Origin: a virus | Taxonomy: Duplodnaviria; Caudoviricetes | Virus record (IMG/VR): IMGVR_UViG_3300025789_000018 | DNA length: 64,000 bases | Strand: one strand, 5' to 3' | In this document: positions 1 through 64,000 of the stretch, one piece after another | How the letters are laid out: each line of letters starts with the position of its first letter | Position numbering within the stretch: position 1 is the stretch's first letter | The notes under the pieces: model-generated | Told to the model about the DNA's origin: nothing | Database searches by the model: none | What the model saw: the letters and a program-made list of their open reading frames with translations, nothing else | Position numbers and translations under genes: made by a program

Positions 1-619
1 CAGCTTCAACAGCTTCCGTGATTTCGATCATTTTGTTCTGAGCGATTTCAGGAAAGTTGAAGTCAATGTCGATTTCGTAGGTAGGAAAAGTATCGATGTT
101 ATAGATGTGATATTCAGGATAATGAATATCAAACTCACCGACAGGAAGCCAGCGAGTAGTTTCATCAGCAAAGACGACCTTCACTGCAAACACAACAAAC
201 ATCTTGTCCAGACCAGTAAGAGCAACACCCTTTTGGATATTACCACCGCACCATTCTCCAAACACTGCAACTTTGGTAATAATCTGATCAGGTAAAAAGA
301 TTTCAATCATAGCTTGATCGACAACATCACGAATAACTTCTTCATGCTTCATCATAGCAAGCATGAAGCCAGCGTTATCAGAAGTCAAAGACAGTTCACG
401 TTCACGCGACTGGTAGCTAATAGTGTCGGTGGCAACGTCATACACGATACCAGCATTGGTACCATGCAGCTTGACAGTACCATAAAACTTCAGCGTAGGA
501 AGCGGGCGAGAATGATCATACACAGCATTGCCATCAGCATCCTTGCCAGCATACCGCGTATGGTTCTTGACATGATGAATCGTGGAACGGAACTGTTCGA
601 TAGAAGGAAACTTAAACAA
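1..619 (-). CDS. RNA ligase 2 (Rnl2)-like nucleotidyltransferase, 3' end runs off the window
   Basis: Not in the ORF track; manual translation from TTG at 619 (AAGGAG SD 7 nt upstream): MFKFPSIEQFR...GTVKLHGTNAGI (motif I KxHGxN)...VFGEWCGGNIQKG (motif III). Frame stays open to position 1. Confidence 0.8.
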   Translation of the reverse strand, partial: MFKFPSIEQFRSTIHHVKNHTRYAGKDADGNAVYDHSRPLPTLKFYGTVKLHGTNAGIVYDVATDTISYQSRERELSLTSDNAGFMLAMMKHEEVIRDVVDQAMIEIFLPDQIITKVAVFGEWCGGNIQKGVALTGLDKMFVVFAVKVVFADETTRWLPVGEFDIHYPEYHIYNIDTFPTYEIDIDFNFPEIAQNKMIEITEAVEA

Positions 620-803
620 GTGCAATCTCCTTTTCTTTGCATGGCATATTATGCCCCGTATTAAAATCTACGATATATGGAAAGGGCTGCCATTCTTCTA
701 GAACATCAATAACTTTGCCTACTTGAAGTTCATCAACTTCAGCACCAATGTTTTGAACAGCATATACACTATCACCAATCTTAAACATAATCTTCATCCT
801 CAA
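612..803 (-). CDS. hypothetical protein
   Basis: 63-aa ORF co-oriented and overlapping its neighbours. Confidence 0.55.
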   Translation of the reverse strand: MRMKIMFKIGDSVYAVQNIGAEVDELQVGKVIDVLEEWQPFPYIVDFNTGHNMPCKEKEIALV

Positions 804-939
804 TCAGGAAGCCTTCACCACCACAAGTGATGCAGGTTTCGCCATATTCTACACCAATGCCACCACAGACCATACAGTCGACGGGATTATACCCTCGCCG
901 ACCATATGCGTCTTCATAGATGTCAGGATCAATCGTCAT
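781..939 (-). CDS. small protein with DnaJ-type CxxCxGxG zinc-finger repeats
   Basis: Manual translation MTIDPDIY...CMVCGGIG...CITCGGEG..., 52 aa; ATGA overlap with the upstream stop. Confidence 0.6.
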   Translation of the reverse strand: MTIDPDIYEDAYGRRGYNPVDCMVCGGIGVEYGETCITCGGEGFLIEDEDYV

Positions 940-1745
940 TGTTTGCAACAAGTCACGCGGGCCATACGTTCCCAGTTGTTGGGATTGGTACGACGAAGAG
1001 CAGCCAGCTTGATAACCATACGCAGTGAAAGCTCACGAAGAGTATCAGAATTCTCAAGGATGAAGTCCATGATATCATCTTCCTCTTCCTGACTATAGCC
1101 ATTCTTAGAAAGCATACCAGCATCAAGAACCATCTGAATACGAATGAGATAGTCGCGACGAGTCTTCATAGCCAAGTCAATATAATGACTACGCGAAATC
1201 AGAGCAGAGAAATGCGGAGCCAGCTTAGAGCCGCGAGCAATCTCACCATCAAGGTCCATGTTGGTAATGAAGATGATGGAACCGTCAAACGCAAAGCTCT
1301 TAGGGATGATGCCACCATCCCCGTCTTCCATCTCATTCTCAGTGCGATACGAGATGACTCGCTTGTCAAGAGTGTCGCAAGCAGCTTTGAGCAGGTTAAG
1401 AGAAACCTCATCAAAGAATACCGAGTCAGCATCATCAAACACTAGAACATTACCGGGGTGACGATACTCATAGAGCAAACGAATGATACCCGTGGGCCGC
1501 AGATAACCGCGAACAATAGTATAAACAGACTCAGTATCATCGTAGTCGTTCAGTACTTCTTCGACCATGTAGGACTTGCCGAGGCCAGCAGGACCAGAAA
1601 CAACAAGTGCTCGGCAATCGCCCATAGTAGTAGCAACAGCCAGATCATTGAGTACGCTGAATCGATCAGCCAGCTTTGCGCGGATCTGATCATCAGTTTC
1701 GGTAATGTTATCAATCGGCATTCGTGCAAGTTTACGGCGAGCCAT
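936..1745 (-). CDS. P-loop (AAA-like) NTPase
   Basis: Walker A SGPAGLGKS, Walker B VLVFDDAD. Confidence 0.75.
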   Translation of the reverse strand: MARRKLARMPIDNITETDDQIRAKLADRFSVLNDLAVATTMGDCRALVVSGPAGLGKSYMVEEVLNDYDDTESVYTIVRGYLRPTGIIRLLYEYRHPGNVLVFDDADSVFFDEVSLNLLKAACDTLDKRVISYRTENEMEDGDGGIIPKSFAFDGSIIFITNMDLDGEIARGSKLAPHFSALISRSHYIDLAMKTRRDYLIRIQMVLDAGMLSKNGYSQEEEDDIMDFILENSDTLRELSLRMVIKLAALRRTNPNNWERMARVTCCKQ

Positions 1746-1770
1746 AGTTTCCCTTTCAAGCTATAATTGC

Positions 1771-1799
1771 ATACTACCTTAACCGGACTGAGAAGTCAA
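1771..1799 (-). promoter_or_regulatory. sigma70-type early promoter
   Basis: TTGACT-17-TAGTAT upstream of the ATPase. Confidence 0.6.
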
Positions 1800-2263
1800 G
1801 TGATATATTTGATGTTCGTAAACCCTTCGCCATTGCTCGGAGGAACATAAGAATCTCGCATCCTATCGATAGCATCTTGAGGAATATTCTTTCCTGGCCG
1901 AGAATTCAGTCGGCGCTGCCATTCATCCCAACTTGGAGTAGCGAACACAACAGCATCGATCTGATAATCATATGGCTTTAGGAAATTGATATACTTCGCT
2001 CGACTCTTTTGGCTGAGGTTTGTACGATCGATGACGAAATCAACACCTTCATCAACAGACCACTGAATGTGTTTCCACATAACAGTCTCGGCAAACTTAA
2101 TAAGATCTTTGAATCCCTCATTGTATGTCATGTTGTATATGTTAGAGACATACTCAATAACAGTATCAGTAGACATGACATTAGCCATGGGATCGTGGTG
2201 TTTAATCCATGTTGACTTCCCAGAAGCAGGTACACCGATAAGGATAGTACAGGTCTTAGTCAT
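1796..2263 (-). CDS. polynucleotide-kinase-type (AAA_33) P-loop kinase, stand-alone kinase domain
   Basis: GVPASGKST Walker A, STD, VIDRTNLS...R motifs as in the T4 PseT kinase domain; no phosphatase domain. Confidence 0.75.
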   Translation of the reverse strand: MTKTCTILIGVPASGKSTWIKHHDPMANVMSTDTVIEYVSNIYNMTYNEGFKDLIKFAETVMWKHIQWSVDEGVDFVIDRTNLSQKSRAKYINFLKPYDYQIDAVVFATPSWDEWQRRLNSRPGKNIPQDAIDRMRDSYVPPSNGEGFTNIKYIT

Positions 2264-2423
2264 CTTCTTTTTCCTTCAATAGATTGCGAGTTCGTTCCAC
2301 AATACAGTTGCCTTTGTCTTCCAAAAAATGTGCCTGACAATAGCCATGATGATCATGATGACACGGTTCATCATGAATGTCAAGCCATTCTTGCAAGAGT
2401 GCAGACATTTCCTTTTTAGACAT
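2256..2423 (-). CDS. hypothetical protein
   Basis: 55 aa from MSKKEM; His/Cys cluster CHHDHHGYCQAH. Confidence 0.55.
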   Translation of the reverse strand: MSKKEMSALLQEWLDIHDEPCHHDHHGYCQAHFLEDKGNCIVERTRNLLKEKEDD

Positions 2424-2562
2424 CTTTGTTCTCCAACCGCTGCTTGATGATAGCAATCGTTTCATCAAGAAACTCGTGAGAAGAGGTGCCATCCATCTTA
2501 ATCATAAACTTTGCAAGTTCAAGACGATCAAGTGCAAGTTTTAAAAGTTCTCTATCAGTCAT
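2416..2562 (-). CDS. hypothetical protein
   Basis: 48 aa from MTDRELL, coupled to the ligase stop. Confidence 0.5.
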   Translation of the reverse strand: MTDRELLKLALDRLELAKFMIKMDGTSSHEFLDETIAIIKQRLENKDV

Positions 2563-3124
2563 TATAAGCCAATCCCGGAAACCAAGCATCACGAATGGCT
2601 TCATACTTTGCCGTGCGACCAAGGTTATTACGGATCGTATTGCGAACAGTATCATAGACCTTAGACTTATCTTCCCAACAACTAAACACCGTAGAACGAG
2701 TGTACTGATCAAAGTTAGGAGCAATATCTAGAGCAAAAGTTTTACGATCTATACCCTCATCTTCAATCCGTTCTAGGATATGTTCAATAGAAAGACATTT
2801 AAATGCAACTTCAATGTTGTAATAATGCTCAAACTCAGACAGCCGATCACGATCTTCGGCAGGCAGATGAGCCTTGATGTCATCCAGCTTTTCATCCAGA
2901 ATGATTTCAACGATGTTGCGATCTTGTAGAATTGCTTCCTTTGCACGATGAATCTGGAGATACCACTGACACTTCAATTTCAACATATGTCCATCATCAA
3001 AGCGAACCACGAATCCTTCAAGGTCTTCCAGATCACGAACGTATTCAAGGAAAGCCTTCATATCATTCTGAGGTTCGAATGCACGAACTACAGGGATATT
3101 ATATCGAGAAATAAGATTAAACAT
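2555..3124 (-). CDS. rnlA: RNA ligase 1 (T4 gp63/RnlA-like), C-terminal fragment
   Basis: EGFVVRFDDGHMLKLKCQWY = motifs IV and V (T4 [20 protein letters not shown]); ATG at 3124 overlaps the stop of the upstream small ORF. Confidence 0.8.
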   Translation of the reverse strand: MFNLISRYNIPVVRAFEPQNDMKAFLEYVRDLEDLEGFVVRFDDGHMLKLKCQWYLQIHRAKEAILQDRNIVEIILDEKLDDIKAHLPAEDRDRLSEFEHYYNIEVAFKCLSIEHILERIEDEGIDRKTFALDIAPNFDQYTRSTVFSCWEDKSKVYDTVRNTIRNNLGRTAKYEAIRDAWFPGLAYND

Positions 3125-3332
3125 TATGAAATTCCGATTCTTCAATATGGAACTGAGGTACCCAGTCACCTACATTTTCTCCGACATCGCGCATCACGTC
3201 AATCCAATCTTGGGACTTCTCACGCTCCCAATCACCTGCAGCTTTCGCGGCATCATAGGTTTCATACACTCCAAACACATACCGATCGCCGTTATAATCA
3301 GTTTCGTCCTTGATAAGTACAAAAACTTTCAT
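3117..3332 (-). CDS. hypothetical protein inside the ligase-splitting cassette
   Basis: 71 aa MKVFVLIKDE..., GGAG SD, directly downstream of a TTGACA/TATACT promoter. Confidence 0.65.
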   Translation of the reverse strand: MKVFVLIKDETDYNGDRYVFGVYETYDAAKAAGDWEREKSQDWIDVMRDVGENVGDWVPQFHIEESEFHNV

Positions 3333-3356
3333 GTCAATCTCCATTCCTTATAGTTT

Positions 3357-3385
3357 AGTATACCACGGTTTTGGAAAAATGTCAA
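3357..3385 (-). promoter_or_regulatory. sigma70-type early promoter driving the small ORF and ligase C-fragment
   Basis: TTGACA-17-TATACT. Confidence 0.8.
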
Positions 3386-3392
3386 CTATTTT

Positions 3393-3460
3393 TATAAATA
3401 AGATGGCTGTCGCGGTATCCCCATACCCACAGCCTCTAACGCTAAACAGGAGCATCAGCT
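3393..3460 (+). promoter_or_regulatory. T4 late promoter plus conserved structured leader of the endonuclease
   Basis: TATAAATA, then stem GGCTGT/ACAGCC enclosing CGC-GGTAT-CCCC-ATACC-C, then TCTAA and AGGAG; same architecture at 11852-11914. Confidence 0.7.
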
Positions 3461-4087
3461 ATGGGTATTTATTGTACGTATCTTATCACATATAAAGGCA
3501 ACAAACTGCCGCCATTCTATATCGGATCGTCTAATATTAATAGATTAGAAGAAGGATACAGAGGAAGTGTATCTTCTGTTAGATATGGTAAGATATGGAA
3601 ACAAGAATTAAAAGAAAATCCTCATCTATTTAAATATCATATAATCACTACTCATGATACTAGAAAAGAAGCAACAGAAAAAGAACTTCAACTACAAATA
3701 ACCTTTAAGGTCATGCACAACCCAATGTATATTAATGAATCATATGCTAGAATTAATGGAGTTCATGGGTTATCTTTATCTGGTAAGAATCATTGGTCTA
3801 AACAACCAGGAAAACTTCATAATGCTAAGATAAACCATCCTAGAGGAATGCTTGGTAAGAAACATACAGATGAATTTAAGCAATTTATTTCAGAAGTTCA
3901 AATTGGTGAAAAGAATCACTTTTATGGAAAGAAACATTCACCCAAAGCTTTAGAGAAAATGAGAATAGCGGCATCAAATACCATATGGATTACCAATGGT
4001 ATAGATTCAACTCGACATCCTAAAGATGCCGCTATTCCAGAAGGTTGGTTTAGAGGTCGTCGCTTAAAGAAGCATATTGACCAGTAA
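3461..4087 (+). mobile_element. free-standing GIY-YIG homing endonuclease (Seg-like) with NUMOD3-type modules, antisense to the host gene
   Basis: IYCTYLIT...FYIGSS...YRGS N-terminus; GMLGKKHTDE and FYGKKHSPK NUMOD3 repeats. Confidence 0.85.
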
Positions 4088-4682
4088 CCATATGACGAAT
4101 AGCAGTTAATGTTAGAGTAGGTTCTTTACCATAATCAATTACAATACGCTTTTGAGGATGCATCCATTCAAAAATTGGAGTGTGTCCGTTATTAATTACA
4201 TCCCAGCAAAATGCTTCATAATCAATATCTGACAACTTTACAAATTGTTTAATCATTTCATGAAAATCTTGAGCAACCATTTTGGTGCCCCAGATAAGTT
4301 TACCTTCATGAGCAAAAACTGAGCACATTGATCCGTCTAGCTTCTCAAGGATAGCATGAGGGCGCGAAAGATCAATGACATGCTCCTGCGTCTCCTCACG
4401 CTCATTCACATTGAAGAACTTGTGGAAAGGACGACGGATGATGTCACCAGTCTTGGAGTCGAAGATGATACCACGAAGTTCGCGACGAATCTTAGCATTA
4501 AAGTTCGTAATTGGTATCCCAGAGATAGTAGTAGAGTTTACATCAGGAAACGTATCAGCCATCATCACGTTGTAGTTGATGACGGTATATGACCCTTTAT
4601 CGGCGACTACAAACTCATCGCGACCTTCAATGGCAGGCAGCACATCAGCGATGTTGGTGATGTGGGGAAATTCATAATTCAT
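4050..4682 (-). CDS. rnlA: RNA ligase 1 (T4 gp63/RnlA-like), N-terminal fragment
   Basis: RELRGIIF, RPFHKFFNVNE, motif I EKLDGS, TPIFEW, LTAIR; stops prematurely inside the antisense endonuclease gene. Confidence 0.85.
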   Translation of the reverse strand: MNYEFPHITNIADVLPAIEGRDEFVVADKGSYTVINYNVMMADTFPDVNSTTISGIPITNFNAKIRRELRGIIFDSKTGDIIRRPFHKFFNVNEREETQEHVIDLSRPHAILEKLDGSMCSVFAHEGKLIWGTKMVAQDFHEMIKQFVKLSDIDYEAFCWDVINNGHTPIFEWMHPQKRIVIDYGKEPTLTLTAIRHMVTGQYASLSDDL

Positions 4683-4705
4683 TATATATCCTTTCAATTA
4701 CGCTT

Positions 4706-4734
4706 ATTATACCCCCACATCACACTAATGTCAA
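4706..4734 (-). promoter_or_regulatory. sigma70-type early promoter
   Basis: Perfect TTGACA-17-TATAAT. Confidence 0.85.
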
Positions 4735-4740
4735 GCGGTA

Positions 4741-5325
4741 TTAATCGTGGCTGTAATCCTCAATGATAACCTTTTCTGGCGTGAGGTAGACAGCAACGTG
4801 ATCGCCGTAGACTTCCTGTAGCACATCTTCATTATCGTTCAGCAACTTAACAAACGCAGAAATCTTCTTGTCATAACCAGGAAACTCTTCAAACTGGTTT
4901 TCAAGTCGCGCAATATATTTGAGATAGTATCCTTTAGCCCAATCGCTTACATTTGGTTGATTAAGCTTTTTCTTGTACTTAAGAAGTTGATCTTCAAGAG
5001 ACATATGACCAAAACCTACACATTCCAAAGTCTTGTATTCATCATCTTCTTCGTATTCATATGGATCCTTCAGATCATCTACATCAAATCCATCAACAAT
5101 AAAATGCGGATCATTGATACGGAATACACATTCTTCACCATCGTTGAAGTATGGAGTGTACTGCGACCAAACAACAGCCTGAACCTTGGGGCATTCCTCA
5201 AAGAACAACTTGATGATCTCGTTAAACGACGACTGAAGTTCCTTCATATGCGCCTTCTTAAGAGCATCGATTTCGGCATTCTTTTCAGCAATCTTCTTGG
5301 TAATATTATCAAAAGCACTCATCAC
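4741..5325 (-). CDS. hypothetical protein
   Basis: 194 aa; WxQYTPYFNDGxxCxF motif typical of large-phage early proteins. Confidence 0.7.
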   Translation of the reverse strand: MMSAFDNITKKIAEKNAEIDALKKAHMKELQSSFNEIIKLFFEECPKVQAVVWSQYTPYFNDGEECVFRINDPHFIVDGFDVDDLKDPYEYEEDDEYKTLECVGFGHMSLEDQLLKYKKKLNQPNVSDWAKGYYLKYIARLENQFEEFPGYDKKISAFVKLLNDNEDVLQEVYGDHVAVYLTPEKVIIEDYSHD

Positions 5326-5732
5326 TTCACCCTTTCATAAACAGTTTTGGTAATCACATATCTTCATCAGTCAATTCTTCGTCGGTCGTTGAAATTTGCC
5401 CTTTCTCGCTTTTTGTTCTAATCTGGAAAGAACAACTCTCTCTAATTTTTCTACAGTGTCCACTCCAAAAACAGTATCGGGATCGGCGGCTGTACCATCA
5501 TTGCCACCGGTTCTAAAGATTATCAGCGGCAAATCAAGATCCTCTGCCAGTTTCCGGGCGAGATCAATAGCATTACTTGTCATTTTTGTTGGCAACAAAA
5601 CGACGACTGAAGTTCCTTCATATGCGCCTTCTTAAGAGCATCGATTTCGGCATTCTTTTCAGCAATCTTCTTGGTAATATTATCAAAAGCACTCATCACT
5701 TCACCCTTTCATAAACAGTTTTGGTAATCACA
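5224..5732. repeat. 135-bp perfect direct repeat (5224-5358 and 5598-5732) flanking a 239-bp unique insert
   Basis: Base-by-base identity from AAACGACGACTGAAG to GGTAATCACA in both copies. Confidence 0.9.
5371..5598 (-). CDS. hypothetical protein encoded by the insert between the repeats
   Basis: 75-aa ORF (probable start MTSNAIDL). Confidence 0.4.
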   Translation of the reverse strand: MLPTKMTSNAIDLARKLAEDLDLPLIIFRTGGNDGTAADPDTVFGVDTVEKLERVVLSRLEQKARKGKFQRPTKN

Positions 5733-5959
5733 ACTTCTTTGGGAGTTACTTCATGGATTTCAGGATCATCGTAGTAGTAATCGGTGTAATACGATCCCGA
5801 ACGACACTCTTCAATTTCGTAGTACGTATCTTCAATCTTTATAATTGAAGTACAATAAGAACGCTTACCTTGATCGATCCAATCACCAACTTCAATTAAT
5901 TCGCATTCAGGATCTTCCTCCTGAAACATTTCAATGATTTCTTGTTTACTGTAAGCCAT
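5696..5959 (-). CDS. hypothetical protein
   Basis: 87-aa acidic ORF in a coupled string. Confidence 0.65.
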   Translation of the reverse strand: MAYSKQEIIEMFQEEDPECELIEVGDWIDQGKRSYCTSIIKIEDTYYEIEECRSGSYYTDYYYDDPEIHEVTPKEVVITKTVYERVK

Positions 5960-6309
5960 CAGTCGACCAACCTTTCTTCACGACGCTTCTTTGCTCCACC
6001 AGACATCCAAGGTTGCAATTCTATTTTACCTAGCCAATCTGATACTTCAGGAATAAAGCCAAGATCTTCTTGAATGTGTTCTTCTGCAAGGTCACGAACA
6101 GATACATCCTTTCCTTGCGCATTGGTGATGTATGTGCCGAAAATGCGTTCAGCCATATAACAACCAAAAGAGCTATGGAGAATTGCACGATGCCGAACAT
6201 CAGGCATGGCAATCTTTGATGAATCAATAAATTCATGGATGGGCAGATAGTCCTCTACACACCCACCATGACGCTTTACCGAAACTTTAGCGTGAATGAG
6301 AGGCTTCAT
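5959..6309 (-). CDS. conserved phage protein (DUF6915-like)
   Basis: HAKxSVKRxGG...YxxIH..IDxSK...RHRxxLH...HIxEDLG pattern. Confidence 0.65.
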   Translation of the reverse strand: MKPLIHAKVSVKRHGGCVEDYLPIHEFIDSSKIAMPDVRHRAILHSSFGCYMAERIFGTYITNAQGKDVSVRDLAEEHIQEDLGFIPEVSDWLGKIELQPWMSGGAKKRREERLVD

Positions 6310-6575
6310 TCTTCAACACCCAAAGCACGCGCGAGACCTGAGCGAACCCGTTCTGGGTCCCAATTGATGATCTTACCTGTATCAAGATCAATATCCAAGA
6401 TCAGATAATCGCCCCAATGGTCTCCGGGAAAGAACGAAGGAACATAACCCTCTTGTTCTTTAACGACCTCACCCGTATCATCAAGATACTGATAAAAGCC
6501 TTCATCACGAACCTTAACGTGGACACAAACAGTCTTGATATCAACATCAACAGGCTTTGAGATAGAAACTTTCAT
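6306..6575 (-). CDS. hypothetical protein
   Basis: 89 aa; GYVPxFFPGxHxGDYxxLxIDxxTGxIxNW phage motif. Confidence 0.7.
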   Translation of the reverse strand: MKVSISKPVDVDIKTVCVHVKVRDEGFYQYLDDTGEVVKEQEGYVPSFFPGDHWGDYLILDIDLDTGKIINWDPERVRSGLARALGVEE

Positions 6576-6895
6576 CGTTCATCTCCAACAGCAGCAACAG
6601 TGCCGTTCTTGTAGTGAATATAGCTAGGAATACCCCAACCACCCGTAACAGGACCACCATACATCGTGGGAGTTTCGGTGCCGCGATCATCAGACCAAAC
6701 AGACGACCAACGATCACCGCAACAAGGGCAATCACGATCATCATCGCAACCATTGAAATAGATACCTTTCGACTCAGCGAGCATATTTGCTTCTTCGGCC
6801 GAATCTGCTTCAATGATTACATGATAACCAATACCGTGGAACGAATCATGGTGGAAGTTACCACCAGAATTGTTTTGACTAAAATCATAAAACAT
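6572..6895 (-). CDS. hypothetical protein
   Basis: 107 aa; FxQNNSGG...IEAxSAEEAN...DCxCCGDRW phage motif. Confidence 0.7.
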   Translation of the reverse strand: MFYDFSQNNSGGNFHHDSFHGIGYHVIIEADSAEEANMLAESKGIYFNGCDDDRDCPCCGDRWSSVWSDDRGTETPTMYGGPVTGGWGIPSYIHYKNGTVAAVGDER

Positions 6896-7371
6896 TATGC
6901 ATCCTCCGAACCATAAGCATACTCATCATCGTATTCATCATATTCATCATATTCATCTTCATCATAGTCGGGATTGGTATCAACTACCAAATCACCGAAA
7001 TAGATCTTACCGGGACGCTGTTCATGCGGGTCCGTATACCCAGTCTCAAACGGATCATGGAATGTATGAACGTTACCGAGATTAAGGTTTTTGCGCTCAT
7101 CTTCAGCAATATCGCTGACGCGAATGCATCCGATCAGTCCAGCATCAACGCCGTAGCTGTTTCCGTAGTTGTCTTCATATTGACCATCGCCCCAAGCAGT
7201 GCCATACGAAGCGAAACGAGTACCATCTTCAAGAACAAACTCACCATCAACACAATCATAACCGTTGATGGTCTTATCGCATACCTTATCCCAGCGATCG
7301 TGCATCACATACGCCAAATCGCCCACATAGTAGATTCCTGCCGTCATAGTCATAAGAAATTCCTTCCACAC
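6895..7371 (-). CDS. hypothetical protein with acidic tail
   Basis: 158 aa; YYVGDLxYV...TxxGDG...VDAGLIG motif. Confidence 0.7.
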   Translation of the reverse strand: MWKEFLMTMTAGIYYVGDLAYVMHDRWDKVCDKTINGYDCVDGEFVLEDGTRFASYGTAWGDGQYEDNYGNSYGVDAGLIGCIRVSDIAEDERKNLNLGNVHTFHDPFETGYTDPHEQRPGKIYFGDLVVDTNPDYDEDEYDEYDEYDDEYAYGSEDA

Positions 7372-7392
7372 TACATTTCACACTACAATTGC

Positions 7393-7421
7393 ATTATACT
7401 CTTATAACAATTAAAAGTCAA
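7393..7421 (-). promoter_or_regulatory. sigma70-type early promoter
   Basis: TTGACT-17-TATAAT. Confidence 0.8.
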
Positions 7422-7430
7422 GTTGTTTTA

Positions 7431-7706
7431 TTATGACTCAGGTTCTGTTTTAGCCTTGAACCCAAGAGCAGCGCCACCACCAGCAAGAGTTCCACCAAGA
7501 CCAAGACCATATTCGCTTGCTTTGAATGCGTTATGTAAAATAACAGTATCATAGACAGCAAGACCAAAAAAGATCAAGACGCCAATAGCCCAAAGGATAC
7601 GGCCAATATCTGGTGTGTGGTTATCTTTACCTGTGAAGGTAAGAACAAAGAAAGATTCTATTGATTTAAGCATTTCATTCCCCGTCAACAATGAACGATA
7701 GTCCAT
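7431..7706 (-). CDS. small membrane protein (2 TM)
   Basis: Hydrophobic segments ILWAIGVLIFFGLAV and GLGLGGTLAGGGAALGF. Confidence 0.6.
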   Translation of the reverse strand: MDYRSLLTGNEMLKSIESFFVLTFTGKDNHTPDIGRILWAIGVLIFFGLAVYDTVILHNAFKASEYGLGLGGTLAGGGAALGFKAKTEPES

Positions 7707-8085
7707 TATTTAGGGATACGCGCTTGGGTAAAGAAGTCCCTGCAGGAAACACAACTCTGTATTCTTTATCATCTAACATAAAATTGATTATAGTATCGTT
7801 ACCGAGATACTTTTCTGGCAACAAAATCTTACTTGTGTTCTTGCTTATAAATCTATAATATCTATCTTCTTTGCCACTTGGGACGAATTTTGGTTTCTGC
7901 TGTATATAATGTTTTTGTAAAAAGGTAAATGCATCATTAACAAGACGAAAATCATTTATTGCTGTCTCTGCTTTGTTGTGATCTGGATGATACTTAAGAG
8001 CCATCTTTCGATAGCTCTTTTTTATTTCTTCAAGACTATTTGTGGGTGTGCAACTCAGCAAAGAATATGCGATATTATGATTCAT
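7675..8085 (-). CDS. DnaJ J-domain protein
   Basis: EIKKSYRKMALKYHPDHN (HPD motif), FRLVNDAF. Confidence 0.85.
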   Translation of the reverse strand: MNHNIAYSLLSCTPTNSLEEIKKSYRKMALKYHPDHNKAETAINDFRLVNDAFTFLQKHYIQQKPKFVPSGKEDRYYRFISKNTSKILLPEKYLGNDTIINFMLDDKEYRVVFPAGTSLPKRVSLNNGLSFIVDGE

Positions 8086-8245
8086 CTTCTGTTAATTCTT
8101 CAGCAATAAGTTGACTGATGGCACTCTTAAGATTTCTAAGAGTGGTGATAATTTCTTGATTACTTATGCCTTCAGCCTTCATATGCGCACAACCCATACC
8201 AATCATGATGCAGGCTTCATCGAAGAATTCATTCTGAGTGTTCAT
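8075..8245 (-). CDS. hypothetical protein
   Basis: Short ORF from MNTQNEF in a coupled string. Confidence 0.45.
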   Translation of the reverse strand: MNTQNEFFDEACIMIGMGCAHMKAEGISNQEIITTLRNLKSAISQLIAEELTEDES

Positions 8246-8471
8246 AAAGTTCTTTAATACATTCCAAGAGAATACCAAAAGTAGCAGGCAACATTGCAAA
8301 TTGAGCAACAATATTAGATTCTTTATCTACTATTTGAATAGCGAGACTATCCGATTTAGTATCATCATCAAAGATGAGATCACCGAACGCAACAGTAACA
8401 GCGCCGCCAGAAGGAGTGGCTTTTGTTACATCTTTGATGCCAACAAACTTTTTACTTTTCATTTCTACCAC
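8229..8471 (-). CDS. hypothetical protein
   Basis: ORF track, co-oriented. Confidence 0.5.
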   Translation of the reverse strand: MVEMKSKKFVGIKDVTKATPSGGAVTVAFGDLIFDDDTKSDSLAIQIVDKESNIVAQFAMLPATFGILLECIKELYEHSE

Positions 8472-8770
8472 TCCGGACCAAAAGTTTCATCGGTCTTTTT
8501 ATAAACAACAAACCAATCACAACCATAGGCAGGACACACATGAATTGTCTCTGGCAAACGATTAGCATCCTTGCCACCACCTTCACCACAGATGAAGTAA
8601 CGATCACCAAGTTTTTCTGCTAGAATGGTGTGATCGATAAGACTATGAAACTTACGAAGATGTTCTAGTTCACCTTCATAGGCTTCTACTTGAAGTTTAT
8701 TATTAGAAAAATACTCTTCCATTTTCTCTTCAAATGAGTCATCATGAATATCAGGCACAATTGCCTCCAT
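8465..8770 (-). CDS. hypothetical protein
   Basis: 101 aa; FICGEGG...LPExIxVCPAYG motif. Confidence 0.65.
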   Translation of the reverse strand: MEAIVPDIHDDSFEEKMEEYFSNNKLQVEAYEGELEHLRKFHSLIDHTILAEKLGDRYFICGEGGGKDANRLPETIHVCPAYGCDWFVVYKKTDETFGPEW

Positions 8771-8966
8771 GTTCTTTTACAAACTCATTATGCGCTTTGA
8801 GGTTTTGTTCGACAACCCATTGAAAGACTTTCTTGGCACCTTCCTTATTGATAGTGCCATCGATCATGGCGCAGACAATCTTCGCTTCCTGTTCCAGTAG
8901 AATAGGACACTTTAGAAACTTTTCTAGCCACTTTTCAAAGTCTTTAGTTTCAGATTCAGTCATCAA
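8751..8966 (-). CDS. hypothetical protein
   Basis: ORF track, coupled. Confidence 0.55.
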   Translation of the reverse strand: MMTESETKDFEKWLEKFLKCPILLEQEAKIVCAMIDGTINKEGAKKVFQWVVEQNLKAHNEFVKEHGGNCA

Positions 8967-9322
8967 CCTCTCCGCATCTTAGCAATATCTTCAGCATCTT
9001 CCTGGCTGAATACAGGAACAAGATTAGACTTATGCATCACAGCAACACCAAGCAACTTTCGTTCGCCAGTATACACCTGTTCCTTACGAGCAAAAGCCAC
9101 ACCAACACCTTCACCTGAAGGATACATCTCTCGGTGGTCTTGCGCAACAGTACCAGCAAACAATTTACCGAGCTTCTTAGGTGCAGCTTTCTTCTTAGGA
9201 CCAGTTTCAAAGCCATACTTTTTCAGCAGCTTTTGGTAGGCAGGATCATTGGTGTTAGTCTTCTTGCGCTTCTTGCCACTACGGTTTGTGGTTACATAGG
9301 CGGGCATCAATTGCATAGTCAT
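8963..9322 (-). CDS. conserved T4-like hypothetical protein
   Basis: YTGxxxLLGxAxMHKSNLVPVF...AxDIAxMRR motif; follows an early promoter. Confidence 0.75.
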   Translation of the reverse strand: MTMQLMPAYVTTNRSGKKRKKTNTNDPAYQKLLKKYGFETGPKKKAAPKKLGKLFAGTVAQDHREMYPSGEGVGVAFARKEQVYTGERKLLGVAVMHKSNLVPVFSQEDAEDIAKMRRG

Positions 9323-9342
9323 AACAAATTCCTTTCACCCCT

Positions 9343-9371
9343 AGTATACCAAAAACAAAACCCAAAGTCAA
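9343..9371 (-). promoter_or_regulatory. sigma70-type early promoter
   Basis: TTGACT-17-TATACT. Confidence 0.75.
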
Positions 9372-9571
9372 GTTATTTTTAGTAGACGATAATACTCTTC
9401 AGCAATGATCTTAAGATCTTTATCCATGTCGCTATAGACACTAAAATCTAAAGCTGAGTCTATAATTTCCTGAATATCTTCTTCCATCAGCTCACCCTTG
9501 AGTTCTTGGAGAAATTCATCAGCACGAGATAAAGTCTTCTTTGTAAAATCTACTCTAACGACATTGTCCAT
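9368..9571 (-). CDS. hypothetical protein
   Basis: 67 aa; MDNVVRVDF start. Confidence 0.6.
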   Translation of the reverse strand: MDNVVRVDFTKKTLSRADEFLQELKGELMEEDIQEIIDSALDFSVYSDMDKDLKIIAEEYYRLLKIT

Positions 9572-9572
9572 A

Positions 9573-9794
9573 TTACTTCCTTTTTATAAAACGATAAACG
9601 ATAATAAACACAACGAAAAAATACATGTATGCACAATCGACAAACACAGGTAGAAAAACGTAGTGCCAGTCCCAGGTGATAAGATCCACCGATTTAAGAA
9701 CAGCAAAAACAATAGTCAAAAATATAGGATAACTAGAATCCATTAAATTCTCCATCATCAACCCGAGTCCAATGCGAGTCATATTCATCATCAA
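9573..9794 (-). CDS. small membrane protein
   Basis: FLTIVFAVLK...ITWDWHYVFLP transmembrane pattern. Confidence 0.55.
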   Translation of the reverse strand: MMMNMTRIGLGLMMENLMDSSYPIFLTIVFAVLKSVDLITWDWHYVFLPVFVDCAYMYFFVVFIIVYRFIKRK

Positions 9795-10053
9795 AGTCTA
9801 CGATTCCCAAAGGCTCATCAAACTCATCACGATATTTTTGTTCTGATTGTCGAAACTTAACATCACTCACAACTTCTTCCATTTGAATCTTTTGTTGTTT
9901 GCCCTTCTCAGTCTTAAGATACTCGCTCTGTTTCTTAGCCAAAAGGGCTCGACTCTCAGGACTGAATTGCCTGGAATTAGCACACTGACGACTGCAGAAT
10001 TTTCCTGGCTTTTCGTGTTCAGCGGAGCACTTCGGACAGATCTTTTTTGACAT
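9733..10053 (-). CDS. hypothetical protein with N-terminal zinc motif
   Basis: CPKC...KFCSRQCANSR. Confidence 0.6.
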   Translation of the reverse strand: MSKKICPKCSAEHEKPGKFCSRQCANSRQFSPESRALLAKKQSEYLKTEKGKQQKIQMEEVVSDVKFRQSEQKYRDEFDEPLGIVDFDDEYDSHWTRVDDGEFNGF

Positions 10054-10699
10054 AATAGTCCCTTATAAGTTCCATGGCATCTTTGATATAATCATCACGC
10101 TTACGAATGAATATCTTACCGTAATTACTTTCTTCAGCAGCCATAACAATAACAAGCTGAGGAACAGGAATTCCTGTCCGTTCTTCAAACATAACTGCAT
10201 ATATAGCTGTTTGCATAAAGTATGACTTGATCCATTCAGCAGGCTTGATCTTAGTGGATGACTTAAAGTCTACGATGGAGTTACGACCTTTCCACTCAGC
10301 AGCGCAGTCAATACGCCCACCAATCTTCAAGTAGTCAGAGGTGAGTGGAGTTTCAATACCACGAACAACACCGATGTTATCATCCAAATGATGTTTGATC
10401 TGATTGAATAACGATACTGTTGACGGAAGAGCTTTCTTGAGATAATCTGGATCATTAAGTAGATACTTCTCACAAACAGTATGAAGAGCAGTTCCTCTGC
10501 TCGCTGCTTGTCCAGATATCCTGAGTGCTTCAACAACACCAACTCTCTCGCGCCATTCCATTATGGCTTTCTTGGAATATTCGCCCATGATAGTTGTGAC
10601 GGAAGGATACTTTTTGCCTTCGGGTGATGTGTAGAACCGACCGCCGGATAGTGTTTCGACGATCGGTTCTGGGAGCGTTATGATTTCATGTTTGAACAT
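10019..10699 (-). CDS. PD-(D/E)XK (Cas4/RecB-like) exonuclease
   Basis: YPSVTT, RGTALH, GRIDC, IVDFKSS, YFMQxAxYA. Confidence 0.85.
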   Translation of the reverse strand: MFKHEIITLPEPIVETLSGGRFYTSPEGKKYPSVTTIMGEYSKKAIMEWRERVGVVEALRISGQAASRGTALHTVCEKYLLNDPDYLKKALPSTVSLFNQIKHHLDDNIGVVRGIETPLTSDYLKIGGRIDCAAEWKGRNSIVDFKSSTKIKPAEWIKSYFMQTAIYAVMFEERTGIPVPQLVIVMAAEESNYGKIFIRKRDDYIKDAMELIRDYYVKKDLSEVLR

Positions 10700-10704
10700 A
10701 ATAT

Positions 10705-10733
10705 ATTATACCCTGTTTGGGTCAGTAAGTCAA
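10705..10733 (-). promoter_or_regulatory. sigma70-type early promoter
   Basis: TTGACT-17-TATAAT. Confidence 0.75.
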
Positions 10734-11479
10734 TACAAACCTAGTTGATATTCAGCTTTAATAAAGTCTTTAACAAATCCTGAGCGAACGATATCTTCAA
10801 TCTCAAATTGCACAGTAGCCATACAATCCATGACATTAAAAACTTTCATCATCTCAGATAGACCACTGGATTCTTTGAATCTATCGCTAGTGAGGTCATC
10901 TTGCTTAGTGTCACCACATAAGATGATCCTGGAATTATCTCCTGTACGCGTGAGGACAGTGCGTAGCTCGACGTAACGCTGATTTTGTACCTCATCGACG
11001 AGAATAATTGCGTCGTCAATGGTCGTGCCACGTAAGAACGAGGTGCTGTGGAATTCAATAATCCCCTTTTGTTTGAGAATATCGTAAGCATCTCCTCTTC
11101 GGAATAATTCCGAGCAGATGGCTCTATAAGCAGACTCATAAACTTCCAGTTTTTGTTTCTCGGAACCAGGGAGGAATCCGATATCTTTAGACGATTGGGC
11201 GGTTCTAATAATGACCAATTTCTTTCGATCATTCTTTTCTGAAAATAGTTCTCTTAATGCTAGATAGATAGCACAAAAGGTTTTGCCTGTACCGGCGCAG
11301 CCATGCAAGAATAGATGATCACCGTCAGCATAATAATCAAATGTTTTTTGTTGGTTTTGTGTTATCGGAGTAATTGGATTTAGCACAAAACTTGGTGTTG
11401 CAGAAGATTCTCCTCTTTGGCTTCTTCTTAATTTCTTTAACTGAGTTTTAGTTAATGGTCTTTCCGTCTCGTCTATCAT
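10730..11479 (-). CDS. phoH: PhoH-like ATPase
   Basis: GCAGTGKT, IGFLPG, FLRGTT, ILVDEVQN, TRxG...ILCGDTKQDD, IVRSGFVK. Confidence 0.92.
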   Translation of the reverse strand: MIDETERPLTKTQLKKLRRSQRGESSATPSFVLNPITPITQNQQKTFDYYADGDHLFLHGCAGTGKTFCAIYLALRELFSEKNDRKKLVIIRTAQSSKDIGFLPGSEKQKLEVYESAYRAICSELFRRGDAYDILKQKGIIEFHSTSFLRGTTIDDAIILVDEVQNQRYVELRTVLTRTGDNSRIILCGDTKQDDLTSDRFKESSGLSEMMKVFNVMDCMATVQFEIEDIVRSGFVKDFIKAEYQLGLY

Positions 11480-11526
11480 AGAGATCCTTGTTTAACTGGA
11501 AGTTACCATAACCAATGGTGTTCACT

Positions 11527-11835
11527 CTAATTAAGCGGTCCTCCCACTTTGCTCTTCACCCTATTTACTGCATTACGTAACTTGGTTTCCGTTACACCCT
11601 TTGAACCTTCTTTCTGACCAAGAGGGGTATACGGATTAGCCTTAGCGATTTTCCCAATCATTTCTTTAAATCCATCGTCTGTTTTGATACCCCCGACACC
11701 GGAAACGATGGCGGGAGCACACGGGACTTTTACAATGTGGGGATTTTCGGAAAGATATACCTCTAGCGAAGAATATGACATAAACACGTCAAATTCTTCT
11801 TTAGATTCAGTGTTATAGAGTCCATACATTGGCAT
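11527..11835 (-). CDS. conserved T4-like hypothetical protein
   Basis: MPxY...YLxENPH...APAIVSGV...DGFKExxxKIxKA motif. Confidence 0.7.
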   Translation of the reverse strand: MPMYGLYNTESKEEFDVFMSYSSLEVYLSENPHIVKVPCAPAIVSGVGGIKTDDGFKEMIGKIAKANPYTPLGQKEGSKGVTETKLRNAVNRVKSKVGGPLN

Positions 11836-11851
11836 AGAATTAAAAATTCCT

Positions 11852-11914
11852 TATAAATAAAGTATCAGTCGCGGATGGCCGTCCCACTGATTCTAATCTT
11901 ACTAGGAGACCAGC
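11852..11914 (+). promoter_or_regulatory. T4 late promoter plus conserved structured leader (second copy)
   Basis: TATAAATA; stem ATCAGT/ACTGAT enclosing CGC-GGAT-GGCC-GTCC-C; TCTAA; AGGAG. Confidence 0.7.
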
Positions 11915-12469
11915 ATGACTATTTATTACGTTTACGCATACATTAATAAGAAAACAGGACTGCCATACTATATTGGCAAAGGCAAAAATAAAAGAGCTTA
12001 TTCCAAACATCATGGGATTTCAGTACCTAAAGATACTACAAAAATAGTATTTTTAGAAAGAAACTTAACAGAACTTGGAGCATTTGCTCTTGAGCGCAGA
12101 TACATTCGTTGGTATGGAAGAAAAGACATAGAAACAGGAATTCTTTTAAATAGAACAGATGGGGGTGAGGGAGCCACAAATACTGTTCGAAAAAAAGGAA
12201 TAAAAATGTCTGAATCTGCCAGAATTAACATAAGAAACGGACAATTAAATTCTCCCAACAAGAATAATAATAGAAGCAAAGCAGCAAACACAAATAAAAT
12301 AAAATATGGAGTAGTTACCCCGTTACAACAAAAATACGTAATAGAAAAAGTGGCATTAAAAAATAAACAAAGAAATTCAATTATAGATACCTGCCCTCAC
12401 TGTAATAAAGTCGGACAATTAGTAGCTATGCAAAGATGGCATTTTGATAATTGCAAACAAAACAAATAA
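11915..12469 (+). mobile_element. free-standing GIY-YIG-family homing endonuclease, antisense
   Basis: YYVYAY...[33 protein letters not shown]; C-terminal CPHC...RWHFDNCK. Confidence 0.8.
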
Positions 12470-12491
12470 CTCCTTTGCATTATTTATTAAA

Positions 12492-12854
12492 TCAATCAGC
12501 CTGGCGGGTGATAAAATTCTTCCGAATCTTAGAAGGATTAAAATATTTCTTAACAATTGCCACGGCCAGATCGTCGTCATATTCTTTACAAGAAAAGATA
12601 TCGATGTATCCTTCTCCAGTATGATCATTGAAGTGTGCAATGATGTTACTGGTTTCAATCAGCTGAATAACAGTCCATCCTTCCAGATGGATTTCATTGT
12701 GACCGAAATGAAGAATCTGAGGTTCGCCGTAGGGAACCATTTCTATTTCTACAACCAACTCTTTTACCCAATTGCGTAGGGTATCAGGATTAGTAATCGC
12801 TTCGAGATTGCAATCGCTGCAATCTAATAGTGTGTGGTATCCCCAGTAAGACAT
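12492..12854 (-). CDS. speD: S-adenosylmethionine decarboxylase-like proenzyme
   Basis: GYHTLLDC...C, GWTVIQLIETSNIIAHF, YIDIFSCK. Confidence 0.75.
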   Translation of the reverse strand: MSYWGYHTLLDCSDCNLEAITNPDTLRNWVKELVVEIEMVPYGEPQILHFGHNEIHLEGWTVIQLIETSNIIAHFNDHTGEGYIDIFSCKEYDDDLAVAIVKKYFNPSKIRKNFITRQAD

Positions 12855-12898
12855 CGCATAAAGACTCCAATTACAAGTATTAAAAAGATATTTATGAC

Positions 12899-13078
12899 TT
12901 AATAATCTTCGTCTTCATCAAGATCCATCAACGTATCAACATCAAGAGTCTTTAACGCTCTTTGAATTACCTTGTTTTTACGTTTGTCTTTAAACTTCTT
13001 TTCGCGCTTCGGATCATAATAGTCATCATCATAATCCGAAAAGGTATTATTGTGGCGCGAATTCTTACTTTTGCTCAT
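12899..13078 (-). CDS. small highly charged protein
   Basis: Manual translation MSKSKNSRH...DEDEDY, 59 aa. Confidence 0.6.
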   Translation of the reverse strand: MSKSKNSRHNNTFSDYDDDYYDPKREKKFKDKRKNKVIQRALKTLDVDTLMDLDEDEDY

Positions 13079-13514
13079 CCGACAGCATCCCAGGAAAAGT
13101 TTCTTCTACAATCTTGCGGGTAATCTTCTTATAAGGAAGTTTCTTGTTCTTTGCATGTAACAGAAGTTTTGCATCTTCAGGATCAATAGATTCTAAGACC
13201 TGAATGAAAAGAACTTCCCTCTTAGTTTGGTGAATATCAGGACCACCAACCATGAAGTACTGCATCTTACGAATTTCCTGATGCAGACGACCATGCTGAT
13301 CAATAGCCTCACATGGCTTATACGGCGGATCACCAGGAGGTAGTGCGAACTGCAGATTGCTGTCCATAGCGAGACGAATCACCTGAATCGCTGCAGGTAC
13401 TTGTGCATTGGCCTGACGCAATGCAGCCTTACGAGCTTCAACATCTTTTACGTTGTCGATCATCGTAAGAATTTCATGAATAGACTTAATTGCCATTGTA
13501 TTAAAAATCTCCAA
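13065..13514 (-). CDS. conserved T4-like protein (DUF6433-like)
   Basis: LPPGxPPY...KRExLFIQxLEsIxPxDAxLL..AKxKKLPY...VxExFP. Confidence 0.75.
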   Translation of the reverse strand: MEIFNTMAIKSIHEILTMIDNVKDVEARKAALRQANAQVPAAIQVIRLAMDSNLQFALPPGDPPYKPCEAIDQHGRLHQEIRKMQYFMVGGPDIHQTKREVLFIQVLESIDPEDAKLLLHAKNKKLPYKKITRKIVEETFPGMLSDEQK

Positions 13515-14358
13515 TCGTTTCCATTAAATTCTTCAACTTGTGTGTGATGAAATAGTTAAACAGCTTAGACCTATCGGTCGCACCTTCTGGGTTTTCATAC
13601 TGCTTAATGATTTCCTCTTCTATATATGCCGGAACATTATCCAAGTCAATAAGAGTTTTATTCCTCGAATAGTTACGAAGCACCATGGTGCTCATAACAT
13701 CTTGAGGTTCAGCATCAATATATACAGCGATACGTTTGGCAGTAAGCGGAGTTTGCCTACCACCATCAACAAAAACGCTGTCAGTTGATAGAATATTAGG
13801 AACACCATCAGAGCTATCACCCTTGAGAATCTGTTCCTTCAGAAACTTCTCAGGATCATTACAAACCACATTCTTCTTAAGAACAGGGTTGTATTGAAAG
13901 ATGTTGCGATACTTTTGAAGCTGCTGGAAATCCTTATCTCCAGACAGAATCATAATCTTGCCGTGAGGATGATATTCCTTACAAATGATTGCAATGATAT
14001 CATCAGCTTCAGCGCGCTCTACACGAATAACCTTATACGGAAAGTAGTCACGCAGCTCATCACGGATGGTGCTCATACACTCAAAGAATTCATTCCAATT
14101 AAGCGACGAAGCATCACGATCAATCTTACGACGAGCCTTGTAATAGGGGAAGACATCCTTGCGCCAAACATTACCACTATCGCAAGCGATAACAACATCA
14201 TCACCAAATTCGTCTTTAAACTTATTGATATTGGTTCTAAGAGTATTCAGAACCATATGCCGAATAAGATTAACATCCAATTCAATGTCACTTTGCTTAC
14301 CCTTAAGCGACGACATAATTGTAGAAACCATAACTTGTGACAAATCCACAATAATCAT
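13501..14358 (-). CDS. rnh: RNase H / 5'-3' exonuclease (T4 rnh)
   Basis: IIVDLSQ, IACDS, WRK..FPYYKA.R, EADDII, ILSGDKDFxQL, GDSSDGVPNI. Confidence 0.93.
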   Translation of the reverse strand: MIIVDLSQVMVSTIMSSLKGKQSDIELDVNLIRHMVLNTLRTNINKFKDEFGDDVVIACDSGNVWRKDVFPYYKARRKIDRDASSLNWNEFFECMSTIRDELRDYFPYKVIRVERAEADDIIAIICKEYHPHGKIMILSGDKDFQQLQKYRNIFQYNPVLKKNVVCNDPEKFLKEQILKGDSSDGVPNILSTDSVFVDGGRQTPLTAKRIAVYIDAEPQDVMSTMVLRNYSRNKTLIDLDNVPAYIEEEIIKQYENPEGATDRSKLFNYFITHKLKNLMETIGDF

Positions 14359-14679
14359 TTAATTTTCCTCAGTTGTTTCCTCAGCATCTTCTAATGAAAT
14401 CATATCAGTAGCAACTGCTTGAAGTGGGTGTTCAGCGTTCACACTACGGGCAAGTAAAGACTTAATAGATTCAGCAACGAGTAACGCATCCTTAAAACAT
14501 TCATCACCTGAGATAGTGAATCCCATCATATCAATAGCAACAAAGAGATTTTCAATAAGATTCTCTGATGCCATATCTATTAGTTCTTCTTTAGACTCTC
14601 GAATAACTTCTTTAACCTGTTCGGGATCAGGTGCTCTTGGATTGTGTTTAGGAAACGTTACTACATTGTTTTCATTCAT
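14359..14679 (-). CDS. hypothetical protein
   Basis: 106 aa; NVVTFP start. Confidence 0.65.
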   Translation of the reverse strand: MNENNVVTFPKHNPRAPDPEQVKEVIRESKEELIDMASENLIENLFVAIDMMGFTISGDECFKDALLVAESIKSLLARSVNAEHPLQAVATDMISLEDAEETTEEN

Positions 14680-15752
14680 TTGATAACCCTTAGCAGAATG
14701 GTATCGGAGTTTATCCTTCCAGTCAGCTTAATTTCAGCTGTCTTGATACCACCCAGCAGGTTGCGTTGGGTTACTTTGCCCGCAGACATTACCTGAGGAA
14801 GAACCTCTTCAGGCTTCCTGAGCTTCTTGCCGATAGACAGGTCTGGATCAAATCCAGTAATCGTAGTACCCTTCACTGACAATCCCTTTGGGTTATTGGT
14901 ATGGTAAACACCAAGGACTCTATATTTATGATTATAGACCCATAGGGAAGTTGCACCAACGATATTGGCAGGAGCAGCAGAAACCAGTTTCAGTTCAGGG
15001 AATGCAGAAGCATACTTAACATTCTTGACCAAGTCAACAGCAGTCTTAGCCTTGAAAGTCTTAGGCTTACGAACCTTAACGACTTTCTTGTTCTGAATGT
15101 ATCGATCAACATTAGTGATGAAGTCAGTCCAGTATTCCTGATGTTCCTTGAACTTCTTCTTACCACAAACATCAATCACATCAGCGTGAGGGGTTTCCCA
15201 GTCAAGGTATGACTTGAGATAATAGTCACAAAGAGTAGTAGCTGCCTGCTGAGTAGCTTCCTTGTTTTGCAACCAAGTGTAGATGTCAAGATTAGGATCA
15301 TTGTCAAGAGCTTCTTCGCAATCAGTGATAAGCTGATCAATCTTAGCCCGAACACGATCTTGAATAGAAACCACATTCGTTTCTTCAGCTTTAGCTTCTT
15401 TAGCAATTTCTGCATGATTAGCAGCATCAGTCAGGCGACCGTAAAAACGATCCATCACAGGCTTAGAAAAGACAGTTCCATTGAGACACATACGTGCAAC
15501 CCAACAGCTAGTCGTTGGGATTCTCCAATCAGGCAGACTACGCAGACGCGCAATAAGCTGATTCTTATTTTCTTGCTTAAGATACTGAAACAACCACTTC
15601 TTACCCGTATCCACGGTATGCATGTAGTTGTACCAGTTCAGAGCAGTTGAGAACTGAGAATCAGTCAACTCTCCAAGAAACACAGGCTCAGGGCCATAAT
15701 GCCTTTCTTCGAGAGTCAACTGGGCGGAGCGGGATATAGCTTTCTTTTTCAT
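14676..15752 (-). CDS. conserved T4-like hypothetical protein
   Basis: 358 aa; ALNWYNY, LWVYNxKYRxLGVY, LSVKGTTI, KKLRKPEE, GRINxDTILL. Confidence 0.75.
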   Translation of the reverse strand: MKKKAISRSAQLTLEERHYGPEPVFLGELTDSQFSTALNWYNYMHTVDTGKKWLFQYLKQENKNQLIARLRSLPDWRIPTTSCWVARMCLNGTVFSKPVMDRFYGRLTDAANHAEIAKEAKAEETNVVSIQDRVRAKIDQLITDCEEALDNDPNLDIYTWLQNKEATQQAATTLCDYYLKSYLDWETPHADVIDVCGKKKFKEHQEYWTDFITNVDRYIQNKKVVKVRKPKTFKAKTAVDLVKNVKYASAFPELKLVSAAPANIVGATSLWVYNHKYRVLGVYHTNNPKGLSVKGTTITGFDPDLSIGKKLRKPEEVLPQVMSAGKVTQRNLLGGIKTAEIKLTGRINSDTILLRVIK

Positions 15753-15758
15753 GACACC

Positions 15759-15787
15759 TTTATACTATAGGTTGCCGGTAAAGTCAA
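15759..15787 (-). promoter_or_regulatory. sigma70-type early promoter
   Basis: TTGACT-17-TATAAA. Confidence 0.6.
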
Positions 15788-16803
15788 GCTGTTTTATAGC
15801 TGAACATCTGCGAAGGAGGAGCCAGCGACTTGTCCTTATATTCTTCAAGCAGTGACAAGAACAGACCTTCCCACTTAGGACCAATCACTTCCCATGAGAA
15901 GCGACGTTCGGCATACTGTTGAACAAATTCAAGATGACCTTGAGCCTGTTGCACAATGTTAATTGCATGCCCAAGTGTAGAATAGAACAGACTTGCATGA
16001 ACATTAGGATCCATATCGAAGTCATACATCAGAGTCTGACCACCAGCAGTGTCAGCCAAAGCAGCAAGATTCGGATGAACACACAGACAACCAGCCATCA
16101 TCGCTTCAATAAGAACACGACAAGAAGTTTCCTGCCAAATGCTAGGATATGCAAGAATGTGTGCATCAACCATGGCCTTACGAACAGTCTTGTTATCCAC
16201 AGAACCATGATAGTTGATCTTCGGATGATCTCGACAAGCCTGATACAGCGCCTCATATTCCTTATCGCGGTCAGACCACCCATACAGTTCAAAAGAACTA
16301 TACACATCAAGAACAATGTTAGGATTATGCTTAGCAAGTTCAATAAACACAGGAACAAGCAGAGCCAAGCCGCGATGAGGGGTCGAGGCGTAGATCAAAC
16401 GAATAGGACCAGAAAAGTCCTTGGGTTTGATAGCCATCTTAAACGAATCAATACCGTTTTCGATAACAGTCGACTTAACATCAAAAGGAACGCCAAGATA
16501 ATCGCGATACTGATTGGCTTGCCAATTTGAAACAAAGACTAGCTTATGAAAGCGATTACGAAGATTAGCGTTTTCAAGATGCTTAGACTCTGGATCCACA
16601 GCAAGATCATGAAGATGAAGAATACGAATCTTATCTTCATGAATCTCGCGAACGCGAGAAGCAATAAACTGAAACTTATCTAGATTACCCTTCAGCAGAG
16701 AAGAACTTTCTACAGCACGCTGCACACCTTCTACAGCAAGTTCAGTTCCGCCTTTAGAGTTCTGGTTGGTTTCATTACGTGCGAATGGTGTATATTCAGT
16801 CAT
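15784..16803 (-). CDS. glycosyltransferase, GT-B fold (GT4-like)
   Basis: GGTE, VIENGI, LIYASTPHRGL, YPSIWQETSCxxLIEAMxAG. Confidence 0.85.
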   Translation of the reverse strand: MTEYTPFARNETNQNSKGGTELAVEGVQRAVESSSLLKGNLDKFQFIASRVREIHEDKIRILHLHDLAVDPESKHLENANLRNRFHKLVFVSNWQANQYRDYLGVPFDVKSTVIENGIDSFKMAIKPKDFSGPIRLIYASTPHRGLALLVPVFIELAKHNPNIVLDVYSSFELYGWSDRDKEYEALYQACRDHPKINYHGSVDNKTVRKAMVDAHILAYPSIWQETSCRVLIEAMMAGCLCVHPNLAALADTAGGQTLMYDFDMDPNVHASLFYSTLGHAINIVQQAQGHLEFVQQYAERRFSWEVIGPKWEGLFLSLLEEYKDKSLAPPSQMFSYKTA

Positions 16804-16969
16804 TATATTCCTCATTTTCTTGTGCTTCATATGTACTATAATACATATCAGCAACTTCTAAGCAAAGGGCAGTAACAGCCAATGGGCTAATTCTAGATGC
16901 GACATTAACCACTAGCCACTTTGCTATTACTGCCTTCCAATATTCCCAACCAGAAAGTTCATGCTTCAT
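16796..16969 (-). CDS. hypothetical protein
   Basis: Manual translation MKHELSGWEYW..., 57 aa, stop overlaps the GT start. Confidence 0.5.
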   Translation of the reverse strand: MKHELSGWEYWKAVIAKWLVVNVASRISPLAVTALCLEVADMYYSTYEAQENEEYND

Positions 16970-16971
16970 TA

Positions 16972-17475
16972 TTACATTCCAACCGGGAAGGGCGAAACGA
17001 TTACGTGCGGTTCGATATAGACAGGCTTGACATTATCCTTGCCAGGAACTTTACAGAGAACCCAAGTACCATCGGCAGAAACAGGGCTAAACAGACCATT
17101 AGGATCAGCCTGAGGCATCGGAATACGGCCATGGTCATTGTTCCAGCTGGAAACGAGCTTCTGAGGGCTGGTATACTGAGTAGCGTAAGGCAGACCATAC
17201 CCAATCGAGTCGCAAATCTTGTGCGGGCGACCATTCAAATCAAGAATATAGGTATACGTAACAAGATTCGGCTGATCACGAAGTTCAAGAATATCCTTGA
17301 AGATGCGCTTTTCCTGAAAGTTATGGATCGCAGGCAAACCAACAGATTCTACGCTCTGCTTGCTCAGTTCTTCCTGCTTTTGATTCTGAATCGTATCAGA
17401 GGACTGAGGAATATCGTTACACCCAGCAAGAGCAAGAGTAGCAGCGAGTCCAACAAAAGTAATAAACTTGTTCAT
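16972..17475 (-). CDS. lipoprotein (paralog 1)
   Basis: Lipobox LALAGC; SIGYGLPYATQYTSPQ, PQADPNGL.SP.SADGTWVLC. Confidence 0.8.
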   Translation of the reverse strand: MNKFITFVGLAATLALAGCNDIPQSSDTIQNQKQEELSKQSVESVGLPAIHNFQEKRIFKDILELRDQPNLVTYTYILDLNGRPHKICDSIGYGLPYATQYTSPQKLVSSWNNDHGRIPMPQADPNGLFSPVSADGTWVLCKVPGKDNVKPVYIEPHVIVSPFPVGM

Positions 17476-17486
17476 AATATATTTCC

Positions 17487-17987
17487 TTAATTAGTAAGAG
17501 GGAAAGTAGTCACAAGAACATGAGGCTCAATGTACTGCGGTTCTAGCTTATCTTTGCCAGGAACTTTACAGAGAACCCAAGTACCATCGGCACTTATTGG
17601 ACTATAGAGTCCATTCGGATCAGCCTGCGGCAACGCCAGTTGATAGCTGTGATCCGATTCCTTCTGCGGAGAAGTGTACTGTGTCGCATACGGGAGACCA
17701 TAACCGATAGAGTTACAAATCTTGTGGAAATGGCCGTTCATGTCCTGAGTATACGTGTATGTAACCAGCTTAGGATCATCGCGCATTTCAAGAATGTCCT
17801 TCATCAATCGCTTCTCTTGGAAGTTCTTGATAGCAGGAAGACCGACTGATTCGACACCCTGCTTAGACATTTCTTCCTGCTTTTGATTCTGAATTTCATC
17901 GGCAGTGTACTGGCGAGGCTGCGCTTCAGAACATGCACTCAGAGCAACCGATGTTGCCAGAGCAGCAATAACAAGAACCTTGTTCAT
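17487..17987 (-). CDS. lipoprotein (paralog 2)
   Basis: Lipobox ALSAC; same conserved blocks as 16972-17475. Confidence 0.8.
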   Translation of the reverse strand: MNKVLVIAALATSVALSACSEAQPRQYTADEIQNQKQEEMSKQGVESVGLPAIKNFQEKRLMKDILEMRDDPKLVTYTYTQDMNGHFHKICNSIGYGLPYATQYTSPQKESDHSYQLALPQADPNGLYSPISADGTWVLCKVPGKDKLEPQYIEPHVLVTTFPLTN

Positions 17988-17998
17988 GCTACTTTTCC

Positions 17999-18322
17999 TT
18001 ACTTAATGGAGTCGTAGAAGTTGCGAAGATCAGCTGGCATCTTGTCTTCCGGATAGACTTCAAAACGATGACGAATGATGGGACGCAGTGCTTCCTTACC
18101 CTCTTCATCAGCAGTTACATACTGACGCTGCAGTTCAGTAAGATCGCGGACCATACCTTCATTGTACTGTTCCGACTCGTGGAATACCTTGCTGTCAACA
18201 GCACGATAACGAGGAGCGAAGAACCCATACTCAGCATAGCCGAGATAATCAAGTCCAAAGCCCAACCCAAGAAGAGCAACAAACCCAAGAATGCTTGCTA
18301 GAATAATCTTACCCATAATCAA
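17999..18322 (-). CDS. membrane-anchored hypothetical protein
   Basis: N-terminal TM helix followed by a helical domain. Confidence 0.7.
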   Translation of the reverse strand: MIMGKIILASILGFVALLGLGFGLDYLGYAEYGFFAPRYRAVDSKVFHESEQYNEGMVRDLTELQRQYVTADEEGKEALRPIIRHRFEVYPEDKMPADLRNFYDSIK

Positions 18323-18561
18323 TCCTTTGTAATCTTGGTATTAAACAGAAGCGAAGTCAGAATCATAAGTCCCCATGCCTGAACCCAACTAATAGGATGG
18401 GCAAACGTAACAGCAGGAACAAGTGAGTCATTCCAGATCCACATGACAGGTAGTGCACAAAGCATGCCAAACATACAAGAAATGGCAATAGCACCAAGCA
18501 CACTAAACAGCCCGACCATAAACTTATCCATAATTTCTCTCTCAAAAAATGGGGCGATCAA
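18319..18561 (-). CDS. membrane protein
   Basis: PVMWIWN...ISWVQAWGLxIL phage membrane motif. Confidence 0.6.
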   Translation of the reverse strand: MIAPFFEREIMDKFMVGLFSVLGAIAISCMFGMLCALPVMWIWNDSLVPAVTFAHPISWVQAWGLMILTSLLFNTKITKD

Positions 18562-18572
18562 TAGACCGCCCC
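18544..18572 (-). terminator. rho-independent terminator
   Basis: GGGGCGGTC-TATT-GATCGCCCC followed by a U-tract. Confidence 0.8.
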
Positions 18573-18580
18573 AACAGTAA

Positions 18581-19075
18581 TTACTTGTAGAGCTTCACAT
18601 TGAAGTCAATAACGCTGTCCTTACGGAACGAACGCCAGCCTTCATTTTCAAGATCCCAAACAGCAATAGTGTCAGGGCTGGAAGCGCGACCGCTACCGCT
18701 AACCGAACCTTCAGGAATGATCGACTGATCACGAGTACCCCAAAGTTTACGGACCGATCCGTCAGCCTTAGTAAATTCTACCATAACTGCGCTCTTGTTC
18801 AGATAGTTTTCAAGAGCAGCGATATCTACACGAGTTTGATTCAAATGTTCCATAAGTGCGGCATAGCCTCCAATAATAGTGTCACCAATAAGAATGATAG
18901 GAACGCTTCTGGCATTCGGAACACGCATCTTGAGATCATCAAGATTTGCTTCCTCTTGTACATTAAGTTCAATATAAGCAAGACCACGGCTCTCTAGCAG
19001 CTTCTTAGCAGCATCGCAGTAACCGCATGCGGGCTTGGAATATACCTTAATTTTCTCCATAATCAAATCCTTCAT
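18581..19075 (-). CDS. glutaredoxin fused to a WYL_2/SH3-like domain
   Basis: N-term YSKPACGYC..AKKLL...RSVPxI.IG...IGGY; C-term VEFTKADGSVRxL.GT...VWDLExxGWRSFR. Confidence 0.8.
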   Translation of the reverse strand: MKDLIMEKIKVYSKPACGYCDAAKKLLESRGLAYIELNVQEEANLDDLKMRVPNARSVPIILIGDTIIGGYAALMEHLNQTRVDIAALENYLNKSAVMVEFTKADGSVRKLWGTRDQSIIPEGSVSGSGRASSPDTIAVWDLENEGWRSFRKDSVIDFNVKLYK

Positions 19076-19277
19076 CTATTTGGTAACCAAGTTTCAACAA
19101 AATGTTTTTATAAATGTCTGACTCAGACCAATGGTCTCCGCCAAAACAGCTTGCATGAGGAATCATTTCGAGAAGAACCTCCTCGTTCAAATATACGATT
19201 GCGCCTTCTGCCCAGCTCATGCCGCAGGTTTCACAATCAGATGTGTCGGAAAGGTGTTCTATCTTAATGTTCATCAT
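19047..19277 (-). CDS. hypothetical protein
   Basis: 76 aa; DCETCG...PxASCF motif; downstream of a promoter. Confidence 0.65.
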   Translation of the reverse strand: MMNIKIEHLSDTSDCETCGMSWAEGAIVYLNEEVLLEMIPHASCFGGDHWSESDIYKNILLKLGYQIDEGFDYGEN

Positions 19278-19284
19278 GGTACTA

Positions 19285-19313
19285 ATTATACCTCATTATA
19301 TATGGGAAGTCAA
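19285..19313 (-). promoter_or_regulatory. sigma70-type early promoter
   Basis: TTGACT-17-TATAAT. Confidence 0.75.
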
Positions 19314-19315
19314 GT

Positions 19316-19350
19316 AAAAAATGGGGTAGCAATTTTTATTTTGCCACCCC
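19316..19350 (-). terminator. rho-independent terminator after tRNA-Thr
   Basis: GGGGTGGCAA/TTGCTACCCC stem plus U-tract. Confidence 0.7.
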
Positions 19351-19357
19351 ACAATTA

Positions 19358-19432
19358 TGGTGCCGGATGCGGGATTCGAACTCGCGACCTACCGCTTACA
19401 AGGCGGTTGCTCTACCACTGAGCTAATCCGGC
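19358..19432 (-). tRNA. tRNA-Thr(UGU)
   Basis: Cloverleaf, loop CT-TGT-AA, TTCGAAT T-loop, encoded CCA. Confidence 0.95.
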
Positions 19433-19439
19433 GAAGTTA

Positions 19440-19835
19440 TTAACTTCTATTATTTAGTTCATCAATTTTAAATGTAAGTTCATCGAACTTTTCATCAAGA
19501 TCATCAAAGTGTTCATCTAAATGTTTTTCTAGCAAAAGCATCTTTTTATGCTGGCCAGTTTCTAAGTTGTAAATATCAATAGATCTTTGTCTATCTAACG
19601 TTTCGACTCTATTTTGAGCCATCATAATAACAGGGGCAGCGTATGCAGCCTGGAAACTCAAAGCTAAGTTCAGGAATATAAAGGGATATGGATCAAACGG
19701 ATGGTTAGAAACCGTGTTCCAGAGAATATAAAGCATCAAAATCAGAGTTTGGGAAATAATAAATTTCCAGGAACCCATAAGGGTTGCGCACTTATCTGCC
19801 AACCTCTCACCAAGAGAGAGTTGGGTATTTGGCAC
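19440..19835 (-). CDS. DUF1003-like membrane protein
   Basis: GERLAD...GSW.FII.Q...FDPYPFIFLNL.LS.QAAYAAPVIMMAQNR. Confidence 0.9.
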   Translation of the reverse strand: MPNTQLSLGERLADKCATLMGSWKFIISQTLILMLYILWNTVSNHPFDPYPFIFLNLALSFQAAYAAPVIMMAQNRVETLDRQRSIDIYNLETGQHKKMLLLEKHLDEHFDDLDEKFDELTFKIDELNNRS

Positions 19836-19897
19836 TTTTAGTCTCCTTTATTAGTGCTTTCTAGATTCCATAATATACATTATTTATATCATCCGTA

Positions 19898-20101
19898 TCA
19901 ACAAAAATCCTTAAACATGCCTTTTCTTCCTTCTTCACCGAGTTGTTGGTCGAAAATATCTTTACACTTAGTGAGCATCGCGCAAGCAAGCATCAAAATC
20001 TCATTAGGATCAGCAAGCATAATACTACCATCAATGAATTGCATCATTTCGTTCATACGAGTCTTAACCTCGTCAGGACTCATACGTTTTCCTTTAGCCA
20101 T
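19898..20101 (-). CDS. hypothetical protein
   Basis: 67-aa ORF. Confidence 0.6.
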   Translation of the reverse strand: MAKGKRMSPDEVKTRMNEMMQFIDGSIMLADPNEILMLACAMLTKCKDIFDQQLGEEGRKGMFKDFC

Positions 20102-20622
20102 GCCAATACATTCTGAGGAGAGCTTTCACCGTAAGGATCATCATCAGCATCCCAACGCTTACCTGGCTCAATGAACCACTTTTCGATCTTGCCATTATTG
20201 ACAACTACTGCGTAACGCCAAGAACGAATACCAAATCCAAGATTATACTTACTAACATCCATACCCATATTACGAGTAAATTCGGCATTACCATCAGGAA
20301 TAACTTTGACTTTCTTCAGCTTCTGCTGTTTTGCCCAAGCATTCATAACAAAAGCATCATTGACGCTTACGCAATAAATGTCCTTGATACCTAGCTTCTT
20401 AAAATCAGGATAGAGCTTTTCAAAATCAGGAAGCTGATATGTCGAACAGGTAGGAGTAAACGCTCCCGGAAGAGAGAAAAGAACAACTCGCTTACCTGCA
20501 AACAACTCAAACGTGGTAACATCTTGCCAGCGATACGGATTCGGTCCTTCGATAGAATCATCGCGGACACGAGTATTAAACAATACGCTAGGAACCAACG
20601 TCGGTAGAAGGTCAATATCCAT
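20080..20622 (-). CDS. peroxiredoxin (Prx5/glutaredoxin-dependent type)
   Basis: VVLFSLPGAFTPTCS, CVSVNDAFVMNAW, PDGNAEFT, GIRSWRYA. Confidence 0.93.
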   Translation of the reverse strand: MDIDLLPTLVPSVLFNTRVRDDSIEGPNPYRWQDVTTFELFAGKRVVLFSLPGAFTPTCSTYQLPDFEKLYPDFKKLGIKDIYCVSVNDAFVMNAWAKQQKLKKVKVIPDGNAEFTRNMGMDVSKYNLGFGIRSWRYAVVVNNGKIEKWFIEPGKRWDADDDPYGESSPQNVLAWLKENV

Positions 20623-20633
20623 AATAAAATTCC

Positions 20634-20810
20634 TTACGGCTCAATAACAACAAGTTCAGTAGGCAGCTGCTTACGATGTAAGACAAGAACTGAATCAAGA
20701 GGAGAGAAAAAGTCAGATTCTTCCATAATCTTAGTATAAGAAGAAACTGTCTCATCAATAGCTCCAGAAGGGATATCATCCACATTTACATATAGTACAT
20801 ACTTTGCCAT
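20634..20810 (-). CDS. hypothetical protein
   Basis: Manual translation MAKYVLYV..., 58 aa. Confidence 0.5.
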   Translation of the reverse strand: MAKYVLYVNVDDIPSGAIDETVSSYTKIMEESDFFSPLDSVLVLHRKQLPTELVVIEP

Positions 20811-20847
20811 ATTTTATGCTCCAATAATTCCGAATAACTCCAAAAAA

Positions 20848-20931
20848 TGGCTCCTGCGGTAGGACTCGAACCTACAATGCGTGAGCGGTTGATTAACAGT
20901 CAACTGGGTCTACCAATTCCCCCACACAGGA
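20848..20931 (-). tRNA. tRNA-Asn(GUU) with an atypically long variable region
   Basis: Acceptor TCCTGTG/CGCAGGA, G73, anticodon arm GTTGA-CTGTTAA-TCAAC, 12-nt variable region, CCA. Confidence 0.85.
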
Positions 20932-20936
20932 ACAAA

Positions 20937-21566
20937 CTAAATACCTCTTTTTTTACCATTCTGAGAAACAAACTCTTCAAGCAAATCAGAACATCTAGTT
21001 ACAAAGTTTGATTTTGTATACTTATAGTCAACTATTGTGACGAACTTTTCCCATCCATATTCACAATAAATCTTATAATATTCTCTATAAACTTCTATAT
21101 TTTTTAATCTGCGAAGTTCTAGTTTTGATTGAGATTTGATCTTTTGTTTCTTAACTCTACCTTTATTCCAACCAGTTGGTACCACAGAATCGATTGTTAT
21201 TTTCTTGGAAATAACACCATCATTTATCCACATGGTTCCAAACTGAGAGTTGCCCGAGCCAGATTGAGATTCTGACATTACTTTACTAAAACTTCTTCTT
21301 ATCCAACCATATAACTTATTTGAAGAACGATTGGGTATCATCATCTGAGCGGCCATAATCAACTTAAAGTTGTTAGGATATATTTTCACCAAAAGTTGAT
21401 GTGCCACATAGTGTTCTTCTGGGGTTAGATATACCAGATTTGATTTATCATCAGAACCACCCATACAACGAGGAACAATATGATGTTCTTCATAATATGT
21501 TTGGTCATCTCTGAATCTATTAAGACCCCGATCAATGAGTGATTTGTATATCTTCTGGTAATCCAT
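20937..21566 (-). mobile_element. free-standing HNH homing endonuclease (MobE-like)
   Basis: MDYQKIY...YYEEHHIVPRCMGGSDD..NLV.LTPEEHYVAH.LL.KIYP. Confidence 0.88.
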
Positions 21567-21576
21567 GAGCAATCCT

Positions 21577-21623
21577 ACTGTTAATCTATATTACTTATAT
21601 AAAAGTAGTTTTTGATTAACAGT
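21577..21623 (-). promoter_or_regulatory. RBS-occluding hairpin with an internal late-promoter variant
   Basis: 10-bp inverted repeat ACTGTTAATC/GATTAACAGT (21577-86, 21614-23) abutting the AGG SD; TATAAGTA lies between the arms. Confidence 0.7.
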
Positions 21624-21641
21624 GAGAATATAACTTATTTA

Positions 21642-21718
21642 TGGCGCGCCCGACAGGAGTCGAACCTGTGACCTCAAGATTAGAAGTCTCGCGCTCTATC
21701 CAGCTGAGCTACGGGCGC
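21642..21718 (-). tRNA. tRNA-Arg(UCU)
   Basis: Cloverleaf, CT-TCT-AA, CCA. Confidence 0.95.
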
Positions 21719-21729
21719 ATTCAATATTA

Positions 21730-21758
21730 CTTATACGCTATATCAAAAACAAAGTCAA
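21730..21758 (-). promoter_or_regulatory. sigma70-type promoter
   Basis: TTGACT-17-TATAAG. Confidence 0.6.
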
Positions 21759-21761
21759 GTT

Positions 21762-22532
21762 TTATTTTGTGACTGTCCAAAAATCGCTGGCAAGATCACG
21801 GTCAGTAATATATGCATATGGCATGTAGAAATAGCCATTATCTCCCCAAGCAGAACCCCATGAGTTACGAACGATAACACGCTGTTTTGCATCGTCATAT
21901 CCTACCATAAGGACAGCATGACCGCCAATAGGAGTAGCGTTATGAGGAGGCATGTGAAGAACACCAGTTGCAGCGACGTCTTCTGATTGAAATTCATCGA
22001 ATACACTAAAGCCAAAGACAATAGGATATCCCGATGAAAGAACTTTCTTGATATCATCCATTCCGTTATCGCGACTTACACGAGCAGAAGCAGTAATCTT
22101 TCGGGTAGCAGCATCAGCATAGGCAGCATCAGCAGGTTTGATGAAAATCTTTCCAGTGCTGTATGGCCACAAGGCTTCAGTACAAACACCAGTATTTGTG
22201 ATAGAAGCAATACCATCGCTAATTTGTGCACCAGCATCTTGGTTGACACTGTTTTCAATCGATCGTTCGTTATAGTAAACAAACAGACGACTTAGCGAAA
22301 TTAAAGTATTGTCCTTTTCAAAATCATGATCTTTATTCTCTAGGAACTCAACAGCAGCCACAATGGCATTCCCTGTACAAGAGCCAATCGTACCCTGGTC
22401 AAATACAGGCGGGCAAATCTTGCGAAGGTCAACGGTTGGATGCGAGGTCTTAACTAAAGTAAAAGCAGGATGATTCTGTACGTATACATCTCTGGCGTCG
22501 TGGTAATCTCTTTTCCAGTTATACAATCCCAT
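21762..22532 (-). CDS. papain-like cysteine protease (C1A)
   Basis: DQGTIGSCTGNA (Gln/Cys), GGHAVLMVGY (His), VRNSWGSAWGDNGYF (Asn). Confidence 0.93.
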   Translation of the reverse strand: MGLYNWKRDYHDARDVYVQNHPAFTLVKTSHPTVDLRKICPPVFDQGTIGSCTGNAIVAAVEFLENKDHDFEKDNTLISLSRLFVYYNERSIENSVNQDAGAQISDGIASITNTGVCTEALWPYSTGKIFIKPADAAYADAATRKITASARVSRDNGMDDIKKVLSSGYPIVFGFSVFDEFQSEDVAATGVLHMPPHNATPIGGHAVLMVGYDDAKQRVIVRNSWGSAWGDNGYFYMPYAYITDRDLASDFWTVTK

Positions 22533-22549
22533 TGCAGTATCCTTATATT

Positions 22550-22636
22550 TGGTGGGGAAGGATGGATTCGAACCAACTCACCGGTTAAAGATCAGATTTA
22601 CAGTCTGACGCACCTCTCCAACTGTGCCGCTTCCCC
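22550..22636 (-). tRNA. tRNA-Tyr(GUA)
   Basis: Class II cloverleaf, CT-GTA-AA, CCA. Confidence 0.93.
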
Positions 22637-22641
22637 AAATT

Positions 22642-22715
22642 TGGATGCCCTCCAAGGACTCGAACCTTGATTGACGGAGTCAGAGTCCGCTCTCTTACCA
22701 TTAGAGGAAAGGGCA
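22642..22715 (-). tRNA. tRNA-Gln(CUG)
   Basis: Cloverleaf, CT-CTG-AC, CCA. Confidence 0.93.
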
Positions 22716-22716
22716 A

Positions 22717-22905
22717 TTACATCATATTTATATCAACAATATTACGATTCAGCAAATGGCGAGCCATGCGATGTTCAAGTTTTTTATCGCGGCTACGAGC
22801 CTTTTTGCTACGCCGATTATTGTAGGTTTCAGTAGGAAAAGTATCATGACCCGGACAGCAACGCTCGATCAGGCTGGGCTTAACAAAATAAATGTCGCGC
22901 TTCAT
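22717..22905 (-). CDS. small basic hypothetical protein
   Basis: 62 aa from MKRDIY; CCPGHD...R.SKKARS. Confidence 0.6.
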   Translation of the reverse strand: MKRDIYFVKPSLIERCCPGHDTFPTETYNNRRSKKARSRDKKLEHRMARHLLNRNIVDINMM

Positions 22906-22919
22906 ACATTCTCCTATAT

Positions 22920-22997
22920 TGGAGCACCGAGCCAGATTCGAACTGGCGACTTTAGTGCTTTGCAGGCACTTGCAATGGACCACTCTGCCATCGGCGC
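22920..22997 (-). tRNA. tRNA-Cys(GCA)
   Basis: AGTGC-CTGCAAA-GCACT, U73, CCA. Confidence 0.93.
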
Positions 22998-23013
22998 ATT
23001 CATTCTATTTATA

Positions 23014-23087
23014 TGGTGCGCAAGGGAAGAATCGAACTTCCGTCGACCGATTATCAGTCGGGTGCTCTACCATTGAGCTACATGCGC
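23014..23087 (-). tRNA. tRNA-Ile(GAU)
   Basis: Cloverleaf, CT-GAT-AA, CCA. Confidence 0.92.
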
Positions 23088-23091
23088 ATTA

Positions 23092-23167
23092 TGGCGACTC
23101 GTACGGGAATTGAACCCGTGGTCTCTTGCGTGACAGGCAAGCGTCTTAACCACTCGACTAACGAGCC
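23092..23167 (-). tRNA. tRNA-Asp(GUC)
   Basis: Cloverleaf, CT-GTC-AC, G73, CCA. Confidence 0.94.
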
Positions 23168-23250
23168 AAACTGTTTAGAAGAACACACAGGAGTAAGCAT
23201 CCTGCTTTTTAAGCTACACCGTGAGAACCTGTGTATTCATCAAAATAGAT

Positions 23251-23399
23251 TGGTGGGAGCGGCGGGACTCGAACCCGCACGGTCAAAAGACCACAAGATT
23301 TTAATAGGCGAGGATTCCGGATTCGCACCGTCAGTCTTACTGATCTACGCTTTCGCGCTTTCCTCGGTCTCGGGCGTCTACCAATTCCGCCACGCTCCC
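23251..23399 (-). tRNA. tRNA-Leu(UAA) interrupted by a 62-nt structured intervening sequence (23305-23366)
   Basis: 5' half GGGAGCG-TG-GCGGAATTGGTAGACGC-C-CGAGA-C; 3' half TTAAAA-TCTTG, variable arm GGTC-TTTT-GACC, GCGGG-TTCGAGT-CCCGC, CGCTCCC-A-CCA; joining the halves restores loop CTTAAAA. Confidence 0.85.
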
Positions 23400-23407
23400 A
23401 CTATATT

Positions 23408-23483
23408 TGGTGCCTCCGGAGAGAGTCGAACTCCCGACGCCCAGATCTTCAATCTGGCGCTCTACCAACTGAGCTACAGAGGC
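23408..23483 (-). tRNA. tRNA-Phe(GAA)
   Basis: Cloverleaf, TT-GAA-GA, CCA. Confidence 0.95.
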
Positions 23484-23491
23484 ATTAAAAC

Positions 23492-23548
23492 ATTCGACGC
23501 CCGGAGTCGAACCGGCTTAGTGCACTAGCGCCCACACGCACGTCGAAT
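23492..23548 (-). ncRNA. putative tRNA-like mini-RNA (T-arm plus closing stem, no CCA)
   Basis: ATTCGACG/CGTCGAAT closing stem and CCGG-TTCGACT-CCGG T-arm. Confidence 0.4.
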
Positions 23549-23553
23549 AACAT

Positions 23554-23628
23554 TGGTGGGGGAAGGTAGATTCGAACTACCAGCCTATGGCGTATGAGAC
23601 CATCGCTCCACCGTTGAGCTATTCCCCC
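23554..23628 (-). tRNA. tRNA with CAU anticodon (Met or Ile2)
   Basis: GGGGGAA/TTCCCCC acceptor, CT-CAT-AC, CCA. Confidence 0.88.
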
Positions 23629-23629
23629 A

Positions 23630-23704
23630 TGGTACTCGGTGAGAGATTTGAACTCCCGACCCTCTCCGTGTAAAGGAGTTGCGCTACCACTGCGCCAACC
23701 GAGC
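23630..23704 (-). tRNA. tRNA-Val(UAC)
   Basis: Cloverleaf, TT-TAC-AC, CCA. Confidence 0.9.
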
Positions 23705-23713
23705 ATTATTCTT

Positions 23714-23796
23714 TGGTGCCCGTGGAGGGACTCGAACCCCCACCCTCTCGGACTGGTACCTAAAACCAGCGCGTCTACCAATTCCACCACACGGGC
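23714..23796 (-). tRNA. tRNA-Leu(UAG)
   Basis: Class II cloverleaf, TT-TAG-GT, CCA. Confidence 0.94.
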
Positions 23797-23807
23797 AAAT
23801 AAACTAT

Positions 23808-24035
23808 TTATGCAATCAACTGTTCAATCTTGGCCTTAACAGACTTAGCACGATCAATATGACCAACCTTAACAATACGCTTCTCAGCTAGTTTCGTTTC
23901 GGTTTCAACAATCTTGACGACATTGTTTTCTTCACGAGTAACAAAATCATCTAGTTCTTGTGATACACGATTAAATGTATTCAAAATAGTATGAATAGAC
24001 TTGATACCAAACAAAGCCAAAATACGCTCAACCAT
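23808..24035 (-). CDS. hypothetical helical protein
   Basis: 75-aa ORF with SD AGGA between tRNA genes. Confidence 0.55.
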   Translation of the reverse strand: MVERILALFGIKSIHTILNTFNRVSQELDDFVTREENNVVKIVETETKLAEKRIVKVGHIDRAKSVKAKIEQLIA

Positions 24036-24082
24036 AATATATGTCTTTCCTGTAAGAGCTAATTACACAATTATTTATATAG

Positions 24083-24159
24083 TGGTGGACCCTCTGGGAC
24101 TCGAACCCAGCACCTTCCGATTAAAAGTCGGACGCTCTAACCAACTGAGCTAAGGGTCC
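24083..24159 (-). tRNA. tRNA-Lys(UUU)
   Basis: Cloverleaf, CT-TTT-AA, CCA. Confidence 0.95.
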
Positions 24160-24178
24160 ATATTCACTTAACATTGAC

Positions 24179-24207
24179 AGTATACCAAAACAAAGGTGCA
24201 AAGTCAA
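24179..24207 (-). promoter_or_regulatory. sigma70-type promoter within the tRNA cluster
   Basis: TTGACT-17-TATACT. Confidence 0.75.
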
Positions 24208-24217
24208 GCTAAAAATT

Positions 24218-24294
24218 TGGCGCACCCAATAGGACTCGAACCTATAACCTTCGGCTTCGTAGGCCGACGCTCTATCCAGTTGAGCTATGAGTGC
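24218..24294 (-). tRNA. tRNA-Arg(ACG)
   Basis: Cloverleaf, CT-ACG-AA, CCA. Confidence 0.95.
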
Positions 24295-24309
24295 ATAAAA
24301 TATTATTTA

Positions 24310-24386
24310 TGGTGTGACGTGAGAGATTCGAACTCTCTATCTTCGGCTCCACAAGCCGACGCATCATCCATGTCTGCCTACGTCAC
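24310..24386 (-). tRNA. tRNA-His(GUG), A73 discriminator
   Basis: TCGGC-TTGTGGA-GCCGA; 3' end ACGTCAC-A-CCA. Confidence 0.9.
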
Positions 24387-24390
24387 CACA

Positions 24391-24482
24391 TGGCGGAAGA
24401 TCAGGGAGTCGAACCCACGGAACCTATTTCTAGGCTCAACACCTTAGCAGGGTGCCGATTTCAACCACTCATCCAACTCACC
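24391..24482 (-). tRNA. tRNA-Ser(GCU), chimeric, with mispaired acceptor and T stems
   Basis: GCACC-CTGCTAA-GGTGT anticodon arm and long variable arm; 5' GGTGAGT pairs poorly with 3' ATCTTCC; 5' part overlaps the last codons of the upstream endonuclease. Confidence 0.7.
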
Positions 24483-25064
24483 AATTTCTTTTTTTCTTAA
24501 CACCTTTAATGTTAACTCTTTAGGGAATTGATCCCATTTTGCTTTATCCATTTCCGTCTCATAACCTTTTATTTCAATATAAGAATTCCAATCTTCGACA
24601 AAAAAGTCTGGAAGATATGTAGAAGGCTTACCATCAGGTTTAATGTATGGAAATCTTTTCTTATTTCTTAACCAAGTTAATTTATTGGCATCTGCATATT
24701 TACAAAATATCAATTCCCATGAACCATCAACTTTAATTTCACCAGCAATAGGAGAAGAATATGGATATTTTTTGCATCTTCCAGCAACACATTCCCAACC
24801 ATTTGCATATCGTTCATTAATTTTATCAGACAATTTTTTCTTAGATTTATCAGAATGTTTTCTGCCTAAGAAGGTGCCTGGTTTGTTTTTTGTTCCTACG
24901 TCATAATGTAGAGTTTTGCCTTTATTCCATGGGGTAGGATTTTCAGCTTTATATCGTTTGAATGGAGATTCTTGTTTTTGAGGATTTTCTTTGCACATTC
25001 GTTCATGATTGCACAAAGAATTTTTATTTTTACATTCTTTTTGACAGTAACAGCACAATAACAT
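24444..25064 (-). mobile_element. free-standing PD-(D/E)XK endonuclease with zinc finger and NUMOD3-type motif, inserted in the tRNA-Ser locus
   Basis: CCYC...LCNHERMC zinc finger; FLGRKHS..SKKKLS; GSWE..F; YLPDFF...YIEIKGY; TATAAATA late promoter at 25084-25091. Confidence 0.8.
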
Positions 25065-25097
25065 AAGGGCACCTCCTTGTTATTATTTATAATAAAT

Positions 25098-25130
25098 CAG
25101 TGCGCTGCATTACCGTCCTGCCCATCTTCC
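25098..25130 (-). pseudogene. orphan 5' half of a tRNA-Ser
   Basis: GGAAGAT-GG-GCA-GGACGGTAA-TGC-A-GCGCA-CTG; GGAAGAT is the perfect partner of ATCTTCC at the 3' end of 24391-24482. Confidence 0.75.
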
Positions 25131-25140
25131 AACAGTTTAT

Positions 25141-25314
25141 TTAGTATGGAATAAACTCATCAGTAGGTAAACCAACGGGCGAATCAACAGAATAGATACC
25201 ACCGAATGACATGTTACCAACAGCATCCCATGCCTCTTCAACAGTGTTACACTCTGTTCTTTCAGTACCCTTGAAGGAATGTGTCACCACAACGTAGTTT
25301 GGCTTCTTATCCAT
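25141..25314 (-). CDS. hypothetical protein
   Basis: 57 aa from MDKKP. Confidence 0.5.
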   Translation of the reverse strand: MDKKPNYVVVTHSFKGTERTECNTVEEAWDAVGNMSFGGIYSVDSPVGLPTDEFIPY

Positions 25315-25931
25315 TAGTTGGGTCCACTTCCATTGCCCCAAGCCTTACCAACAGGTGCATAACCAGTATCAGCCCAACGCTTCTGAATACGTGCTTCCAC
25401 TTCTTCAAAAGACAGAGGCTCATAGTTGGTGTGTTCAACCGAGACGCACAGATACCTCGGATCAGGTTCTTGCATATGTCGAAGTTCTGGAACTTGCATC
25501 CGTCGCATAACTTCATTTGCATGAAGATGTCCATGAACGTTGACGCGGAAACGTTCTGACACACAATCGGGGTGAAGTGGAATATGGCTCAAAATGAACT
25601 GGTCCACAAACACCCGAACACCATACAGGCTATCAAACCCAGCATCACGATAATCTTGATCCTTGAAGATATCATGGTTGCCGCGAACCAGACGCTTCTT
25701 GCCGTTCAGGCGCTTGACATGATGCAGAGACTTGCGATTGATAACAACATCGCCCAGATGATACACCGTGTCATTAGGACCGACCTTAGCGTTCCAACGC
25801 TCTACCATCGTTTCGTCCATTTCCTCAGTGGAAGTGAACGGGCGAAGAGGCTCGCCGTTGGGCAGCTTGAACTTTTCCCAAGAGTTGGTGTGACCAAAGT
25901 GAGTGTCAGAGATTACAAAACGATTAGACAT
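25314..25931 (-). CDS. calcineurin-like metallophosphoesterase
   Basis: ISDTHFGH, YHLGDV, RGNHD, LSHIP, NVHGHLH; real start MSNRF. Confidence 0.92.
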   Translation of the reverse strand: MSNRFVISDTHFGHTNSWEKFKLPNGEPLRPFTSTEEMDETMVERWNAKVGPNDTVYHLGDVVINRKSLHHVKRLNGKKRLVRGNHDIFKDQDYRDAGFDSLYGVRVFVDQFILSHIPLHPDCVSERFRVNVHGHLHANEVMRRMQVPELRHMQEPDPRYLCVSVEHTNYEPLSFEEVEARIQKRWADTGYAPVGKAWGNGSGPN

Positions 25932-25945
25932 TATAAATTCCTTCT

Positions 25946-26019
25946 TGGCACAGGAGGTAGGAGTCGAACCCACGCTTGCTGGGTTGGAGCCAGCCGTGCT
26001 ACCATAACACTTCCCCTGC
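25946..26019 (-). tRNA. tRNA-Gly(UCC)
   Basis: Cloverleaf, CT-TCC-type loop CTCCAAC region, CCA. Confidence 0.88.
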
Positions 26020-26048
26020 ATTATGCATATTTTATTTAATAAAGTCAA
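26020..26048 (-). promoter_or_regulatory. sigma70-type promoter
   Basis: TTGACT-17-CATAAT. Confidence 0.6.
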
Positions 26049-26057
26049 GCTAAAATT

Positions 26058-26148
26058 TGGTGCGCCCGTCGAGACTTGAACTCGAACCAACCCCTAATCT
26101 GGGCATCCGGGATATAAATCCGGTCGTGCTACCTTACACTACAAGCGC
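26058..26148 (-). tRNA. atypical tRNA, best read as Ile(UAU), long variable arm
   Basis: Acceptor GCGCTTG/CGGGCGC, CCGG-A-TTTATAT-C-CCGG anticodon arm, about 21-nt variable arm, TCGAG-TTCAAGT-CTCGA, CCA. Confidence 0.65.
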
Positions 26149-26155
26149 ATTTATA

Positions 26156-26231
26156 TGGTGGAACCAGTCGGACTCGAACCGACCACCTTCTGCGTGCAAG
26201 GCAGACGCTCTCCCAGATGAGCTATGGCCCC
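26156..26231 (-). tRNA. tRNA-Ala(UGC)
   Basis: G3-U70 acceptor GGGGCCA/TGGTTCC, CT-TGC-AC, CCA. Confidence 0.95.
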
Positions 26232-26295
26232 ATAAACTTATTTATCAATTTCAGTAACTAGTATGATACCGTTTCAAACACCGCGCGACAGAATA

Positions 26296-26372
26296 TGGTA
26301 CACCGAGAGGGACTTGAACCCCCAACCTATCCGTTATGAGCGGACAGCTCTAACCAATTGAGCTATCGGTGC
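26296..26372 (-). tRNA. tRNA with CAU anticodon (Ile2 or Met)
   Basis: Cloverleaf, CT-CAT-AA, CCA. Confidence 0.9.
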
Positions 26373-26377
26373 ATTAT

Positions 26378-26788
26378 TTAGTTAAAATCAACAGACTTTA
26401 CGATTTCTTTATATCCATTAGCATTAGGATGAATCTTATCAGAAGATAAATGCCGAACAGGAATCACAACATCTCCATACTCTTTAGCAATAGCAAAGAT
26501 TATATGATTACTGTGGTCAACATTATATGAAGGAAGTATCCAGTAAACCTTTTTACTATGAACTTCTTTACGCATCTTTTCTAATTCATCACGAGTATGA
26601 ATATAGTTGCCATCATTAGTTCCCAAACTTATAACAACTATACCTGCTGTTAATGGCTTAGTCAAGTACTTTTTATTCCAATCTTTAGAATTTATTCCTA
26701 CTTGTGCATACGATATGCATTGCTTAGGAGCAAACATAGCAGTACCAACAGCGATACTATCGCCAAGAATAAGACAAGGAAACATCAA
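26378..26788 (-). CDS. SGNH/GDSL hydrolase-like protein
   Basis: ILGDSIAVG block I, SLGTND block III, DxIHP block V. Confidence 0.85.
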   Translation of the reverse strand: MMFPCLILGDSIAVGTAMFAPKQCISYAQVGINSKDWNKKYLTKPLTAGIVVISLGTNDGNYIHTRDELEKMRKEVHSKKVYWILPSYNVDHSNHIIFAIAKEYGDVVIPVRHLSSDKIHPNANGYKEIVKSVDFN

Positions 26789-27513
26789 AATTCAATAACA
26801 GCATCATGAATGTGATAAGTCTTGGTATACTTGTGCTTATTCACCACATTATCCCACCAACATTCTGGCGGAAGAATATTGCGTCGTTCAGCCTGTTCAT
26901 GCTTCATAGTCTGCGACTTACCACGAACAACACCAACAATAGGATTAGGAACAACAATAGTGCGCTTTAGACCAAGCAGATTGTTGATGCTAATAACACC
27001 ATCGATGGGCATGGGCATCTTACGTTGAAGCATATCCAGACACTTCTGTGCAGTATTGGCAGTGATCCCATAGCCATGAGTACCAAAGAACCGAGGAACT
27101 ATAAACTGTTCAAACTCAGGATTCTCTGGAACTTCATAATCATCAGCACTATCCATACGATAGCCAAGGAAACTCAAATAGCCATCTTCAACATTGACCT
27201 TACGTAGATCAGTTTTGACAATAGCATCATGTTCCAGAACAGCTACAGTCTGCCCTTCATCAGCAATCTTTTCCCACATAAAGGCATGACCAAAGGAACA
27301 CATATACTCCTTACGCCAATCAGGATTGTAGTGAAAGCGATCAATATCCCAGTCGTAAATTTCTTTAATGTCGTCAATAGAACAATTTTCAACACCAAGA
27401 AACAATTCATAAGGGACACCGAACTTCTCGCACGATTCTGCGCATTCATTAGCGTATTGCACAGATGCGTCATTCGACGTATGTAGAATCAAAGCCTTTT
27501 CAATAAACGACAT
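26785..27513 (-). CDS. glycosyltransferase family 25-like protein
   Basis: CSFGHAFMWEKI, VLEHDA, GTHGYGIT...AQK, PIDG. Confidence 0.7.
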   Translation of the reverse strand: MSFIEKALILHTSNDASVQYANECAESCEKFGVPYELFLGVENCSIDDIKEIYDWDIDRFHYNPDWRKEYMCSFGHAFMWEKIADEGQTVAVLEHDAIVKTDLRKVNVEDGYLSFLGYRMDSADDYEVPENPEFEQFIVPRFFGTHGYGITANTAQKCLDMLQRKMPMPIDGVISINNLLGLKRTIVVPNPIVGVVRGKSQTMKHEQAERRNILPPECWWDNVVNKHKYTKTYHIHDAVIEF

Positions 27514-27521
27514 AATACCTC

Positions 27522-27689
27522 TCAATAATAATAAGACAAATAATAATCTGCCCAATCCATCCAATCTTTTTCTTCACGGGAAAGTTTCTTCCCTGTGCGG
27601 TATCTATGATACAGCTCAGAATGCTTCAACTTAATCTTTGAATACCCGTCTGATGCGACAGGAAAATTATAGAATTTGATATCAACCAT
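27522..27689 (-). CDS. hypothetical protein
   Basis: 55 aa from MVDIKF, GGAG SD, promoter upstream. Confidence 0.55.
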   Translation of the reverse strand: MVDIKFYNFPVASDGYSKIKLKHSELYHRYRTGKKLSREEKDWMDWADYYLSYYY

Positions 27690-27716
27690 AACTCCTCCAT
27701 CAGTTATACATATATA

Positions 27717-27745
27717 ATTATACCCCAAAAGCGGCAAAAGGTCAA
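27717..27745 (-). promoter_or_regulatory. sigma70-type promoter
   Basis: TTGACC-17-TATAAT. Confidence 0.7.
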
Positions 27746-27778
27746 GTCCTTTTTACTATTTAGGCCGTTTCTCAAAAA

Positions 27779-27786
27779 TATAAATA
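27779..27786 (+). promoter_or_regulatory. T4 late promoter
   Basis: TATAAATA upstream of the plus-strand structural gene. Confidence 0.7.
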
Positions 27787-27831
27787 GATGGAAGATACAC
27801 TCTTATTTTGATAAATAAAGGATTCGAAAAT

Positions 27832-29595
27832 ATGGCACAGTTTACCGTTGTTAACTCAGCATTCTTAGCAAGTAATAAATCTATCTTTGACGTCGTTATG
27901 TTAGCAGGGGCCAATGGTGGTCTACTTTCGCAAACAACAATGGCTAATGGTTTCCCAATTTCAGGAACCTCAACTTATCTAAATGCTTACCCACCGCAGA
28001 GAATGAATGACGCTCTAGGTCGTGTAAGAATTGCAAAACACCAAAACATCTATGAAGCTGACTTCGAATATGGTCTACAGCCTCTTCGTTGGGAAGCCTT
28101 CACATATAATACAGGCGCTGCTGGTGCGCAGTCATCAATTACTGCACGTTCAGACCTTGGTGGTGTTCAGATGACAATCGGTAACACTGCTGGTGATACC
28201 ACAATCCGTCAGTCTCGTCCATATCAGCGTTATCAGCCAGGTAAGACCATGTTCATGGCTACTGCTATGTGGTTTGGTCCAGCAGCTAACGGACAGCTAC
28301 AGCGCGTAGGCTTCTTTGATGACGGCAACGGCATTTTCTTTGAGCAGGCTAATACAGTTGCAGGCACAACAACAGGAACAAACAACGGAACTGGTATGGG
28401 TGTTGTTCTTCGTTCGGATGTGAGCGGTCTACAATACGCAAACTCCACTCCAGGACAGTATCCGTTCAATACAGACACTCGTATCGAAATGAGTGACTGG
28501 AATGGCGACAAGGCAATTATCAATAGCATTAACTGGAACTCAATCCAGATGATGTGGATGGAATACACATGGTATGGCGCAGGATGTGTGCGTTGGGGTG
28601 TATTCCTTGATGGACAGCCTTACGAACTTCACCGCATGGCAATGGGCAACAAGACTGCAACAAGCACATATCTAGCAAACTCAAGCCCATGGGCAAGAAC
28701 AGGAAACCTGCCTGTTCGTTATGAACAGAGAAACGTTACCAACCAAGCTGGCGCTGGTGCAATCAATAACATGTATCACTTCGGCGTATCGGTTATGGTT
28801 GAAGGTGGTGTTGACCCACAGCGCGGATTTACCTATTCGTATGGTATGTCACCGCAGACTCCACGCAGAACCATTAACGCGGGTGTAACTCGTTATCCTG
28901 TTCTTACAGTCCAAGCCCGTCCTATGGGAACGCAGGAATATGGTTCTCCTGGTCAGGGTATTACCAGCAACTCGGCAATTACTTCGGGTAACTCAACATC
29001 GATTACTGTAACTGGTACTCCTTGGACAGCTAACCAATGGACAGGCCGTTGCATCTATTTCTCGAACAGCAGCGGCGGTAAAGCTATTGCAAGAATTACA
29101 TCAACTAACGCTACATCGATTACGTTCCAGGACAACGTCCTTGGCACAGCAAACTCGACTGGTGTTCCTGCTGGTCTAACTGGTGCGGGTAACACCTACA
29201 TTATTGGTCAGCCTAATCGTGGACAGCTACTTCCGCAGCAGCTTCTTGTATCTTCTGATGCTCTTTGTGTTGTTGAGCTTATCGCTGGCTCACAGGTTAA
29301 CTCTCCTGTAACTCTATCGAACGCCTCGTTTACTCCAATGACAAGCCTTGGTTCTGCTTATTCATTCGGTACTAGAGACGTTTCGGCTAACTCTATGTCT
29401 GGTGGCGAAGTTACCATGGCGTTTACCGCTCCCGCAGGTGGATCTGGTCTACAACAGATTGACTTGAGCAACTTCTTCCCTCTATATAATAATATTAGAG
29501 GATCTTCACCAGATACGCTGACCGTTGCTGTTACTACATCTTCGAGTGCAGCTAACGTTGGTGTTCACATTATTGGTCAGGAAGCTATGTCTTAA
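27832..29595 (+). CDS. probable virion structural protein (G/T/N/S-rich, beta-rich)
   Basis: Late promoter; RQSRPYQRYQPGK...QRVGFFDDGNGIFFE...WYGAGCVRWG block typical of myovirus structural proteins. Confidence 0.7.
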   Translation: MAQFTVVNSAFLASNKSIFDVVMLAGANGGLLSQTTMANGFPISGTSTYLNAYPPQRMNDALGRVRIAKHQNIYEADFEYGLQPLRWEAFTYNTGAAGAQSSITARSDLGGVQMTIGNTAGDTTIRQSRPYQRYQPGKTMFMATAMWFGPAANGQLQRVGFFDDGNGIFFEQANTVAGTTTGTNNGTGMGVVLRSDVSGLQYANSTPGQYPFNTDTRIEMSDWNGDKAIINSINWNSIQMMWMEYTWYGAGCVRWGVFLDGQPYELHRMAMGNKTATSTYLANSSPWARTGNLPVRYEQRNVTNQAGAGAINNMYHFGVSVMVEGGVDPQRGFTYSYGMSPQTPRRTINAGVTRYPVLTVQARPMGTQEYGSPGQGITSNSAITSGNSTSITVTGTPWTANQWTGRCIYFSNSSGGKAIARITSTNATSITFQDNVLGTANSTGVPAGLTGAGNTYIIGQPNRGQLLPQQLLVSSDALCVVELIAGSQVNSPVTLSNASFTPMTSLGSAYSFGTRDVSANSMSGGEVTMAFTAPAGGSGLQQIDLSNFFPLYNNIRGSSPDTLTVAVTTSSSAANVGVHIIGQEAMS

Positions 29596-29989
29596 TAGAC
29601 TTTACGTGTATTGCTGATATTTTGCAGCTGATCCATTCATTGTAATAGCTCTCGCTAAGAATGGCATCGGCTGCAAATATTTCTTTTGATTCGTAATAAG
29701 AGCATTCAGTTCTGTTATAACAGATTCTAACAATTTCTCTACGGAATTGTTCTTTACCAAATTTCTCTATATCTAATTTGAGTGATGGCGAGCTACCGAA
29801 GTAGTCTCGCCAATCACTTTCTACACGGATCTTTTTTCTTTTACCCTTAACAGTTTTATATCCTGCTTTGGTGAAGAACTTTCTTCCGATATATTTCTTA
29901 TTAGTAGGAATGTGAGTAATTAGATAGACAAACCCGTATGACTTCTCAGGAATATCTACTAACTCTTTTCCTTTATAAAGCCAGCTCAC
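29585..29989 (-). CDS. GIY-YIG nuclease-family protein conserved in T4-like phages
   Basis: GFVYLIT...KKYIGRK...ESDWRDYFGSS...FRREI. Confidence 0.8.
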   Translation of the reverse strand: MSWLYKGKELVDIPEKSYGFVYLITHIPTNKKYIGRKFFTKAGYKTVKGKRKKIRVESDWRDYFGSSPSLKLDIEKFGKEQFRREIVRICYNRTECSYYESKEIFAADAILSESYYNEWISCKISAIHVKSIKT

Positions 29990-30150
29990 TCGTCTTCATC
30001 AAATGCAAAATCAGAGTCATCTTGCTCCAGTTCTGATGCACAGAATGGACAAAATTCTATATTTCCACTTGATACTACTGTTAGTATTTTAAATTCAGCA
30101 TCGCATGATTCGCAAGTAATCCAGCTATCCCAATCTTTATCTGAGATCAT
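29986..30150 (-). CDS. small zinc-ribbon protein
   Basis: Manual translation with CESC...FCPFC, 54 aa. Confidence 0.65.
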   Translation of the reverse strand: MISDKDWDSWITCESCDAEFKILTVVSSGNIEFCPFCASELEQDDSDFAFDEDE

Positions 30151-30654
30151 TTATTCCTCCGGTGTTAGTAAATCCTTATAAAGATCCACACCAACACCGC
30201 ATTTAATAAGAAAATCAATGCCAGAGGAATCTTTATACTCCTCTTTATATATAACGTGAGAAATCCGCGCTTGGTAGATTAGTTTTGCGCAACCCATACA
30301 AGGAGCATGGGTAATGAAAAGAATAGCGCCTTCTGACGATTCAGTAGAAGCAGCCAACTTTAATAGAGCGTTAGCTTCTGCATGAAGAACTTCTTCTTTA
30401 GTTTTCAAGTTATACGGTCTACCAGTTTCATCTTGGTAATTCCATATATCATTATCAATGCTCCATTCATTGGCATATATACGATCTTCGCAATTATTAT
30501 CCCAGCCCGATGGAGTACCGTTATATCCAAATGAAAGAATTCGTTTATCTTTCACAATAACACAGCCGACTTGCAGTCTGCGTGCATAAGACAAAGCCGC
30601 CGATTCTTCAGCCACTTTCATAAAATATTTAATGAACTTATCTTTCATAATCAC
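30151..30654 (-). CDS. cd: dCMP deaminase
   Basis: VGCVIVK, GYNGTPSG, LHAEANA, THAPCMGCAKLI. Confidence 0.93.
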   Translation of the reverse strand: MIMKDKFIKYFMKVAEESAALSYARRLQVGCVIVKDKRILSFGYNGTPSGWDNNCEDRIYANEWSIDNDIWNYQDETGRPYNLKTKEEVLHAEANALLKLAASTESSEGAILFITHAPCMGCAKLIYQARISHVIYKEEYKDSSGIDFLIKCGVGVDLYKDLLTPEE

Positions 30655-30845
30655 AACTCTCGATGTATGGTTAAATTCTTTTGTATAGTAATATCTTTAT
30701 TTGACCAAGTCCAGCACTGACCATCGCTATCATTAAAACACACCCACATAAGATCATGTTCTAACCCATAATCTAATAAGAAATGAGCGAACGCTTTGCC
30801 TTTTGGAGTGTTTAATGGTATAGGAGGGTCAAGCTGAAGGATCAC
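30651..30845 (-). CDS. hypothetical protein
   Basis: LxPPIPLxTPKGxAxAHFLxDYG...WVCF...GxCWTW phage motif. Confidence 0.7.
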   Translation of the reverse strand: MILQLDPPIPLNTPKGKAFAHFLLDYGLEHDLMWVCFNDSDGQCWTWSNKDITIQKNLTIHREL

Positions 30846-31480
30846 TTAAAATTAATTCCAGACAGTTTATCTACATCAGCAAGAGTAACTTCTGTTACCA
30901 AAGCCTTTGGTATATTGTTTGCTGTATACGATTTAATTGTGCCATCCTTAAGATATACAATCTTGTAGTATAATGTGGGTACAGGAACTTTATGCGCGCC
31001 TATGGTTTTTGGTGTTGAAGAATATACTGCACCAGTAACAACATATTTTGCAGGCATTTCTCTAACATGAGCCTCAAGCATTCTCCAAGATACTCTATTT
31101 ACTGTAGGTTCTTGAGGCGTCATATTTGTCATCAAAAAAGTATCGTGCATTTGACTTTCGGTTGCAGCGTCTGCAGCTGGAGTGAGATGACCTCTATCAA
31201 ATCCCGTGTTGTTATAATCGGACGGAACAGGAGAGTCCTGCAATCTATCATCTGCGTGGAAGTCGTTGGTTCTTTCCACTTTATTTGTGTGGGGCTGAAA
31301 TACTTCTGTCGAGAATAAGGCAGCTTTATGGGAAATATCGTAGACAGTAGCGTAAAAGTTGTTGCAATAAACTGTTGTATCTGATACTGCAACCTCCTTT
31401 CCATTAGGAAAGAATTGGTCACAAGGAGATGCATAAACAGGAGTTGCCCAAAGTAAAACGGCAAATAGAAGTTTTCTCAT
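30842..31480 (-). CDS. DNA/RNA non-specific endonuclease (NucA family) with signal peptide
   Basis: FDRGHLTPAAD, TFLMTNMTPQ, NRxxWxxLE, VPVPTxYYK; N-terminal hydrophobic leader. Confidence 0.9.
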   Translation of the reverse strand: MRKLLFAVLLWATPVYASPCDQFFPNGKEVAVSDTTVYCNNFYATVYDISHKAALFSTEVFQPHTNKVERTNDFHADDRLQDSPVPSDYNNTGFDRGHLTPAADAATESQMHDTFLMTNMTPQEPTVNRVSWRMLEAHVREMPAKYVVTGAVYSSTPKTIGAHKVPVPTLYYKIVYLKDGTIKSYTANNIPKALVTEVTLADVDKLSGINFK

Positions 31481-32574
31481 AAGGTGAATCCTTTAAACGT
31501 GTTTTCATCTACATCTTTGTTGACGCCACCAATTATATATGATGTGATTTCTGTTTCCTGTGGAGCAACTTGTACATCAGAACCAGCAATCCATTTTTGA
31601 GTCCATGGGAGAGGATTAGCACCAGCCTTACCATTAAGACCAATGTTGCCCATACGTTTGGCAGCAATGTGATCAATATAATCACACAGCAACTGTTCGT
31701 TTAAACCAATCATAGACCCATCTTTGAATAGGTAACGAGCCCACGCCTTTTCCTGTGCAACGACATTATAGAACATGCGTATGCACTCATCCCTTGTCTC
31801 ATCAGCAATTTTCGCAAAGTCAGGATCCTCTTTTGGTAGAATCTTGAGGAGCTGCTGAGTCGAGGCCAAGTGAACATTTTCGTCACGGGCAATGAGTTTG
31901 ATAATCTTGGCGTTGCCTTCCATCTTTTTGACTTCGGCAAATGCCCACGAACAGGCGAACGAGACATAGAATCTTACTCCTTCAAGAGCATTGACAGCAT
32001 TGAGACATAGCCAAAGTGCTGTCTTGTGACCGTATATATTTGGAAGCGAAAAGCCTTGAGTATAACCTCTATATGCTACTTCATTATTAAATGCAATCAA
32101 AGCATCATAATACTTACTGATGTCACCGGCACAGTCTACGATTTCTTGGATGTCAAGCATCCCATCAAAAACTCTAGATGGATCAGAGTAAACATTACGA
32201 ATAATGTGTGTATAAGACCTTGAATGGATTGTTTCACTAAATGCCCACGTTTGAATCCAAGTCTCAAGTTCTGGAAGTGAACAAATAGGAAGAAACGCCA
32301 ATGAAGGAGCGCGGCCTTGTACAGAATCCAAGAGTATCTGACGTTTGAGATTACTCGTAAATATGTGCTTTTCATGTTCATTCAATCCCTTAAAATCTTT
32401 ACCGTCTCGAGACAAATCTATTTCTGTTGGTTGCCAGAAAAAAGAATTTTGTTTTTCTGTTAATTTTTCAAAAATAGGATATTTCTGCCGATCGTATCGG
32501 GCAGTATTAACTGTATTGCCGAAGAAACATGTTTCTTTAGTAGCATCATTATATACAGAATTAAATACTGACAT
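31477..32574 (-). CDS. nrdB: ribonucleotide reductase class Ia beta subunit
   Basis: FFWQPTEIDL, LDSVQGR, SETIHSRSY, EGVRFYVSF, IARDENVH, VAPQETEI..Y. Confidence 0.97.
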   Translation of the reverse strand: MSVFNSVYNDATKETCFFGNTVNTARYDRQKYPIFEKLTEKQNSFFWQPTEIDLSRDGKDFKGLNEHEKHIFTSNLKRQILLDSVQGRAPSLAFLPICSLPELETWIQTWAFSETIHSRSYTHIIRNVYSDPSRVFDGMLDIQEIVDCAGDISKYYDALIAFNNEVAYRGYTQGFSLPNIYGHKTALWLCLNAVNALEGVRFYVSFACSWAFAEVKKMEGNAKIIKLIARDENVHLASTQQLLKILPKEDPDFAKIADETRDECIRMFYNVVAQEKAWARYLFKDGSMIGLNEQLLCDYIDHIAAKRMGNIGLNGKAGANPLPWTQKWIAGSDVQVAPQETEITSYIIGGVNKDVDENTFKGFTL

Positions 32575-33142
32575 TAATATGTACCTTCATATGATTTTTG
32601 ACATTAGCTTTTGTTATTTCTTTACCACAAACTTCGCATTGAACTCTTGGTCTGTTCTTTGCTGCTTCTGATATGTTTTTAGCATGGGATTCTGATTTAG
32701 ATTTGAAGTACCCTGTTTTGTTTAATTTTGGTCTAGAAGCTCTTCTTTTTTGTTCTTCAGAGAATTTTTCTGGGTCATTTTCTCGTCGTTTACGTATAGA
32801 ATTCCTCATCTTAATTTTAGATTCTTCTGTATGGAAACGTCCTGTATGGTCTATAGAATTCTGCTGAGAAAATTTTCTTTTTATCCACCCATATGATTTG
32901 TTATTTCTATTTGCCATCATATTTGCAGCATATATTAGTTTATATTCGTTTGGATATATTTTTACTAGCAATAGATGCGCTATATAGTGTTCTTCTGGAA
33001 GAAGATATACTAAATTATCAGAATCGTCATTACCATCCATACACTTAGGAATGATATGGTGCTGTTCATAGTATTTTTGTTTATCTTTCGTTCTATCTAT
33101 GGATTTTTGGATTAATTTGTTATAGTGTGAGCGATAGTCCAT
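32561..33142 (-). mobile_element. mobE: free-standing HNH homing endonuclease (MobE-like) between nrdA and nrdB
   Basis: YYEQHHIIPKCMDG.DD..NLV.L.PEEHYIAH.LL.KIYP; paralog of 20937-21566; T4 mobE position. Confidence 0.8.
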
Positions 33143-33185
33143 ACAAAAATCTCCTTTACTTTATTTATGAGCCAGAAGAATCCTA

Positions 33186-33674
33186 TTATGGAATACGGAC
33201 ATTTATTTCTTTCTCCATTAGAAAACCATGCTTGTTATGGTCGTAATAGTGTTTTAATAATTTAAGATTGGCAAATCCTAACGATTCATATAGCTTTCTA
33301 GCAGCGATATTATCTTCGCGAACATGTAGCCTTGCATACTTATACTTCATTGTATTGATGAAGTCAAGCACGTTTTCAACAATAATGCGGCCATACCCTT
33401 TGCCGCGATGAGCTTCGGATATGGCCACACTTTGTATATACGTATATCTTCGTTTGCGAATTATCCAGCAGTAACCAATTACTATTTCTGGATTACTCTG
33501 AATAAAAATAGGAGACTTCACAGTTAAGATGAATATCTCATTATCATTAAGAGCCAATTTAATATCTTTTTTGCGAATGATTATGTTCGCATCAAAAGAA
33601 GTCTTTTCTATTGCATAAATTTCTTTAAGATGCTCTTTTGTAGCGAGCTTAAAGGATGGGTTATAGAGCGCCAC
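33186..33674 (-). CDS. GNAT acetyltransferase (RimI-like)
   Basis: IQSVAI...HRGKGYG, LHVREDN..A..LYESLGF. Confidence 0.88.
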   Translation of the reverse strand: MALYNPSFKLATKEHLKEIYAIEKTSFDANIIIRKKDIKLALNDNEIFILTVKSPIFIQSNPEIVIGYCWIIRKRRYTYIQSVAISEAHRGKGYGRIIVENVLDFINTMKYKYARLHVREDNIAARKLYESLGFANLKLLKHYYDHNKHGFLMEKEINVRIP

Positions 33675-33825
33675 TATCTTCGCTAATTACTTCTATAGAG
33701 TATTCAGGAACTTCATTTAGCTTCAGCAAACCCTTATATTCTACAACAAGAGAATTCTTGGGTGTATGGAAATCAATGAGTTCTGAATCATCTAGATGGG
33801 TAGGTGTAACGGTAACATATTCCAT
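33661..33825 (-). CDS. hypothetical protein
   Basis: Manual translation MEYVTVTP..., 54 aa, AGGAG SD. Confidence 0.5.
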   Translation of the reverse strand: MEYVTVTPTHLDDSELIDFHTPKNSLVVEYKGLLKLNEVPEYSIEVISEDSGAL

Positions 33826-33842
33826 TTTATATCTCCTAAAAT

Positions 33843-34853
33843 TTACAACTTACAAGAATCGCAATCAACCTCAGCTTCGTCAACCATACTTATGGGTAAT
33901 GGCTTATCTTCCATTTCTCCAGCACCATCATTAGTGTTGAAGTAGTATAAAGTCTTACCACCATATTTATAGTGCATAAGGATATGCCCAAGGATTTCAG
34001 ACATGGGAATTTTATTATCAGGATAATGTGTTGGATTATATGATGTGTTGACCGATATGGCCTGATCAATAAACTTCTGCAACACAGCCATGATCTTCAG
34101 ATAGCCTTCGGGTGATTTCTGGTCCCATAGCAATTCGTATTTATTCTTTAGTGTACGGATACCAGGTACGACCTGCTTTAGTACACCATCCTTAGACTGC
34201 TTAATTGATACAAGCGCGCGAGGTGGTTCAATACCATTTGTTGAATTACTTATCTGAGCTGATGTCTCTGCTGGCATGAGTGCCATTAGAGTAGAGTTAC
34301 GAATACCAACCGTAGCTGCACGAAGAGCAAGACTGTCCCAATCCATCTTATAGTTTGGTTGAACTAGTTCATCGACTTCCTTCTTGTATGTATCAATAGG
34401 CATGATTCCACCTGAGTAAAGCGTATCAGTATGCTTAGGACATGGATCTACTTCTTCTGCCAAGTCGACCGAGGCTTTGATAAGATAATAACTCCATGCT
34501 TCAGCATACTCATGCACAAGATCGAGATCTGGATCAGAGTAACTGCTATCATTACGAGCCAGCCAATAAGCAAAATTAATGATGCCGATGCCAAGAGGAC
34601 GACGGTTGCGAGTACCAATAGCAGCGGCTCTAACAGGATAGTCTTGATAATCCAGTAGGGCATCCAGAGCGCGTACAGCAATGGTGCATGGCTTTTCGAA
34701 GTCAGCTGGCTTTCTAATCTTTCCCCAATTGATCGCACTTAACGTACACAACGATATTTCTGATTTACAATCAGATTCGAAAACTTCTGTAACATAAACA
34801 TGTTCCTTATCTTTAGTGTCGATACTGTCGACAATTTCATATTTAAAATCCAT
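33843..34853 (-). CDS. nrdA: ribonucleotide reductase alpha subunit, C-terminal fragment (NrdA-b) with novel N-terminal tail
   Basis: About 31-aa non-RNR tail then EISLCTLSAINWG, RRPLGIG, RNSTLMALMPAETS, KTLYY, C-terminal CDSCKL. Confidence 0.93.
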   Translation of the reverse strand: MDFKYEIVDSIDTKDKEHVYVTEVFESDCKSEISLCTLSAINWGKIRKPADFEKPCTIAVRALDALLDYQDYPVRAAAIGTRNRRPLGIGIINFAYWLARNDSSYSDPDLDLVHEYAEAWSYYLIKASVDLAEEVDPCPKHTDTLYSGGIMPIDTYKKEVDELVQPNYKMDWDSLALRAATVGIRNSTLMALMPAETSAQISNSTNGIEPPRALVSIKQSKDGVLKQVVPGIRTLKNKYELLWDQKSPEGYLKIMAVLQKFIDQAISVNTSYNPTHYPDNKIPMSEILGHILMHYKYGGKTLYYFNTNDGAGEMEDKPLPISMVDEAEVDCDSCKL

Positions 34854-35448
34854 TTTGTTTCCTTAAATGCTTTGCTAGATTCCCCAGATCCCATTCACGG
34901 CGGCAGCACACACAACAGGCTTTCTTTCCTTGTAAGTGTTTCGTGCCATTGGGCTGTTTTTTAAGATTATACTTACCGCGTTTCTTTCCTAATTTTGCTA
35001 ACCGCATCTTTTCTTTAGTTTCATCTGACGCCTTGACAACACCGACTAAACCTTTATTCCAGGCTTTTTGACCCATATGACCTAAAGAATTGTTGATTCT
35101 ATGTTCCGTCGATTGCGGACCTATCTTTCTACCTTTAGTTTTTATACTCATGGCGGCATAATCTCTAAAAGCAGACGTATCTCCACCACTTCCATTTTCT
35201 TCAATAAAATTAGCCCAGTTAGGAGAATTAACCACATCCCATAATTTGGAATAGTATAACCCTTGTTCTTTTATTTCTAATATATCATCAGATTGAAATA
35301 GAATCTCTGTCTCAATATCTTTACCATATTTGTTCAGTTCTCTTTTCCATCTCTTCCCTGAACCCAGGTATTCGAACGGATTTTGTTCTGTCTTACCAAG
35401 ATATTTAAGTCCAGTAACTTTATGCGTTTTAACATATAGTGTAATCAT
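34843..35448 (-). mobile_element. GIY-YIG homing endonuclease splitting nrdA
   Basis: LYVKTH..TGLKYLGKT...Y.GSG..W; NUMOD-like GQKAWNKGL and ETKEKMR.AKLGK. Confidence 0.88.
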
Positions 35449-35476
35449 AGTAGTGTTCTCCTCACTACTATTTATA
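35448..35476 (-). promoter_or_regulatory. late promoter overlapping an RBS/start-sequestering hairpin
   Basis: TATAAA-TAGTAGTG-AGGAGAA-CACTACTA-TG: 8-bp stem, SD in the loop, A of ATG in the stem. Confidence 0.8.
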
Positions 35477-35478
35477 CT

Positions 35479-36933
35479 TTATCTGCTTTTAATTGGGGTG
35501 TTTAGATTATTTTTCTTCCATTCAAGATATTTTTGATACTCTTCTTTAGTCATTTTCATTGTTTTGACTACTGGGGCACCATCATTAATATCCTTTAAAG
35601 GTGTGGTGGGAAGTGTAATTTCCGCGCAGAGATTGCTCATCTTGATCAATGCCTTCTTTTTGTCAAATGAACCATGATCATTGGCATGGTCAACATTCAT
35701 CAGATAGATTCGTCCTGTATCTTTTCGCTCCTGAGCGAAGGCGCTGAATAGATCAATTGCAGGGATGCTTTTCTTTCTGATCTTTCCATTTCGTTCATAC
35801 TTCTCGTAAAGAGTACGGAACTTCTCAACATCAGAAAAGAATGCCTGGTAGAGATCCGGGCAGTCATGAGGTGAAAAGAGGGTGATATTACCTCCAGAAA
35901 GAAGTCTTTCATACATTACCTTATTAAACTGCACGCCATAATCAAGATGACGAACTCGGTTATCTTCAGTACCCTTATTGTTCTTAAGTACCAGAAGATC
36001 TTCTACTTCTAGATGCCAAATGGGATAATAGAGAGTAGCTGCCCCACCCCGAACCCCACCTTGGCTGCAGGATTTAACAGATGATTGCCAAAGACGATAA
36101 TAAGGAACAACGCCAGTAGTAATAACAGAACCATTACGAACAGGGCTATTAACGGCACGAAGACTGCCGCCGCCAATACCAATACCAGCTTTGTTAGCAA
36201 CGTATCTACCGATAGCCGTAGCACTAGCAAAAATCGAGTTAAGCGAGTCATCCGATTCGATGAGAACGCAGGAAGAGAATTGGCGGTCTGGAGTACGGAC
36301 ACCAGCCATAATAGGAGTAGGAAGGCTAATGTCGAATAGAGATAATGCATCATAAAGTTCCTTTACCCACTTAGTGCGGTCTGTTTTATAGTTCTGAAAA
36401 AGAGTCATGGCAATCAACATGAACGCCATCTGAGGCGTTTCATAAAACTGGCCAGTTTCTCTCGATTTTACTAGATACTTTCCACGAAACTGCTCCATTG
36501 CAGCATAGGTAAGAAGATTGTCTCGAGTATGATCAATGTATTTTCCAAGGTCAATCCATTCTTCATGACTATATGCAGTGTTTAGCTGCGGATCATAATA
36601 TCCAGCGCGCATAACAGCATCATAATGCATTAGTAGTGAATTTGGCTCATACTGACCATAAACTTGCTTACGAAGATTATAGTTGATTAGGCGACCAGCA
36701 ACGTATTGGTAATTAGGAGCGTCTTCATCAATAAGATCAGCAGCAGCCTTAATAAGAGTTTCCTGAATATCAGAAGTCTTAATTCCATTATAAAACTGAA
36801 TATGCGTCTTAATTTCAAGATCTGAAACAGAAACACCAGCCAAACCTTCACACGCAAATTCAGCTACTTTATGGAACTTATTAAGATCTAGCGTCTCTTT
36901 AGTTCCATCGCGCTTAATCACAAAAATCGTCAT
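35479..36933 (-). CDS. nrdA: ribonucleotide reductase alpha subunit, N-terminal fragment (NrdA-a) with novel C-terminal tail
   Basis: ATP cone VIKRDG, PTPIMAGVRT, QFSSCVL, QGGVRGG, SNLCAEITLPT, then about 33-aa non-RNR tail and stop. Confidence 0.95.
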   Translation of the reverse strand: MTIFVIKRDGTKETLDLNKFHKVAEFACEGLAGVSVSDLEIKTHIQFYNGIKTSDIQETLIKAAADLIDEDAPNYQYVAGRLINYNLRKQVYGQYEPNSLLMHYDAVMRAGYYDPQLNTAYSHEEWIDLGKYIDHTRDNLLTYAAMEQFRGKYLVKSRETGQFYETPQMAFMLIAMTLFQNYKTDRTKWVKELYDALSLFDISLPTPIMAGVRTPDRQFSSCVLIESDDSLNSIFASATAIGRYVANKAGIGIGGGSLRAVNSPVRNGSVITTGVVPYYRLWQSSVKSCSQGGVRGGAATLYYPIWHLEVEDLLVLKNNKGTEDNRVRHLDYGVQFNKVMYERLLSGGNITLFSPHDCPDLYQAFFSDVEKFRTLYEKYERNGKIRKKSIPAIDLFSAFAQERKDTGRIYLMNVDHANDHGSFDKKKALIKMSNLCAEITLPTTPLKDINDGAPVVKTMKMTKEEYQKYLEWKKNNLNTPIKSR

Positions 36934-37096
36934 CAGTAACCCTTCTGTATAATTTATCAACTTTTTGTTCTAGCTTATTTATTCTAGCTAGAAGGTGCGG
37001 AACACAACTATGAACCTGATACTCACCATCTTTGATCTCTTGGTTGCAGAGAGAACAACTTATTTTACTCTCTGTATAAATGAAGTCACGAATCAT
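36914..37096 (-). CDS. hypothetical protein
   Basis: 60-aa ORF with CxxC. Confidence 0.5.
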   Translation of the reverse strand: MIRDFIYTESKISCSLCNQEIKDGEYQVHSCVPHLLARINKLEQKVDKLYRRVTDDDFCD

Positions 37097-37772
37097 TCTT
37101 CAATGCCTCAATAATAGCAGGGAAGCGTTCACCAATGATTTCCCAGCACTGTTCTGCTACGATACGATGTTCCTTCTGTGTTGCTTTGTCCATGCGAATC
37201 TGACAGTAGTGAACCCAAGAGCGAAGCGAACCAGACATAATAAGCACAGATTCCATCATACCCTCCGGCAGTACTCCTCTTGCAACTTCCTTAGCAACAC
37301 CATTTTCGATTGCCCATTTATAGGATTTCAATGCTGCCCTTTTGACAATATCTTGCGCATCGTCCCATAATGCTTCCAGATAAATATCATCTACATCAAC
37401 ACTATTCTGACGGTTCTTTGGATCCTGCAAACGCGCTTCACGAGTAACGAACTTCAAGTCCTTAGTGGGATCAGCATAACGCTGGCTATACTCTTGAAAC
37501 GAGAACGAACGATGACGAAGAATCTGTCGGGCAATGTCGCGTGTGGTCTTAATCTCCATTGAGATATGGACCATTTCAAGGGGTGACCAATGCTGATTTG
37601 TGATCAGATACTTGAGCAGCTTTGGTGCAGTCTGTGTGTTGTTCTGGTTTGATGGATTCGATACACGGGCACACCATGCCACTAGTTCGGATGCATCTGT
37701 ACAACCAGTATACTCATAATCAGGCTGAGTAATGCCTACAAGATTAACACTGCTCATAATCATCACTTTCAT
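37086..37772 (-). CDS. thyX: FAD-dependent thymidylate synthase
   Basis: HWSPLE, IARQILRHRSFSFQEYSQRY, E.AR.VLP, GSLRSW.HY. Confidence 0.95.
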   Translation of the reverse strand: MKVMIMSSVNLVGITQPDYEYTGCTDASELVAWCARVSNPSNQNNTQTAPKLLKYLITNQHWSPLEMVHISMEIKTTRDIARQILRHRSFSFQEYSQRYADPTKDLKFVTREARLQDPKNRQNSVDVDDIYLEALWDDAQDIVKRAALKSYKWAIENGVAKEVARGVLPEGMMESVLIMSGSLRSWVHYCQIRMDKATQKEHRIVAEQCWEIIGERFPAIIEALKNDS

Positions 37773-38073
37773 AAAAATCAGAAACTGGAGGATTTACACT
37801 AATATAACTCACATCACCAATATCTACAGTTGTGCTAGAGTTACCCAATGCAGTAAAGGTAAAGGTGTGTTCACGATCATTTCTGTAGTCTTTATATTTC
37901 TTCAAGGCTACAGAGAAATCTTCATATGTAGTTCGAGCACTTGCTTCATCTTCAAAAAGAAACTTATTTGGTCCTGTCATATACTTGATATGCATTAGAA
38001 GTGACCAGTGCTTATGTTCTTTCAGAATAGATTTTAAATGTAGTGCATCATATTCATCTTTAGTCATGTTCAT
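37744..38073 (-). CDS. hypothetical protein
   Basis: ORF track, coupled. Confidence 0.55.
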   Translation of the reverse strand: MNMTKDEYDALHLKSILKEHKHWSLLMHIKYMTGPNKFLFEDEASARTTYEDFSVALKKYKDYRNDREHTFTFTALGNSSTTVDIGDVSYISVNPPVSDFYESDDYEQC

Positions 38074-38434
38074 TTAACTCCTTAATCATAGCAATTGCGT
38101 TTTCATATAGTTCTACATCTTCTTTTAGGTGACGGACTTCCCATTCCTCTTCTTTAGTCATCGGGATTGCACCCCAAGAGCCATCATCCTGAAGTCCAGT
38201 ACGGCGCTCAAGACACATTATTGTATCTTTCTTGAGCATTACATGACCGTCAATACGAGAAACTAAGTTATTGACAGGGTCTTTCAACCACTCATGTAAT
38301 CTGTTGAGTTCACCTGCAATTTCTTCCGCAGTTGGCTTTTTATCTGTCAAGCCAAGTTCATAGGCCGTGGTCACACCTATACGAGAGATATTATTATCTT
38401 CACGGTACTGCTTCAACTTTTCAATTTCACTCAT
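38060..38434 (-). CDS. hypothetical protein
   Basis: ORF track, coupled. Confidence 0.6.
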   Translation of the reverse strand: MSEIEKLKQYREDNNISRIGVTTAYELGLTDKKPTAEEIAGELNRLHEWLKDPVNNLVSRIDGHVMLKKDTIMCLERRTGLQDDGSWGAIPMTKEEEWEVRHLKEDVELYENAIAMIKELNEHD

Positions 38435-38819
38435 AAAAAGAATCCAATGTTGATAATGTAAGTTGCAGATGATATGGCTTCTTTTGTCGGATCATCTCAT
38501 CAATCATATTTCGAGTACCGTTAGACTTACCATCCCAGATAATGACTGCCGCATCTGCATATTCTGCCATCGCTTTATTTCTAGCAGCGCCGGCTCTCTT
38601 TCCGTATTTATTCCAATCTGCAGGCATTGATGTTACAGGAATACTTCTAGTTGTAGCCCATTGTTCACCAAGTTGATCTACACCAATTGCCGTACCGCTT
38701 ACAAGTTCAGTTATAAAGAAACCGCATGAATTGATAGCCTTTAGAACAAGTTCATAGTCATCAAAGATTGATTTGGCTTCAGGATCTTTATATCTGTTAC
38801 CTGCAACAATAACTTTCAT
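38427..38819 (-). CDS. SLOG/YspA-like (DUF2493) protein
   Basis: MKVIVAG.R, VSG.A.GVD.LGE.WA, ADW.KYGK.AG..RN..MA, WDGKS.GT..MI. Confidence 0.85.
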   Translation of the reverse strand: MKVIVAGNRYKDPEAKSIFDDYELVLKAINSCGFFITELVSGTAIGVDQLGEQWATTRSIPVTSMPADWNKYGKRAGAARNKAMAEYADAAVIIWDGKSNGTRNMIDEMIRQKKPYHLQLTLSTLDSFYE

Positions 38820-38820
38820 A

Positions 38821-39297
38821 TCAATCTGCCTTTGCTGGTGTAAAGTCTGTATCAAGTGGTTCGATGTGTGTCTTGGTAAAGACAATAGGAACCGAAGGTA
38901 GTTCTTCTGGTACAGCAGTATTACCATAGTCATAACTGACTGTAATATGTGGATTAAAGTCTGGATAGTCGTGAGTAGCACCAAATTGTGCTCTAATAGA
39001 ATTATGATGTTCTACAAGCTCTGGACAATCAATCAAAGCAACCAGACAGTTCTTGAAGATTTCCCACTTGGATATTGTACCGGTCAGTGGCAGATCAAGC
39101 TTATAGTCCTTAACATCAGGAACACCCTTACGACTATAAATGATTGTGGTGTGATACTGCTTGGGATCAGTTGCATTGGGAATATTATGTGTGGCAACCC
39201 AAGCAGCTAGATCTTTCTGAGTTTTAGTAGATACATTAGCACACATGTAAGTGCCACCAGCATGATTCTTCACTTTTAACTTCTCCAAGAAAAGCAT
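38821..39297 (-). CDS. acb1: T4 gp57B / Acb1-like 2H phosphodiesterase (anti-CBASS)
   Basis: HTTIIYSRK and GATHDYPDFNPHITVSY versus T4 57B HSTICYSR and GATHDFDDYTPHITLSY; C-terminal EPL. Confidence 0.85.
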   Translation of the reverse strand: MLFLEKLKVKNHAGGTYMCANVSTKTQKDLAAWVATHNIPNATDPKQYHTTIIYSRKGVPDVKDYKLDLPLTGTISKWEIFKNCLVALIDCPELVEHHNSIRAQFGATHDYPDFNPHITVSYDYGNTAVPEELPSVPIVFTKTHIEPLDTDFTPAKAD

Positions 39298-39407
39298 ACG
39301 TTTACGAAATGTCATCATATAATGTGTTTTATTCTTTATTTCCACACATCACTCATAAAGTTCACATTCAAAGTCTGTCTTGCACATGAAACCAGTCATT
39401 TTTTCAC

Positions 39408-40430
39408 TCATACTTTTCTCCATTCAGCCAGCTTCATTCGAGCCATCAATCCATTATATGTATTCGCATTAATAATGGCCTGGAGATCCTCGTTCTCATA
39501 TCCGGCAAGGATCATATCGTTGATATCTTTCTCGTGAACATTGCTGGGCCATATGCATACATTATACCCTTTTTCAATGTTCTTGTCAAGCAATTTTACA
39601 ATCTCTTTATTACGCGGCTCATTGTCCAGCACAATAGTAAAATCAGGAAAGCTAGGCAATGAAACATCAGAACCGGCCATAGCTACACTATTGCTTATGA
39701 ACATAGAGTCAATCGGTCCTTCGAAAACGAAAACCTTTTTGCTTTTGTTGACAGTATCTAACCCATAGATTTTGGTCTTGTCTTTACGCAACATGATACT
39801 AATATATCGAACAGCATCATTCTTCTTCAAAGACCTACCTTGATACCCAAAGAAATTCTTATCTTCATCAAAGAACGGAATAACCAGTCGTGGCTCATCC
39901 CCCTGCTCTAGATTAAACTTATTAGGAATCATGGTGTTCGTCCATGCTTTAAACTTAGGAGCATAGAACATCTTTGAATGGTAGTAATTGGGAATCTTCC
40001 TACTAACCACATACTGCTTGACAGGATGATCCCACTTCAGCTGAGAAATCTTCTTCAGCTTAGAAAGCGGCTCACCCTTACGCAAATGATCAGGAAAAGA
40101 AAATTCTAGATTTTCAGTCTTTTTCTCAACCTTCTTGACTTCACCATCATTAAGGAAACGTTCTTTGACGTATTCATTATGAAGATCAGGATTGACTGTC
40201 TTAAGAAAGAATGGGAAAGTCATTCCCGCACCACAGTTGTGGCAGCGAAATCGCAGCTTGTCTTTGTTTTGGTAGATGTAGCCACGAGCCTTTGATGCAT
40301 TCTTTGTCGAGTCGCCACAGATTGGGCAACGACAATTGGCCAAGTAAGGCTCGTTCGCCTTTACCTTGAACCTTTTAAGACTTGATGAGAGTAGGTTGGC
40401 GTACTTGACGTCCATCCATGTATGATACAT
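39408..40430 (-). CDS. 61: DNA primase (gp61)
   Basis: NCRCPICGDS..KARGY..FRCHNCG, PRLVIPF, GYQGR, FEGPIDSMF, DNEPRN, KDIND. Confidence 0.95.
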   Translation of the reverse strand: MYHTWMDVKYANLLSSSLKRFKVKANEPYLANCRCPICGDSTKNASKARGYIYQNKDKLRFRCHNCGAGMTFPFFLKTVNPDLHNEYVKERFLNDGEVKKVEKKTENLEFSFPDHLRKGEPLSKLKKISQLKWDHPVKQYVVSRKIPNYYHSKMFYAPKFKAWTNTMIPNKFNLEQGDEPRLVIPFFDEDKNFFGYQGRSLKKNDAVRYISIMLRKDKTKIYGLDTVNKSKKVFVFEGPIDSMFISNSVAMAGSDVSLPSFPDFTIVLDNEPRNKEIVKLLDKNIEKGYNVCIWPSNVHEKDINDMILAGYENEDLQAIINANTYNGLMARMKLAEWRKV

Positions 40431-40499
40431 AAGCGTTATCCATTATCAAAACCACATTAGTGATTATACCACAACAAGCAAAAATAGCAAGTTCTTTTT

Positions 40500-40826
40500 T
40501 TAATGAATAAGTCGCATTCCAAAAGTTATAGCAGTCATGATGATAACACTAATAACAGCAGAGATCCCGCTCAATTTCCACTTCCAGCTTTCAAGATCAG
40601 CGATTCTTTCTATGATCTCATCAAACATTTCTTTATTATATTCTTTAGTTTCCATGTTAGAAGTTTCAATGTGTTCAATTTTAACTTCATGAACAGCAAT
40701 CATTTTCTCTAAAGACACACTAACATCAGTAAGTTTTTCAATAGATGTGTCAATTCTATCGCAAAGATTAGCAATCTGATCAATATCTCTTTCTATTAGA
40801 GAAATTTTAGTATCTAATCCAGTCAT
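40500..40826 (-). CDS. coiled-coil protein with C-terminal TM helix (possible holin-like)
   Basis: IxxLExWKW followed by a hydrophobic tail; adjacent to the spanins. Confidence 0.6.
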   Translation of the reverse strand: MTGLDTKISLIERDIDQIANLCDRIDTSIEKLTDVSVSLEKMIAVHEVKIEHIETSNMETKEYNKEMFDEIIERIADLESWKWKLSGISAVISVIIMTAITFGMRLIH

Positions 40827-41083
40827 TATTTTGCCTTACAGAATTTATTGATGTGATTGATTAGTGCGTTTTTATCTAGAATAACAGAATTTAGTCTCTG
40901 GTCATCAGTCAGCCAATATTGTAAAATTTGCTGTTCTGTTAGAGTAGTTTCTTTTATTGGTGGAACAGGCTGCTCCAATACCATAATAGAACTAGGAGGA
41001 TTACAAGAAACCGTAACGATAGGTGCGGGTGTAGCAACACATCCAGCAAGCAATAAAGAAAATACAATACTCAGTTTTTTCAT
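40826..41083 (-). CDS. o-spanin-like lipoprotein
   Basis: Lipobox LLAGC, Pro-rich; directly follows the i-spanin candidate. Confidence 0.7.
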   Translation of the reverse strand: MKKLSIVFSLLLAGCVATPAPIVTVSCNPPSSIMVLEQPVPPIKETTLTEQQILQYWLTDDQRLNSVILDKNALINHINKFCKAK

Positions 41084-41424
41084 TTCTTAGTTCCACTTCT
41101 AGCAATATTTATCTGAGAAATGACATCCTCATGAATATCGCAGTTGGCATTTACAGGAACTTTTTTGATGATTGTGTGCACAACATCATTTGTTACGACT
41201 TGTATTTTATTCTTTTGGTCTTTAAGCTGAGCAATTTGTACTTCATCATCATCGTATTGTTTCTTCAAATTATCATATTTTATCTTTTCAGCATTATATT
41301 CAGACTTATTGATACTTGCTGAGCATTGTTTCTCTGCTGCGTAGAATCCAGCAAAGAATATTGCTACTAAGAAAAGGATAAAGACGAGGAATTTAATTAA
41401 TTGCCCTAGAGCATCACTGATCAT
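41080..41424 (-). CDS. i-spanin-like protein
   Basis: N-terminal TM, coiled coil, C-terminal C...IN.AR. Confidence 0.7.
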   Translation of the reverse strand: MISDALGQLIKFLVFILFLVAIFFAGFYAAEKQCSASINKSEYNAEKIKYDNLKKQYDDDEVQIAQLKDQKNKIQVVTNDVVHTIIKKVPVNANCDIHEDVISQINIARSGTKK

Positions 41425-41798
41425 TTTAACATACCTCTAAAACTTTTAAGAAGAGCTGCTTGACTTTCAGCACCCTTTTTCTGTTTACGCTTTTGCATAT
41501 CACTAAACACAGGAACAATCTTTTGCGGATTATCGCCACCACCAGCTACATTACCTGCAGAATTAGCAGGAGCAGCAGCTGCAGCACCATCTTCAGCGAC
41601 GATGGGTTTAGACTTCTTTGTGAGATTATCAGGAGGTCTTTTAAACTTTTTCTTTGGTGAAGCTACATCATAATCTTTTGGTGCGCTAGGGTAGCCTCCA
41701 GGAGCAGTAGGACCATCAGCAGCGCCGTTGCCGCCGTATCCACCATAGTCGCCTGTATTATAGTCATATGCTTCTAAGAAGTCTTTATAACTTTTCAT
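41421..41798 (-). CDS. probable capsid-internal protein
   Basis: MKSYKDFLE resembles the T4 capsid-targeting sequence MKT(Y/F)xEFIxE. Confidence 0.55.
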   Translation of the reverse strand: MKSYKDFLEAYDYNTGDYGGYGGNGAADGPTAPGGYPSAPKDYDVASPKKKFKRPPDNLTKKSKPIVAEDGAAAAAPANSAGNVAGGGDNPQKIVPVFSDMQKRKQKKGAESQAALLKSFRGMLK

Positions 41799-42007
41799 GG
41801 TAACATGTCCAATAGTTGTTTTGTTTTAGAGTCTATTGCGCGAACTCTATTGTTTTTAAATTTCTTCTTAGCATCTTGCATATGACGAAGAATGTATAGC
41901 GGCTGATTAATGGAAACTGTAATAGTTTTCCAAGTTCCAGCTATATCCTGAAACTGAATTTCAGCATTTCCTGCTGCCTCAATCATGAATTGTTTTAGAG
42001 TCTTCAT
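41795..42007 (-). CDS. probable capsid-internal protein
   Basis: MKTLKQFMIE CTS-like start. Confidence 0.55.
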   Translation of the reverse strand: MKTLKQFMIEAAGNAEIQFQDIAGTWKTITVSINQPLYILRHMQDAKKKFKNNRVRAIDSKTKQLLDMLP

Positions 42008-42399
42008 TAAATGGCCCCCAGGATTAGTTTAATATATTGATCAGATTCTATGTCTTTACTATAAAATGTTTCATTCTTCACACCAATGTTTCTTATCGCT
42101 TCCGGCATAATACCAAGTAATTCAAGAAATGGCTTTAATTGTTCATGTCTATTTTTAATTTTAAGAAACAACATCCGAGCAGTCGGTTCTGCTCCAAACA
42201 AATTATACAGTACAATAATATGGTTCAAAATAAGACGCTCTTTAATTTCGCCTGTTTCAACATACTGATTAAGTAATCTTTTTATATAATTAAACTTCTT
42301 CAAGTCATCATAAAATTCTATTGTGTCATAACACGCATGATTATCATAATGTTTTGCAGCATAAAGAAGAATATTAGACTCGTCAAGTTTTTCAATCAT
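42007..42399 (-). CDS. conserved T4-like hypothetical protein
   Basis: LYAAKHYDN...EFYDDLK...YIKRLL..Y...G...ERLILNHII.LYN.FG. Confidence 0.8.
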   Translation of the reverse strand: MIEKLDESNILLYAAKHYDNHACYDTIEFYDDLKKFNYIKRLLNQYVETGEIKERLILNHIIVLYNLFGAEPTARMLFLKIKNRHEQLKPFLELLGIMPEAIRNIGVKNETFYSKDIESDQYIKLILGAI

Positions 42400-42418
42400 T
42401 TAAGTAATCAATCATAAA

Positions 42419-42817
42419 TTAAGATGCAGTATATCCTTGAGCATTCACATAGACATTACCAGGAACAGAGGTCACAAGCTGAAAGTTCAGCGCATTACCC
42501 AACGAACTGCGTAGAGGAGTAGGCAATTCATACAGAACACCAGTCATTGCTTGTGTTCCCAAACGTCCACGAAAAATTACGGTAGAAGCACCGTCTGTGA
42601 TAGTGAATTCAGTAACATCACCAGTAACATCTTTATCAATAAGAAGAGCGGTAAGGTAGTTTTTTTGGTTTGTAGTTCCTGCAACCAAAACAATAGGAGA
42701 TGTGCTGTTGTTAATACCGCCGCTGGCTGCAGCATATGTCCAATCTAGAGCGCCAGTAGAATAAGGCTTAACAACTTCAACACCATCTGGTGTTGTTACG
42801 CCGGGGAAATATGCCAT
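42419..42817 (-). CDS. probable structural protein
   Basis: Beta-rich G/T/S composition, late block. Confidence 0.6.
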   Translation of the reverse strand: MAYFPGVTTPDGVEVVKPYSTGALDWTYAAASGGINNSTSPIVLVAGTTNQKNYLTALLIDKDVTGDVTEFTITDGASTVIFRGRLGTQAMTGVLYELPTPLRSSLGNALNFQLVTSVPGNVYVNAQGYTAS

Positions 42818-42833
42818 TAAAACAGTTCCTTAA

Positions 42834-43253
42834 TTAAAGAATAAACCAACTAGAAGCATTTGAAACAAGTCCAACAGCGGAATACAATGTACTGATTACC
42901 AACGACGAGTTACCGTCGATTTTGTCAGAACCTGTTGTATTGATTGTTACAGTTTGGCCAATATTCTTAACCTGAATAGGAAGATATGGCATACTGCTTG
43001 ATGCTGGTAATGTTATTGTCGAATTTGCTGCGAGAATGATAAAATCGGTATTAGTAACACTATAAGATGTGCTATTAATATTCTTTACTGATACTACTCT
43101 GGGGATAGTCGAAGTATAAGTTGCAATGGTAATTGCATTCACGCCATTAGTTACAGGAGTAGTGTATAACCCTTGGCTTACAGGGAGAACATCGGAATTG
43201 CTCAACCCTGTAGCCGGAGTTAACCCAGATATTTTTACTGGACTGGTAGTCAT
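42834..43253 (-). CDS. probable structural (tail/baseplate-associated) protein
   Basis: VKISGL start; TITLP..S....IQVKN...VTI.T.GSDKIDG motif. Confidence 0.6.
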   Translation of the reverse strand: MTTSPVKISGLTPATGLSNSDVLPVSQGLYTTPVTNGVNAITIATYTSTIPRVVSVKNINSTSYSVTNTDFIILAANSTITLPASSSMPYLPIQVKNIGQTVTINTTGSDKIDGNSSLVISTLYSAVGLVSNASSWFIL

Positions 43254-43267
43254 ATTCTAATTACCCC

Positions 43268-44206
43268 TTATGAGTTAGGGAATACAGCGTTATCAGCAGG
43301 ATTTTCAGACTTGATATGCATTGCAACTAGAGATTCATACTGAACACGACCAGCACGACCACCAGCAGTTGCGCTAAAGGTAGCACCAGTTCCAGTAATT
43401 GTACCACCAGTAGCATTAGTAGCCACAATATTTGCTGTTGCGTTAACAGCAAGGAAGCCGTAACCATTAGCAGTAATGTTTAGTGCAAGAGAACCACCAG
43501 TTGAGTTTGTTGTGATAGTTACCGAAGCATTACCACCAGCAGCAGGAGAAGCAATTGTTAGCTTATCTGTGTTGCTGTATCCAGTTGCTGTTCCAGTATA
43601 ACCTACAGCAATGATACCACCAGTACCATTTCTTCTTTCGATCCAACCACCAGTAATAGCTTTTCTGACTGAAGAGTTAGCGCGCTGAGCACGAACTTCA
43701 GTAGCATCAACAGCAAAAACACCAACAGCAACTAGGTTCTGGAAAGCATTAACAGTTGTGTTACCATAAAGAATATCACCACGAACTGATGATGCAAAGT
43801 TTACAGAAAACCCAGTTACAGAAGAGTTACCAGCAGCAGTACCACCAGTCGCGTTAGCGATAGAGAAATTGGCTGTCGCAGCATTAGCTGAGAAAGATCC
43901 TCTCGAAACTGCACCAACCTGCTGAATATATCCAGTAGCATTGGTTACCATTGTGTATGTTGCGTTTGCGTAAGTAACTGCAGGAGCAGCTGCTACTACA
44001 GTGATAATATCTGCGTTGTTATATCCAGAACCAGTCGAGAATGAGTTTACAGTAAACACTGTTCCATTCGACGTTGCTGGATTTGATGGTGAAAATAAAC
44101 CACCAGTGTGTGTATATACGTTAGCGTAATTGATAAAAGATGCATCAATTACACCCTTTGATTTAGGTGCATTATTTGCTTGATCTAGACTACCCCAAGA
44201 TGACAT
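43268..44206 (-). CDS. probable structural protein with TNATGG-type repeats
   Basis: MSSWG..D start, G/T/A/N-rich, GRAGRVQYESLVAM; late-promoter-like CATAAATA upstream. Confidence 0.7.
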   Translation of the reverse strand: MSSWGSLDQANNAPKSKGVIDASFINYANVYTHTGGLFSPSNPATSNGTVFTVNSFSTGSGYNNADIITVVAAAPAVTYANATYTMVTNATGYIQQVGAVSRGSFSANAATANFSIANATGGTAAGNSSVTGFSVNFASSVRGDILYGNTTVNAFQNLVAVGVFAVDATEVRAQRANSSVRKAITGGWIERRNGTGGIIAVGYTGTATGYSNTDKLTIASPAAGGNASVTITTNSTGGSLALNITANGYGFLAVNATANIVATNATGGTITGTGATFSATAGGRAGRVQYESLVAMHIKSENPADNAVFPNS

Positions 44207-44242
44207 TTTAGTTTCTCCTTAATTTCTTTTTCTATTTATGTT

Positions 44243-44446
44243 TTATTTCGGCGAAAGCATATTTACATAATCTGGGTTTTCAGTCAGAGAAATAGTCACC
44301 GCAGGAGTAGTTAGATTCACTTCAATTTTATCTTCATTACGAATAGTTTTAACTGGTTCGCCGTGTTTGGTTAGCTTTATTTCTGTGCCGTTGATTGAGT
44401 CCAGTTTCACTCCAGCAACGATATATTCTTGATCCTTAGTCAACAT
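44243..44446 (-). CDS. hypothetical protein
   Basis: 67 aa from MLTKDQ. Confidence 0.5.
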   Translation of the reverse strand: MLTKDQEYIVAGVKLDSINGTEIKLTKHGEPVKTIRNEDKIEVNLTTPAVTISLTENPDYVNMLSPK

Positions 44447-46139
44447 CTTTGTATCTTGATTCCTCAGCTTCCTTGCGGATATTTGACTTAGCTGCCATAA
44501 CCTGCGCAATTTTGGCTTCTAGAGTCAAGTCTCTTTTTGAGTTAGGATTGAAAGGCGAAAGAACATCTGACTGTGTTTCTTCAGTAGCATTTACTTTAGC
44601 TTTACCTGTGATTGTTTTATCTTTATACATCTTCAAACCTTTGACTCTTTTTTTAACAATAGCTTCTGCTTTATCTCGATCATCAACTGTTTTTGCTTTA
44701 AACACACCATGTTGAGCGCGAACACCCGAATCTGCTGCTTTAGGGAAATACTTTTTAACCAGCATTTCTTTTGAGACTTCAGAAACGTATTCTACACCTT
44801 CAGACATAGATACCAGTTTGCCATTCTTGACATGATAATCTCTTACTGTGCGGTCAGCATGCTCAGTAGCTTCATGTCTACCTTCTTTTCCTTCACCATG
44901 GTATGATACTGGACCTTCGCCAAGGTGTTTGCCCATGTGATAGTGGTGGACTTGATATTCCTGCCAGTCTGGATCGTAGCGAACTTCAGCGTGGTGTCCG
45001 TCTGTACCTTCATGTCTTGAAATTAGACGAGTACCTTTTGTTGGACTATCTCCACGAGGACCCTCGACGATAAACTTGTCTAGGTAAGAAACAGTAGATG
45101 CTACATCTTCCGAGATACCCATTAGTTTACCTGCAGCCTTTGCTGTCTTGTGATATGACCCATCTTCAAAATTATGAATTGTGGTTCCGTCGCGGAAGTG
45201 GTGAAGAGCGTCGCTCTTGCCGTGGATCATTGTTGGCCATGCACCAAGCATAGCAGCAACACCACCCTTTACATGGAGAACGTCGCCATCTTTAATCTTA
45301 CCGCTTGTCTGAGTATGGTCATATACTTCGCCGTGATCCATATGACGAAGGTCATGAACTTTTGGTTCTCTTGCTTGTCTTTCGGTTTTACTCTTTTCAT
45401 CTTGACGACGCATAGTTTCTTTGTCTACTGCATCCATTGTTTTACGAAACATCTTTTGGCGAGCAGCTGGCATTTCAGGCTTTACTGTACCTGGTTTATC
45501 ATCAACATGTTTTAGATGCTTCTTCCAAGTTCCATGAACCCATGCTTTTTTCATTTCGTGAGAAATTTCATTAAGGGGAGCGAACTTGTCTAGATATTTA
45601 ACAGTTTCTGTAATTGCCGAAATTTCTTCATTAACTGACTTTGTTTCTGTTGCTTCCGAAACATCACCATCTGACGTTGCAAGATAGTTATAGATGGTGT
45701 CAACATAGTCCTGAGCAAGAGTCAGCTTTGACTCCACCCAATCAGGAAGTTCTTGATCTGTAGGAATTAGACCCATTAGGTTCTGAGCATTCATCACGAT
45801 GCTCTTTAGCTGATGCATAGCCATTTCGCCATGCTTGTATTCTGAATCTTTGGCTTCAGTTTTTAACGACCCTTTAAATGGTGGCAGTTTTGAACTGCGT
45901 GGCTTAACTTCAATTTCTGCTGGAGTTGGCTTAGACATAGTTACCTTATATGTTCTGCCCGTAGAATCCGTATGAGTTGATGTTTTAGCGCCTTCCATTT
46001 TCTTAGCCATAATTTGCTTATAGAGTTGGTCTCCACCTTCCATGATGGCAGAAACATCTACTCCAGCATACTTTTCAGCGAAATCTTCACTGCTTAGGGT
46101 ATCAATATCATTAAGGATTTCAGCTTTAGTAAATGCCAT
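44436..46139 (-). CDS. large low-complexity probable capsid-internal protein
   Basis: 567 aa; MAxxQL..I...A..L.......LP.WVxSKLT.A.DY...YL block; many (I/L/V/M)xE sites. Confidence 0.65.
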   Translation of the reverse strand: MAFTKAEILNDIDTLSSEDFAEKYAGVDVSAIMEGGDQLYKQIMAKKMEGAKTSTHTDSTGRTYKVTMSKPTPAEIEVKPRSSKLPPFKGSLKTEAKDSEYKHGEMAMHQLKSIVMNAQNLMGLIPTDQELPDWVESKLTLAQDYVDTIYNYLATSDGDVSEATETKSVNEEISAITETVKYLDKFAPLNEISHEMKKAWVHGTWKKHLKHVDDKPGTVKPEMPAARQKMFRKTMDAVDKETMRRQDEKSKTERQAREPKVHDLRHMDHGEVYDHTQTSGKIKDGDVLHVKGGVAAMLGAWPTMIHGKSDALHHFRDGTTIHNFEDGSYHKTAKAAGKLMGISEDVASTVSYLDKFIVEGPRGDSPTKGTRLISRHEGTDGHHAEVRYDPDWQEYQVHHYHMGKHLGEGPVSYHGEGKEGRHEATEHADRTVRDYHVKNGKLVSMSEGVEYVSEVSKEMLVKKYFPKAADSGVRAQHGVFKAKTVDDRDKAEAIVKKRVKGLKMYKDKTITGKAKVNATEETQSDVLSPFNPNSKRDLTLEAKIAQVMAAKSNIRKEAEESRYKDVD

Positions 46140-46190
46140 GTTCGTTCTCCGAGTGTGTAGGTATTTTGTTATATTTATAAAAAAAGGATG

Positions 46191-46646
46191 TTATCTATTC
46201 TTAATTGTGGCTTTAAACATCCATTGATGCTTATTATGGATGTCAATTCTGTCTTGCAAGAAATTTGCCACACCAACCTCACCTACTTGTTCGGCTAACT
46301 TCTGCGATACTTTTAATCTAGAAATGACCTTATCGTTGTCTTCAGCCAGCTGTTTGATCATATCAAGACCAGTTTCTGGGAATCCAGTTTCGTCTTTTAT
46401 AACAGTAAGTTCAGAATATCTACTGAATGATCCTGGAGCGTATTCTCCAATAGCTCTAATGTGCTCAGCAATAGCATCAACTGCTTCCCATAGCTCATTA
46501 TAGATATCATCCAGAAACTTATGATACTCGTAGAAGTTTTCGCCTTCGACATTCCAATGATAGTTGTGTGTCTTAAGATACAAGGCAAATGTATCTGCTA
46601 AATTCATTCTTAAGTCATCGCCTAATTGTGACATTATTTTCTCCAT
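46191..46646 (-). CDS. dps: Dps (DNA-binding ferritin-like protein)
   Basis: LYLKTHNYHWNVEG..F...H..LD..Y.E.....D.IAE.IRA.G, HxKHxWM. Confidence 0.93.
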   Translation of the reverse strand: MEKIMSQLGDDLRMNLADTFALYLKTHNYHWNVEGENFYEYHKFLDDIYNELWEAVDAIAEHIRAIGEYAPGSFSRYSELTVIKDETGFPETGLDMIKQLAEDNDKVISRLKVSQKLAEQVGEVGVANFLQDRIDIHNKHQWMFKATIKNR

Positions 46647-47821
46647 TTTCCACGAATAGCTCTTCCTGTTGTATTCACAGCACGACCTGATGTTGTAACT
46701 AAACGTCTACCAGCAGGAGATGTTGATCCAGTATTTGGATTTGGTGGAGTAGGAGCAGCAGCAGGCGGTCTTTTTGGTTTAGTTGGTGTTGGTGGTGTGG
46801 GTGTTGGGTTCGCTGTTGGTGGCGTTCCCATAACAGGTTTAGCTGGTTTTGTCTTTACTGTTGGTGATGTTGGTTTGGGTGGCTGTTCTGTAGTTGCTGG
46901 TGCTGCAGATTTAGCTGCAAGTTTCTTTCTAGCAACCTCAGCCTTCGCAGCAACATCAGGATGAATAGTAACAGGCGATCCTGCAGTTTGTGTTCTTTTT
47001 GAAGCAGGTCTTTCTGGAGTTACTAGCTTTCTTGCTGCGATAGATTTTTCAATTTCTTTAGCCGTGTCTACTTTAATCTTACCGCGCTCAGCATGTGCTG
47101 CTGTTCTGGCTGCATTAGTAGCCACAACTTGATTTAATTGTGCTTCTCTTTTCGTTTGGTCTTGCTTATGTCTAGCTCTTTGCAGTCTTGATCTTGACAA
47201 AGCAGCTCTGGCAGCAGTCTTTAACCTTAGAGCAGCAGCTGCTTCTCGTTCAGCTTGTCTTGCTTCACGTTTTTTCGCATCAACGCTCAATGATGTTTGT
47301 GTAGACGTTTCGCGTTCTTTCATTCTTTCTGCGCGTTTTTGTGCCTCAGCATCACTTCTCATTTTAATATTCGCTGCTTTTCTAGCTTCTCTATCAGCAA
47401 TTGCAGAAGAACTGATATCAGTTTTTGCTTTATGCTGTCCTAATTTAACATCAGAAAGAGCTTTGTTTAATTCTAATTTAGATTTTTGTTTGCCGTGGAA
47501 AGAAGTATCTCTTTCTGCATTGGCGCTGCTTCTTAATTTGGCAGCAGCTTCTCTATCTGCAGCACTTATCCCAACTTTACTTTGGTGATGCTGAAGTTTG
47601 ATATCATGAATATCTTTAGTATGCTGAAGGCGCGCATTAAGTCTTTCTTTATATGCCTTTTCTTTATCAGTAGGTTTCTTGCGGAAAGGAGAAGCCAGTA
47701 CTGATCCAAGTTTTTTAGCACCTTTAACTACGGATCCAGCGAATCGGCCATTTGTTTTTGATGCATTAACAAAACTAATGGCTTCTAATAGACGCTGGCC
47801 TTTATTTTTATCTTCAATCAT
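46634..47821 (-). CDS. very basic Ala/Lys/Arg-rich protein with Pro/Thr-rich tail (possible internal DNA-condensing protein)
   Basis: Composition; LLE processing-like site near the N-terminus. Confidence 0.6.
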   Translation of the reverse strand: MIEDKNKGQRLLEAISFVNASKTNGRFAGSVVKGAKKLGSVLASPFRKKPTDKEKAYKERLNARLQHTKDIHDIKLQHHQSKVGISAADREAAAKLRSSANAERDTSFHGKQKSKLELNKALSDVKLGQHKAKTDISSSAIADREARKAANIKMRSDAEAQKRAERMKERETSTQTSLSVDAKKREARQAEREAAAALRLKTAARAALSRSRLQRARHKQDQTKREAQLNQVVATNAARTAAHAERGKIKVDTAKEIEKSIAARKLVTPERPASKRTQTAGSPVTIHPDVAAKAEVARKKLAAKSAAPATTEQPPKPTSPTVKTKPAKPVMGTPPTANPTPTPPTPTKPKRPPAAAPTPPNPNTGSTSPAGRRLVTTSGRAVNTTGRAIRGKWRK

Positions 47822-49047
47822 TTCTTGACATATCCCTTGATTCTATTCATTGGTTTTCTAGGTTTAACTGGATCGTTATTCATACCAGCTTCATCACCAA
47901 CAGATAGCTTTCCACCAGGGCCAGCATTACCAGCGAAAGGAACACCACCTCCCATAAAACTTTCTTGACTATACATTCCTTTGCCTGATACAAAATACTT
48001 ACCAGTAGCAGGATCTAATCCAACAACACCGCCATAATATTTGGCCCATTTTCTTGCTGTTTCTAGATTAGAAAATAGTCTACCTTTATTTGGTTTATCG
48101 CTACCAGAATCTTCTTTAACTAGACCATCTTTGGGGCATTTCTTTTTACCATGCTTGGGGCAAGATACACCAGCAGGAGTATGCATGCATGGAGTTGTGT
48201 CTGGAAATTTATCTTGATACTCGCTACCGTATTGGTTCTCGCTACCAGCGGAACCATCAAGATCAGTGAATCCCTCTTTTACTGCCTTACACTTATCACA
48301 ACCGCAAGGCTTTTTTGGCTTTCTTTGTCCACCAAGAGTTTCTGAATTATTCGCAGAAATCCCGCCCATGCCTTCAGCCTGAGCGGGTTCATTCATTTCT
48401 TCGCCGTACATGATACTCTCAACTGCACGAACTAATCTTGCTTGACGGCGACGAGGCATTTGGTCGCCTGCTGGAGTTAAATCTGGTCTATCAGCAACCA
48501 TCTTGTCTGCGCCTAGAAGATGCATTGCCTCATTTTCTTTTGGTCTTGTGAAAGGAACAACAGGTCTGTCTGGAGTTCTTAATTGTTTCTTTCTACGCTC
48601 TTCTCCAGGTTCTTTTGTTGTTGACTTAATTGGTGATTGTCCTGGAGTATCTTTGGCATAAGCATTGACTAGATCAACAGTACCCATTCCACGTTTAATA
48701 GAAGCATCAGTAGCTTCATTAGTATTTCTTGTGGTTGTCTTTACTGGATCAACTCCTGGGGTTGTTCCTTCTTTAGATCTTTTTTCAGAATCAAGAACAT
48801 TTTTTGGAGAGTGTCCACTTAATGCAGTTTTAGTTCTTGCCTGTAGACTAGTATTTTTTTCTGGTCTTTTCTTAGGAAGTTCTGGAGTTTGTGATAGTCT
48901 ATCTTCACCTAAAGGATCGTACGATTCAGTTCTTCTATTATCAATAGTAGGATTAATGATGATGGGTTCTTTCTTTTCTCCGGTCATGGTAAGTCCGCCC
49001 TTACCACTCTGAAGAATCATTAATACCTTGTCTAGAAGTTTACCCAT
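47818..49047 (-). CDS. hypothetical low-complexity late protein
   Basis: 409 aa; LVNAYAKDTPGQ motif; CPKHG repeat; several xKE/xxE sites. Confidence 0.6.
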   Translation of the reverse strand: MGKLLDKVLMILQSGKGGLTMTGEKKEPIIINPTIDNRRTESYDPLGEDRLSQTPELPKKRPEKNTSLQARTKTALSGHSPKNVLDSEKRSKEGTTPGVDPVKTTTRNTNEATDASIKRGMGTVDLVNAYAKDTPGQSPIKSTTKEPGEERRKKQLRTPDRPVVPFTRPKENEAMHLLGADKMVADRPDLTPAGDQMPRRRQARLVRAVESIMYGEEMNEPAQAEGMGGISANNSETLGGQRKPKKPCGCDKCKAVKEGFTDLDGSAGSENQYGSEYQDKFPDTTPCMHTPAGVSCPKHGKKKCPKDGLVKEDSGSDKPNKGRLFSNLETARKWAKYYGGVVGLDPATGKYFVSGKGMYSQESFMGGGVPFAGNAGPGGKLSVGDEAGMNNDPVKPRKPMNRIKGYVKK

Positions 49048-49056
49048 CTCTTATCC

Positions 49057-49674
49057 TTATATTCTTTTTATTGTTATAGTAGTTTTGCCTGTTTCAGAAT
49101 TATGGTGAACATGATGTGCAGTAAATTTAACTTTGGGATATTCTTTTTTCAAACTTAAGAAACTATCTAGATTAGCTTCATCGTCATCATATAAATGCAC
49201 ACTTGTAAGTCCTCTTTCTTTAATTTGGTCTGAAACAATCTTCTTCTTAGCCTCTGGTGTAGGCATATCCAAATTGCCTGCTCTCCGTACATGTATCTTA
49301 TTTATATCTATTCCATATTTCTTAAAATGATCAGCAAAAGTTTGCTTATCGTCTAAGTCAGGACGAGCGGTCAAGAACTGAGCATCACCACCAGTATGTT
49401 GTAGTAGCTTGACCTTCGCTATGATCTTGCGAATTGGTCTAGATTCTGCAAACTTCTTTGCGCTACTAAATTCACTAAAGTCTAAATGATGCCCTGGCTC
49501 TTTCTTATATGTTGTGTATTCATACGGAGTCAAAGATTTAATATGATTTCCATTTGCATCATATACTTGAACTCTTACAGCATTAGGTCCATATGATGGG
49601 TCAAAGGTTGTGCCATCTATGTCAAAATAATGCGCAGCAGCATGCTCGCTAAAGAAATCAGTGAAGATTTTCAT
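49057..49674 (-). CDS. HAD-superfamily phosphatase-like protein with CTS-like N-terminus
   Basis: FDIDGT motif I, FLTARP motif II, YDDDEANL motif IV; starts MKIFTDFFSE. Confidence 0.7.
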   Translation of the reverse strand: MKIFTDFFSEHAAAHYFDIDGTTFDPSYGPNAVRVQVYDANGNHIKSLTPYEYTTYKKEPGHHLDFSEFSSAKKFAESRPIRKIIAKVKLLQHTGGDAQFLTARPDLDDKQTFADHFKKYGIDINKIHVRRAGNLDMPTPEAKKKIVSDQIKERGLTSVHLYDDDEANLDSFLSLKKEYPKVKFTAHHVHHNSETGKTTITIKRI

Positions 49675-49688
49675 TATAACCTCAATTA

Positions 49689-50240
49689 TTAGTCAACACT
49701 ATTTAGGTTAAACCAGTCTGGGACGGGTCGATTCTTCCAAGAATGCATGGATTTCTTACCTTTTATGTAGTAATTTCGGTAATTTACAACAGGATCATCG
49801 CTAATGATATATTCTTGATCCATACAAGAAGGCATGGGAGTCATAGGCCATTCTTTAATATTTTCAGGAATAGCTTCTAGGTGATATGCCAGTTTTTCGA
49901 TAGTTGCATGAATCTTGCCGTATCGATAAGTATATTCTTCACCAAGAGCAACAAAGTGCTCATACAACCAAATATAGTTGCGCACAGATTCTCGGCACCA
50001 AACCGCACTAGGATGGTTTACGTGAGTTGCTGAGTATAGATGCTCTTCCCTTGCATCATATAGCTTCCATCGTTTTGCTTTACGACCTGTTTTAGATTGG
50101 CCTTCATATTCTACACCATCCACAACACGATGAGCAGTAGAAAGAAGCTGTGCAGATTCCAGAATCATCTTAACAACATGGCGGTCTACCATGTTTTGCG
50201 CTGCAACAACAGGGTCAGTATCAATATAAAAAATATTCAC
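49689..50240 (-). CDS. pyrimidine-dimer DNA glycosylase (DenV)-family protein
   Basis: MNIFY.D.DP..AA....D.HVVKMILESAQLLSTAH, Y.ATH.NHPS.VW.R. Confidence 0.8.
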   Translation of the reverse strand: MNIFYIDTDPVVAAQNMVDRHVVKMILESAQLLSTAHRVVDGVEYEGQSKTGRKAKRWKLYDAREEHLYSATHVNHPSAVWCRESVRNYIWLYEHFVALGEEYTYRYGKIHATIEKLAYHLEAIPENIKEWPMTPMPSCMDQEYIISDDPVVNYRNYYIKGKKSMHSWKNRPVPDWFNLNSVD

Positions 50241-50283
50241 AGGATACTCCTAACATAATTAGAAGCCCATTATAAACTAACTG

Positions 50284-50841
50284 TCAATAAAAGTCAACTA
50301 TCTCGTCAGCTATACCGTATTTGACAGCTTCTTTAGCTGACAACCAACGATCTTCAGGAGGAAGAAGATATTCACGAACTTCTTTTTCTGTCAGTCCTGT
50401 ACACTTTTTATAATGTTCAAGAATTCTAACACTGACCAAATTAAATTCTTTCATCTTAGCAAACAGCTCATGCTCTTTATCCCAAGCAAATCCTGTATAC
50501 TGGTGGCTAAGAATTGATGTGTTTCTTGTAATAAATCTTTTACCCTTGGCACCAGCCATAAACGTAAGCAAACCACAACTAGCAATTAGCCCAAGACCAT
50601 ATGTATGAATAGGAACCCTAGAACCTTTGATAGTATCAATCAAAGCAAATGCACTAGGAACCTCACCGCCTGGAGAATTAATTAGTAGCTTAATTTCCTT
50701 TGGTCTTTTTGGAGCTAGATTGCGCTCAAGAATAAACTTAATTAGTTCTCCAGTAGAAGACGAGGTAAAGTCGCTATTGAACAAATAATAATTATGCCGT
50801 TCTAATGATGGAATTTCGTTGTTCTTGGTTTCTATATTCAT
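50284..50841 (-). CDS. clpP: ClpP-like serine protease
   Basis: LLINSPGG, GLIASCG (Ser), SILSHQ (His), DRWLSA.EA..YGIAD.I. Confidence 0.9.
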   Translation of the reverse strand: MNIETKNNEIPSLERHNYYLFNSDFTSSSTGELIKFILERNLAPKRPKEIKLLINSPGGEVPSAFALIDTIKGSRVPIHTYGLGLIASCGLLTFMAGAKGKRFITRNTSILSHQYTGFAWDKEHELFAKMKEFNLVSVRILEHYKKCTGLTEKEVREYLLPPEDRWLSAKEAVKYGIADEIVDFY

Positions 50842-50999
50842 GGATTCTCTTTCTCAATCAATTTTTCAACGACCCAGCCGCGCTGCGGATCGAAGTATGT
50901 GTTACAATGTTGTAGATTATTTTGATCAATTGCCACAAACATATCTTCTTTATTTTTAAAGCAATAAACTTCACGAGCAGCGTTTTCGGGATATACCAT
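50838..50999 (-). CDS. hypothetical protein
   Basis: Manual translation MVYPENAA..., 53 aa. Confidence 0.45.
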   Translation of the reverse strand: MVYPENAAREVYCFKNKEDMFVAIDQNNLQHCNTYFDPQRGWVVEKLIEKENP

Positions 51000-51010
51000 A
51001 ATACTTTCCT

Positions 51011-51463
51011 TTATTGGATGGTTTCAACATTTCTAACGGCATGATCTGCAGCTTTACTTGCGCACCATGCGTCAGGCTTTAGCACGGGATCAAACCCGAA
51101 CATTCCTCTAACGTACCCCAATGCTTCTTTTACAGCAATTGAAGATTTGTGTTTTGGATTTGGATTAATATCTAAATGTATAGAAAGCGGGCGGTCACCC
51201 ATAACCTCAATTAGTTCTGAGGCAAGTTCGGTTACATAACTGACTTCAGTCATTAACCTCATTTTTAGATTTCCATAATCTGGAATTGTTCTAACATCAT
51301 GAAATAATTTACATCCATGTTTACTGTCCACATGAAGAACGATAACAGTGCAATATCTGGCGTACCAGACGTCTTTCTTTTTGAACCTAATAGAATCACA
51401 ACCAATATAGACTGATGATTCTTTAGAAGAATTTAATATTGCAATTTTGGCTTCTTCGATCAT
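51011..51463 (-). CDS. RNase H-like (YkuK family) protein
   Basis: VYIGCDS, RLMTEV, IHLDINP, KPDAW.AS.AAD. Confidence 0.8.
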   Translation of the reverse strand: MIEEAKIAILNSSKESSVYIGCDSIRFKKKDVWYARYCTVIVLHVDSKHGCKLFHDVRTIPDYGNLKMRLMTEVSYVTELASELIEVMGDRPLSIHLDINPNPKHKSSIAVKEALGYVRGMFGFDPVLKPDAWCASKAADHAVRNVETIQ

Positions 51464-51475
51464 AATATATAGCTT

Positions 51476-51946
51476 TCATTCTATTTTAAAGTTTTTGTAC
51501 TCTGTATATTGTTTTTTGAACAAAGTGAACAATTTCTTTTCATTAGAAAATGCCTCAATTTCCCAAGGCATGTTTAGATATTCATTGTGGTTTTTATCAT
51601 CAGCAATATACGTTTTCTTTTTCCATTTGTAAGAAAGACCTTTACCATCCTTTAGTTCAGAAAGAGCATACTGTTTAAGGTGTATGATTTCATGAGCCAA
51701 AGTAACCAAGGCAGAAGCAACATTTCCATCTTTCAACAATTCTATCTCAAATACTCTTGGCTTATAGTTATAGTCATCTAGATACGTGCAATAACCTAAA
51801 GCGTCAAGCCCAGACTTTATACGAATGTCTAATTTAATATTCTTCGAAAGTCTTTCTGAGATATACTGACGAACATAAAACTCAGCCGCCGCCTTTAATA
51901 CTTTACGGAGTTCGTAGTTTCTTGTTCCAGTAACTGAAATGTTCAT
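51476..51946 (-). CDS. HExxH zinc-metallopeptidase-like protein
   Basis: TLAHEIIHLKQY, PWEIEA. Confidence 0.7.
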   Translation of the reverse strand: MNISVTGTRNYELRKVLKAAAEFYVRQYISERLSKNIKLDIRIKSGLDALGYCTYLDDYNYKPRVFEIELLKDGNVASALVTLAHEIIHLKQYALSELKDGKGLSYKWKKKTYIADDKNHNEYLNMPWEIEAFSNEKKLFTLFKKQYTEYKNFKIE

Positions 51947-52137
51947 TGCTCAAACAATTTTTTATATGATAAGTCTAAAAAGAAATTTGGAGTGTATCCA
52001 GCAAATCCGCAATTTTTGTGCAGTTTTGCTATTACTGATATTGCTTCTTTTCTACTATCAGAAGAGAAAATAACACGATCAGTTTTTGTTTCTACAACTG
52101 TAGTTTTACCTTTATTCGTATTTAGTGTGTAATTCAT
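51943..52137 (-). CDS. hypothetical protein
   Basis: 64 aa; GFAGYTPNFF motif seen after gp41 in T4-like phages. Confidence 0.6.
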   Translation of the reverse strand: MNYTLNTNKGKTTVVETKTDRVIFSSDSRKEAISVIAKLHKNCGFAGYTPNFFLDLSYKKLFEQ

Positions 52138-53561
52138 TTAAGTTTTAACCCAGCAAAATCCCTCTTAGCAACACCTCGGCTCATGAATTTATCTTCAGTT
52201 CCGAATGAGCTGTTGTCCATTACTGGAGTGTCATTCTTCTTACCCTTGTATTTAGGTTCTGACATAACTTGATCTTGTGCATGAGACTCAACATCATAAA
52301 GTTTCATCTTTGCTCGTTCAATCCCAATAACAAACCGCTTATCTTTATTAACGTCATTATATCGATTCTTAAGCTGGATAACCATCATCTGACCAATAGC
52401 TTCCATGTCTTCATTAGAAACCAGGGCAAACATCATATCTGCAGTCGCAGGAAGTCCGAAAGATTCACTTGTGTTCTCAAGACCAGGATCACTATTAGAG
52501 TAACCATCACGATTGGTTTGTGTTGCTGTGAAGATAGGAACATTATATTCTACAGCGAGTCCACGAATTTCTTCAGCGATGGCTTTAATGTAAGAATACG
52601 TGTTGATACTAGACCCCAACTTCAAACGCATCGACATACAGATATTGATATAGTCGATGTAAATGACATCAGGAAGAAAGTTCTTCTTGATCTTCAGCTC
52701 ATTGATAAGGTGGCGGAAATGCCCAGCACCTGCAGCTGAAGTTGGATACTCCTTAACAATAAGACGACCATTAGTCTTTTTCTTTAGATTTTCTATCTTC
52801 TTCAGATAAGATTCTTTAGGAAGCTCATGAAGTTCATCCATAGTCAAGTTAAGGCGATTAGCGTCAATACGTTCGGCGATACGTTCTTCAGCCATTTCCA
52901 TGGTAATATACAGAACATTCTTACCCAACGAAAGATGGCCAGCCGCGCAATGAGTCATGAACAAAGTTTTACCAACGCCAGTACCAGCCAGAATAACATT
53001 CAAAGACTTCTTGGGAATACCTCCGCGAGTAATCTTATTGAACATCTCAAGGTCAAATTCTAGCTTAGATTCTGCCTTATGATAGAACTCATAACGATCT
53101 TCAGCATTCTCAAGAAAATCGTGACCGATGCTAGTATCAAATGACACACTCAATGCATCGGTCAGGATTTGTGGGATAGCACCCTTGTCTTTCTTGTCTT
53201 TGTTGCCACCATCAATAATAGTAATTGATTCACGGATCGCATTGAAAATGGCGCGATCTTGACAATACTTCTCAGTCTGATCAACCAACCACTGCTGGTC
53301 AACCTTCGGATCATCTTGTATTTTATCAATAGTTTCAATTACTTCTTTATATTGATCTTCATTTACACTGAGCTTATCGACCTCAAGCATAAGTGTGACC
53401 TTGTTGGGCACACTGTTGTAAGCATCAATAAAATTCTTGACCACATTGAATAGAATCTTATTCGAAGGTGTAACAAAATACTCCTCTTTCAAGAAAGGCA
53501 AAACCTTACGGCAAAATTCATCATTAGTAACAATATGGTTAAGAATTGTTTCTTCAATCAT
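52134..53561 (-). CDS. 41: replicative DNA helicase (gp41)
   Basis: LAGTGVGKTL, YITMEMAEERIAERID, KEYPT, IDYINI, ATQTNR, SESFGLPATAD, KNRY. Confidence 0.97.
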   Translation of the reverse strand: MIEETILNHIVTNDEFCRKVLPFLKEEYFVTPSNKILFNVVKNFIDAYNSVPNKVTLMLEVDKLSVNEDQYKEVIETIDKIQDDPKVDQQWLVDQTEKYCQDRAIFNAIRESITIIDGGNKDKKDKGAIPQILTDALSVSFDTSIGHDFLENAEDRYEFYHKAESKLEFDLEMFNKITRGGIPKKSLNVILAGTGVGKTLFMTHCAAGHLSLGKNVLYITMEMAEERIAERIDANRLNLTMDELHELPKESYLKKIENLKKKTNGRLIVKEYPTSAAGAGHFRHLINELKIKKNFLPDVIYIDYINICMSMRLKLGSSINTYSYIKAIAEEIRGLAVEYNVPIFTATQTNRDGYSNSDPGLENTSESFGLPATADMMFALVSNEDMEAIGQMMVIQLKNRYNDVNKDKRFVIGIERAKMKLYDVESHAQDQVMSEPKYKGKKNDTPVMDNSSFGTEDKFMSRGVAKRDFAGLKLK

Positions 53562-54619
53562 TCAACTTCTCCGTAAACGTCTTTCATATCTTCATTAGAA
53601 ATCATATCATCATGAGAAAGCATATAGTTATCTTCAATATACTTACGGAACGACTTTGATCTAAGAACAGGAAGCCAGAAATCCTTGTTATCTGTCTCTG
53701 CGCGACGATAATTCTTTTCAGAAACTTCCCCAGTTTCTAGATCAACTCGCTGATACCAACCGTTCTTTGGCTTAACCACATGACCGGATTCTAGAGCAAC
53801 ATCAAGCAGACCAGACCAAGTGCTAATTCCACCTTCAAACCGAACTTCGATAGGAATCTTTGACTTCTCACGAACGTAACGCGACTTTTCTACATTAATG
53901 ATAAAGTTGTAGCCAGTAATGTCAGTTCCATCCTTTTCCTGCTGACGACCAATAATGAAGATATTGTCAGCCGAATAGTAGATGCCAGTACCACCAGAAA
54001 CAACAGCCTTGGAATACATTTCCTGAGTCTGGTAGGTATGATTAACCACAACCATCGGAATATCCTTGATAGTCAGATGCGGTGTAATGATACGGAACAG
54101 AGACTTGAGCTGCTTAGCACGAGTCATATCTGCAACAGACTTACCTTCAAGAGCGTCTTCAACTTCTTTCTTAGAAGCAAGGTTGCCTACCGAGTCAACA
54201 AAGATAATGACCTTGTCGCCACGCTGAATTTCCTTCATCTGAGACGTAGCATCAAACTTTAGCTGTTCAATATCAGTAATGGGACTATGAATAACTCGAG
54301 TCATATCAATACCCATCGATTCAAAATATTTCTTACCAGCACCAAATTCCGAGTCATAAAACAGACAGATTGCTTCAGGATACTTGTCTAAGTATGCCTT
54401 AACTTCAAGCAAGCAAAAGAACGATTTGAAGTGCTTCGAAGGGCCGCACCAAAGAGTAAGTCCAGGAGTGATGCCACCATCAAGACTGCCAGACAAAGCG
54501 ACATTAATCATAGGAACAGTGGTTTGTACCATATCTTTCTTATTAAAGAATTTCGATTCAGAAAGAATGTCAGCTTCTTTAATTGTAGTGTTTTTCTTTA
54601 GTCTATCTAGAATGCTCAT
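53558..54619 (-). CDS. uvsX: RecA-like recombinase UvsX
   Basis: NVALSGS, GPSKHFKS, FYDSEFG, DSVGNLASKKE, DMTRAK, VSGGTG.YYSAD. Confidence 0.97.
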   Translation of the reverse strand: MSILDRLKKNTTIKEADILSESKFFNKKDMVQTTVPMINVALSGSLDGGITPGLTLWCGPSKHFKSFFCLLEVKAYLDKYPEAICLFYDSEFGAGKKYFESMGIDMTRVIHSPITDIEQLKFDATSQMKEIQRGDKVIIFVDSVGNLASKKEVEDALEGKSVADMTRAKQLKSLFRIITPHLTIKDIPMVVVNHTYQTQEMYSKAVVSGGTGIYYSADNIFIIGRQQEKDGTDITGYNFIINVEKSRYVREKSKIPIEVRFEGGISTWSGLLDVALESGHVVKPKNGWYQRVDLETGEVSEKNYRRAETDNKDFWLPVLRSKSFRKYIEDNYMLSHDDMISNEDMKDVYGEVE

Positions 54620-54631
54620 AAAACCTCCGTA

Positions 54632-57130
54632 TTAATCATTGAAAAAATCTTCTAGAGTGTTAACGTATTCAGTTTTCCACCCAATTGCATTGCTAATTAT
54701 TCGCAACGGGTCGAGAAAGGCTTTGTTAAATTGAGTTTCGTAGTCGATGTATTTGTCCAAGTCCAATGACTTTGGCAAATTATTAACCACAGATATTACG
54801 TTTTCTTTTAGAGTATTGGGCGTAGTCATGTAACAGAACTTAATCTTTTCACCTTCCTGAACGCCTGGAAATTTACTATCCAATCCCTTTTCTTTAAGGA
54901 AATGATTATAAACTAGAGCGCCTCTGACATGAATCGGAGTCGATAGTCTATAGATGGTGGATGGACTGGAAAACTTAGCAAGATTATTGCAGCCCCGAGG
55001 AAAGGCAATTTCTTCAAAGGGCAAAGTTTCAAACTCATCTTTGAATTGTTCAATAAATTCGACCAGCTGATCCTCTGTTCCTTCCATCATAATCCTCAGA
55101 GCTTGCTTAATCTTTTCTCTGCAAGAAGAAGGAGTTGATGATTTAACAGCTTCAATACCCATCATCTTTAGCTTAGGTGCAGGATACCGGATTCCTTCAC
55201 TATCCCACACGTTAAGAATATACCGCTTCTTGGCAGTCCAGATGCCCTTGTCTGCAATAGCTTCACGCTTCATAGAAAGAAACGAGTTATATGCTTTAGT
55301 ATACACAGCAAAAGCATCAAGAGTTTTTGCGATATAAGGCTCTAGCTTTTCCTTACAAATTTTATCAACAATGTTGATCTTTTGCTCAAGAGTTTTGCCA
55401 TCAGCAATTTTATCGACAAGTTTCCCCAGTTTAACGTAGTTGGAATCGGTATCTACAGCAATAACATAATCTTCATCTTTAGTGCCAAGTATCTTATTCA
55501 GATACAGGTTCATATTTGTTTCTACATATCTAATGGCAAGCTGGCCAGATAGGGTAATTGCTTCAGCAAAAGCCAAACTATACCACCGACAATAAGCATT
55601 TCCAATAGCGCCATAAAGAGAGTTGAGCTGAATTTTACGAGCCATCTGCATGTTGTTGTATCTAGCGATAGCATTCTTGAGTTCCTTTGTGGGATTCTTT
55701 TGGTATTCTCTTTCAGCCTCAAACATCTTATTCTTATATGCCTTACGGTCTTTCATCATCTTTTCGACAATCTCAGGGAAAATTCCCTTTTTAGATTTGT
55801 CCCAGAAAGAACCGTTGGCTGCAAGAGTATAGTTTTTCTCAGTCAGTTCCTTATCATATTTAGCCAAAGCATTGTTATAAAGTTGGTCATCAACACTCCA
55901 AAACCCATCAATTTTTCCAACATAGGTTTCCGGCGATAGATTATACTGAACAATCAGAGAAGGGTACAGCGAGGTAACGTCAAACGACACAACCCATTCA
56001 TGCATACCTACCTGCGGATCTTTAACGAAAGCGCCAGCATATTGATCACCTTTGCTGGTAATCTTATTCTGAGGAATGACCAGCTTTTTGTCCATCATGT
56101 AGTTATGAATAATAACGTCCCAAAGACGCACAGAAGTGAATACGTCTTCAAGGTTGATCTTAGCGTCATAAGCAATAGTAAACGCTTGATCCATAAGATT
56201 CAAACGCTCATCCAACTTATCAACAAGAATAACGTCATGAATGTTATATTCAATAAACTTCTGATAGTCATTCAAGAAGAAGTCATGCATGTTATCATAT
56301 TCAGAATAGTCTAGCTTATTCTCACCAATCTCAACGTAGGCGATGTGATCCAGCCGATACGATTCCTGCTGCGTATAGGTAAATTTCTTATACAGCTGCT
56401 GATAATCCATGATAACAATACCCATAGGATTATAGGTTTGCTGCTCCTTACCAAAGATTTCAACCTTAGATTCCAAAAGAATCTTCCAAGGCGAAAGACG
56501 TTTAGCGAAGTCGTGACCAAGAACATTCGTGATACGGTTTACCAGATATGGAATATCGAAAAACTCAATGTTCCATCCAGTAATGACATCGATGTCAAAT
56601 TCTTCCCAACAATCAAGGAATTTGAGAAGCAGCTCTTCTTCATCACGACAGTTATAATAAACTGCGCCTGTATCCTTTACATCAAATTCTCCGCATCCAA
56701 AGACACGGATTTTGTTACCCTTCTTCAAGGTAATAGCTGTAACTTCTCGGTCAGCTGCACGAATATCAGGGAACCCACCATCGGAATTAACTTCGATGTC
56801 AACAGTTGCAACGTTCATACGCTCTTTGTCGTATCGAACTTCACCAGGATATTCATCATTAATGAACGCATAGACAAACTTATCAATACCATAAATGGGA
56901 AAGTTCGACAAGTCGTCATACTTCTTTAGAAACTCTTTGCCTTCCTGAAGGTTTTCGAAATCATATTTGGCTACAGGATTTCCATCTAGAGTATGATACT
57001 CCGACTCTTCTTTGCATGGAACAAACAAATATGGCTTATACTGTACCTTATGGTGTTCGCGCTTTGCACCATTCCAACCTCTAACAAAGATGTAATTTCC
57101 GCGCTGTATAGCGGACGTGTAAAATCGCAT
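54632..57130 (-). CDS. 43: family B DNA polymerase (gp43)
   Basis: DIEV exonuclease motif, SFDVTSLYPS, KIQLNSLYG, DTDS, KKRY, KMMGIEAVKSSTP. Confidence 0.98.
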   Translation of the reverse strand: MRFYTSAIQRGNYIFVRGWNGAKREHHKVQYKPYLFVPCKEESEYHTLDGNPVAKYDFENLQEGKEFLKKYDDLSNFPIYGIDKFVYAFINDEYPGEVRYDKERMNVATVDIEVNSDGGFPDIRAADREVTAITLKKGNKIRVFGCGEFDVKDTGAVYYNCRDEEELLLKFLDCWEEFDIDVITGWNIEFFDIPYLVNRITNVLGHDFAKRLSPWKILLESKVEIFGKEQQTYNPMGIVIMDYQQLYKKFTYTQQESYRLDHIAYVEIGENKLDYSEYDNMHDFFLNDYQKFIEYNIHDVILVDKLDERLNLMDQAFTIAYDAKINLEDVFTSVRLWDVIIHNYMMDKKLVIPQNKITSKGDQYAGAFVKDPQVGMHEWVVSFDVTSLYPSLIVQYNLSPETYVGKIDGFWSVDDQLYNNALAKYDKELTEKNYTLAANGSFWDKSKKGIFPEIVEKMMKDRKAYKNKMFEAEREYQKNPTKELKNAIARYNNMQMARKIQLNSLYGAIGNAYCRWYSLAFAEAITLSGQLAIRYVETNMNLYLNKILGTKDEDYVIAVDTDSNYVKLGKLVDKIADGKTLEQKINIVDKICKEKLEPYIAKTLDAFAVYTKAYNSFLSMKREAIADKGIWTAKKRYILNVWDSEGIRYPAPKLKMMGIEAVKSSTPSSCREKIKQALRIMMEGTEDQLVEFIEQFKDEFETLPFEEIAFPRGCNNLAKFSSPSTIYRLSTPIHVRGALVYNHFLKEKGLDSKFPGVQEGEKIKFCYMTTPNTLKENVISVVNNLPKSLDLDKYIDYETQFNKAFLDPLRIISNAIGWKTEYVNTLEDFFND

Positions 57131-57178
57131 TCAGAACTCCTTCAGTTCTTACAAGTATACCTAATTTTTCAGGTGAAG

Positions 57179-57787
57179 TCAAGCCAAAACTAGTTTAGCT
57201 TTGTTGTAATATTTCGTTCTAGACGCTAGAGCAAGTTTTGCTGCATTAACGTGTGCTGTAATTTGTTCAATATTATCAGCATCAGCATACTGATTTATTG
57301 CTCTATAGTTCCAATACCATCCAGCAGAACGAGCAGCGCCTTCTTTTGTTTGTAGATAATCTTGAACATTATCAAGAGGCATTTTAATATACGCTGCAAA
57401 TAGAGAATGTAAATCTTTTCCAGTTAGCTGAATAAGACCCATACCTCTATACTTCCATCCATCGCCTGTTGGCTCTCCGCCATTCCCTAATCTATTAGCA
57501 TATGCCAAATTAGCTATCTTTTCTGGCTTGTGCTCGTATGTAGCAGCATTGTATTTGTTAAACACATGAGGAAATGTTGCTATCAAGCCTGGAGCAGAGT
57601 AGTTTAAGTTTTCTATAACACGTGTCAAAAGGCTGGACTCGACTCCAATTTGGGAGAGGAATCCAGCCTTACGATTTACGGTATTGATGTTGAATTCAGC
57701 AAATGTCTTTTCTAACGGCTCAAGATAAGAAGGAAATACTGAGCTTTTTACTTCATAGATTTCTTCTAGATGTTGTGCTGTTATCAT
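57179..57787 (-). CDS. glycoside hydrolase family 19 (probable endolysin)
   Basis: AGFLSQIGVES, ENLNYSA, IAN..YANRLGNG, DGWKYRG.GLIQLTG. Confidence 0.9.
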   Translation of the reverse strand: MITAQHLEEIYEVKSSVFPSYLEPLEKTFAEFNINTVNRKAGFLSQIGVESSLLTRVIENLNYSAPGLIATFPHVFNKYNAATYEHKPEKIANLAYANRLGNGGEPTGDGWKYRGMGLIQLTGKDLHSLFAAYIKMPLDNVQDYLQTKEGAARSAGWYWNYRAINQYADADNIEQITAHVNAAKLALASRTKYYNKAKLVLA

Positions 57788-57963
57788 CTCAATTTAGTCC
57801 ATTTGCTTTTAAGAGTTAGTTTTGTTATTAGCCTTTTGTAGAGACTAACATTATTCATAAATTCAATCTTAAGATCACCATCCCCAAAAACCTCCCAAAC
57901 CCATTTGGGTTCACGAGGAACTGGGACGTAGCCTAAGCGTTCATCCCATTTTAATTGTTCCAT
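57784..57963 (-). CDS. hypothetical protein
   Basis: Manual translation MEQLKW..., 59 aa, coupled to regA and the endolysin. Confidence 0.5.
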   Translation of the reverse strand: MEQLKWDERLGYVPVPREPKWVWEVFGDGDLKIEFMNNVSLYKRLITKLTLKSKWTKLR

Positions 57964-58359
57964 TTATTTCTTTCCGATCGAATACTTTGGAATTAACTTC
58001 CAATCACCTTTCTCTTTATATGATACAATTTTGATCTGACTCATAGGAGCAATTGGCTCCTCAGTCATGGTCTTGTCTACAATCTCTACAAGACCCCATT
58101 CGGCCAGTAGGTTTGCGATTGTATTTCTGCGTGCAATATCGCCTTCCGAAAAGTCAGTGGGCTTTCCGTCAAGAACAAACATCTGCTTAAAGTGCACAAT
58201 ATAGTATTTGCCTTTTTTGTGCAAAATGTGACAAGACTGATAGAGTATCTTTTCTTTGCGTGAAGCTACACCAATTCTTGTTAAAGTCTCTTTGACTTTT
58301 AAGAAATCGTCTGGTTTTTGCAGGGTAACTTCAACCATTGTTTCTAGTATGTCACTCAT
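57964..58359 (-). CDS. regA: translational repressor RegA
   Basis: DDFLKVKETLTRIG.AS, LYQSCHILHKKGKYYIVHFK, RRNTI..LL..WGL. Confidence 0.97.
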   Translation of the reverse strand: MSDILETMVEVTLQKPDDFLKVKETLTRIGVASRKEKILYQSCHILHKKGKYYIVHFKQMFVLDGKPTDFSEGDIARRNTIANLLAEWGLVEIVDKTMTEEPIAPMSQIKIVSYKEKGDWKLIPKYSIGKK

Positions 58360-58363
58360 ATCG

Positions 58364-58765
58364 TCACCTTTGTTCTTGTTTTGCTTTCAATAGTGCTATT
58401 TGCTGTTCAGTCAGAATAGATAGAGCAGCTTCAGCCTTCGGTTTAGTATAACCGTAAGTAAGCATAACAATATCTAAATTACTCAAACCCTTTTCTTTCT
58501 TATACCATTGGGTTTTCGCTCTTTTCCGACTTCTCACACTATTTATAAGATAGTCAAACTGGAGACGATTATCGAGTTTATGATACAGATTCATGACATT
58601 TGCATCATGTACTGTATCAATATAGTGCGATAATGCTTTATTTACAATATATGGATTGTAATCCTTTTCTGCTTGTTCCGGAGATTCACTATTCTTTATG
58701 ATATTCTTTTTACCTGAAGAAATATCAAACACATAATCAAAAGGATTACTCATTTGAACGAACAC
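58364..58765 (-). CDS. 62: clamp loader small subunit (gp62)
   Basis: Y.PYIVNKALS...DT...AN.MN, QFDYL.N..R..KR; position after gp44. Confidence 0.9.
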   Translation of the reverse strand: MFVQMSNPFDYVFDISSGKKNIIKNSESPEQAEKDYNPYIVNKALSHYIDTVHDANVMNLYHKLDNRLQFDYLINSVRSRKRAKTQWYKKEKGLSNLDIVMLTYGYTKPKAEAALSILTEQQIALLKAKQEQR

Positions 58766-59700
58766 TGCAGCATAACATCAGTCAGAAAAGCGACTGTGTT
58801 AATTTCAGGATTAGCAACAAAGGCATGCTTGAACTGATAGTCAGCAGCAACAAGAATGAAGTTAGCTACTGAATCAGTTTCAAGATAGTCCGAACAAGTG
58901 TCATAAAGCATACGAAGCAAGGAAGCAAAGTCCAGATCAGAGTTCTGAGCAACCCAGCGCCGCATCTTATTGAAGTCCTTTTCTTTCAAATAACTAACGA
59001 TAGTTTTGAAAGACTCAGTATTAAAGTTGGAAAGAATACCTGTGTCAATCTTACCAGTAGCCGAATACTTCTGCAGTTCGTTAATGATCTTACGAAAGTC
59101 AGGAAAGTGCAGGCTTACAAGTTCAGCAACTGCAGCTTTATCGTATTCAATTTCTTCTTTGTTTAGAACATCAAGAATACGCTTGAAGAAATCAATACAA
59201 ATCTGTTCCTTATCTTTCTTTTGAATCTTAAATTCAACAGTCGAACAACGCGAACGCAATGGCTCAATCAGCTTATTCTTATAATTACAGGTGAGGATGA
59301 ACCCACAATTTGACGAAAATTCTTCAATGAAGTTACGAAGTGCAGGCTGAACAGAGTCAGCAGTCAAATAGTCAGCTTCGTCTAGGATAACGTACTTACG
59401 GCGACCTGTGAAAGAAACAGTCGAAGCAAAGTCACGAATATAAGTTCTCAGAGTGTCAATACGACGACCTTCATCCGAGCCATTGATTACAATATAATCA
59501 GCATCAAGTTCTTTGAGCATAGCCTTGGCTACAGTCGTTTTACCTGTTCCTGGAGGACCAGAAAGCAACAGATTAGGGATTTCGCCCTTTTCTACAAACT
59601 GCTTGAAGGTATTTTTGAGACTAGTGGGAAGAATACAATCATCAATTTTTACAGGGCGGTACTTTTCCGTCCAGAGAAACTCGTCCATAATAATCTCCAT
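58750..59700 (-). CDS. 44: clamp loader large subunit (gp44)
   Basis: LWTEKYRP, GPPGTGKTT, INGSDE, LDEADYL, Q.ALR.FIE, SRC. Confidence 0.97.
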   Translation of the reverse strand: MEIIMDEFLWTEKYRPVKIDDCILPTSLKNTFKQFVEKGEIPNLLLSGPPGTGKTTVAKAMLKELDADYIVINGSDEGRRIDTLRTYIRDFASTVSFTGRRKYVILDEADYLTADSVQPALRNFIEEFSSNCGFILTCNYKNKLIEPLRSRCSTVEFKIQKKDKEQICIDFFKRILDVLNKEEIEYDKAAVAELVSLHFPDFRKIINELQKYSATGKIDTGILSNFNTESFKTIVSYLKEKDFNKMRRWVAQNSDLDFASLLRMLYDTCSDYLETDSVANFILVAADYQFKHAFVANPEINTVAFLTDVMLQCSFK

Positions 59701-59708
59701 AATAAAAT

Positions 59709-59752
59709 AAAAAGCAGAAGCGTCAACGGTGGTGCAGGCACCTACGCTTCTG
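59709..59752 (-). terminator. terminator-like hairpin between gp45 and gp44
   Basis: CAGAAGCGT/ACGCTTCTG stem followed by CTTTT; large loop. Confidence 0.45.
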
Positions 59753-59778
59753 AGTCTTCCTGCACTACATCAGATAGA

Positions 59779-60435
59779 TTAAGCCTTGCGAATTTCCGTC
59801 GCAATCCAATACTGACGAGCATCATTATCAAAAAATGCCAGTCCCTTAGAAGAAACCGTAACGGCATAGTCAAGAGGCTGAACCTTCAGATTGTCAGCCT
59901 TAAACACAACACGAAACTCAGAGTCAGTTTCCCCAAGATCGATCTTAAAGGTATCGCTGCCGCCCCGCTTGGCCACATCTTCTGCGCTAACAGTAACTCG
60001 ACCATCTTCTCCCATGATTACAATTTCAGGAACCTGAAGAATAGAAGCAGCACGATGAATCTTAGTAATTGCTTCAGACGAGAGACGGAAGGCAGAATCC
60101 TGCGAAGGAAGCACAAGATCTTTCTTAGGAGGAACTACAATAGTGTCCTCTGCAGCATAGAAAATTGTAGTAACGTTCTTGTTCTTGTCCTTAATGATAA
60201 CTCGATCATTCTTGAAATCGCAATCAGGCTCATCCATGATGCTAAGTGCACCAAGGAATTTCGAAAGATTGGCAAGAGCCAGATTGTTGGGGAAATTATC
60301 CTCAACACTAGTCTTGGCTACGATAGTCTTTGACGTCGAAACAGTCTTGATAACATTACCCGCCTGAATAGCAATAGACGGGTTAATGCTAGAAAACTCC
60401 TTAAGAACACTTACAGTTGCATCACTTAGTTTCAT
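59779..60435 (-). CDS. 45: sliding clamp (gp45)
   Basis: MKLS..T..VLK.FS.IN.SI, L.KFLG.LS, DY.V.VS..G...F...YWIA.E; position. Confidence 0.92.
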   Translation of the reverse strand: MKLSDATVSVLKEFSSINPSIAIQAGNVIKTVSTSKTIVAKTSVEDNFPNNLALANLSKFLGALSIMDEPDCDFKNDRVIIKDKNKNVTTIFYAAEDTIVVPPKKDLVLPSQDSAFRLSSEAITKIHRAASILQVPEIVIMGEDGRVTVSAEDVAKRGGSDTFKIDLGETDSEFRVVFKADNLKVQPLDYAVTVSSKGLAFFDNDARQYWIATEIRKA

Positions 60436-60462
60436 ATTTCACTCCTTCATTATTAAAGTATT

Positions 60463-60491
60463 ATTATATAACATATTGACTGCGAAGTCAA
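60463..60491 (-). promoter_or_regulatory. sigma70-type promoter for the gp45-44-62-regA operon
   Basis: TTGACT-17-TATAAT. Confidence 0.8.
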
Positions 60492-61454
60492 TTACTTTTT
60501 GCTTCCCAGCTTGGTGGGATCAACAGTAGCGGCTGCGCCTACCTGAGCAAGATCGTTTAACGAACCAGCAAAGATATACGAACCAACGTGCTGCAGAGCA
60601 ATCCAAGGAGCAAGCCAAACCTTCAGACCAGCTTCACGAGCCCACTGACAGAACATATAATCTTCTGACAGATAACGGTTCGAGTATTCATGACCAAAAG
60701 CCGAATGCTTGGTGTCAGCAATAAAGTCCATAACTTCCTGTGGAGTAGCCTTTGGATTCTTCTTGAAGAACTCAGCAATTTCCTTGTTGATTCGAGCAGT
60801 CTTGTTGTCGATAAGAGCATCAAACATGCACATAATCTCACGCGAACCGTCGAATGCAGCAGTACGAACGTGGTCTGGTCTGTACATAAGTTCAGCGTAA
60901 GTAGCCGACATCTTATCCAGCGCCGAACGCTTGATCATCATAAAGCCAGTACCAGCTTCAAGAACTTCTGCAGGCTCAGAGATACGGATTTCATTAGCAC
61001 CATTAGCAGGATTAAACACATAGTCACCGACGAACTTTTCAAGAACGTTAGGGTCTTCATCTGCAATACCCTTGTCTACTGCAGTCTTGATCTTTTCCCA
61101 AGCAATGCACTTCTTAGGATAAGGGGCGCAAAGAATGTCATATGGTGAATCATCACCCTGAAGAGCAAGCATAGCAAATACATCCTGAGCATTGAAACCA
61201 ATGTCAGAGTCAATGAATAGCATGTGAGTGCAGTCCGAACGAAGAAATTCGTCTACGCAATAGTTACGAGCGCGAGTAATCAGCGACTCGTTGAAAAGAT
61301 AATAGAATCGTACTTCGATTCCATAGTGAACAGCCATCGCCGATAGGTCATTCGATGAACGAGCAAACATACCTGCGCACATACCACCATACATGGGGGT
61401 AGCAACAAATAGCTTACGCTTACGCATTTCTTCAATAGGAACATTAATATCCAT
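60492..61454 (-). CDS. GT-A fold glycosyltransferase-like protein
   Basis: LFVATPMYGG, ESLITRARN, THMLFIDSDIGF (DxD), GTGFMMIKR, YLSEDY.FC. Confidence 0.8.
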   Translation of the reverse strand: MDINVPIEEMRKRKLFVATPMYGGMCAGMFARSSNDLSAMAVHYGIEVRFYYLFNESLITRARNYCVDEFLRSDCTHMLFIDSDIGFNAQDVFAMLALQGDDSPYDILCAPYPKKCIAWEKIKTAVDKGIADEDPNVLEKFVGDYVFNPANGANEIRISEPAEVLEAGTGFMMIKRSALDKMSATYAELMYRPDHVRTAAFDGSREIMCMFDALIDNKTARINKEIAEFFKKNPKATPQEVMDFIADTKHSAFGHEYSNRYLSEDYMFCQWAREAGLKVWLAPWIALQHVGSYIFAGSLNDLAQVGAAATVDPTKLGSKK

Positions 61455-61457
61455 AAT

Positions 61458-62093
61458 TTACTTTACCTTTACGTCGAGAGACATATTCATTGCAGCGCCG
61501 ACGGTAGCATATGCAATAGTGTTTGATGAGAGATCAGCAGTCATAGTTGCTGTTGCCCACTTGTTGTTAAAATCAACATTGCGCATCTTAGTCGAAGCAA
61601 GACCTGATGCACTGGTATAAGTTGTGACATCGAAGTTAGCGCCAAGGAAGATAACTTCCCAGTTCTTTTCCTGAAGAACCTTGACCTTATTCTTAATCTT
61701 AGCCTGAGTGTATTCCTGCGACTGGTTTTCTTCACCGTCAGTTAGAATGACAACAACAGTACGCTTTGCATTGCGTTCTAGAGCGCGATCCATTACATGA
61801 GCAGCAGCATCATAAAGAGGAGTGCCGCCAGAAGGTTGCAGAACATCATAACGAAGTGGTTCAAAGTAAGCAATACTTTGACTTTCCGTAATAGTTTCAA
61901 GTCTAGTTGTAGAACCCTGAAGAATATAGGCGGAATCAAATGCAACAATAGTTACTTCGCCTTCAATCTTTTCCTTCTGAAGTCCCTTGATGTAATCATT
62001 TAGTGAGGTGATAGCAGTAGTCCAGCGTTCACCATTCATAGAACCTGAGCGGTCCAGAGCAACAAACACGGCAAAATCATTTTTGCTTGTCAT
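61458..62093 (-). CDS. von Willebrand factor A domain protein
   Basis: MIDAS LDRSGSM, GGTPLYDA, ILTDGEEN.S, IFLGAN. Confidence 0.92.
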   Translation of the reverse strand: MTSKNDFAVFVALDRSGSMNGERWTTAITSLNDYIKGLQKEKIEGEVTIVAFDSAYILQGSTTRLETITESQSIAYFEPLRYDVLQPSGGTPLYDAAAHVMDRALERNAKRTVVVILTDGEENQSQEYTQAKIKNKVKVLQEKNWEVIFLGANFDVTTYTSASGLASTKMRNVDFNNKWATATMTADLSSNTIAYATVGAAMNMSLDVKVK

Positions 62094-62094
62094 A

Positions 62095-62469
62095 TTATAC
62101 TTCCTTCTTGTTTTCTAGATCATGTACATGTAATGCGATGATGGCATAATGAATAACCTTCATCAAATCTTTGCGCCAATCTTCTACTCCACCTTTCTGG
62201 CCATAGCGACCAGAATACTTGTCGACGTTACCTAAGCAAAAGCCTAGACCCCGACCTCGGTCTATAGCGATTTCAGTTGATTGGATATTGCCTTGGGCAT
62301 AGTGTTCGCCATATGTCTTATCAATGTAAGTGGCGATTTCTTGAAGGTATTTACCTTCGTTGTACTTATAGTTGATTTTTGGGTAGTTTTGTGTGTGCAC
62401 AGTCTTTACATAGAATTTTGCACTTGGTTCAATTATAGTTTCTTGTATGTCTTGTATGCGTGGTGTCAT
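62095..62469 (-). CDS. DUF3310-like protein
   Basis: TY..HY, GFCLGN..KY..RYG.K, DLMK.IHYA. Confidence 0.75.
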   Translation of the reverse strand: MTPRIQDIQETIIEPSAKFYVKTVHTQNYPKINYKYNEGKYLQEIATYIDKTYGEHYAQGNIQSTEIAIDRGRGLGFCLGNVDKYSGRYGQKGGVEDWRKDLMKVIHYAIIALHVHDLENKKEV

Positions 62470-62478
62470 ATTGTAACC

Positions 62479-63027
62479 TCAATTATTAGCATCATGTATA
62501 ACAGTATTTATATAACTCACAATGGTATTTTGCTCATCATACGTATTATTTTCTAGGTGTTCTATGATAAACAGCAGATTAAGATTACTCAAAATATTAG
62601 CAACCTTAGTTTCTCTACCTCGCAACCAGGTTTCATCTTGGTTGCTGCCTCGACTTTCATATCTCAATTCTCTTTCTTTCTTTTGAGTAGAAAGATAAAT
62701 TATAGAAAGATCGAAGTTATCGTTACAATGCTCTAAGAAAGAGTTGTTGAATAGCCTATCGCCTTCAAACAAAACAATAGAATTGTCAGGAATAGAAGAT
62801 AGAAATTTTATAGCTTCTGGCTGAACCGCCATACTCATTCTATCAGTTCCAGCAAACACCTGATCATCTTCATATTTACCTAGAACATATAGATTATCTT
62901 TCTGATGGTAAGGAACCAATTTGAAATCATCTTTGAACTCATCAATTTTATATTGATCAATTATCTTTCTCATAAGAGTAGATTTGCCAGCTCCAGGCTC
63001 TCCACCAATTGCAATAATCTTAACCAT
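62479..63027 (-). CDS. P-loop nucleotide kinase of base-modification clusters
   Basis: GGEPGAGKST, LGKY...FAGTDRMSM.V, FEGDRL, R..RGS.Q. Confidence 0.7.
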   Translation of the reverse strand: MVKIIAIGGEPGAGKSTLMRKIIDQYKIDEFKDDFKLVPYHQKDNLYVLGKYEDDQVFAGTDRMSMAVQPEAIKFLSSIPDNSIVLFEGDRLFNNSFLEHCNDNFDLSIIYLSTQKKERELRYESRGSNQDETWLRGRETKVANILSNLNLLFIIEHLENNTYDEQNTIVSYINTVIHDANN

Positions 63028-64000
63028 AGAACATCTCCAATCCTTGTTTTACTTCTCCTTCATCAGAGAACATCCAATTCAGCTTTTCTATTTTACCTGT
63101 ATTAAGAAAAGAAGTAAACTTATTTTTATCAATCTTATTAGTAAGCAGTCTGTTATCTAGGGACTCTTGGCGAGCTTGCCAAAGAACATTCCACTCAATA
63201 CCAGGCCAGTTATCTTCTTCTAGTTGAAATATTTCTTCAGCTTGCCTATCCAAATAATATCCCAAATACCTGCCATGTTTTTCTCTAAAGATTTTCTTAA
63301 AAGAACAAAGGCAAGTTTCCATAGTATAGTAGTTAGCTTCTGATGCTAGATGCGGAAATCTAGTTTTGATTTCAACAAGAATATCTTTTGCTTCTGCTTC
63401 TAAATATGAATATTCTTTTTGTGTCAACTTAGTATCAATCCAATCTGATCGATCAAGCGCCAGCAAAAAGCCATTACGGTGAGAACGACTGCCAGAATAG
63501 TCAGAAAGCATAAGGCTGGTTGGTTCAAGAATAAGACCTGCAGTGCTATGTAAAGACTGCATGTAAAACCAAGTAGTGTATCTTCCAAACTTATGAAACT
63601 CTTTGTTTACAACATTCCAAACATTGTCAAAATTCTGAGATTCATTATCCCCATAATAATTCTCTAGAACTTCTTTTTGAGAAGAGTTTCCTACAAACTT
63701 TTGATAGGACTCAAACATAGAAGGCAAATGCCCCTTGTTGTATTTGGTATCAGTTTGATAACGGAGTCTTTTATAATTTGCAGTGTTCCATTGACTGATT
63801 CTGTCTACAGTTGCAAGCTCGTAGTCGGGAAATTCATTCTTAAGGACCCACGAAGTAGGAAGATAATATGTGTTGGCATATAGCCAGCAAAGCCATACTC
63901 TCTCTTCGCTATTATGCTCATACCTGTTATTAAGATAATTCATCATCCAAATGGCAGGATCGCAATCTTTATACTCTAAAGACCACGCATACCATCGGAT
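63020..64000 (-). CDS. aGPT-Pplase2 / amino-acid:DNA transferase-like protein (5' end off the window)
   Basis: Frame open to 64000 (..KDCDPAIWMMNY..); WLY..TY, FGRYT.WFY.Q.L, SGS.SHRNG, ETCLC.FKK, Y.GYY.DRQ..EI. Confidence 0.7.
   Translation of the reverse strand: MRWYAWSLEYKDCDPAIWMMNYLNNRYEHNSEERVWLCWLYANTYYLPTSWVLKNEFPDYELATVDRISQWNTANYKRLRYQTDTKYNKGHLPSMFESYQKFVGNSSQKEVLENYYGDNESQNFDNVWNVVNKEFHKFGRYTTWFYMQSLHSTAGLILEPTSLMLSDYSGSRSHRNGFLLALDRSDWIDTKLTQKEYSYLEAEAKDILVEIKTRFPHLASEANYYTMETCLCSFKKIFREKHGRYLGYYLDRQAEEIFQLEEDNWPGIEWNVLWQARQESLDNRLLTNKIDKNKFTSFLNTGKIEKLNWMFSDEGEVKQGLEMFYG

Follow-up and report, generated by a model that had tools for sequence, protein, structure and literature searches.

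An RNA ligase 1 gene in two pieces around a free-standing endonuclease cassette in an uncultured T4-like freshwater phage

Endonuclease genes lying inside the enzyme genes of T4-like phages raise the question of what becomes of the enzyme. We asked whether an RNA ligase 1 (Rnl1) gene interrupted by an endonuclease gene on the opposite strand has been put out of action, is restored to a single polypeptide, or specifies an enzyme assembled from two. The window, by which we mean the whole 64,000-nucleotide stretch of IMG/VR record IMGVR_UViG_3300025789_000018, comes from an uncultured freshwater T4-like phage. The stretch occurs in 24 freshwater metagenome runs, none of them listed as an RNA run, and a megablast search of positions 2400-4800 against GenBank phages returned zero matches. 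The features of the locus are collected in Table 1.

Table 1. Features of the split Rnl1 locus and its surroundings, in window coordinates
Feature	Position	Strand	Remarks
Second ligase, Rnl2-type (PF09414)	2..625	-	E 4e-13; cut by window edge
P-loop kinase (AAA_33), stand-alone	1796..2263	-	Downstream of ligase; E 7.4e-20
Rnl1 C-half gene	2555..3124	-	189 aa; motifs IV (EGFV) and V (KLK), probable helical C-terminal domain
71-aa DUF7336-type small ORF	3117..3332	-	PF24024, E 1.1e-4, under cut-off
Inserted cassette, about 0.93 kb	3125..4058		Boundaries uncertain by one or two codons
Internal early promoter, TTGACA-17-TATACT	3357..3385	-	TG before -10; 11/12 consensus matches
T4-type late-promoter-like box TATAAATA	3393..3400	+	61 nt ahead of endonuclease ATG
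Hairpin in endonuclease leader	3405..3434	+	Predicted fold; stem covariation
Tract 100% identical to other samples' contigs	3435..4589		Leader, whole endonuclease gene, N-half codons ~32-210
Free-standing homing endonuclease gene, probable GIY-YIG/NUMOD3 type	3461..4087	+	208 aa; antisense to ligase
Rnl1 N-half gene	4050..4682	-	210 aa; motifs I-IIIa; PF09511 and T4 Rnl1 alignment
Early sigma-70-type promoter, TTGACA-17-TATAAT	4706..4734	-	In front of N-half; consensus match only

The first-pass annotation of this DNA had divided the ligase motifs between two reading frames, and both the frames and the motifs are present: motifs I (EKLDGS, with Lys114), Ia, III (IFEW) and IIIa lie in the N-half, and motifs IV and V in the C-half. 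The N-half matches PF09511 (RNA_lig_T4_1; E 4.6e-25, 89.2 bits, Pfam cut-off 28.3) over profile positions 2-156 of 227, the remainder of the profile corresponding to the C-half, which itself gives a weak match, under the Pfam cut-off of 27, to T4_Rnl1_C (PF20819; E 5.9e-5, 23.8 bits). When aligned by phmmer with the chain of T4 Rnl1 (2c5u), N-half residues 68-208 pair weakly with residues 53-195 (E 2e-9), and C-half residues 21-133 pair with residues 213-325 (E 1e-8). Mutational work on T4 Rnl1 reportedly marked R54, K75, F77, K99, D101, G102, K119, E159, E227, G228, K240 and K242 as essential; in the alignment the equivalents of those from R54 to E159 are found in the N-half, and those from E227 to K242 in the C-half. 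The promoter in front of the N-half matches the consensus at 12 of 12 positions and is the best-scoring match of the region. The downstream kinase gene is syntenic with gp106 of Roseobacter phage DSS3P8. The Rnl2-type ligase lies about 2 kb off and could cover part of the function of Rnl1.

Alignment of both halves to intact Rnl1 genes, a check proposed at the outset, bears out the accompanying claim that almost no ligase sequence is missing. In DSS3P8 the match to the N-half stops at base 87613 and the match to the C-half starts at base 87614, the halves thus abutting to the codon, and both halves align end to end with the contiguous gene in 74 intact IMG/VR relatives. Together the halves amount to 399 aa, compared with 395-406 aa in close intact relatives, so that essentially no ligase sequence appears to have been lost at the split. 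The N-half terminates as ...VTGQYASLSDDL*, only 7 residues after TGQY, and the C-half begins MFNLISRYNIPVV, 9 residues before IPVV. On the T4 chain the split falls near residue 195, after motif IIIa and before motif IV, and an AF2 model of an intact relative (L021, pLDDT 88) places it in a loop that links the TGxY strand to helix 215-225; that model is all-helical beyond residue 270. One candidate for a nuclease-free split (L178) was rejected and left out of the counts of split alleles, since it is a contiguous gene carrying one in-frame TGA.

The plus-strand gene in the cassette had been described as a GIY-YIG gene with a late promoter, a description that agrees with our searches even though the GIY-YIG match itself is weak. 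The predicted protein matches NUMOD3 (E 1.8e-11, 44.2 bits, Pfam cut-off 20.4) as well as phrog_10820 (E 1e-29) and phrog_314 (E 1.5e-22), and shares 35-40% identity with the seg-like genes found in T4-like phages. The match to GIY-YIG PF01541 over residues 4-82 is under the cut-off of 22.6 (E 0.048, 14.4 bits), and GIY is visible at residues 2-4 and YIG at residues 20-22. The closest IMG/VR relative shows at most 52% identity, and no solved structure was matched by sequence. The GC content is 0.29-0.33 over the nuclease gene versus about 0.42 around it. At their tails the endonuclease ORF and the N-half share 38 nt (4050-4087), the last ~10 endonuclease codons extending into the antisense of the N-half. 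Upstream, the TATAAATA box occurs 14 times in the window where 5.0 copies are expected, and all three plus-strand copies lie just upstream of plus-strand ORFs. The outer stem of the leader hairpin is altered on both sides in the aligned sequences of W_11915, L094, L090 and L091, while its fold energy is not unusual (z-score -0.9); it is this covariation, rather than energy, that supports the hairpin. In metagenome run X3, one 1622-nt contig matches positions 3393-3456 only, the summed contig depth is highest over 3431-3517, and loose ends at 3463-3472 continue into unlike sequence. The late promoter and hairpin leader are a portable module. A terminator-like hairpin at 3513..3497 on the minus strand was at chance level (1 found versus 1.6 expected) and was discarded.

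On the other side of the late promoter, the insert carries the divergent early promoter and the 71-aa ORF that the first-pass annotation had pointed out, the stop codon of the ORF overlapping the ATG of the C-half as ATGTTTAA. A stop/start overlap before the C-half recurs in L083 and L091 (GTGA in both), L090 (TGATG) and L180 (a 13-nt overlap), and the putative coupling of the C-half uses three unrelated small ORFs across alleles. The 71-aa ORF belongs to a small family with 18 close homologue clusters. In L097 the DUF7336 gene has this promoter and RBS in front of it at a place away from any ligase. The 71-aa ORF with its internal promoter is an ordinary small early gene that was captured, and neither is part of the endonuclease. 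Such signals would be helpful but not obligatory, since some split alleles have neither a small ORF nor an internal promoter. The proposal that the mobile cassette supplies promoter and translational coupling is supported with a refinement: both lie in the insert and the overlap does recur, but they belong to the captured early gene and can be dispensed with.

The two-piece form recurs in metagenomes, with about 90 N-half-sized and about 59 C-half-sized sequence clusters. Among 120 listed N-half-sized clusters, which are 45-96% identical, 91 begin at residue 1 and end 3-11 residues past TGxY; these split N-halves keep the equivalents of T4 R54, K75, K99, D101, G102 and K119 without exception (91/91) and that of E159 in all but one (90/91). 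The C-half clusters begin 7-20 residues ahead of IPVV, and where the motifs are covered, the E and G of motif IV are invariant and the motif V lysines are kept in 72/74 and 73/74. The N-half has a dN/dS ratio of 0.07-0.24 and the C-half one of 0.12-0.17, and the closest pair (96% identity) gives 0.235 from just 27 changes. The window allele falls within a clade of 59 rows, every one of them split. Rnl1 appears to be dispensable in some relatives, L073 and L074 retaining only the first 114 Rnl1 codons, and for that reason selection on the window's own copy is read from its clade.

Structure prediction of the two halves together, which had been suggested as a check, gave an ipSAE of 0.89 compared with 0.00 for the best control; of 78 solved complexes 51 attain this mark, and of 108 mismatched pairs 2 do. 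Three runs share at least 96% of contacts and the partner pLDDT is 89, although the score may only reflect likeness to a known structure, since T4 Rnl1 has been solved. In the predicted complex, N-half residues 108-114 pair with C-half residues 36-42, and N-half residues 191-193 with C-half residues 10-13. Because the two-piece form recurs in dozens of phages with its catalytic residues kept, the split Rnl1 is very probably a working enzyme of two subunits. The fuller reading of a gene in pieces, with separately made halves, a composite active site, a selfish cassette and an origin outside this genome, we regard as likely; its first part was already contained in the first-pass annotation, and it gains from the diverged split alleles that keep the catalytic residues, from purifying selection on both halves and from a nuclease-deleted allele that stays split.

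Where did the split come from? The nuclease gene and 540 bp of the N-half are 100% identical to those of L088 and L089, with sharp divergence upstream of 4590, and in run X3 the 1155-nt piece 3435..4589 was assembled as a separate contig; we infer that this tract is a recent co-conversion tract. Contigs of four DNA runs show breaks at 3435-3463, 3041-3070 and 4589. A joint of 3070 to 4326 in one run, maybe representing a related intact allele, was set aside as too weak (side 30). Six split alleles have N-halves that group in a single clade (SH-aLRT 99), whereas the C-halves of these alleles are dispersed among intact ones; in the AU test monophyly of the C-halves is rejected (p 1.4e-5), as are, on N-half columns, the groupings of the C-half tree (p 5e-4 and 1e-7). 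Since the N-halves form one clade and the C-halves are scattered in this way, the N-half and the cassette seem to move as a unit. The split itself, to judge from the old all-split clade and the recombination at the cassette, was not made in this genome.

The same site is occupied by at least four unrelated nuclease families, namely two GIY-YIG types, an HNH nuclease and an uncharacterised HTH-bearing gene with a PD-(D/E)XK-like motif read by eye, and the split alleles L083 and L180 are without a nuclease. In L083, a clean 602-bp deletion (window 3411-4012) removed the nuclease while the N-half, the DUF7336 gene and the coupled C-half were kept. There is perhaps an even chance that the mobile unit is the N-half together with the cassette rather than the nuclease gene by itself: such nucleases would cut intact rnlA in its N-terminal coding part, repair would then install the resistant half of the donor and so turn an intact gene into one of two pieces, and the split site would become a landing pad where nucleases succeed each other or disappear while the two-subunit ligase stays. 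If so, no natural series so far would serve better than Rnl1 for following a gene-splitting selfish element through its whole life cycle.

The fractured genes, too, have a free-standing nuclease gene lying between their pieces, and there split inteins restore one chain (PMC2677866). Phage nuclease genes are also commonly carried in introns or inteins, so that a single polypeptide might be restored here by a group I or II intron, by split inteins or by ribosomal bypass. Each of these was rejected. A search for Rfam families on both strands of 2000-5500 gave zero matches at E values up to 1, a permissive threshold, which argues against an intron, and the nuclease gene is antisense to the ligase. 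Inteins cannot fit, because the halves total the intact length, with 7 and 9 flanking residues and the stop coming 7 codons past the conserved TGQY, where more than 100 aa of intein halves would be needed; a gap of 930 nt is far too long for bypass. A restored single chain is thus extremely improbable. It is also very unlikely, if less so, that a recent insertion inactivated Rnl1, leaving ORFs that are still open while the Rnl2-type ligase does the work. That relatives L073 and L074 carry a decayed Rnl1 and that a second ligase is encoded 2 kb away would fit such a history, but all 59 rows of the window's clade are split, split N-halves as little as 45% identical still have their catalytic residues, the low dN/dS ratios apply to both halves, and the C-half start codons and coupling are conserved. 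The split has also survived the loss of the nuclease in L083.

The remaining alternatives concern the parts of the enzyme and its history. The 71-aa DUF7336 protein could serve the split ligase as a third subunit or by helping its assembly, instead of being a passenger that lends its promoter and ribosomes. Its gene lies between the halves in three alleles that differ in nuclease state (the window, L083 and L091), is under purifying selection (dN/dS about 0.07-0.09), and is found about 500 bp upstream of an intact Rnl1 in L092 and L093; a search of 82 loci found no DUF7336 homologue next to a ligase. Against such a role, unrelated small ORFs take its place in split alleles L084, L090 and L180, none is present in L086, L049, L053 and L179, and in L092-L097 the orthologues are away from split ligases, sitting in L094-L097 among unrelated small early genes. 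We therefore think it improbable that the protein is part of the enzyme. More serious, though still rather doubtful, is the possibility that the split came first and the nucleases later, the gap of a two-cistron ligase being colonised by several families as in the spacer between the cistrons of gene 43 in Aeromonas phage 44RR, with function unchanged. The unrelated nucleases at one site and the nuclease-free split alleles would both be expected from this, and a review voices the same doubt about gene 43 of phage 25 (PMC2988022). L083, however, can be seen to derive from the window's cassette by deletion and is not a primitive state. One GIY-YIG type, moreover, is found at the split site of four ligase clades only 45-75% identical (L049, L053, L090 and L091), a recurrence that fits a nuclease targeting the ligase gene, and the tails of the N-halves vary with nuclease type, from 3 to 7 residues.

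A likely course of events for the gene in pieces can be outlined. The N-half, with the lysine that would be adenylated, would have an early promoter and a start codon of its own. Synthesis of the C-half would be separate, from mRNA begun at the internal early promoter or reading through across the cassette, its translation being coupled to the 71-aa ORF by the overlapping stop and start, and it would bring motifs IV-V and the tRNA-binding helical domain. By completing a shared beta-sheet, the two polypeptides would rebuild one nucleotidyltransferase fold with ligase activity, and the active site would be composite because the strand with motif I, from the N-half, adjoins the one with motif IV, from the C-half. 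The intervening DNA would be selfish, consisting of the antisense gene for a putative GIY-YIG/NUMOD3 nuclease with its T4-type late promoter and hairpin leader, and the captured small early gene fused to this cassette would supply the promoter and coupling. The N-half and cassette may then spread into other ligase backgrounds by nuclease-driven gene conversion, the nuclease gene itself being repeatedly replaced or lost.

The split Rnl1 is very probably a new and widespread case of something already known. The splitting of enzyme genes by free-standing nucleases, with neither intron nor intein involved, is regarded as rare, a 2023 paper citing "at least one instance" of such splitting, the Aeh1 reductase (PMC10448857), and the Rnl1 case is no singleton. 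A literature search found no paper on a split rnlA, most subscription papers being outside its reach. Dozens of diverged alleles, with and without a nuclease, amount to a natural experiment. They bear on how the nucleotidyltransferase fold can be complemented from fragments, the cut site after motif IIIa and before motif IV being one that nature has validated, and they may show how selfish nucleases carry flanking host sequence and replace each other, and how a cassette, by recruiting an ordinary early gene, gets the distal half expressed again. There is also a consequence for annotation, as in metagenomes the ORFs for the two halves, each about 200 aa long, are being called "RNA ligase" or "hypothetical protein" separately.

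Among the closest known systems, T4 Rnl1 (RnlA, gp63; 2c5u, 5tt6), a tRNA-repair ligase working with Pnkp, is of the same family and has the same motif set, and the kinase and second ligase that neighbour the split gene are what would be expected of an RNA-repair set; T4 Rnl1 is one 374-aa chain, whereas that of the window is two. The fractured genes of environmental phage-like DNA (Dassa et al. 2009, PMC2677866), which combine split inteins with a free-standing nuclease gene, likewise consist of two pieces on either side of a homing endonuclease gene, but the Rnl1 split is without intein halves, and its pieces must remain two chains. T4-like phages also have other enzyme genes that are split where a nuclease gene lies: in T4 mobA separates the topoisomerase genes 39 and 60, and Aeromonas phage 25 has the series 43A/seg43(25)/43B in gene 43 (PMC2988022). 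The phage 25 nuclease is a seg-like GIY-YIG enzyme, and whether the split pre-dated it is debated (PMC2988022). Rnl1 differs from both in the host gene and in a history that can be read from many alleles, through the all-split N-half clade, the scattered C-halves and the nuclease-deleted derivative.

A further parallel is the "genes-in-pieces" ribonucleotide reductase of Aeromonas phage Aeh1, nrdA-a/mobE/nrdA-b (Friedrich et al. 2007, cited in PMC2988022 and PMC10448857), which the first-pass annotation had named as an established split. Both cases place a free-standing endonuclease gene inside an enzyme gene of a T4-like phage with no intron or intein, so that two separately translated polypeptides must rebuild a composite active site, and both endonuclease genes have a late promoter and an RNA hairpin, which is regulatory in Aeh1. 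Activity is reported to have been shown for Aeh1, whereas for the Rnl1 halves it is predicted. The present case differs in the gene concerned, rnlA and not nrdA, and in a nuclease that is of GIY-YIG and not HNH type and is antisense to its host gene. Its cassette also adds a captured early gene that would give the distal half a promoter and a coupled start, and the split is widespread, with about 90 clusters and with turnover and loss of the nuclease.

The RNA ligase 1 (Rnl1) gene of the window is divided between two ORFs, an N-half and a C-half, on the minus strand, which in this part of the window is the coding strand of all genes apart from the antisense nuclease ORF. The N-half matches the Pfam family RNA_lig_T4_1 (E 4.6e-25, profile positions 2-156 of 227), and the C-half gives a weak match to T4_Rnl1_C, under the cut-off (E 5.9e-5). 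Alignment to solved structures pairs residues 53-195 of the T4 Rnl1 chain with the N-half and residues 213-325 with the C-half. The residues essential in T4 Rnl1 are shared out accordingly, with the equivalents of R54, K75, F77, K99, D101, G102, K119 and E159 in the N-half and those of E227, G228, K240 and K242 in the C-half. By tblastn to Roseobacter phage DSS3P8, the N-half match stops at base 87613 and the C-half match begins at 87614, and the halves sum to 399 aa, the length of close intact relatives (395-406 aa), showing that no ligase sequence was lost. The first-pass annotation of an Rnl1 split in two with almost nothing missing is thus upheld by alignment to an intact gene, and the insert parts that it described (a plus-strand candidate GIY-YIG gene, a TTGACA-17-TATACT promoter and a 71-aa ORF whose stop overlaps the C-half ATG) are all present.

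Components of the split Rnl1 locus in the window, and arrangement of the split site in related alleles (L-numbers)
Element	Position	Strand	Description
N-half early promoter	4734..4706	-	12/12 consensus matches
Rnl1 N-half	4682..4050	-	210-aa ORF
Insert	about 3125-4058		between N-half and C-half; three components
Nuclease ORF	3461..4087	+	208 aa; NUMOD3, GIY...YIG motifs
Leader hairpin	3405-3434	+	upstream of nuclease gene
Late-promoter-like box TATAAATA	3393-3400	+	upstream of nuclease gene
Internal early promoter TTGACA-17-TATACT	3385..3357	- (ligase strand)	11/12 matches
71-aa ORF (DUF7336-type)	3332..3117	- (ligase strand)	stop overlaps C-half ATG as ATGTTTAA
Rnl1 C-half	3124..2555	-	189-aa ORF
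L088, L089			96% identical; same nuclease as window
L083			81% identical; nuclease lost by clean 602-bp deletion (window 3411-4012); N-half, DUF7336, GTGA-coupled C-half remain
L091			GIY-YIG of another type than the window's (type B), then DUF7336, then GTGA-coupled C-half
L090			type B, then unrelated 70-aa ORF, then TGATG-coupled C-half
L084			HNH nuclease and 98-aa ORF
L086			HNH nuclease only; without internal early promoter
L049, L053			type B only; ligases just ~50% identical to window's
L179 (352-kb phage)	3105-3884	-	259-aa antisense gene at split site; faint helix-turn-helix Pfam matches
L180			no nuclease; promoter, 85-aa ORF, overlapping C-half

In the nuclease ORF, NUMOD3 is matched at E 1.8e-11; GIY...YIG motifs are visible, the GIY-YIG profile itself scoring below threshold (E 0.048). 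Homing endonucleases in PHROG match the ORF strongly, its identity to seg-like genes of T4-like phages is 35-40%, and its GC content is 0.29-0.33 versus about 0.42 in the surroundings. It overlaps the N-half tail to tail by 38 nt, so that its last ~10 codons are antisense to the ligase. The window has 14 copies of the box TATAAATA (5 expected), and the outer stem of the leader hairpin shows changes on both sides among the leaders of this gene, of the plus-strand ORF 11915 of the window and of the L090, L091 and L094 nucleases; box and hairpin together are a portable module.

Other elements of the window deserve mention. A 184-aa ORF at 11852-12469 (+), without a Pfam match, shares the covarying hairpin leader of the endonuclease gene and has TATAAATA at 11852 in front of it; it is probably an antisense late gene too, and perhaps an unrecognised nuclease. 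A 595-aa ORF at 27779-29595 (+), also without Pfam matches, lies 29 nt downstream of a plus-strand TATAAATA. Within the tRNA gene cluster, ORF 20937..21572 contains a weak NUMOD3-like match to the endonuclease (21156-21290, minus strand; 29% over 62 aa, E 2e-4) and may be a further nuclease gene, on the sense strand. Two identical (100%) 135-nt direct repeats, at 5224-5358 and 5598-5732 and 374 nt apart, take in the 5' terminus of ORF 4741..5325 and the stretch ahead of ORF 5696..5959; a recent duplication would explain them, as would a portable promoter/leader block.

All nucleases at the split site are antisense and overlap the N-half 3' end. The gene in L179 has by eye, with no profile support, a C-terminal PD-(D/E)XK-like motif; if so, it would be a fourth nuclease type here. 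The internal promoter and small ORF are common and not obligatory, since some split alleles (e.g. L086, L049 and L053) lack them; there, transcription of the C-half would depend on read-through from the N-half promoter. The 71-aa ORF belongs to a small family (18 clusters, 73-94% identity) and is under purifying selection. Homologues lie upstream of an intact Rnl1 of 383 aa, at a distance of ~500 bp (L092, L093), beside an antisense gene of 140 aa that matches no family and has the same leader module (L094-L096), and alone with the same promoter and RBS (L097). Because the family occurs elsewhere as an ordinary early gene, the signals serving the distal half are those of a captured native gene. 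The earlier claim that the mobile cassette supplies promoter and translational coupling is refined by this: the signals are present, and they are not parts of the nuclease. The 140-aa gene of L094 (2448-2870, minus strand), which shares the late promoter and hairpin leader and stands back to back with the DUF7336 gene far from ligases, contains a stretch, NKGVSTPRSKESIEKQR, that is NUMOD3-like by eye; it is perhaps a degenerate nuclease, from which the window's composite cassette could derive.

Readings other than a ligase in two pieces were considered. An intron was rejected, as Rfam returned zero families on either strand of 2000-5500 (E up to 1) and the nuclease gene is antisense. Intein halves were rejected because the N-half ends 7 residues past the conserved TGQY and the C-half begins 9 residues ahead of the conserved IPVV, which, set against a linker of 12-16 residues in intact relatives, leaves no room for them; bypass was rejected alongside these. 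Pseudogene-like decay, named in the first-pass annotation among what would count against a working ligase, is not what the split alleles look like: the Nei-Gojobori dN/dS of the N-half, measured against other split alleles, is 0.07-0.24 and that of the C-half 0.12-0.17, and catalytic residues are kept across split clusters. A length-limited search for N-half-sized proteins gave more than 100 clusters (45-96% identity), and 91 of the 120 listed have a full N-terminus and a stop 3-11 residues past TGxY. The equivalents of R54, K75, K99, D101, G102 and K119 are present in 91/91 of these and E159 in 90/91. The mirror search found ~59 C-half clusters starting 7-20 residues ahead of IPVV; where the motifs are covered, the E and G of motif IV never vary, and the two lysines of motif V occur in 72/74 and 73/74.

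Rnl1 decay does exist in this phage group, where the gene can be lost: L073 (6001-6408) and L074 retain just the first 114 codons (72% identical), stopping just ahead of motif I, with a kinase gene ~1 kb further on. L178, an abundant ~155-kb phage (24 contigs), has a contiguous, in-frame Rnl1 (2501-3715) with one TGA 12 codons past TGEY, the next Met lying 15 codons on, beyond the IPVV-equivalent strand; nonsense mutation, read-through and recoding are possible. In L008 the first 37 codons of Rnl1 are present a second time (5087-5197, 76% identical), ~900 bp upstream of the full gene, perhaps as the trace of another insertion close to the 5' end.

We also modelled the ligase. For the intact L021 allele, which is 71% identical to the joined halves, AlphaFold2 gave a model (pLDDT 88.4) that has the split in a loop joining the strand that ends at Y212 to helix 215-225, within the nucleotidyltransferase domain and ahead of the motif IV and V strands. 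The complex of the two halves, a check suggested at the outset, is predicted with an ipSAE of 0.89 (best control 0.00), a mark attained by 51/78 solved complexes and 2/108 mismatched pairs; three runs share at least 96% of contacts, with a partner pLDDT of 89. In the prediction, N residues 108-114, the motif I strand, are paired with C residues 36-42, the motif IV strand; N 191-193 are paired with C 10-13, the IPVV strand. An active site assembled from two polypeptides, as first proposed, is thus predicted, but the T4 Rnl1 structure is solved and the result may reflect memory of it; the prediction shows that the known fold can be rebuilt from the halves, not that it is.

The two halves have different histories. 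In the full-length tree each of the window, L049 and L053 falls in a different well-supported clade. On N-half columns the window, L083, L084, L086, L090 and L091 form a single clade (SH-aLRT 99), and with database N-halves added the window falls within the starred clade of 59 rows, all split, whereas on C-half columns the same six alleles are scattered among intact ones (the window with L022/L023, L083 with L006/L016, L084 with L031/L033). AU tests rejected monophyly of the six C-halves (p 1.4e-5) and, on N-half columns, the C-tree groupings (p 5e-4 and 1.3e-7). Between the window and L088/L089, 3435..4589 is 100% identical (leader, nuclease gene and N-half codons ~32-210), with sharp divergence upstream of 4590; this 1155-nt piece and the piece 3041-3463 occur as separate contigs in other samples. 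We read the tree conflict and the identical tract as gene conversion that is driven by the putative nuclease and takes the N-half with it; a pattern of recombination at nuclease genes has been published (PMC10448857).

Literature searches for a split rnlA found no paper, and the gene is absent from a review's list of split genes, whose textbook cases are Aeh1 nrdA/mobE, T4 genes 39/60 with mobA, and phage 25 gene 43 with seg43 (PMC2988022). The specialist interest lies in the breadth of the split, the turnover and loss of nucleases at one site, and an asymmetry in which the N-half travels along with the cassette. Like those three systems, the Rnl1 of the window is a gene split at a nuclease gene; the kind is known, and this ligase adds a member to it.

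Follow-up and report, generated by a model that had tools for sequence, protein, structure and literature searches.

Two endonuclease genes on a 64,000-nt stretch of viral DNA (IMG/VR record IMGVR_UViG_3300025789_000018; the whole stretch is called the window here) are each preceded by a short hairpin-forming sequence, raising the question of what this shared element is, in which strand it folds, and what it does for the genes behind it. T4-like phages have homing nucleases as their main mobile elements, and accounts of how these are controlled have so far invoked sense-strand hairpins, late promoters, and autorepression. A sequence-only reading had described the element as a covarying structured leader common to two otherwise unrelated GIY-YIG genes; in the sequence of the 3393 and 11852 regions, both sites read exactly as first described, and the two nuclease proteins, beyond their shared domain family, show no BLASTP similarity (E 2.7).

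Two Copies of One Module in a T4-Like Phage

The window comes from a T4-like phage, with a gp43-type DNA polymerase approximately 50% identical to cyanomyovirus homologues and genes lying mostly on the minus strand. A near-identity search with both loci found no match and no close DNA relative among cultured phage records, and short blastn searches with a window copy and with a consensus-like copy returned nothing meaningful. The T4-type late-promoter consensus TATAAATA occurs 14 times in the window (5 expected); the late promoter of this phage clade is deduced here from the T4 and cyanophage consensus. Rfam covariance models, run over the whole 64-kb window, identified 20 tRNA genes; these form a minus-strand cluster (19361-26372) within which TATAAATA motifs and nuclease-like ORFs are scattered.

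The module at site 1 spans 3393-3473. It opens on the plus strand with the sense late-promoter motif TATAAATA (3393..3400; assigned by sequence, T4-type late consensus), followed in order by AGAT, the stem GGCTGT/ACAGCC around CGCGGTATCCCCATACCC, TCTAA (3435-3439), the Shine-Dalgarno (SD) sequence AGGAG (3448-3452), CAGCT, and the ATG of a 208-aa GIY-YIG/NUMOD3 homing endonuclease gene (3461..4087, plus strand; phrog_10820 and phrog_314). On the minus strand, fold and covariation define two hairpins. Hairpin B (3405..3434), which is the stem noticed in the sequence-only reading, has 10-11 bp and two single-G bulges, and is followed by AUCUUAUUUAUA; hairpin A (3436..3458), formed by CUGAUGCU and AGCGUUAG, has 8 bp including two G·U pairs and a loop, CCUGUUU, complementary to the 5′ part of the SD region. 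The module extends beyond its first description, to a TATTTAT(N) sequence after the ATG (3466-3473 at site 1 and 11920-11927 at site 2). At site 1 this sequence, TATTTATT on the plus strand, lies in nuclease codons 2-4 and reads on the minus strand as AATAAATA, a late-promoter-like motif (3466..3473) that faces the sense promoter. Sequence, fold, and model together predict an antisense RNA of ~68 nt (3393..3460, minus strand), which we infer to start 6 nt after AATAAATA and to end in the U-tract; the complement of TATAAATA is part of its predicted U-rich tail.

The module at site 2 (11852-11927, again from promoter to TATTTAT(N)) has the order TATAAATA (11852..11859, plus strand, assigned by sequence), AAGT, ATCAGT/ACTGAT, TCTAA (11892-11896, plus strand), AGGAG (11904-11908), CCAGC, and ATG. 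Fold and covariance models place hairpin B at 11864..11891 on the minus strand; hairpin A (11893..11913, minus strand) pairs CUGGUCU with AGAUUAG in 7 bp, including two G·U pairs, around the loop CCUAGUA. The facing late-promoter-like motif, AATAAATA, is found by sequence at 11920..11927 on the minus strand, and the antisense RNA predicted from sequence, fold, and model would be ~63 nt long (11852..11914). The gene behind this copy (11915..12469, plus strand; phrog_15526 and phrog_655) encodes a second GIY-YIG-type homing endonuclease of 184 aa.

Covariance model R1 found exactly these two copies in the window, at 51 and 44 bits, with the next best match at 12.9 bits; that match (57810-57853, minus strand; E 0.5) lacks the core and was rejected as a copy. 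Model R2 gave the same two copies at 79.7 and 68.1 bits. Absence from Rfam had been named in advance as a point to check, and no Rfam 15 family matches the module: across the whole window only tRNAs pass the Rfam gathering cut-offs, and in E-value mode the best hits over the two sites reached 18.8 and 20.2 bits, where the cut-offs are 60 and 100. The literature that could be searched contained no description of the module. The two sites are copies of one real module and do not reflect chance.

The surroundings of the two copies differ. At site 1, an Rnl1-type RNA ligase gene is split across 2555-4697 around the cassette, with its N half at 4050-4697 (minus strand; phrog_562 positions 28-194) and its C half at 2555-3169 (minus strand; phrog_562 positions 210-366). 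Between the halves lies a small DUF7336-like ORF (3117-3344, minus strand) with a sigma-70-like promoter of its own (3385-3357, minus strand); a group I intron was rejected as the cause of the split, given that no intron model matched 2900-4300, either at gathering cut-offs or at E up to 10. This sigma-70-like promoter, TTGACA-17-TATACT (3357..3385 in ascending coordinates), directly follows the site 1 hairpin and U-tract on the minus strand; judging by its sequence and position, it would set transcription going again in the direction of the small ORF and the distal half of the RNA ligase gene, much as in a PeSL (promoter-early stem-loop). Site 2 is flanked on one side by a small transcription-regulator-like gene (11527-11835, minus strand; phrog_385), the start codon of which lies 17 nt from the sense TATAAATA, and on the other by an S-adenosylmethionine decarboxylase-like gene (12492-12854, minus strand); a PhoH-like gene (10730-11479, minus strand) is nearby. 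At site 2, as at a few other loci, an anti-SD-like TCCT lies just before TATAAATA; it was rejected as a module part, being the SD of the divergent neighbouring gene. Two further nuclease-like genes on the minus strand of the window are placed directly behind TATAAATA: one at 34843-35448 (region 34843-35476), with a phrog_314 match and a GIY-YIG-like N-terminus, and one at 24444-25064 (region 24444-25091), of endonuclease family phrog_15137 with a Cys-rich N-terminus. Neither has the hairpin module, indicating that the module is not used by every nuclease gene of this phage.

A Widespread Family Linked to Nuclease Genes

The ~80-base module is widespread in uncultured T4-like phages. The sequence-only reading had proposed a covariance-model and IMG/VR search for homologs, and three pattern scans of IMG/VR together found at least 200 distinct copies. 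The first scan, with the pattern TATAAATA-N10-CGCGG-N12-24-TCTAA, found at least 51 loci; 47 of the 51 listed share one architecture, with a common layout of promoter, N4, variable 6-bp stem, CGCGG...CCCA core, TCTAA, SD, CAGC, and ATG. Nothing is conserved upstream of the promoter in these loci, and the promoter is the left edge of conservation. Of the second and third scans, one was anchored on the core alone and the other on nothing but the two flanking 7-mers and CAGCATG. CGCGG and TCTAA were fixed in two scans and the promoters in the third; because of these fixed motifs, the conservation of each motif is judged only from the scan that left it free. Hairpin B architecture was present in 80 of the 81 viral copies inspected by eye, without the exact core or TCTAA, among the 125 listed. 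Model R2 matched 89 places in newly fetched viral loci; one complete 361-kb phage genome holds 13 copies by this model, and others hold 1-4.

Among the matches listed, the module almost always precedes homing-nuclease genes that are unrelated to each other. The ORFs behind it are GIY-YIG, several HNH types (MxIYHKHHIIPKH... and ...HHIDGxxxNN...), Mob-like (MYLxNKYT...), or EndoVII-like, and nine of the ten unclear ORFs match nuclease PHROGs; the idea of a conserved, covarying nucleic-acid element accompanying otherwise unrelated endonuclease genes thus stands. The sequence-only reading had also stressed that both genes lie antisense to their neighbours, which proved incidental: while ~60% of copies are antisense, approximately one-third are co-directional with both neighbours. 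Behind some copies the nuclease ORF is decayed or truncated (L007:3445-3483, minus strand; L022:5140-5230, plus strand; and L119), e.g., ATG TCT ACG ATT TAA, suggesting that the module can outlast its gene.

As a specificity control, bacterial and archaeal genomes totalling 596 Gb were scanned with the flanking-motif pattern, which occurred at 59 loci, only 14 of which have the fold (16 model matches); in viral contigs the same pattern gave at least 125 distinct matches. The fold-bearing control loci are mostly on MAG contigs, several of them just 2-7 kb long, and these contigs are probably mis-binned phage contigs. One of them, a 104-kb Nitrosarchaeum MAG contig (JAHFUM010000005.1; L266/L288), contains three module copies, and 12 further bacterial or archaeal contig loci with the module were assigned to Luteolibacter, Polynucleobacter, Terrimicrobiaceae, Actinomycetota, and others.

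The Covarying Fold Lies Opposite the Nuclease Gene

RNAalifold predicted two hairpins on a MAFFT alignment of 54 diverse minus-strand copies (A3), an alignment that was not fitted to any structure. In hairpin A, GCUGA..., the complement of (T)CAGC, pairs with ...UUAGA, the complement of TCTAA, and the helix continues into a short SD-adjacent helix. Pairing holds in 96.7% of the cells of this alignment, 157 cells are changed on both sides, and none of 500 shuffles reaches this value. For the outer stem, a MAFFT alignment of first-scan copies shows 60 double-change cells, and its covariation is again reached by none of 500 shuffles, in agreement with the original remark that the stems vary and keep pairing. 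A second sample of 87 distinct listed copies was anchored on the two promoter motifs and CAGCATG, with the hairpins left free; here pairing is kept in 99.4% of cells, and compensatory changes occur in 16 of the 18 pairs. The alignment of this sample (A4) was fitted to the model, which inflates its paired percentages; the same picture emerges from the MAFFT-based A3.

CGC, the C bulge, TCTAA, and CAGC had been taken as invariant from the two window copies; across the family they are conserved but covary. The core occurs as CGCGG/CCC, CGCCG/CGC, CGCAG/CTC, and CGCGA/TCC, and the contact between TCTAA and CAGC as TCTAA/TCAGC, TCTAT/ACAGC, and TCTAG/CCAGC. One G·U pair of hairpin A is invariant in both samples, while the neighbouring pair may be A-U, G·U, U-A, or G-C.

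The wobble pairs identify the strand. A3 contains 97 G·U pairs on the minus strand versus 7 on the plus strand, and the promoter-anchored sample contains 189 versus 1. Only the minus strand lets TCTAA pair with (T)CAGC through G·U, the plus strand having A·C mismatches there, and the share of hairpin A cells that pair is 93% for the minus strand versus 73% for the plus strand. Predicted stability has the same direction, with a mean minimum free energy (MFE) of -17.1 kcal/mol for the minus strand versus -12.9 for the plus strand, the minus strand being more stable in 110 of 119 copies; composition-controlled z scores are -1.71 and -0.84, respectively (p ~1e-12). In the window, the minus strand folds into two hairpins and a U-rich tail at both site 1 (MFE -24.2 kcal/mol, z -2.28) and site 2 (-14.6 kcal/mol), while plus-strand folds of the two copies are no better than shuffles (z -0.68 and +0.24). 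A first small sample of 33 copies gave no clear strand signal: its outer stem has six A·C versus two G·U (five versus one without the misaligned L024), and the fourth inner pair, scored by eye, is split ~8 versus 5. The signal became clear only with hairpin A and the larger samples. The covarying fold belongs to the strand opposite the nuclease gene. The claim of a structured mRNA leader is therefore only partly supported: the structure is conserved, but it is not primarily a fold of the leader, since the second helix (TCTAA...CAGC) and nearly all wobbles fit the antisense strand only; a guide or scaffold RNA, also suggested originally, found no support.

Late-Promoter Motifs on Both Strands

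Conservation of the flanking motifs was read from the core-anchored sample, which placed no constraint on the TATTTAT region. Among the matches listed, 102 of 128 core-anchored copies have a perfect sense ATAAATA, which lies 3-5 nt from the stem; TATTTAT matches at 7/7 positions in 92 of these 128 and at 6/7 in 32 more, and its spacing from CAGC is 5 nt in 86 of 124 copies, again among the matches listed. TATTTAT begins 0, 1, or 2 nt past the ATG, i.e., in three reading frames; at a distance of 2, 0, or 1 nt it is read as M-x-I-Y, M-Y-L, or M-I-F-I, respectively. Within the M-x-I-Y ORFs, 84% use xxT-ATT-TAT, as compared to 9.6% expected from their own codon usage (p ~5e-55). It is the nucleotide sequence of TATTTAT that is conserved, with its spacing to hairpin A fixed. 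Its eighth base is A, T, or G, which fits NATAAATA, the late-promoter form reported for cyanomyoviruses (PMC2984593). Since TATTTATN is the reverse complement of NATAAATA, late-promoter motifs stand on either side of the module, pointing at each other; the minus-strand motif, conserved in its nucleotides and its spacing, is treated here as a putative promoter.

A Proposed Antisense Control of Nuclease Synthesis

We consider it probable (roughly 0.6) that two late promoters face each other across the module, one of which would drive the nuclease mRNA and the other a 63-68 nt antisense RNA that covers the SD and ends at hairpin B and its U-tract. Repression of nuclease translation would be the most likely function, with about the same probability. 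The module may thus be a portable cassette of ~80 bp that both expresses and restrains a homing-nuclease gene. T4-type late transcription starts ~6 bases after the promoter motif; this distance would have the minus-strand RNA begin at the foot of hairpin A, with the G of GCUG, and the sense mRNA at the foot of hairpin B. In this model, the sense T4-type late promoter (NATAAATA) would start the nuclease mRNA at the hairpin B foot, and codons 2-4 would carry the inverted promoter motif, pointing back at the sense promoter; minus-strand transcription would begin at the conserved GCUG and yield an RNA consisting of hairpin A, a one-base joint, hairpin B with its two bulged G's, and a U-rich tail. 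The loop and 3′ stem edge of hairpin A would present the anti-SD sequence CUCC(U), and the complementarity of the RNA to the mRNA would span the whole 5′ UTR and stop at position -1 relative to the AUG. Pairing of the two RNAs may block ribosome binding and/or trigger duplex cleavage, so that nuclease synthesis would be held down.

On the minus strand, hairpin B gives way to A(C/U)UUUUAUUUAU, complementary to the sense promoter together with its A-rich spacer; of the first 10 nt past hairpin B, an average of 6.1 are U. With this U-rich tail, hairpin B would act as an intrinsic terminator. Its stem measures 10-11 bp, its U-tract is interrupted (AUCUUAUUUAUA), and a simple terminator scan did not list the hairpin; the start of the minus-strand gene 17 nt beyond the tract at site 2 argues against a tight terminator there. 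We infer that the minus-strand motif fires, that transcription terminates at hairpin B, and that the RNA represses nuclease synthesis.

If this reading is true, the module would represent a new solution to nuclease control, in which the complement of one promoter serves as the terminator tail of the other transcript, and Rfam would be lacking an abundant, new family of phage RNAs. Such control may also be the reason why large uncultured phages can live with many nuclease genes. The covariance model aids annotation, in that it marks nuclease cassettes and exposes phage contigs binned into bacterial or archaeal MAGs.

An unlikely extension of the antisense reading is that each antisense RNA acts in trans on all nuclease-cassette mRNAs, and in mixed infections on incoming ones, as a governor of the whole family. 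Genomes with up to 13 copies that have nearly identical 5′ parts (GCUGAUGCUCCUU) would make such action possible, and a phage or host protein, e.g., a chaperone or RNase, would in that case dock at the invariant G·U and the two bulged G's. A governor RNA, if true, would represent a dedicated small-RNA system that tames selfish nucleases, or one used in nuclease-nuclease competition.

Alternative Explanations

An alternative that we regard as improbable holds that the module is a PeSL-like terminator or insulator for the minus strand, whose hairpins stop phage minus-strand transcription from running antisense through the inserted nuclease gene and may double as short homologies for cassette shuffling; the facing late motif would do no more than let the next gene be expressed late, past a leaky terminator, and nuclease repression would not be under selection. 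In T4-like phages, PeSLs are terminator-promoter cassettes described as mediators of shuffling (PMC2839356, PMC4122927). The TTGACA-17-TATACT promoter directly after the site 1 hairpin and U-tract on the minus strand has this arrangement, as does a subfamily (L160, L086, L124, L072, L155, and L069) with the stem GTCC(T/C)T and no sense late promoter; its minus strand has hairpin B, AUUUUU, and a TTGAC(A) -35-like box. In these copies, AAAAAT and the minus-strand TTGAC box replace the sense late promoter, and AAAAAT (AUUUUU on the minus strand) is kept together with TATTTAT. The antisense placement of ~60% of copies also favours an insulator, but the approximately one-third that are co-directional, which have no minus-strand host-gene transcript to stop, keep both hairpins and TATTTAT. 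A terminator function leaves hairpin A, the anti-SD loop, the invariant G·U, and the fixed spacing of the promoter motif unexplained, and the promoters of described PeSLs are early sigma-70 rather than late (PMC2839356). The PeSL combination of a sigma-70 early promoter and a terminator stem-loop was found at site 1 and in the one subfamily and is absent at site 2; most copies carry late motifs instead.

A role in the sense mRNA leader appears rather doubtful. Hairpin B would in that case be a 5′ stabiliser of the late mRNA and the SD-adjacent helix would tune translation, the fit to the minus strand being a by-product. The sense promoter lies 3-5 nt from hairpin B, so that late mRNA would begin at the stem foot; a covarying 3-5 bp helix half-occludes the SD (mean best 3.70 bp, as compared to 2.84 +/- 0.06 with permuted partners); and leader hairpins are known for T-even nuclease genes (PMC2988022, PMC3014915). 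Against this, the wobble asymmetry is 189 to 1 and 97 to 7 toward the minus strand, TCTAA and CAGC form A·C mismatches on the plus strand, and plus-strand folds barely beat shuffles across copies (z -0.84), the window copies giving -0.68 and +0.24; the conservation of TATTTAT across three reading frames would also have no explanation.

A timing switch of the T4 type, in which read-through early or middle RNA would pair UAUAAAUA with UAUUUAUA after the AUG and close the start site, while late RNA without the 5′ arm would be translated, is very unlikely. The two 8-mers are perfect complements on either side of the translation start region, and the same logic has been shown for T4 gene e and I-TevI (PMC3014915), but the two are predicted to pair with a low mean probability of 0.14, and the SD-AUG region is nearly as accessible in read-through (0.44) as in late (0.51) RNA; on these two measures, pairing of promoter RNA with TATTTAT as a gate on translation was rejected. 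An 8-bp A-U helix closing a loop of ~70 nt would be weak, and most copies lie antisense to their neighbours, where a read-through sense transcript is not expected.

Least probable is a DNA-level element, i.e., a cruciform or single-stranded DNA hairpin recognised in homing, recombination, or replication, which would suit the position at the conserved left edge of the cassettes and the flanking short inverted 8-mers, but a duplex or cruciform predicts no strand bias of G·T versus A·C, whereas the observed bias is extreme, and the same module occurs on nucleases with unrelated DNA-binding domains.

Comparison with Known Systems

Antisense control by a facing promoter has a counterpart in IS10/Tn10, for which Simons and Kleckner are said to have described the RNA-OUT/RNA-IN antisense pair in 1983. 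In IS10, a second promoter faces the gene for the DNA-cutting enzyme and produces a ~70 nt bulged stem-loop antisense RNA over the mRNA 5′ end and ribosome binding site (RBS). The module resembles RNA-OUT in that a selfish DNA-cutting gene is faced by a second, here putative, promoter and in that a bulged stem-loop on the antisense strand overlaps the RBS of its target, with the anti-SD in hairpin A. In contrast to IS10, the module promoters would be phage late promoters ~65-70 bp apart, the predicted RNA has two hairpins and a terminator tail complementary to the sense promoter, and the cassette is common to many unrelated nuclease genes; the two systems have no sequence relationship, and in the module both the antisense transcript and its repressive action are predictions.

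Late promoters and RBS-sequestering hairpins have been described for the T-even homing endonuclease genes I-TevI, I-TevII, I-TevIII, segB, and Aeh1 mobE (PMC2988022, PMC3014915). The module shares with these genes a late promoter directly upstream of the nuclease gene, which is of the I-TevI type at both 3393 and 11852, an RNA structure at the translation start, and, in the antisense reading, limited nuclease expression. In the T-even systems, however, the inhibitory hairpin forms in read-through RNA of the sense strand and contains the late start, whereas the fold of the module is downstream of the predicted sense start, is independent of read-through, and fits the antisense strand; the I-TevI arrangement, with SD and AUG sequestered only in read-through RNA and the late start inside the 5′ arm, was not found at the two sites. 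The hairpin of seg43(25) in Aeromonas phage 25, which is unexplained and lies upstream of the RBS without covering it (PMC2988022), may be comparable with the module.

CfrI of cyanophage S-PM2, an experimentally detected antisense RNA of ~225 nt (Millard et al. 2010, as summarised in PMC2984593), is similar in that it lies opposite a homing endonuclease gene in a T4-like phage. CfrI links the nuclease gene to psbA at a single locus, whereas the module is multi-copy and portable, with a predicted RNA of ~65 nt.

PeSLs resemble the module as short, repeated cassettes of a promoter and a terminator hairpin between genes of T4-like phages (PMC2839356, PMC4122927), and site 1 and one subfamily have the minus-strand hairpin, U-tract, and TTGACA. 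PeSLs have sigma-70 early promoters, one stem-loop, and no tie to nucleases (PMC2839356, PMC4122927); the module, in contrast, has a late motif on each strand and two hairpins, and is linked almost exclusively to nucleases. The element is most likely a cis-antisense control of a selfish nuclease gene, representing a known kind of regulation in a new form.

Follow-up and report, generated by a model that had tools for sequence, protein, structure and literature searches.

Short conserved introns in tRNA genes of phages have been reported from the Lak megaphages, where these 'enigmatic' elements vary in presence and absence, fall into no class of Rfam and are in one case predicted to be tRNA-like (Devoto et al. 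2019, PMC6784885). The element described here has several features in common with them: it is short and highly conserved, it interrupts a phage tRNA in its anticodon region, it is absent from some relatives and it, too, belongs to no Rfam class. The Lak introns, however, come from megaphages of gut Prevotella and interrupt tRNAs for Thr, Tyr and others, whereas the present insert is found in tRNA-Leu(UAA) only, and no shared sequence could be shown between the two. Furthermore, the four-way junction of the present family is well defined and its T-loop hairpin does not vary, whereas the Lak paper contains neither a covariation analysis nor a mechanism (PMC6784885). An earlier note on this locus, made from its letters, had called the intron new. 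This has to be qualified. Our literature searches returned no mechanism and no description of this family, but short enigmatic introns of phage tRNAs had already been reported (PMC6784885). The insert can be placed among the short conserved phage-tRNA introns of the Lak type, a descriptive class without defined mechanism, so that this assignment says little on function.

In cyanobacteria and plastids the tRNA-Leu(UAA) gene harbours a group I intron of more than 200 nt; it is built on a P1–P9 core, ends in a G and has its 5' splice site marked by a U-G pair. Such introns, like the present insert, are mobile in principle and often associated with homing endonucleases. The insert described here is located in the same gene and the same loop, and in two of its four variants most likely at position 34/35; in contrast to the group I intron it has a length of only 62–71 nt and lacks the core, the U-G pair and the terminal G. 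A second point of comparison is the tRNA repair of phage T4, in which a break set by the PrrC nuclease in a tRNA anticodon loop is countered by Pnkp and Rnl1. The last step which we propose below, the sealing of an anticodon-loop nick by an Rnl1-type ligase, would be the same. The break in T4, however, is an attack of host defence by which nothing is removed, whereas here a programmed excision is proposed. With FMN riboswitches and T-loop modules the insert has hairpin 3 alone in common: one FMN riboswitch (L114) holds the same 16 nt as this hairpin, and the Rfam models for FMN, cobalamin and tRNA gave no match to the insert. Finally, in collaborative homing, reportedly described by Bonocora and Shub in 2009, a self-splicing group I intron without endonuclease in a protein gene is served by a neighbouring free-standing endonuclease gene. 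The present insert, likewise without endonuclease, adjoins a free-standing HNH gene in two lineages, and the exon pattern of the window and L001, a contig with a near-identical insert, resembles co-conversion; but this adjacency is missing in two of four lineages.

An interrupted tRNA-Leu(UAA) gene in a freshwater phage

The window, by which we mean the whole stretch of 64,000 nt that was analysed, has a G+C content of 40%. It encodes T4-type replication proteins (DNA polymerase B, a gp41-like helicase, UvsX, a clamp-loader subunit and T4 RNase H) as well as ribonucleotide reductase, ThyX, PhoH and several homing-endonuclease-like genes. We read it as an uncultured freshwater T4-like myovirus. 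No close phage relative of it was found in the INPHARED collection. The stretch is present in many freshwater metagenome runs; an identical copy of the locus lies on a contig of a 2020 pond run, whereas most of the runs that contain it are freshwater runs from 2017, which speaks for persistence.

On the minus strand, 8 nt downstream of a tRNA-Phe gene and in a cluster that holds 20 further tRNA genes, the window contains a class II tRNA-Leu(UAA) gene of 149 nt with encoded CCA (Table 1). Its 5' part consists of the acceptor strand GGGAGCG, U8 and G9, a D arm like that of E. coli tRNA-Leu, the anticodon-stem strand CGAGA and C32. Then follows the insert of 62 nt, and after it UUAAAA, UCUUG, a variable arm in the form of a long hairpin, the T arm GCGGG/CCCGC, the 3' strand of the acceptor stem, A73 and CCA. 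The boundaries of the insert are unambiguous in the window, since the preceding base differs from the insert's last base and the insert's first base differs from the following one. When run with its intron option, ARAGORN calls a tRNA-Leu(taa) with intron i(34,62), that is, at gene position 34 and with a length of 62. The exons joined in silico give 87 nt which are again called as tRNA-Leu(taa), and the predicted exon-exon junction reads CGAGAC-UUAAAAUC. By contrast with these calls, the interrupted gene was missed by default ARAGORN and by the Rfam tRNA model. As features of a class II tRNA-Leu(UAA) we took a 7-bp acceptor stem, a long variable arm, a Leu-type D loop, a 7-nt anticodon loop with U33 and UAA, A73 and CCA; after removal of the 62 nt the exons have all of them. 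Sequence reading and the ARAGORN calls agree with the earlier note, according to which 62 nt are inserted between C32 and U33 and their removal restores the 7-nt loop CUUAAAA. The closing stem of 6 bp with three hairpins, which had been drawn there, is found again in the minimum free energy fold of the 149-nt RNA, and in this fold the tRNA arms are kept as well. The interrupted gene is the sole Leu(UAA) tRNA of the cluster; UUA and UUG together account for 22% of the Leu codons in 18 long genes of the window.

Table 1. Location in the window of the interrupted tRNA-Leu(UAA), of the parts of its insert and of genes for candidate sealing and healing enzymes
Feature	Position	Strand	Evidence
Whole interrupted tRNA-Leu(UAA)	23251..23399	-	sequence reading; ARAGORN with introns; call of the spliced form
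5' exon: acceptor 5' strand, D arm, anticodon-stem 5' strand, C32	23367..23399	-	anticodon arm identical to intron-less IMG/VR tRNA-Leu(UAA)
Intervening sequence, 62 nt, four-way junction	23305..23366	-	model R1, 90.3 bits; homologues L001, L016, L005; covariation
Closing stem P1, 5' strand CGAGGA, pairs with 23309-23314	23361..23366	-	3 of 6 pairs compensatory across lineages
Hairpin 1, GCGC-GAAA-GCGU, preceded by conserved linker AA	23347..23358	-	3 of 4 pairs compensatory; G-U closing pair in 4 of 4 variants
Hairpin 2, UCAGU-AAG-ACUGA, preceded by invariant linker AGA	23331..23343	-	partial pair support
Hairpin 3, CGG-UGCGAAU-CCG, T-loop-type loop	23318..23330	-	with flanks identical in 4 of 4 variants
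Closing stem P1, 3' strand UCCUCG, preceded by invariant linker GAA (23315-23317)	23309..23314	-	covariation
Single-stranded 3' tail of the insert, CCUA, 4 nt	23305..23308	-	sequence reading; variable in relatives
3' exon: U33, anticodon UAA, A37, A38, anticodon-stem 3' strand, variable arm, T arm, acceptor 3' strand, CCA	23251..23304	-	sequence reading; call of the spliced form
Rnl1, N-terminal half; candidate sealing enzyme (putative link)	4050..4697	-	PF09511, E 4.9e-25
Rnl1, C-terminal part	2555..3169	-	PF20819, E 6.9e-5
NUMOD3 endonuclease gene between the Rnl1 parts	3461-4087	+	NUMOD3, E 1.8e-11
P-loop kinase (AAA_33) of polynucleotide-kinase type; candidate enzyme for healing of 5' ends (putative)	1796..2263	-	PF13671, E 7.4e-20
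Rnl2-type RNA ligase, gene runs off the window	2..625	-	PF09414, E 4e-13

Homologues, fold and covariation

By pattern scans, a near-identical insert was found in five contigs of IMG/VR or JGI (L001–L004 and L019). Diverged inserts occur in L016 and in L005, which equals L009 and L017 and represents a phage of 455 kb rated as complete. Together this gives a family of four distinct sequences from approximately three lineages, with an insert length of 62–71 nt and all located in anticodon loops of tRNA-Leu(UAA) of large phages that are unrelated to one another. Exact and gapped patterns applied to viral, metagenome and genome collections returned the same four variants only; what else came up was discarded as chance matches, the FMN riboswitch mentioned above (L114) or a tandem partial tRNA-Leu (L015). 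No second copy of the insert was found elsewhere in the window or elsewhere in the 455-kb carrier. In the pattern scan a partial module outside any tRNA was seen at L016:6610-6654.

A covariance model (R1) was built from three of the sequences, and all four were then re-aligned to it. Searches with this model found homologues in independent phage contigs with E values from 1e-20 to 5e-7, among them the fourth sequence, which lies outside the three-sequence seed (E 5e-7), and nothing convincing beyond the four variants. In the model-guided alignment 92% of the cells are paired and 7 of 16 pairs show a compensatory change on both sides, although the inserts of the window and L001 are near-identical and the covariation thus rests on few events. 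When the partners were slid by 1–3 columns as a control, pairing fell to 20–46%, and 0 of 500 shuffles attained the observed covariation score. RNAalifold as an independent method recovered P1, hairpin 1 and hairpin 3. These changes show that the predicted fold of the insert has been conserved by compensation. A covariance search across phage tRNAs had been proposed in the earlier note, and it has been answered in the positive for covariation.

The individual helices behave differently. The closing stem P1 is found as CGAGGA/UCCUCG, UCGGA/UCCGA and GGAGA/UCUCC. The stem of hairpin 1 varies freely, and its loop reads GAAA in the window, AAAA in L016 and UUAG in L005. Of the two hairpin caps pointed out in the earlier note, the GNRA tetraloop is therefore present here but not conserved, whereas the T-loop-type hairpin is invariant in all four variants. 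The latter, hairpin 3, is conserved together with its flanks (A before and GAAUC after, altogether 19 nt), and the linkers AA and AGA are invariant too. Its loop UGCGAAU, closed by a G-C pair, fits the T-loop pattern in having U and A at positions 1 and 5, respectively, plus two extra bases. Hairpin 2 has a length of 13–19 nt and keeps a core of 2–5 bp, in which one pair is compensatory, but the outer pair is lost in three of four variants; of the stem originally drawn, it is the core of 2–3 pairs which persists. The 3' tails of the inserts are CCUA, AGCU or AGAA, and none of them is CCA-like. Hairpin 1 is closed by a G-U pair in each of the four variants. On the opposite strand this would become a C-A mismatch, and a pair which is valid in one strand only favours an RNA made in tRNA sense. 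We have little doubt that the insert is a real, selected and structured RNA element.

With its four helices and a T-loop-type hairpin the insert has itself a cloverleaf-like topology. But the linkers AGA and GAA are not tRNA-like, the T stem would have 3 bp and the tails are non-CCA; furthermore, the insert gave no tRNA call with ARAGORN (standard, relaxed or mitochondrial settings) and no match to the Rfam tRNA model at E up to 10. Among the motifs considered by eye, the letters needed for a hammerhead core or HDV-like fold, for a C/D-box guide, for an aptamer of the cobalamin or FMN type and for an RNase E consensus at the 3' junction are not conserved among the variants, and all of these were rejected.

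The exons have changed in a similar way. Between the window and L001, 8 of 14 positions of the acceptor stem differ and form four compensatory pairs, with no difference at the other 73 exon positions; the two inserts differ at 4 of 62 positions, two of which form one compensatory pair. Between the tRNAs of L005 and L016 compensatory changes are seen at the anticodon stem (A-U to G-C), at the T stem and at two pairs of the variable arm, and no pair is broken. Since the exons covary as well, tRNA and insert have evolved together under structural selection. The covarying homologues and the compensatory changes in the exon stems argue against simple decay, as the earlier note had done on other grounds. 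It had also allowed for a tRNA pseudogene, with no homologous inserts anywhere; homologues were found in other phage lineages.

The four spliced forms produced in silico are all called as tRNA-Leu(taa). The letters of the anticodon loop are split 1+6 (C and UUAAAA) in the window and L001 but 3+4 (CUU and AAAA) in L005 and L016. They nevertheless sum to CUUAAAA in every lineage, which is the loop of the uninterrupted relatives, whereas the adjoining tails of the insert vary. Because this total is kept despite a different split and next to variable tails, the exons are presumably joined in the RNA. As judged from these sequence data, it is more likely than not that the insert is excised and a working tRNA results.

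Insertion sites and mobility

In the window and in L001 the insertion site is unambiguously 32/33. One repeated letter leaves two choices in L005, 33/34 or 34/35, of which ARAGORN picks 34/35, and likewise in L016, 34/35 or 35/36. The tRNAs of L005 and L016 belong to the same lineage, and a single insertion site is the simplest assumption for both. The position of the insert, for which conservation had been proposed as a further check, thus differs within the family (32/33 versus 34/35, ±1). This also qualifies a contrast drawn in the earlier note, namely that group I introns in this tRNA sit at 34/35: it is correct for the window with its site at 32/33, but two of the homologues are most likely inserted at 34/35.

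Uninterrupted tRNA-Leu(UAA) genes with the same anticodon arm are present on other IMG/VR contigs. Those of the L001 type have the acceptor, anticodon and T arms in common with their interrupted counterpart, those of the L005 type the D and anticodon arms; all intron-less genes found are homologues, not syntenic orthologues. An intron-less orthologue with the variable arm of the window was found neither in genome contigs nor among 71 IMG/VR tRNA-Leu(UAA) loci, and none of the contigs of four freshwater/pond runs that were compared with the locus joins across the insert. The occurrence of one insert core in two tRNA-Leu lineages, at two loop positions and in a T4-like as well as a 455-kb phage implies horizontal movement. 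The differing sites and the uninterrupted homologues with the same anticodon arm point to a mobile element.

A possible way of movement is suggested by the window and L001, in which the interior of the gene is identical while the acceptor stems are foreign to each other and match other tRNA-Leu lineages. We infer from this pattern a gene conversion, by which a further tRNA-Leu gene may have received the insert and approximately 30–45 nt of the exon sequence next to it. Directly upstream of the interrupted tRNA in L001 lies an HNH gene, at 8270-8782, whose end falls inside this tRNA; its homologue in L005, at 7197-7823, stops 3 nt short of the interrupted tRNA. No such neighbour is present at the genes of the window and L016, and the window contains no homologue of this HNH. 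Paralogues of the HNH gene occupy several other gaps between tRNA genes. As a sign of homing the adjacency is only suggestive. At the DNA level, the element would spread by recombination between tRNA-Leu genes, and the free-standing HNH endonucleases which crowd these tRNA clusters probably help in this.

Proposed excision and sealing, and the alternatives

Our reading of the whole is that of a selected intervening sequence which is removed according to its own fold and sealed by RNA ligases of the phage, a statement for and against which we see about equal weight. More tentative, with somewhat less than even prospects, is the specific route in which protein endonucleases cut and a ligase rejoins. 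In such a process, the insert would be removed from the precursor by cuts whose places are set by its own structure. Measured from the core of 5 bp in the closing stem, the 5' cut would fall one nt ahead of it and the 3' cut five nt behind it in all lineages, a uniformity that needs chosen boundaries, namely 34/35 in L005 and 35/36 in L016 (in each case one of the two allowed). This geometry would leave a flush 5' end and a tail of 4 nt on a stem of six positions, the outermost of which is C-G or G·A. It recalls the way in which tRNA ends are defined by RNase P and 3'-processing enzymes, and the cutting might be done by host tRNA-processing enzymes or by some phage or host RNase. Cuts of the RNase P/3'-processing kind would give 3'-OH and 5'-P ends, which a ligase of the Rnl1 or Rnl2 type could seal directly; recognition of the insert by RNase P/Z-type enzymes becomes less compelling because it has no tRNA score and no CCA-like tail. 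The tRNA halves would then be rejoined in the anticodon loop by the Rnl1- or Rnl2-type ligase, with kinase and phosphoesterase taking part if the ends need healing.

The enzymes named in the earlier note, Rnl1, Rnl2 and a polynucleotide-kinase-like kinase, are indeed encoded by the phage, as domain matches in the window confirm (Table 1). The Rnl1 gene of the window is split by an endonuclease gene and may be inactive. A metallophosphoesterase gene is located inside the tRNA cluster of the window, and the 455-kb carrier possesses one Rnl1 and three Rnl2 genes. RNA ligases and kinase are, however, common in T4-like and jumbo phages without such inserts. As they are this widespread in large phages, their presence shows a capacity and is not a proof.

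One alternative is that the insert is a new small ribozyme, which cleaves at one or both boundaries or self-splices and would leave 2',3'-cyclic phosphate and 5'-OH ends for the kinase, phosphoesterase and ligase of the phage to heal and seal. The pattern of an invariant purine-rich junction (AA, AGA, A and GAA) and an invariant T-loop hairpin amid freely covarying stems is that of a catalytic or tertiary core, but a protein-binding site would equally show an invariant core. An insert that tolerates different loop positions and very different phages carries its own determinants; on the other hand, a single fold of 62 nt would have to serve both sites, and the letters at the boundaries are not conserved between lineages. 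The kinase, metallophosphoesterase and ligases of the window would suit cyclic-phosphate ends. Against a ribozyme also speaks that Rfam searches at E up to 10 with permissive filters gave no ribozyme match, be it hammerhead, twister, twister-sister, hatchet, pistol, hairpin or HDV-like. We consider this alternative unlikely. Distinctly unlikely is its stronger form, a new class of self-cleaving or self-splicing ribozyme in which the 62-nt four-way junction excises itself from anticodon loops of tRNAs at places that its own fold determines and the tRNA is rejoined by the heal-and-seal enzymes of the phage or by the RNA itself. If this is true, the self-splicing introns known so far would all be far larger.

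It is also improbable that the insert is never removed. The 149-nt RNA, a tRNA body with a new head, might then divert anticodon nucleases or other tRNA-binding defence proteins as a decoy or sponge, might accept leucine without decoding or might be a regulatory RNA. Such functions would suit the intact tRNA body with its CCA, the conserved folded domain which the insert forms and the finding that no splicing machinery specific to the insert came to light. Bacterial LeuRS does not read the anticodon and Leu identity is independent of it, so that charging would be compatible with the interruption, and a gene resembling class I aminoacyl-tRNA synthetases is located close upstream of the interrupted tRNA-Leu in the 455-kb phage. 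But it is hard to explain without joining why the split letters equal the loop of an uninterrupted tRNA-Leu(UAA) while the tails vary, and the cluster of the window has no other Leu tRNA with a UAA anticodon.

Very improbable is a selfish DNA insertion that inactivates the tRNA gene and persists only because it destroys the target of a homing endonuclease or because it is recent, the hairpins acting in the DNA. The tRNA clusters are full of HNH and GIY-YIG genes and contain other rearranged tRNA-Leu genes, and the failure to find an intron-less orthologue would fit as well. However, compensatory changes arose in the exon stems after the insertion (L005 versus L016, and window versus L001), the conserved G-U pair is valid only in sense RNA, the T-loop motif, which does not vary, is a module of RNA tertiary structure, and CCA and all Leu features have been kept.

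The two classical intron types were compared by their defining features. A bulge-helix-bulge intron, as cut by the splicing endonuclease of archaea and eukaryotes, has two 3-nt bulges with the splice sites and a helix of 4 bp between them. The junctions of the window are placed differently, the 5' one directly next to the closing stem and the 3' one within a single strand of 10 nt, so that the earlier note was right in seeing no such motif there. A loose version with 3 bp exists in L005 and L016, where CUU of the exon is able to form pairs with an AAG close to the insert's 3' end and the junctions come to lie in the flanking bulges; these bulges, however, are of 1–2 and 5–6 nt instead of 3 and 3, and the window and L001 have no CUU/AAG helix. 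Moreover, neither a tRNA-intron endonuclease (EndA/Sen, PF01974) nor RtcB was found in the complete 455-kb carrier, and we know of no EndA in bacteria. For a group I intron we required the P3–P9 core of Rfam, a length of approximately 200 nt or more, a U in front of the 5' splice site that pairs with a G in P1, and a terminal G. Although 34/35, the most likely site in L005 and L016, is the classical one of group I introns in tRNA-Leu(UAA), the 62 nt of the insert are far below any group I core, and the group I models gave no match at E up to 10 for the locus and up to 0.1 for the related loci. The last exon base of the window is C32, not U, and its insert ends in A, those of L005 and L016 in U or A. 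The rejection of a group I intron in the earlier note, which had rested on the shortness, is thus extended by the Rfam result and the missing terminal G. We regard it as extremely improbable that the insert is a bulge-helix-bulge intron or a decayed group I intron.

Returning to a selected insert which is excised by its own fold and sealed by phage ligases, the family is, on the sequence evidence, a barely described kind of phage tRNA intron, distinct by its four helices, its invariant T-loop hairpin, its restriction to tRNA-Leu(UAA) and its two sites. It offers a compact object for tests, with 149 nt, four natural variants, two insertion sites and intron-less controls. Since standard tRNA finders miss such genes, the tRNA repertoires of phages and the estimates of codon supply derived from them are incomplete. 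To our knowledge, only self-splicing introns, those of group I and II, are ascribed to bacteria and their viruses, and protein-dependent tRNA splicing is taken as a trait of archaea and eukaryotes. A selected insert in working phage tRNA genes that does not belong to group I would imply either an unrecognised bacterial splicing route which makes use of processing and repair enzymes, or a new small ribozyme. Either route would give the RNA ligases and the kinase of phages a routine job beyond the repair of damage inflicted by host defence.

Split genes and a putative DNA modification gene in the window

Two genes in the window, which derives from an uncultured T4-like freshwater phage, are each divided into two ORFs (see the table of features). 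The first is predicted to encode an RNA ligase of the Rnl1 type, a candidate for sealing tRNA halves, and its two ORFs are separated by a NUMOD3 endonuclease gene. The second codes for the large subunit of ribonucleotide reductase; here the parts are separated by a 201-aa ORF, for which a Pfam search gave no match, and the split could be due to an endonuclease insertion or to an intron. Adjoining the clamp-loader genes there is furthermore an amino acid:DNA transferase-like gene (PF18724), which suggests DNA hypermodification.

Location of features in the window and in related phage contigs
Feature	Sequence	Position	Strand	Remarks
Rnl1-type RNA ligase, two ORFs	window	2555-4697		PF09511 half 4050-4697; C-terminal domain 2555-3169
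NUMOD3 endonuclease gene	window	3461-4087	plus
Spacer 3' of tRNA-Leu	window	23170-23250		80 nt
tRNA-Ile(UAU)	window	26058-26148
tRNA-Ile(UAU)	L001	4081-4171
tRNA-Ile(UAU)	L016	9456-9554
Ribonucleotide reductase large subunit, two ORFs	window	33843-36960		parts 35479-36960 and 33843-34853
201-aa ORF	window	34843-35448
PF18724 gene	window	63020-63946
Partial insert module	L016	6610-6654
Synthetase-like gene	L005	5444-6709		421 aa
HNH endonuclease cassette	L005	6886-7826
Tandem tRNA-Leu	L015	8960-9100

tRNA-Ile and putative RNA elements accompanying the interrupted tRNA-Leu

Three of the phage lineages having the tRNA-Leu insert (the window, L001 and L016) also keep a tRNA-Ile(UAU) of 91–99 nt with a long extra arm of two hairpins, a class II shape which is unusual for tRNA-Ile. 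The spacer following the window's tRNA-Leu contains a 7-bp hairpin (ACACAGG/CCUGUGU) and has the short motifs GATGAAT and TTCTTCTAA-CAGTTT in common with the L001 spacer; with these features, it could represent a small RNA or else serve as a signal for processing.

In L016, upstream of tRNA-Pro and not inside any tRNA, an incomplete copy of the conserved module of the insert is found (AAAG followed by a short hairpin, by AGA and by CGGUGCGAAUCCGGA), scoring 23 bits with the covariance model of the insert, R1. This is either a decayed insert copy or a piece of another structured RNA.

Rearrangements at tRNA-Leu genes

In the 455-kb phage L005, the HNH cassette lies immediately 5' of the interrupted tRNA-Leu and is flanked by an 18-nt duplicate of the 5' end of this tRNA (ATGCCCACTTGGCGGAAT). 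This duplication looks like the footprint of an endonuclease-gene invasion in the D-loop region. About 1.1 kb upstream of the same tRNA, L005 encodes a protein resembling class I aminoacyl-tRNA synthetases; it belongs to PF00133/PF09334 and contains a KMSKS motif. In contig L015 a truncated tRNA-Leu 5' half directly precedes a complete tRNA-Leu(UAA), the acceptor stem of which is the same as in the window. Finally, in five IMG/VR loci (L041, L072, L073, L090 and L101) the part of tRNA-Leu(UAA) before the D loop is replaced by unrelated sequence (GCAGTTCACCGCAGGTAAT...), suggesting a second, distinct hot spot for interruption of this tRNA gene.
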